Shown here: positions 1-4,405 of the stretch, piece after piece | Layout: the number at the start of each line of letters is the position of its first letter | Position numbering within the stretch: position 1 is the first letter of the stretch | Virus record (IMG/VR): IMGVR_UViG_2778261156_000001 | DNA length: 4,405 nucleotides | Direction: 5' to 3' (one strand) | Source of the DNA: a virus | Taxonomy: Duplodnaviria > Heunggongvirae > Uroviricota > Caudoviricetes | Made by a program: the position numbers and the translations under genes | Notes under the pieces: generated by a model | Seen by the model: only the letters and a program-made list of their open reading frames with translations | Database searches by the model: none | Told to the model about the DNA's origin: nothing

Positions 1-47
1 GGTTTACCTGCACCGTCTTTCAGTACACCTGAAATCTTTACTGCCAT
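1..47 (-). CDS. stf: Side tail fibre protein, 5' end only (first 15 codons; gene continues beyond the window start)
   Basis: Minus-strand ATG at 45..47 followed by an open frame to the window edge, translating MAVKISGVLKDGAGK. This matches the N-terminus of lambda Stf (orf-401) as I recall it, and the gene sits directly downstream of lom as in lambda. A G-rich Shine-Dalgarno-like stretch (GGGGTG) lies just upstream on the minus strand. Only 47 nt are in the window, so the call rests on this short match plus synteny. Confidence 0.55.
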   Translation of the reverse strand, partial: MAVKISGVLKDGAGK

Positions 48-56
48 ATTCACCCC

Positions 57-86
57 ACAAAAAAGCCCGCCTGAACCGGCGGGCTG
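57..86 (-). terminator. Rho-independent terminator downstream of lom
   Basis: Seen in sequence: inverted repeat AGCCCGCC (64..71) / GGCGGGCT (78..85) with a 6-nt loop. On the minus strand the 8-bp GC-rich stem is followed immediately by TTTTTT (complement of the A-run at 58..63). It lies 27 nt past the lom stop codon (112..114). Confidence 0.6.
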
Positions 87-111
87 TCATAACACTGTGT
101 TACCTGGCTAA

Positions 112-711
112 TCAGAACTTATAACCGACACCCACGATGAAACCGTCAGTGCGCCAGTCGCCACTGCCGGAGCCTTCATAAGCAATATCAATGGCCACGG
201 ATTCGGTCGGGTTAAACTGCACGCCAGCCCCCCACGCCAGAGACGTGTTGCTGCGGCGACCGTCATCACTTCCGGTCAGCACTTCGTGCGTTTTCCCCTT
301 GTTGTCAGTTACGCGGAGATAATCCCCGGAGAAAGTCGAAATACGGCTGTAAGCCACACCCGCCATCGCATACGCGCTGAACCATTCATTCACGCGCACA
401 GACGGCCCCGCCATCACGCTGAACCAGCGGTTACGCACGGAATCTTCATGCCAGCGGGTATCGCTGTAATGAGTCAGCTGGCGATTCTTGTCTTCTGCAT
501 AGCTGAATGACGTCACCATCCCCAGCGTGTCCGTAAACTCATAACGGTATTTCACGTTAATCCCGTTAAGATCATCGCTGCCGGGAACGTTCGTCGAGGC
601 ATGAAGATACCCCGCGCTCAGCGTGGACTGATGTTCAGACGCCCATGCAGGCGCACCGGATACGACCAGACAGATGGCTGCGGACAAAATGGCTGCACAA
701 ACTTTACGCAT
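112..711 (-). CDS. lom: Lom outer-membrane protein, Ail/Lom/OmpX/PagC family 8-stranded beta-barrel; lysogenic-conversion (moron) gene
   Basis: 199-aa ORF. N-terminus MRKVCAAILSAAICLVVSGAPAWA-SEHQ is a typical Sec signal peptide with an AxA cleavage motif. The mature protein is rich in alternating aromatic/hydrophobic residues and ends in ...GVGYKF, a C-terminal Phe typical of outer-membrane beta-barrels. Near-identical over most of its length to phage lambda Lom as I recall it. GAGAGG Shine-Dalgarno at 717..722, 5 nt before the ATG. Position immediately downstream of J matches lambda. Confidence 0.95.
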   Translation of the reverse strand: MRKVCAAILSAAICLVVSGAPAWASEHQSTLSAGYLHASTNVPGSDDLNGINVKYRYEFTDTLGMVTSFSYAEDKNRQLTHYSDTRWHEDSVRNRWFSVMAGPSVRVNEWFSAYAMAGVAYSRISTFSGDYLRVTDNKGKTHEVLTGSDDGRRSNTSLAWGAGVQFNPTESVAIDIAYEGSGSGDWRTDGFIVGVGYKF

Positions 712-732
712 AATTACCTCTCGCTTTTCTGC

Positions 733-760
733 AATAAAAAAGGCGTCATTCCTGACGCCC
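733..760 (-). terminator. Rho-independent terminator between J and lom
   Basis: Seen in sequence: inverted repeat GGCGTCA (742..748) / TGACGCC (753..759) with a 4-nt loop. On the minus strand the RNA would read GGGCGUCA-GGAA-UGACGCC followed by UUUUUUAUU (complement of 733..741). It lies 22 nt past the J stop codon (782..784) and about 20 nt before the lom Shine-Dalgarno. Confidence 0.6.
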
Positions 761-781
761 TTTATTGGGGTTATAACAATT

Positions 782-3700
782 TCAACGAATACTGATGCCG
801 GAAGCAGCCTTTTTGGTCACAATCACCGTACAGTCGGTGATATTGCCTGCCCCCTGATTGCCTTTCTGGAAAATCTTAAACTCCAGAGTGACGCTTCCCC
901 TGCCACTCGGCATATCAATAACCGCACTGTAACTACCGGGAATGGCCCCTTTAGTTTCTCTGGATGCGATTAATACGCCGTTTTTGCGAACTTCAAAACC
1001 ATACCCCGTGTACCTTGTACCTCCCGAGTTATCACCACTTCCCGGATCGTCATACGCTATACCGTTAAAGATAATGGGCGGAATAATGATTTGACGGTCA
1101 AAGTTATGATCATCGCTGATGGTGACTGTAACCGTCCCGTCTGGTGTTTCCGTGTTACCCCACGTACCAGCCTTTTTCGGGAATGATTTGGATACTGTTT
1201 TAACAAAATCACCTCTGACCTGATTCGCTTCCAGCATACCCTTAATCGTACAGTTTTCATTTATCGTGACGTTGTTGAGCGTCCCGGAGTTCGCATTCAC
1301 ACTGCCACTGATATCCGCATTTTTAGCGGTCAGCTTTCCGTCCGGTGTCAGGGAAAATACCGGTGGATTTCCACCACTGGTAATGGTGGGGGCCGTCAGG
1401 CGTTTGAGGAACACGTCGTTCATGAATATCTGGTTGCCCTGCGCCACAAACATCGGCGTTTCATTCCCGTTTGCCGGGTCAATAAACGCGATACGATTGG
1501 CGGCAACCAGAAACTGGCTCAGTTTGCCTTCCTCTGTATCCTCCATGCTGAGGCCAAGCCCCGCGACATAATGCTTACCGTCTTCGGTCTGCTCAATTTT
1601 GACGCCCCACATGGCATTCCATTTATCGTTGGCGTCCTTCCACTCTTTCGAAAACTCCTCCAGTCTGCTGGCGTTATCCTCCGTCAGCTCGACTTTTTCC
1701 AGCAGCTCCTTGCCGAGATGGGATTCGGTTATCTGGCCTTTGAAAAAATCCAGGTAACCTTCCGCATCATCGCTCGCCCGACCGACAGCCTCCACGAATG
1801 TCGATTTGCCGACGGTGTTCACACTGCGAACGTAAAAATAATAATCATGGCCCGGTTTGATATTGATACTGGCGGCTATCCAGTACAGCGCCGTGCCAAG
1901 ATAGCGGGCTGTGGTTTCAACCTGCCTGATATCCGCAATCCGCTTTTCCGAGAACCAGAACTCAAACTGTACCGTCGGATCATAAACCGCAAGATGCGGC
2001 GTGGCGGTTATCTGAAAATAGCCCGGCGTCAGCTCAATCCGCGACGGCGCTGTCGGTGCGGCAATCCGGAACGATACCGATGCCGGATCGCCCTGCTGCC
2101 CCCAGGCATTTGCCGCCCGGACTGTTAGCCTGTAGTTTCCCAGCGCCAGTTGCGTGAAGCGGTATGTGGTTTCCGTCGTCCGGGCCGTGCTGACCAGCCG
2201 CTCACTGCCATCATCCGCTGCCACGGTCAGGCGAAGCATAAAGCTCACCCCCTTCACCACCTTCGGCGTATCCCAGCGCGCCAGCACCTGGTATTCCCCG
2301 CTGTCTGCGGTGACTTCTGCGGTCAGATGCTGCACTGCTGGCGGCGTGACACCATTCACCGTGCCGCTCTGGTCACCGTCAAAGTGCGCCCCGTTATCCA
2401 CGATGGCTTCTTTCTCCGGTACATGCTGCACGGCAGTGATGGCATACGTGCCGTCATCGTTCTCACGGATACTCACGCAGCGGAACAGGCGCTGGCGCAG
2501 CGTCGGCAGCTTCAGCCCCCATACGCTGTATCCGGCAACGCCGTCAGGAACACGGCTCACTTTTACCTTCACGCCGTCGGTGACGGACTGGACCTCCACG
2601 CTGACCGGATTGCCACTTCCGTCAACCAGGCTTATCAGCGTGGTACCGGAGGATGGCAGCGTGATTTCACGGTCGAGCGTCAGCGTCCGGGTCTGGCTGT
2701 TCACCGCCAGCACGCGCCCGCCGGTGCTGATCCCCGCATAGTCATCATCGCAGATTTCAATAACATCACCCGGCACATGGCGAAGCCCTTCGGCACCCAC
2801 GCTGAAATCCACGGTCTGCGTCTCCAGCAGCTCCGTTTTAATCAGCCACAACCCGGCGCGGTGTGCCTGCCCCCGGCTGGTACAGCCAAAGGCATCCATC
2901 TTCGTGACGTTACGACCGTAACGGGCAATGGCCTGCGTGTCCTCCACAAGCTCTGTCGCCGTCTCCCAGCCGTTATCCGGGTCAATCCAGTTCACCTCAA
3001 CGGCATTATGGCGGTCCTTCAGGGCGCTGAAGCTGTAGCGGAACGGCGCGCCATCATCCGGCATCACCACATTACTGCGGTTATAGGTCCACACCTTATC
3101 CGACGGTCGGTCCTGCACGAACGTCAGCGTCTGCCCGTTCCATACCGGCATACAGCGCATCGCCGAGCAGAAATCACTGAGAACATCCCACGCCTTACGC
3201 TGTGTGGTCAGGTAGGCATTACAGGTGATGCGCGGCTCCGTGCCGCCAAAACCATTCGGTACCAACTGGTCGCAGTACTGGCCGATAACGTACAGCGCCC
3301 ATTTGTCCACATCTGCCGCACCAAGACGTTTCCCCATGCCGTAGCGCGGGTGGGTCAGCATATCCCACAGACACCAGGCCATGTTGTTGCTGTATGCTGG
3401 CTTTAACGTTCCGTCCCAGATACCGCTGTATTGCCGCGTCTGCGGGTTATAGTTCGACGGCACCTGCAGAATACGCCCGCGCAGATGATAATTACGGCTC
3501 ACCTGCTGGCTGCCGAACTGCTCCGAATCCACCCGTACGCCGACCAGTGCCGTGTTCGGGTAGCACTGTTTCACATCGATGATTTCGGTGTATGACGACC
3601 AGAGCGTTTTGTTCTGCAGCTGGTCTGTGGTGCTGTCCGGCGTCATCCTGCGCATCCGGATGTTGAACGGGCGCGGCGGCAGATTATCCACCACTACCGA

Positions 3701-4195
3701 GGCCAGATACTGCGAGGTGGTTTTGCCCTTAATGGTGATGTCTTTTTCCGTCACCCAGCCACCATTACGTTGTATCTGAACCAGCAGGCGAACTTCCGAC
3801 GGATTCCTGTCCCCCTTTGAGGTGGTTTCCACCAGTGCCTGCACACCGAAGGTAAAGCGCAGACGGTCGATGTTTGCCGACGTGATGGTCCGGGTGATCG
3901 GCGTGTCATATTTCACTTCCGTACCCAGCACCGTCTCGGAGCCGGAGGATTCAAATCCCTCCGGCGGTGACTGCTCCTGCTCACCGGCCCGGAACACCAC
4001 CGTGACGCCGGAGATGTTGGTATTCCCCTCACTGTCCAGCACCGGCGTACTGTTCAGCAGCACGCTTTTTAATCCCTCCACAGGACCTTCAACCGGCCCT
4101 TCACTAATGGCATCGATCACACTCAGCAACTGCGTGGATTTGAGGTTGTCCTTCGCTTCGCGCGGGGTATGCCCCTTACTGCTGCCTTTACCCAT
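782..4195 (-). CDS. J: Tail tip attachment / host specificity protein J (central tail fibre); the C-terminal ~160 aa form the receptor-binding domain
   Basis: Single 1137-aa ORF (3414 nt including stop) filling most of the window. N-terminus [34 protein letters not shown]... and long internal stretches match lambda gpJ as I recall it. The size matches the ~1130-aa lambda protein. GGAG Shine-Dalgarno at 4204..4207, 8 nt before the ATG. Flanked by I upstream and lom downstream exactly as in lambda. The coding strand is GC-rich (~57-65% over 2400..2520) with a strong coding-frame signal. Confidence 0.97.
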
Positions 4196-4217
4196 TCCTC
4201 ACGCTCCATAAACGACA

Positions 4218-4237
4218 AAACCGCCCGCAGGCGGTTT
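4218..4237 (-). promoter_or_regulatory. Hairpin in the I-J intergenic spacer; possible RNA structure or weak attenuator, function unknown
   Basis: Seen in sequence: AAACCGCC (4218..4225) / GGCGGTTT (4230..4237) with a 4-nt loop. On the minus strand the stem is followed by UUUUGUCGUUU and then the J Shine-Dalgarno. The stem is short (5 GC pairs plus AT pairs) and the T-tract is interrupted, so a functional terminator is doubtful. Confidence 0.3.
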
Positions 4238-4255
4238 CACATAAAACATTTTGCA

Positions 4256-4405
4256 TCAGCGACCAATCACCACAACCTGACCACCATCCCCTTCGTCTGC
4301 CGTGCTGATCTCCTGAGAAACCACGCGTGACCCCACGCGCATTTCACCGTACAGAACGGGCAGAACATTGCCCTGGGCAACCATGTTATCCAGTGAGGAG
4401 AAATA
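4256..4405 (-). CDS. I: Tail assembly protein I, 3' end only (last 49 codons; gene starts beyond the window end)
   Basis: The minus-strand frame is open from the window edge to a TGA at 4256..4258, translating ...YFSSLDNMVAQGNVLPVLYGEMRVGSRVVSQEISTADEGDGGQVVVIGR*. This is consistent with the C-terminus of lambda gpI as I recall it. The 60-nt gap to the J start matches the lambda I-J spacing. Absent from the ORF track because the start codon lies outside the window. Confidence 0.85.
   Translation of the reverse strand, partial: YFSSLDNMVAQGNVLPVLYGEMRVGSRVVSQEISTADEGDGGQVVVIGR

Follow-up and report, generated by a model that had tools for sequence, protein, structure and literature searches.

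Lambda lom and related cargo genes

Lom of phage lambda is cited in reviews as a moron product. Transcription of lambda lom has been reported in lysogens, and reviews place it among the few genes expressed there; one microarray study left it undetected in lambda lysogens. Osterhout et al. (2007) stated that little is known about the lom promoter, and theirs was the single open-access paper in which the phrase 'lom promoter' was found. Literature searches yielded no mapped lom transcription start or promoter. For the lom gene of Phi24B, experiments showed constitutive expression in lysogens, not coupled to phage regulation. Lom-type genes occur in prophages of most E. coli genomes and are routinely called lysogenic-conversion or virulence-associated genes. 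The literature on adhesion and serum resistance concerns lambda Lom.

A typical moron in the sense of Juhala and Hendrix has a recognisable sigma-70 promoter and a deviant GC content. The morons of HK97 and HK022 (for example, HK97 gene 15) are, like lom, extra genes of the tail operon, absent or replaced in relatives and equipped with their own intrinsic terminator. Cargo of the Cor or N15 gp22-gp23 type (mEp390, HK022, N15) occupies the same site downstream of J as lom, with a terminator directly before the fibre gene, and encodes outer-membrane or membrane proteins that are unrelated to Lom; in mEp390, unlike the locus described here, J and the cargo have no annotated terminator between them. 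The Phi24B/933W-type lom of Stx phages also belongs to the Ail/Lom family and has a downstream intrinsic terminator, but it is distant in sequence, lies in another genomic context and is preceded by a 90-nt AT-rich spacer without a terminator.

The J-lom-stf region

The window (the whole stretch of 4,405 nucleotides that was analysed) has the gene order of lambda J-lom-orf401 (stf), with every gene on the minus strand. Its features are as follows.

1-45, minus strand: start of stf (side tail fibre), first 15 codons, MAVKISGVLKDG... (sequence; mEp460 annotation)
57-86, minus strand: intrinsic terminator between lom and stf (fold, scans, variants, lambda sequence, mEp460 and Ayreon annotation)
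112-711, minus strand: lom, 199 aa, an Ail/Lom-family outer-membrane beta-barrel protein (PF06316)
733-761, minus strand: intrinsic terminator between J and lom (fold, strict scan, compensatory changes, mEp460 and Ayreon annotation)
768-776, minus strand: conserved TTATAACCC motif just past the J stop codon (17 of 19 spacer variants, flanks variable)
782-4195, minus strand: J, tail tip or host specificity protein (open reading frame list, 1137 aa; six J-specific Pfam domains)
4208-4237, minus strand: weaker terminator-like hairpin in the spacer between I and J (fold; Ayreon terminator annotation)
from 4256, minus strand: tail assembly gene, terminal part (open reading frame list)

In the phages mEp460 (JQ182728) and Ayreon (MF807953), J-lom-stf is essentially the same DNA as in the window, with nothing substantially different. 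Positions 1-1400 are 99.4% identical to mEp460, prophages in several complete E. coli genomes are 99.9% identical to the window, and matches to it are present in 4985 of 5426 complete E. coli genomes. The DNA is not lambda itself. In the GenBank records of mEp460 and Ayreon, one rho-independent terminator separates J from lom and another separates lom from stf, both placed as in the window, and a promoter for lom is missing; the annotators of mEp460 did mark consensus promoters in other parts of that genome. This phage encodes a Q-like regulator of late genes. The arrangement is already known, since both terminators stand in GenBank and the unmapped lom promoter is on record in the literature. 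An earlier note on this DNA, made from its letters alone, was correct in both observation and interpretation but restated that annotation and that gap. What is added here are hairpin statistics and covariation, a cassette boundary at the J stop codon, a GC content without anomaly, the distance from lambda Lom and an anatomical case for overriding both terminators in lytic growth. The significance is small, and no new mechanism is implied.

J contains the domains Phage-tail_3, Ig_J, FNIII-A_GpJ, Ig_J_second, Phage_Tail_Tip and Ig_GpJ_C. Lom matches PF06316 (Ail_Lom) over its full length (residues 1-199 on profile positions 1-199; E 1.1e-123), and its 410.9 bits against a curated cut-off of 23 place it in the Ail/Lom family; it also matches PHROG 108, 'Lom outer membrane protein' (2e-109). 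Read by eye, the translation has both the signal peptide (MRKVCAAILSAAICLVVSGAPAWA followed by SEH..., with AWA/SE at the junction) and the C-terminal aromatic residue (...VGVGYKF) typical of outer-membrane barrels.

In alignment, Lom of the window and Lom of lambda are 48% identical overall, with the last ~40 amino acids identical. The gene is a mosaic: the first ~160 codons are strongly diverged from lambda lom (window 112-711 compared with 666-1286 of the lambda locus), and from the last ~40 codons through the 3' spacer and terminator to the start of stf the sequence is near-identical to lambda. Because the 5' part is diverged and everything from the 3' part onward is so close, a recombination breakpoint lies inside lom.

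Two terminators flank lom

A strict filter (stem of 6 bp or more, 4 or more of them GC pairs; loop of 3-8 nt; 6 or more T among the 8 nt that follow) returned exactly two sites on the minus strand of the window, one on each side of lom, and none on the plus strand. Markov shuffles gave an expectation of 0.08 such sites per strand and never more than one. Both sites are intergenic, and on the coding strand each has a GC-rich stem-loop with a U-run directly after it. Of the four sites that the filter found in the late region of mEp460 (23 kb), two flank lom, one lies inside the protease/scaffold gene and one follows the major tail protein gene. A general-purpose scan called the site between lom and stf on the minus strand and the site between J and lom on the plus strand only; the minus-strand call was missed at the latter because greedy extension of the stem through the A-tract and T-tract consumes the T-run.

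The spacer between J and lom reads ...CCCCAATAAAG-GGCGTCA-GGAA-TGACGCC-TTTTTTATTGCAGAAAAGCGAGAGGTAATT-ATG on the minus strand. The stem GGCGTCA/TGACGCC at 742-760 closes a GGAA loop (GNRA) and is followed by TTTTTTATT at 733-741. It is GC-rich and 7-9 bp long, with an A-tract on its 5' side and a U6 run at 736-741. The minus-strand fold of 51 nt has a free energy of -17.6 kcal/mol (z = -4.75), and none of 200 shuffles was as good.

Conservation of this hairpin was assessed in 80 IMG/VR and 34 GTDB loci encoding Lom relatives, which provided 19 distinct spacer variants. The 7-bp stem was 98.5% paired across the variants, compared with 57% or less in slid controls. Compensatory changes affected two of the seven pairs, G-C to A-U in 5 sequences and C-G to U-A in 7, and one-sided substitutions in the stem were absent from all 19. 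The stem occurs as GGCGTCA/TGACGCC, GGCGCCA/TGGCGCC and GGCACCA/TGGTGCC, and nearly all variants have a GNRA tetraloop, either GGAA or GAAA. Complementary A- and T-tracts flank the hairpin (742-770), with a weaker plus-strand tail, CTTTATTG, so that it may possibly terminate transcription in both directions.

The lom leader (712-732, minus strand) contains the Shine-Dalgarno sequence GAGAGG at 717-722, and a 37-nt block from the U-run to the ATG (709-745) is invariant in 36 related class-A sequences. As the interval from the U-run to the lom ATG is only 21 nt, a promoter cannot fit downstream of this terminator.

The lambda hairpin at this junction has another sequence, CGTCCG-GGAA-CGGGCG followed by TTTTATTAT (about 621-636 of the lambda locus, L002), with the same GGAA loop. 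It is weaker (6 bp with one G-U pair), and its spacer lacks TTATAACCC and has a TATTAT hexamer overlapping the U-run. The terminator between lom and stf and the start of stf, on the other hand, are near-identical in lambda and the window, and the Lom C-terminus is identical.

The spacer between lom and stf reads ...AGCCCGCC-GGTTCA-GGCGGGCT-TTTTTTGTGGGGTGAAT-ATG on the minus strand, the stem-loop AGCCCGCC-GGTTCA-GGCGGGCT lying at 64-85 and the U-run TTTTTT at 58-63. The fold has a free energy of -20.7 kcal/mol (z = -2.5). This hairpin varies little, and its changes are mostly wobble-preserving and rarely disruptive, so it is uninformative on covariation. It has no plus-strand T-run. The stf ATG is 13 nt past the U-run, which leaves stf without room for a promoter of its own.

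The earlier note had placed intrinsic terminators before (733..760) and after (57..86) lom. Fold, strict scan and public annotation agree with it on both, with covariation in addition for the first, and the terminator-bracketed unit that it described between J and stf is indeed present; the insulating role that it gave the unit is likely and is taken up below.

A third, weaker hairpin in the spacer between I and J, AAACCGCC-UGCG-GGCGGUUU followed by UGUCGUUUAU, folds with -24.4 kcal/mol (z -3.1). It fails the strict U-run rule and passes with a relaxed tail rule only (mEp460 14900-14923).

Cassette boundaries and the status of lom as a moron

Alignment of 900 nt upstream of lom from 72 distinct sequences revealed an abrupt boundary. 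Over the last ~450 nt of J (782-1231), which encode the receptor-binding domain and are lower in GC (47%), other J classes are 28-50% identical to the window; from near the J stop codon on, identity is again 92-100%. The shared lom cassette starts TGA-(4 to 7 nt)-TTATAACCC, with TTATAACCC as its left edge. Several receptor-binding classes of J (those of loci L006, L023, L064, L002 and L122) are joined to the same lom cassette. Because one cassette joins divergent J classes, a promoter in the 3' end of J, including its last ~100 nt, would not be inherited with lom, and because all J classes carry it, the lom allele does not co-vary with receptor specificity.

Other genes replace lom at this junction. 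In phage 1720a-02 the fibre gene is separated from J by an unrelated membrane peptide of 46 aa, and in mEp390, an HK97-like phage, by N15 gp22/gp23-like genes and cor; both phages have a terminator just before the fibre gene. The junction of J and stf is a general cargo site. These lom-less junctions came from annotated phages, the pattern 'J stop - terminator - stf start' having 0 matches in IMG/VR. In PPompW (PPompW_EH2201) a window-type lom is truncated by foreign DNA. In L069, L121 and one further IMG/VR locus, foreign DNA replaces the sequence upstream of the hairpin or leader, or truncates lom; it probably consists of insertion sequences.

lom only partly earns the label of moron that the earlier note had given it. 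Presence or absence at one site is clear, with replacement in 1720a-02 and mEp390 and two lom alleles that are 48% identical, and the gene has its own terminator (58-85). Its composition, however, does not deviate: GC is 55.7% (GC3 62.5%) in lom and 56.3% (GC3 67.0%) in J, and the compositional outlier of the region is the J receptor-binding segment (47.3% GC) rather than lom. Sequence scans for a promoter of its own gave no site above chance or near control promoters. The locus thus differs from the HK97 and HK022 morons in three respects: no recognisable promoter, a GC content equal to that of J and an additional terminator upstream.

The mosaic breakpoints, at the J stop codon and inside the 3' end of lom, allow a different view of the hairpins, namely that they serve mainly as stabilisers or processing sites at mRNA 3' ends, or as 'boundary sequences' that promote exchange of modules. 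Hairpins at other junctions of the late operon (between I and J, and after the major tail protein gene) also fit such a role. Both hairpins beside lom nevertheless have a GC-rich stem with a perfect U6 immediately 3', and the upstream one has a 5' A-tract as well, which is the full signature of a terminator and not merely a hairpin. The roles are not mutually exclusive, but as the main function of these hairpins stabilisation or exchange is improbable.

Search for a lom promoter

The earlier note had found no convincing sigma-70 -35/-10 pair upstream of lom and had proposed a weight-matrix scan. A consensus scan found no minus-strand promoter anywhere in the window. Weight matrices for the -35 and -10 elements, with spacer weights and a bonus for TG (extended -10), were then applied to the window, three other J classes and lambda. 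The matrices were textbook frequencies, and five promoters (PR, PL, lacUV5, lac P1 and PRM), which scored 10.5-14.3 bits, served as controls. The best minus-strand site in 701-1400, TTGACC-19-CATTAT, lies inside J, 360 nt upstream, and scored 9.0-9.8 bits; the mean best score of 700-nt Markov shuffles was 11.3 +/- 1.8. No sigma-70 site above chance or near the controls was present in the 700 nt upstream of lom, and the claim of the note therefore holds. In the other J classes and lambda, no site reached the controls. Such scans miss weak or activator-dependent promoters, and the options with which the note had hedged (a promoter farther inside J, dependence on another factor, or expression by read-through alone) are still live alternatives.

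Several weaker candidates were rejected. A promoter-like motif shared by four J classes, 250-261 nt before the lom ATG, scored 5.5-7.5 bits only, lies on a conserved 'NG..I[Y/F]' coding motif with an offset of ~6 nt between classes and is upstream of the terminator. Read by eye, a sigma-54 candidate (TGGCAC-N5-TTGCA) has its TTGCA at 730-734 but wrongly spaced upstream bases, and a sigma-32 candidate (TTGAAA...CCCCAT) has a spacer of only 9 nt. Within J, 36 related sequences differ at only one site over a 58-nt stretch (946-1004, minus strand). This stretch overlaps TTGAAG-15-TATTAA, which weakly resembles a promoter, and similar weak motifs occur in three other J classes; these motifs were judged to be driven by coding sequence.

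The conserved TTATAACCC motif contains a -10-like TATAAC (770-775), extended by TG (TGtTATAAC, 770-778) in window-type variants only. TGtTATAAC has neither the key final T nor a -35 element. If TATAAC were a promoter all the same, transcription would start near 763 and the hairpin would lie at the 5' end of the transcript as a stabiliser or attenuator, instead of ending the J transcript. The motif is kept in 17 of 19 spacer variants between variable flanks, it forms the left edge of the cassette common to J classes, and the 37 nt from U-run to ATG are invariant. Against this, the near-invariant final T is missing from the hexamer, only window-type variants have the TG extension, neither J class has a -35 element, and one variant (L084) has TTTAAC instead. 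Most transcripts would end at a hairpin and U6 placed at about +4 to +30, no competing anti-terminator pairing is available in the 52-nt leader, and in lambda the motif is absent upstream of the hairpin. A promoter at TATAAC is accordingly considered very improbable. The same low standing is given to the broader proposal that TTATAACCC, hairpin, U-run and leader (709-776) form a self-contained regulatory unit, with the hairpin as 5' attenuator or stabiliser of a transcript that a non-canonical promoter at TATAAC would begin right at the hairpin, which we strongly doubt. Were it true, lysogenic lom expression would be set by factor-controlled read-through and not by a classical moron promoter.

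Proposed expression of lom in lytic growth and in the prophage

In lambdoid phages, Q-modified RNA polymerase starting at the late promoter reads through the terminators of the late operon. The account that we consider likely is that lom is a cargo gene inserted at the junction of J and stf in the late tail operon of a lambdoid prophage, between two terminators that Q can override, and that it is insulated in the lysogen and served by a weak promoter if it is expressed there. During lytic growth Q-modified polymerase would ignore both terminators, so that lom would be co-transcribed with J and transcription would continue into stf/tfa. Such read-through of both sites by Q-antiterminated late transcription is indicated because the start codons of stf and lom lie only 13 and 21 nt past the respective U-runs. 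Since the fibre genes need read-through in lytic growth, the terminators would act on unmodified polymerase only, that is, in the prophage state.

In a repressed prophage, unmodified polymerase would stop at both sites. The upstream terminator would keep stray transcription of J, especially from the AT-richer receptor-binding segment, out of lom, and the downstream one would shield the fibre genes (stf/tfa) from any lom transcript. Lysogenic expression of lom, if any, would come from a weak, non-consensus or factor-dependent promoter, possibly with leakage through the upstream terminator.

Several lines of evidence favour this account. The only two strict sites in the window flank lom, where 0.08 were expected per strand. 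Lambda keeps a hairpin with a U-run, though of different sequence, between J and lom and has the same downstream terminator. Other lambdoid cargo at the junction also ends with a terminator before the fibre gene. The compensatory changes in the upstream stem, the place of two of the four strict mEp460 sites beside lom, the Q-like regulator of that phage, the lack of a promoter near the controls and the reported lysogenic expression of lambda and Phi24B lom count for it as well. There are also points against it. With a strong upstream terminator and no promoter between this and the start codon, appreciable lysogenic expression is hard to explain, and the hairpin between I and J indicates that punctuation of the operon is not wholly specific to lom.

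The array study in which lom was undetected in lambda lysogens also counts against it, and counts in favour of lom of the window being simply a late gene that has no lysogenic promoter and is expressed by lytic Q read-through, the hairpins being punctuation of the late operon. No promoter above chance was found in 700 nt upstream, the mEp460 annotators searched for consensus promoters and marked none for lom, the GC and GC3 of lom resemble those of J, and the allele shares just 48% identity with lambda Lom, the one reported to be expressed in lysogens. However, both lambda lom and the distant Phi24B lom are reported to be expressed in lysogens, weak or activator-dependent promoters escape weight-matrix scans, and the fact that two of four strict terminators in 23 kb flank a 600-bp gene suggests selection for insulation. 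Purely late expression is thus rather unlikely here, and likely insulation of a cargo gene, as set out above, is preferred.

The earlier note described lom as a classic gene of lysogen expression, for which there is documentation in lambda and Phi24B; carried over to this allele, at 48% identity to lambda Lom, it is uncertain, as is the association with adhesion and serum resistance. Lysogenic expression should not be assumed for every lom allele. The architecture sharpens the old question of the lom promoter, with a strong terminator 21 nt before the start codon and the edge of the cassette at the J stop codon.

Additional observations

Rfam was searched with the window (E-value mode) and with the loci of Phi24B and 1720a-02, giving sub-threshold chance matches or none. 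A non-coding block of ~90 nt, among the sequences without an Rfam match, follows J in 1720a-02 (L122 7205-7290) and lom in Phi24B (L117 1810-1900). Its pattern is AAAACCGTA..TATGCG.GGGTGCCTTT.GGCTGATGGC.GGAGGG..ACCTGAAGGCC.GATGTG.AAAGGCCCCG.

About 15 matches at ~46% identity to Lom of the window (loci L092-L105 and L107-L109) lie on low-coverage contigs of unrelated genomes, assigned to Neobacillus, Kitasatospora, Pseudomonas, Shewanella, Bradyrhizobium, Desulfosporosinus and other genera. One of them (L092) carries the lambda spacers on both sides of lom, and the rest of the set represents the same tblastn match. These sequences look like lambda DNA contaminating the assemblies.

Follow-up and report, generated by a model that had tools for sequence, protein, structure and literature searches.

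The h434 allele has been in use since early lambda genetics, and swaps of the gpJ C terminus have already been exploited in engineering. When lambda J is replaced by the 434 gene, the phage binds OmpC, the receptor of 434 (PMC11101478, PMC3509688), and the central fibre of 434 is described as OmpC-targeting (PMC12502783). The classical h434 host-range allele is carried by lambda h434 imm21 (OM418627; PMC9119081). Swapping the C-terminal part of gpJ suffices to make lambda particles target OmpC in place of LamB (PMC11338833).

In lambda and phage 21, single J substitutions are known to bring in a further porin or to alter porin use, and phage 21 gains OmpC and then OmpF use by a few J mutations (PMC11336670). 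Phage 21's receptor-binding domain (RBD), which is about 45% identical to that of lambda, also uses LamB (PMC11336670). Of 23 natural OmpC variants, the two engineered chimeras A8 and 1A2 each accept a different set (PMC11338833). In lambda gpJ, the receptor is contacted by four bottom loops, L1–L4 (PMC11101478).

The DNA analysed here, called the window throughout, is a stretch of 4,405 nucleotides, and its source is an E. coli prophage. Its features, all on the minus strand, are as follows.

782..4195, minus strand: gene J for the tip attachment or host specificity protein, an intact open reading frame of 1137 aa with the stop codon at 782–784.
1274..4195, minus strand: lambda-like J backbone, residues 1–974, with hub, FNIII/Ig domains, helical shaft and beta-prism.
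1226..1273, minus strand: crossover zone between the backbone and the divergent module, residues ~975–990, placed by maximum chi-square and windowed DNA identity.
785..1225, minus strand: 434-type RBD, Ig-like, Pfam Ig_GpJ_C, residues ~991–1137, assigned by Pfam, identity, AF2 and Foldseek.
1139..1177, minus strand: HV1, residues 1007–1019, predicted distal loop with near-zero column conservation across the allele classes.
998..1066, minus strand: HV2, residues 1044–1066, predicted distal loop from alignments, with the model loop at 1051–1058.
926..970, minus strand: HV3, residues 1076–1090, predicted distal loop poorly conserved across the classes, with the model loop at 1081–1086.
836..877, minus strand: HV4, residues 1107–1120, predicted distal loop from alignments, with the model loop at 1112–1116.
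733..759, minus strand: hairpin resembling an intrinsic terminator, after J, which reads GGCGTCA-GGAA-TGACGCC and then TTTTTTATT on the J strand.
112..711, minus strand: lom-like gene for an Ail/Lom outer-membrane beta-barrel of 199 aa (PF06316, E 1e-123).

We propose that the RBD is a phage 434-type (h434) allele on a lambda-like J and most likely binds OmpC, a reading to which we assign a probability of about 0.85. The module itself is a classical and very common allele that is already known.

The lambda-like synteny of I, J and lom is kept in the window, with the I C terminus upstream of J and lom downstream, and a 99.9% identical chromosomal locus (L010) holds the whole tail and head operon. 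The lambda-like gpJ domain series is complete, and its six Pfam models (FNIII-A_GpJ, Phage-tail_3, Ig_J, Ig_J_second, Phage_Tail_Tip and Ig_GpJ_C) occur in the expected order, all far above their cutoffs (E 1e-25 to 1e-43). They cover the hub (Phage-tail_3), FNIII-A, two Ig_J domains, the tail-tip fibre prism and the C-terminal RBD. Over the full-length gene, the DNA is 97.4% identical to mEp460 J and 94.4% to phage 434 J, and lambda h434 imm21 (OM418627) matches the whole gene at 94.3%.

The preliminary description of this DNA held that J is lambda-like up to residue ~970 and carries a swapped specificity module in its last ~163 residues, and it suggested alignment with lambda gpJ and structure prediction as checks. 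The first part is borne out by 96.8% identity to lambda J over residues 1–973, with dS of 0.195 and dN/dS of 0.08 for the backbone. The backbone is likewise 97.3% identical to that of 434 and 97.6% to that of PhiR47_1. The divergent part had been placed exactly, from the start of residue 975 at 1273 to the end of the last sense codon (R1137) at 785.

The alignment with lambda locates a sharp identity breakpoint. In the DNA alignment, the maximum chi-square of 866 falls at gene nt 2965, namely codon 989 or window ~1231, while the highest value among 1000 permutations is 28. Mismatches rise from 5.4% ahead of the breakpoint to 53.5% beyond it, and identity in 30-nt windows drops from 0.80 (1255–1226) to 0.50 (1225–1196). 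The earliest amino acid differences from lambda J are at residues 974 and 979, and the DNA crossover lies ~40 nt inside the 5′ boundary of the earlier placement.

Beyond the breakpoint, the C-terminal domain has a global identity of 0.338 to lambda J, or 38.7% by tblastn (E 7e-22). All four anchor motifs that had been named as shared (ENCTI, T.TVT..DDH.FDRQI, DMP.GRG.V.L and KK.A.GIS) are present in both proteins. The synonymous sites of the RBD are saturated (dS 2.8; dN/dS 0.21), and GC3 changes from 70% to 48% across the junction.

The C-terminal ~150–160 aa are supported as an exchanged receptor-specificity module, because the breakpoint is sharp, dS is saturated in the module only, and the module and backbone types are uncoupled. 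The window, lambda and PhiR47_1 have backbones 97–98% identical, yet they carry three RBD classes only 34–40% identical. Conversely, the RBDs of Ayreon and Stx2c_JNE110649 are 100% identical to each other and sit on backbones 76% identical, and the window-type RBD is found on backbones 76–84% identical. The classes are also discrete. Among 243 phage records, 74 have RBDs of at least 90% identity, 169 fall below 60%, and none lies between 60 and 90%. The 434-type RBD is present in 2,111 of the 5,426 complete E. coli genomes (~39%).

Positive selection classically acts on receptor-binding domains, and the differences from lambda cluster in four loops, as would suit a C terminus that diverged in place from a lambda-like ancestor under rapid diversifying selection with no module exchange. 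This alternative is rejected and effectively refuted. The RBD dS of 2.8 against 0.195 in the adjoining 2.9 kb, the dN/dS below 1, the GC3 step at the junction, and the uncoupling of RBD from backbone in both directions all speak against it. Within the 434-type class, dN/dS is low (0.08–0.24) and therefore indicates purifying selection on a conserved function. Homologous recombination within the conserved stretch that encodes the beta-prism (~1226–1273) would have exchanged the module and joined the 434-type RBD to the lambda-like backbone.

The GC content had also been offered as a sign of the exchange. The hand counts behind this were accurate, with 46.8% over 782..1260 and 62.0% over 2400..2520, and 785..1273 has 46.6% against 57.9% in the rest of J. 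All other 489-nt windows of J are at or above 51.7% (mean 58.4%, sd 3.1%). However, part of the 46.6 versus 62.0% contrast is not allele-specific, because GC declines from about gene nt 2250 in every J allele, lambda included. The allele-specific part is 46.6% here versus 54.8% in the equivalent segment of lambda.

Every RBD class examined is poorer in GC than its own backbone, 46.6–54.8% versus 57–59%, and the phage 21 class at 47.2% is as low as the RBD in the window. The low GC is therefore a trait of the module pool and does not point to a recent exchange in this phage, and we reject it as a sign of recent foreign import. Thus the GC shift stands as real but is weaker evidence for a module than had been stated.

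As to its identity, the RBD is 98% identical in amino acids to that of mEp460, 93.5% to those of 434, Stx2c_JNE110649 and Ayreon, and 34% to that of lambda. It aligns with 434 without a gap, with alike loop lengths and an equal protein length of 1137 aa. It is not a lambda-type LamB-binding allele, as seen from the 34–38.7% identity, the indels in three of the four variable loops and the saturated dS. Nor is it of the A8 type that binds OmpC (PDB 9wcb), being ~50–52% identical to it over the aligned RBD.

The fold was addressed by prediction. PF12421 (Ig_GpJ_C) matches J residues 1001–1136 with 89 bits at a gathering cutoff of 26.2. The AF2 model of the RBD monomer has a pLDDT of 79.8, with some loop blocks at 64–77. 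The search for homologous proteins gave mostly assembly fragments, and these and the frameshifted or fused ORFs P0022, P0044, P0069 and P0073 were dropped ahead of modelling.

The top four Foldseek matches of the model are 8xck and 8xcj, the lambda gpJ RBD (E 4e-16), and 9wca and 9wcb, A8 gpJ with and without OmpC (1e-14 to 4e-15), and the fifth has an E of only 4e-4. By phmmer against PDB, A8 gpJ (1e-53) and lambda gpJ (2e-43) are matched. The predicted fold matches the Ig-like fold of the LamB-binding domain of lambda, with the core strands and proximal loops (DDHxFDRQ, NG and DMPxGxG) conserved and the distal loops HV1–HV4 all different.

In the predicted beta-sandwich, the four variable segments fall on every other loop, which fits the contact loops L1–L4 of lambda (PMC11101478). 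The text of that paper gives no residue numbers for L1–L4, and the loops were therefore assigned from conservation and the AF2 secondary structure. HV1 is an inter-strand loop in the model and 2 aa longer than in lambda. HV2 has a 6-aa insertion relative to lambda, and its D1055 and S1057 are replaced by N and P in 434, mEp460, Stx2c_JNE110649 and Ayreon (the last taken via its RBD identical to that of Stx2c_JNE110649). HV4 has a 6-aa deletion relative to lambda and holds Q1110 and G1115, unlike 434. From the model, HV1–HV4 probably form the receptor contact surface.

The 94% identity to 434 leads us to infer that J in the window uses OmpC and not LamB. This agrees with the earlier expectation of a different outer-membrane receptor, while the LamB variant that had been named as the other option is without support. 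OmpC binding spans several RBD classes (434, A8 and phi330), so the class predicts the receptor only through close identity.

In the literature, we found no receptor experiment for the exact J of the window or its closest relative mEp460. The papers mentioning mEp460 and the PhiR prophages of ECOR (PMC9836094, PMC13190303) contain no outer-membrane receptor assignments for J alleles, and the supplements of PMC11338833, searched with the C-terminal peptide of the RBD to learn if the OmpC chimera 1A2 carries this allele, contain no gpJ protein sequence. A 2026 preprint on receptor prediction (10.64898/2026.04.02.716166) was uninformative, since it deals with a GpJ of the Drexlerviridae type and explicitly excludes the C-terminal domain of lambda as non-homologous.

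It is very improbable that LamB, or a variant of it, is still the receptor of the domain. The fold and family are shared with the LamB-binding domain of lambda, and the LamB use by the divergent RBD of phage 21 (PMC11336670) means that low identity alone does not exclude LamB. However, the 434 allele, to which the domain is 93.5% identical, reportedly makes lambda use OmpC, and all four distal loops are unlike those of lambda in sequence and three of them also in length.

Quite unlikely, too, is that the domain is a 434-type sub-variant that recognises another porin or only some OmpC variants (for instance OmpF, a phage-borne porin of the Lc/NmpC type or particular OmpC alleles) through substitutions in the contact loops. 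It would draw on the 11 RBD substitutions against 434, with D1055 and S1057 missing from the four other 434-type alleles compared, on the different OmpC ranges of A8 and 1A2 (PMC11338833) and on the stepwise gain of OmpC and OmpF by phage 21 (PMC11336670). Against it are the 93.5% identity to 434 and 98% to mEp460, the loops without indels and the purifying selection within the class. We favour OmpC as the probable receptor of a 434-type RBD.

Under the OmpC reading, the central tail fibre has three RBDs at its tip, and these would most likely dock on the trimeric porin OmpC rather than on LamB. The docking would then cause the tail tip to open and the DNA to be ejected, as in lambda. It is unlikely, but conceivable, that the sub-variant residues (D1055/S1057, A1009, R1099, Q1110 and G1115) make this J differ from 434 in its range of porin variants and that it pairs with an Lc-like porin that another part of the prophage encodes. 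If so, entry would be via the host OmpC, whose place in the lysogen would be taken by a phage porin to which this J cannot bind. The association of J allele and porin gene would then be under selection.

The divergence from lambda does not stop with J. A C-terminal module had been correctly marked out in the preliminary description, but the divergent block is ~1.05 kb long and takes in the J module, the J-lom spacer and most of lom, and similarity to lambda DNA picks up again only at about window 185. The hairpin at 733..759, read on the minus strand, was also obtained from a scan, and both 434 and mEp460 have an annotated terminator at the corresponding place. The lom-like protein has only 46% amino acid identity to lambda Lom. 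PhiR47_1 has a lom ~90% identical to that of the window and a different J domain. By these comparisons, lom is part of the block diverging from lambda, yet separable from the J module.

The receptor of a lambdoid J is predicted by its last ~150 residues and not by overall similarity to lambda. For a prophage J that is ~97% lambda-like over most of its length, as here, the prediction would be OmpC instead of LamB. It bears on how host range is predicted, on how lambda-based delivery particles are designed and on how phage-resistance mutations are read, with ompC or ompR as the genes to look at instead of lamB or malT. The main value is in annotation, with no new biology.

Among the known systems, the RBD-LamB structures of lambda gpJ (8xcj, 8xck, 8iyk) share Ig_GpJ_C and the Ig-like fold with the window, as well as the core strands and proximal loops. 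They differ in the 34–39% identity, in the LamB receptor and in the loops, with +2 aa in HV1, +6 aa in HV2 and −6 aa in HV4 of the window. The A8 gpJ chimera (9wca, 9wcb; Brödel et al. 2024, PMC11338833) has a natural non-lambda RBD on lambda J, and its complex with OmpC is solved. A8 gpJ is the top PDB sequence match of our RBD and a fold match with a TM of 0.71 (normalised to target). However, it represents a different allele class nearer to that of phage 21 and Stx2_EH1910 (…VVVMKKSTAGISI), so its contact residues are not directly transferable.

The closest sequenced phage is mEp460 (JQ182728), whose RBD differs at three residues (D1055N, S1057P and I1108V). The J of 434 or h434 (OL657226; OM418627) is the same as that of the window in length, domain order and breakpoint against lambda, and also in the lom allele and the terminator. 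Its RBD differs by 11 substitutions (E980Q, N991T, T1000A, S1004A, A1009V, D1055N, S1057P, R1099G, I1108V, Q1110H and G1115R). Of these, D1055, S1057 and G1115 are at predicted distal-loop positions, A1009 and Q1110 sit on predicted strands, though inside a hypervariable segment or at its edge, and R1099 is in the conserved PSGRG loop. Against 434, the RBD dS of 0.36 is above the backbone dS of 0.19, so the RBD in the window is not a copy of that of 434 itself.

The minus strand of the window carries part of a lambdoid tail operon with the following features.

Above 4256, minus strand: 3′ end of gene I (ORF map)
782..4195, minus strand: gene J, intact, 1137 aa
733-759, minus strand: hairpin GGCGTCA-GGAA-TGACGCC, then TTTTTTATT, 22 nt 3′ of the J stop codon
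112..711, minus strand: lom-like gene, 199 aa, an Ail/Lom protein (Pfam, E 1e-123)

The J protein has the full gpJ set of Pfam domains in order, FNIII-A_GpJ, Phage-tail_3, Ig_J, Ig_J_second, Phage_Tail_Tip and Ig_GpJ_C. The last of these, described in Pfam as 'Tip attachment protein J, C-terminal receptor binding domain' (RBD), covers residues 1001-1136 with 89 bits against a cutoff of 26.2. A plus-strand ORF antisense to the GC-rich part of J (2150-3406, 418 aa, TTG start) is most likely an artefact, since antisense frames have few stops where the coding sequence is high in GC3.

Several E. coli chromosomes have prophage segments 99.9% identical to the entire window. In one of them, the UMB200201_11 chromosome (locus L010), the region lies inside a complete-looking lambdoid prophage adjoining a partial icd copy. 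Beyond stf/tfa, at the prophage end by this icd copy, L010 also has a retron-type defence pair of a putative HNH endonuclease and an AAA ATPase (12367-14356), and near the lysis cassette it has iss, a gene for a bor-like serum-survival lipoprotein (40451-40744).

The preliminary description took the J C-terminus for a swapped specificity module on a lambda-like backbone. The region does lie where it was placed, with residue 975 beginning at 1273 and the end of the last codon at 785. Residues 1-973 match lambda J at an identity of 0.968. In the global alignment residues 985-1137 reach 0.338, and the last 163 aa are 38.7% identical by tblastn (E 7e-22). All four anchor motifs listed in that description are present in both proteins. 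The maximum-chi-square comparison with lambda DNA locates an identity breakpoint at gene nt 2965 (codon 989, window 1231), so the crossover is about 40 nt inside the 5′ edge first proposed. Mismatch rises there from 5.4% to 53.5%, with a chi-square of 866 against a maximum of 28 among 1000 permutations. The crossover falls in the conserved beta-prism-coding region.

Three independent lines bear out the module exchange. One is the dS against lambda, which is saturated at 2.8 inside the RBD but 0.195 across the adjoining 2.9 kb. Rapid amino-acid change in place is rejected by this saturation and by the RBD dN/dS of 0.21. The RBD is an old lineage that has evolved on its own and is attached to a backbone nearly identical to lambda's.

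Another line is that the type of RBD is not tied to the type of backbone. Between the window, lambda and PhiR47_1 the backbones are 97-98% identical, but the RBDs belong to three classes 34-40% identical to one another, whereas Ayreon and Stx2c_JNE110649 share 100% identical RBDs on backbones of only 76% identity. The third is the discreteness of the classes. Among 243 phage records with a match, RBD identity is at least 90% in 74, below 60% in 169 and in between in none, and the same gap recurs in a large protein database.

Even inside the class of phage 434 the two parts differ in history, because the dS against mEp460 is 0.019 in the RBD and 0.10 in the backbone, while that against 434 is reversed (0.36 and 0.19). 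This implies repeated recombination within J. Some J backbones are also longer than the 1137-aa form through insertions of ~23-95 aa, as in Ayreon (1165 aa, locus L007), phage 21 (1160 aa, L005) and PhiR49_2 (1232 aa, L009), recognized as matches of 93% coverage in two pieces. Judged from these sequences, the backbone length variants appear to combine freely with the RBD classes.

Low GC content had been offered as another sign of the swap. The hand counts proved right (46.8% for 782..1260, 62.0% for 2400..2520), and all other 489-nt windows of J are at or above 51.7%. The drop argues less for a swap than was supposed, since each RBD class measured lies below its own backbone. The RBDs have 46.6-47.9% in the 434 type, 47.2% in phage 21, 49.9% in the PhiR47 type, 53.0% in Stx2_EH1910 and 54.8% in lambda, against 57-59% in the backbones. 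Moreover, GC declines from ~60-65% to ~50-54% in all J alleles including lambda, beginning at gene nt ~2250. This zone (gene nt ~2250-2700, window ~1500-1945) encodes the helical shaft and the beta-prism well upstream of the breakpoint, and the fall is common to the alleles as a compositional trait of the distal fibre, not specific to one of them. Low GC as a marker of recent import into this phage was rejected, being a property of the module pool.

The DNA divergence from lambda extends beyond the J stop codon into the J-lom spacer and most of lom, and similarity returns at ~185; the window Lom and that of lambda share only 46% identity. Compared with PhiR47_1, lom is ~90% identical and the difference is confined to ~760-1290. 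Hence the J RBD and lom are separately exchangeable blocks that move independently. Terminators are annotated in 434 and mEp460 at the site equivalent to the 733-759 hairpin. The plus strand, the only one on which the scan reported this hairpin, also has a T-rich run after it, though a weaker one, so its activity may be bidirectional.

The RBD is 98% identical to that of mEp460 J and 93.5% to those of phage 434, a Stx2c phage and Ayreon, all with equal loop lengths and zero gaps. The record 'lambda h434 imm21' (OM418627), whose host-range allele is the classical h434 (PMC9119081), matches at 94.3% over the full J gene. The window RBD is thus the already known h434 host-range determinant. The allele occurs in 2,111 of 5,426 complete E. 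coli genomes and also in E. albertii and Shigella.

Structures of this RBD family are solved with LamB and with OmpC (PDB 8xcj, 9wcb). The PDB sequence search found the gpJ chimera A8 (1e-53) and lambda gpJ (2e-43). The AlphaFold2 model of residues 945-1137 (mean pLDDT 79.8) has the fold of the lambda gpJ RBD. Its top four Foldseek matches are the lambda central fibre closed (8xck) and open with LamB (8xcj), both at E ~4e-16, and A8 gpJ closed (9wca) and open with OmpC (9wcb); the fifth is eleven orders of magnitude weaker. From the Pfam, PDB sequence and Foldseek matches, the RBD has diverged from its lambda counterpart as an allele of one Ig-like domain and is not an unrelated fold. The analysis shows allele identity and fold, as it does the mosaicism.

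Variation across the allele classes concentrates in four segments, HV1-HV4 (residues ~1007-1019, 1044-1066, 1076-1090 and 1107-1120), separated by conserved strands and the conserved loops DDHxFDRQ, NG and DMPxGxG. In the model they hold alternate inter-strand loops of the beta-sandwich, with the conserved loops between, a topology by which the four variable loops all come to lie at the same end. They match the description of the lambda RBD, whose four bottom loops L1-L4 enter the LamB trimer; on binding, the three domains move apart and the tail tip is opened (PMC11101478).

Lambda with J replaced by the 434 gene binds OmpC, the 434 receptor (PMC11101478, PMC3509688), C-terminal gpJ swaps suffice to turn lambda particles from LamB to OmpC (PMC11338833), and a study from 2025 takes the 434 fibre to target OmpC (PMC12502783). 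We infer that the window copy uses OmpC and that the variable loops take part. Most likely, three 434-type RBD copies would dock onto trimeric OmpC through HV1-HV4, and the docking would trigger ejection as in lambda.

Eleven RBD residues differ between the window and 434, six of which the model places as follows.

D1055 and S1057: loop HV2
G1115: loop HV4
A1009: short predicted strand in HV1
Q1110: predicted strand just before the loop in HV4
R1099: conserved PSGRG loop

In HV2 (window 1000-1066) the window has GSGDNSGG, whereas 434, mEp460, Stx2c_JNE110649 and Ayreon have GSGNNPGG; D1055 and S1057 are absent from all these four. Among 2,114 E. coli records only 56 have DNA matching the window RBD at ≥99%, and GSGDNSGG, which lies in a predicted contact loop, is thus a minority sub-variant. 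In lambda and phage 21, a few J substitutions can bring in a further porin or change one for another (PMC11336670), and natural OmpC-binding domains are unlike in the OmpC variants accepted (PMC11338833). Given this and the differences from 434, the exact porin-variant range of the window RBD could differ from 434's. A literature search for receptor data on mEp460 or the PhiR prophages found none.

Outside the window, in the 99.9%-identical L010 chromosome, the prophage has a porin gene annotated 'ompC' (42535-43617) between Q (quuD) and the lysis genes, ~18 kb from J. In a listing of carriers, an Lc-like porin is common to many but not all phages with the window-type J domain. The carriers with this domain include PhiR11_1, PhiR34_1, ev099, ev207, Perceval, Kati and mEp332, and those without it PhiR63_2, PhiR29_2 and Lambda_4C10.

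The L010 porin is 100% identical to 'OmpD' of PhiR34_1 and PhiR68_2, and 90% identical to Lc of phage PA-2 (J02580). In classical work PA-2 reportedly uses OmpC, and its Lc porin is said to replace OmpC in lysogens. The L010 porin could be the partner of an OmpC-using phage in receptor replacement. Should the PA-2 behaviour apply here, it would suit a phage that uses OmpC and shields its lysogen by such replacement.
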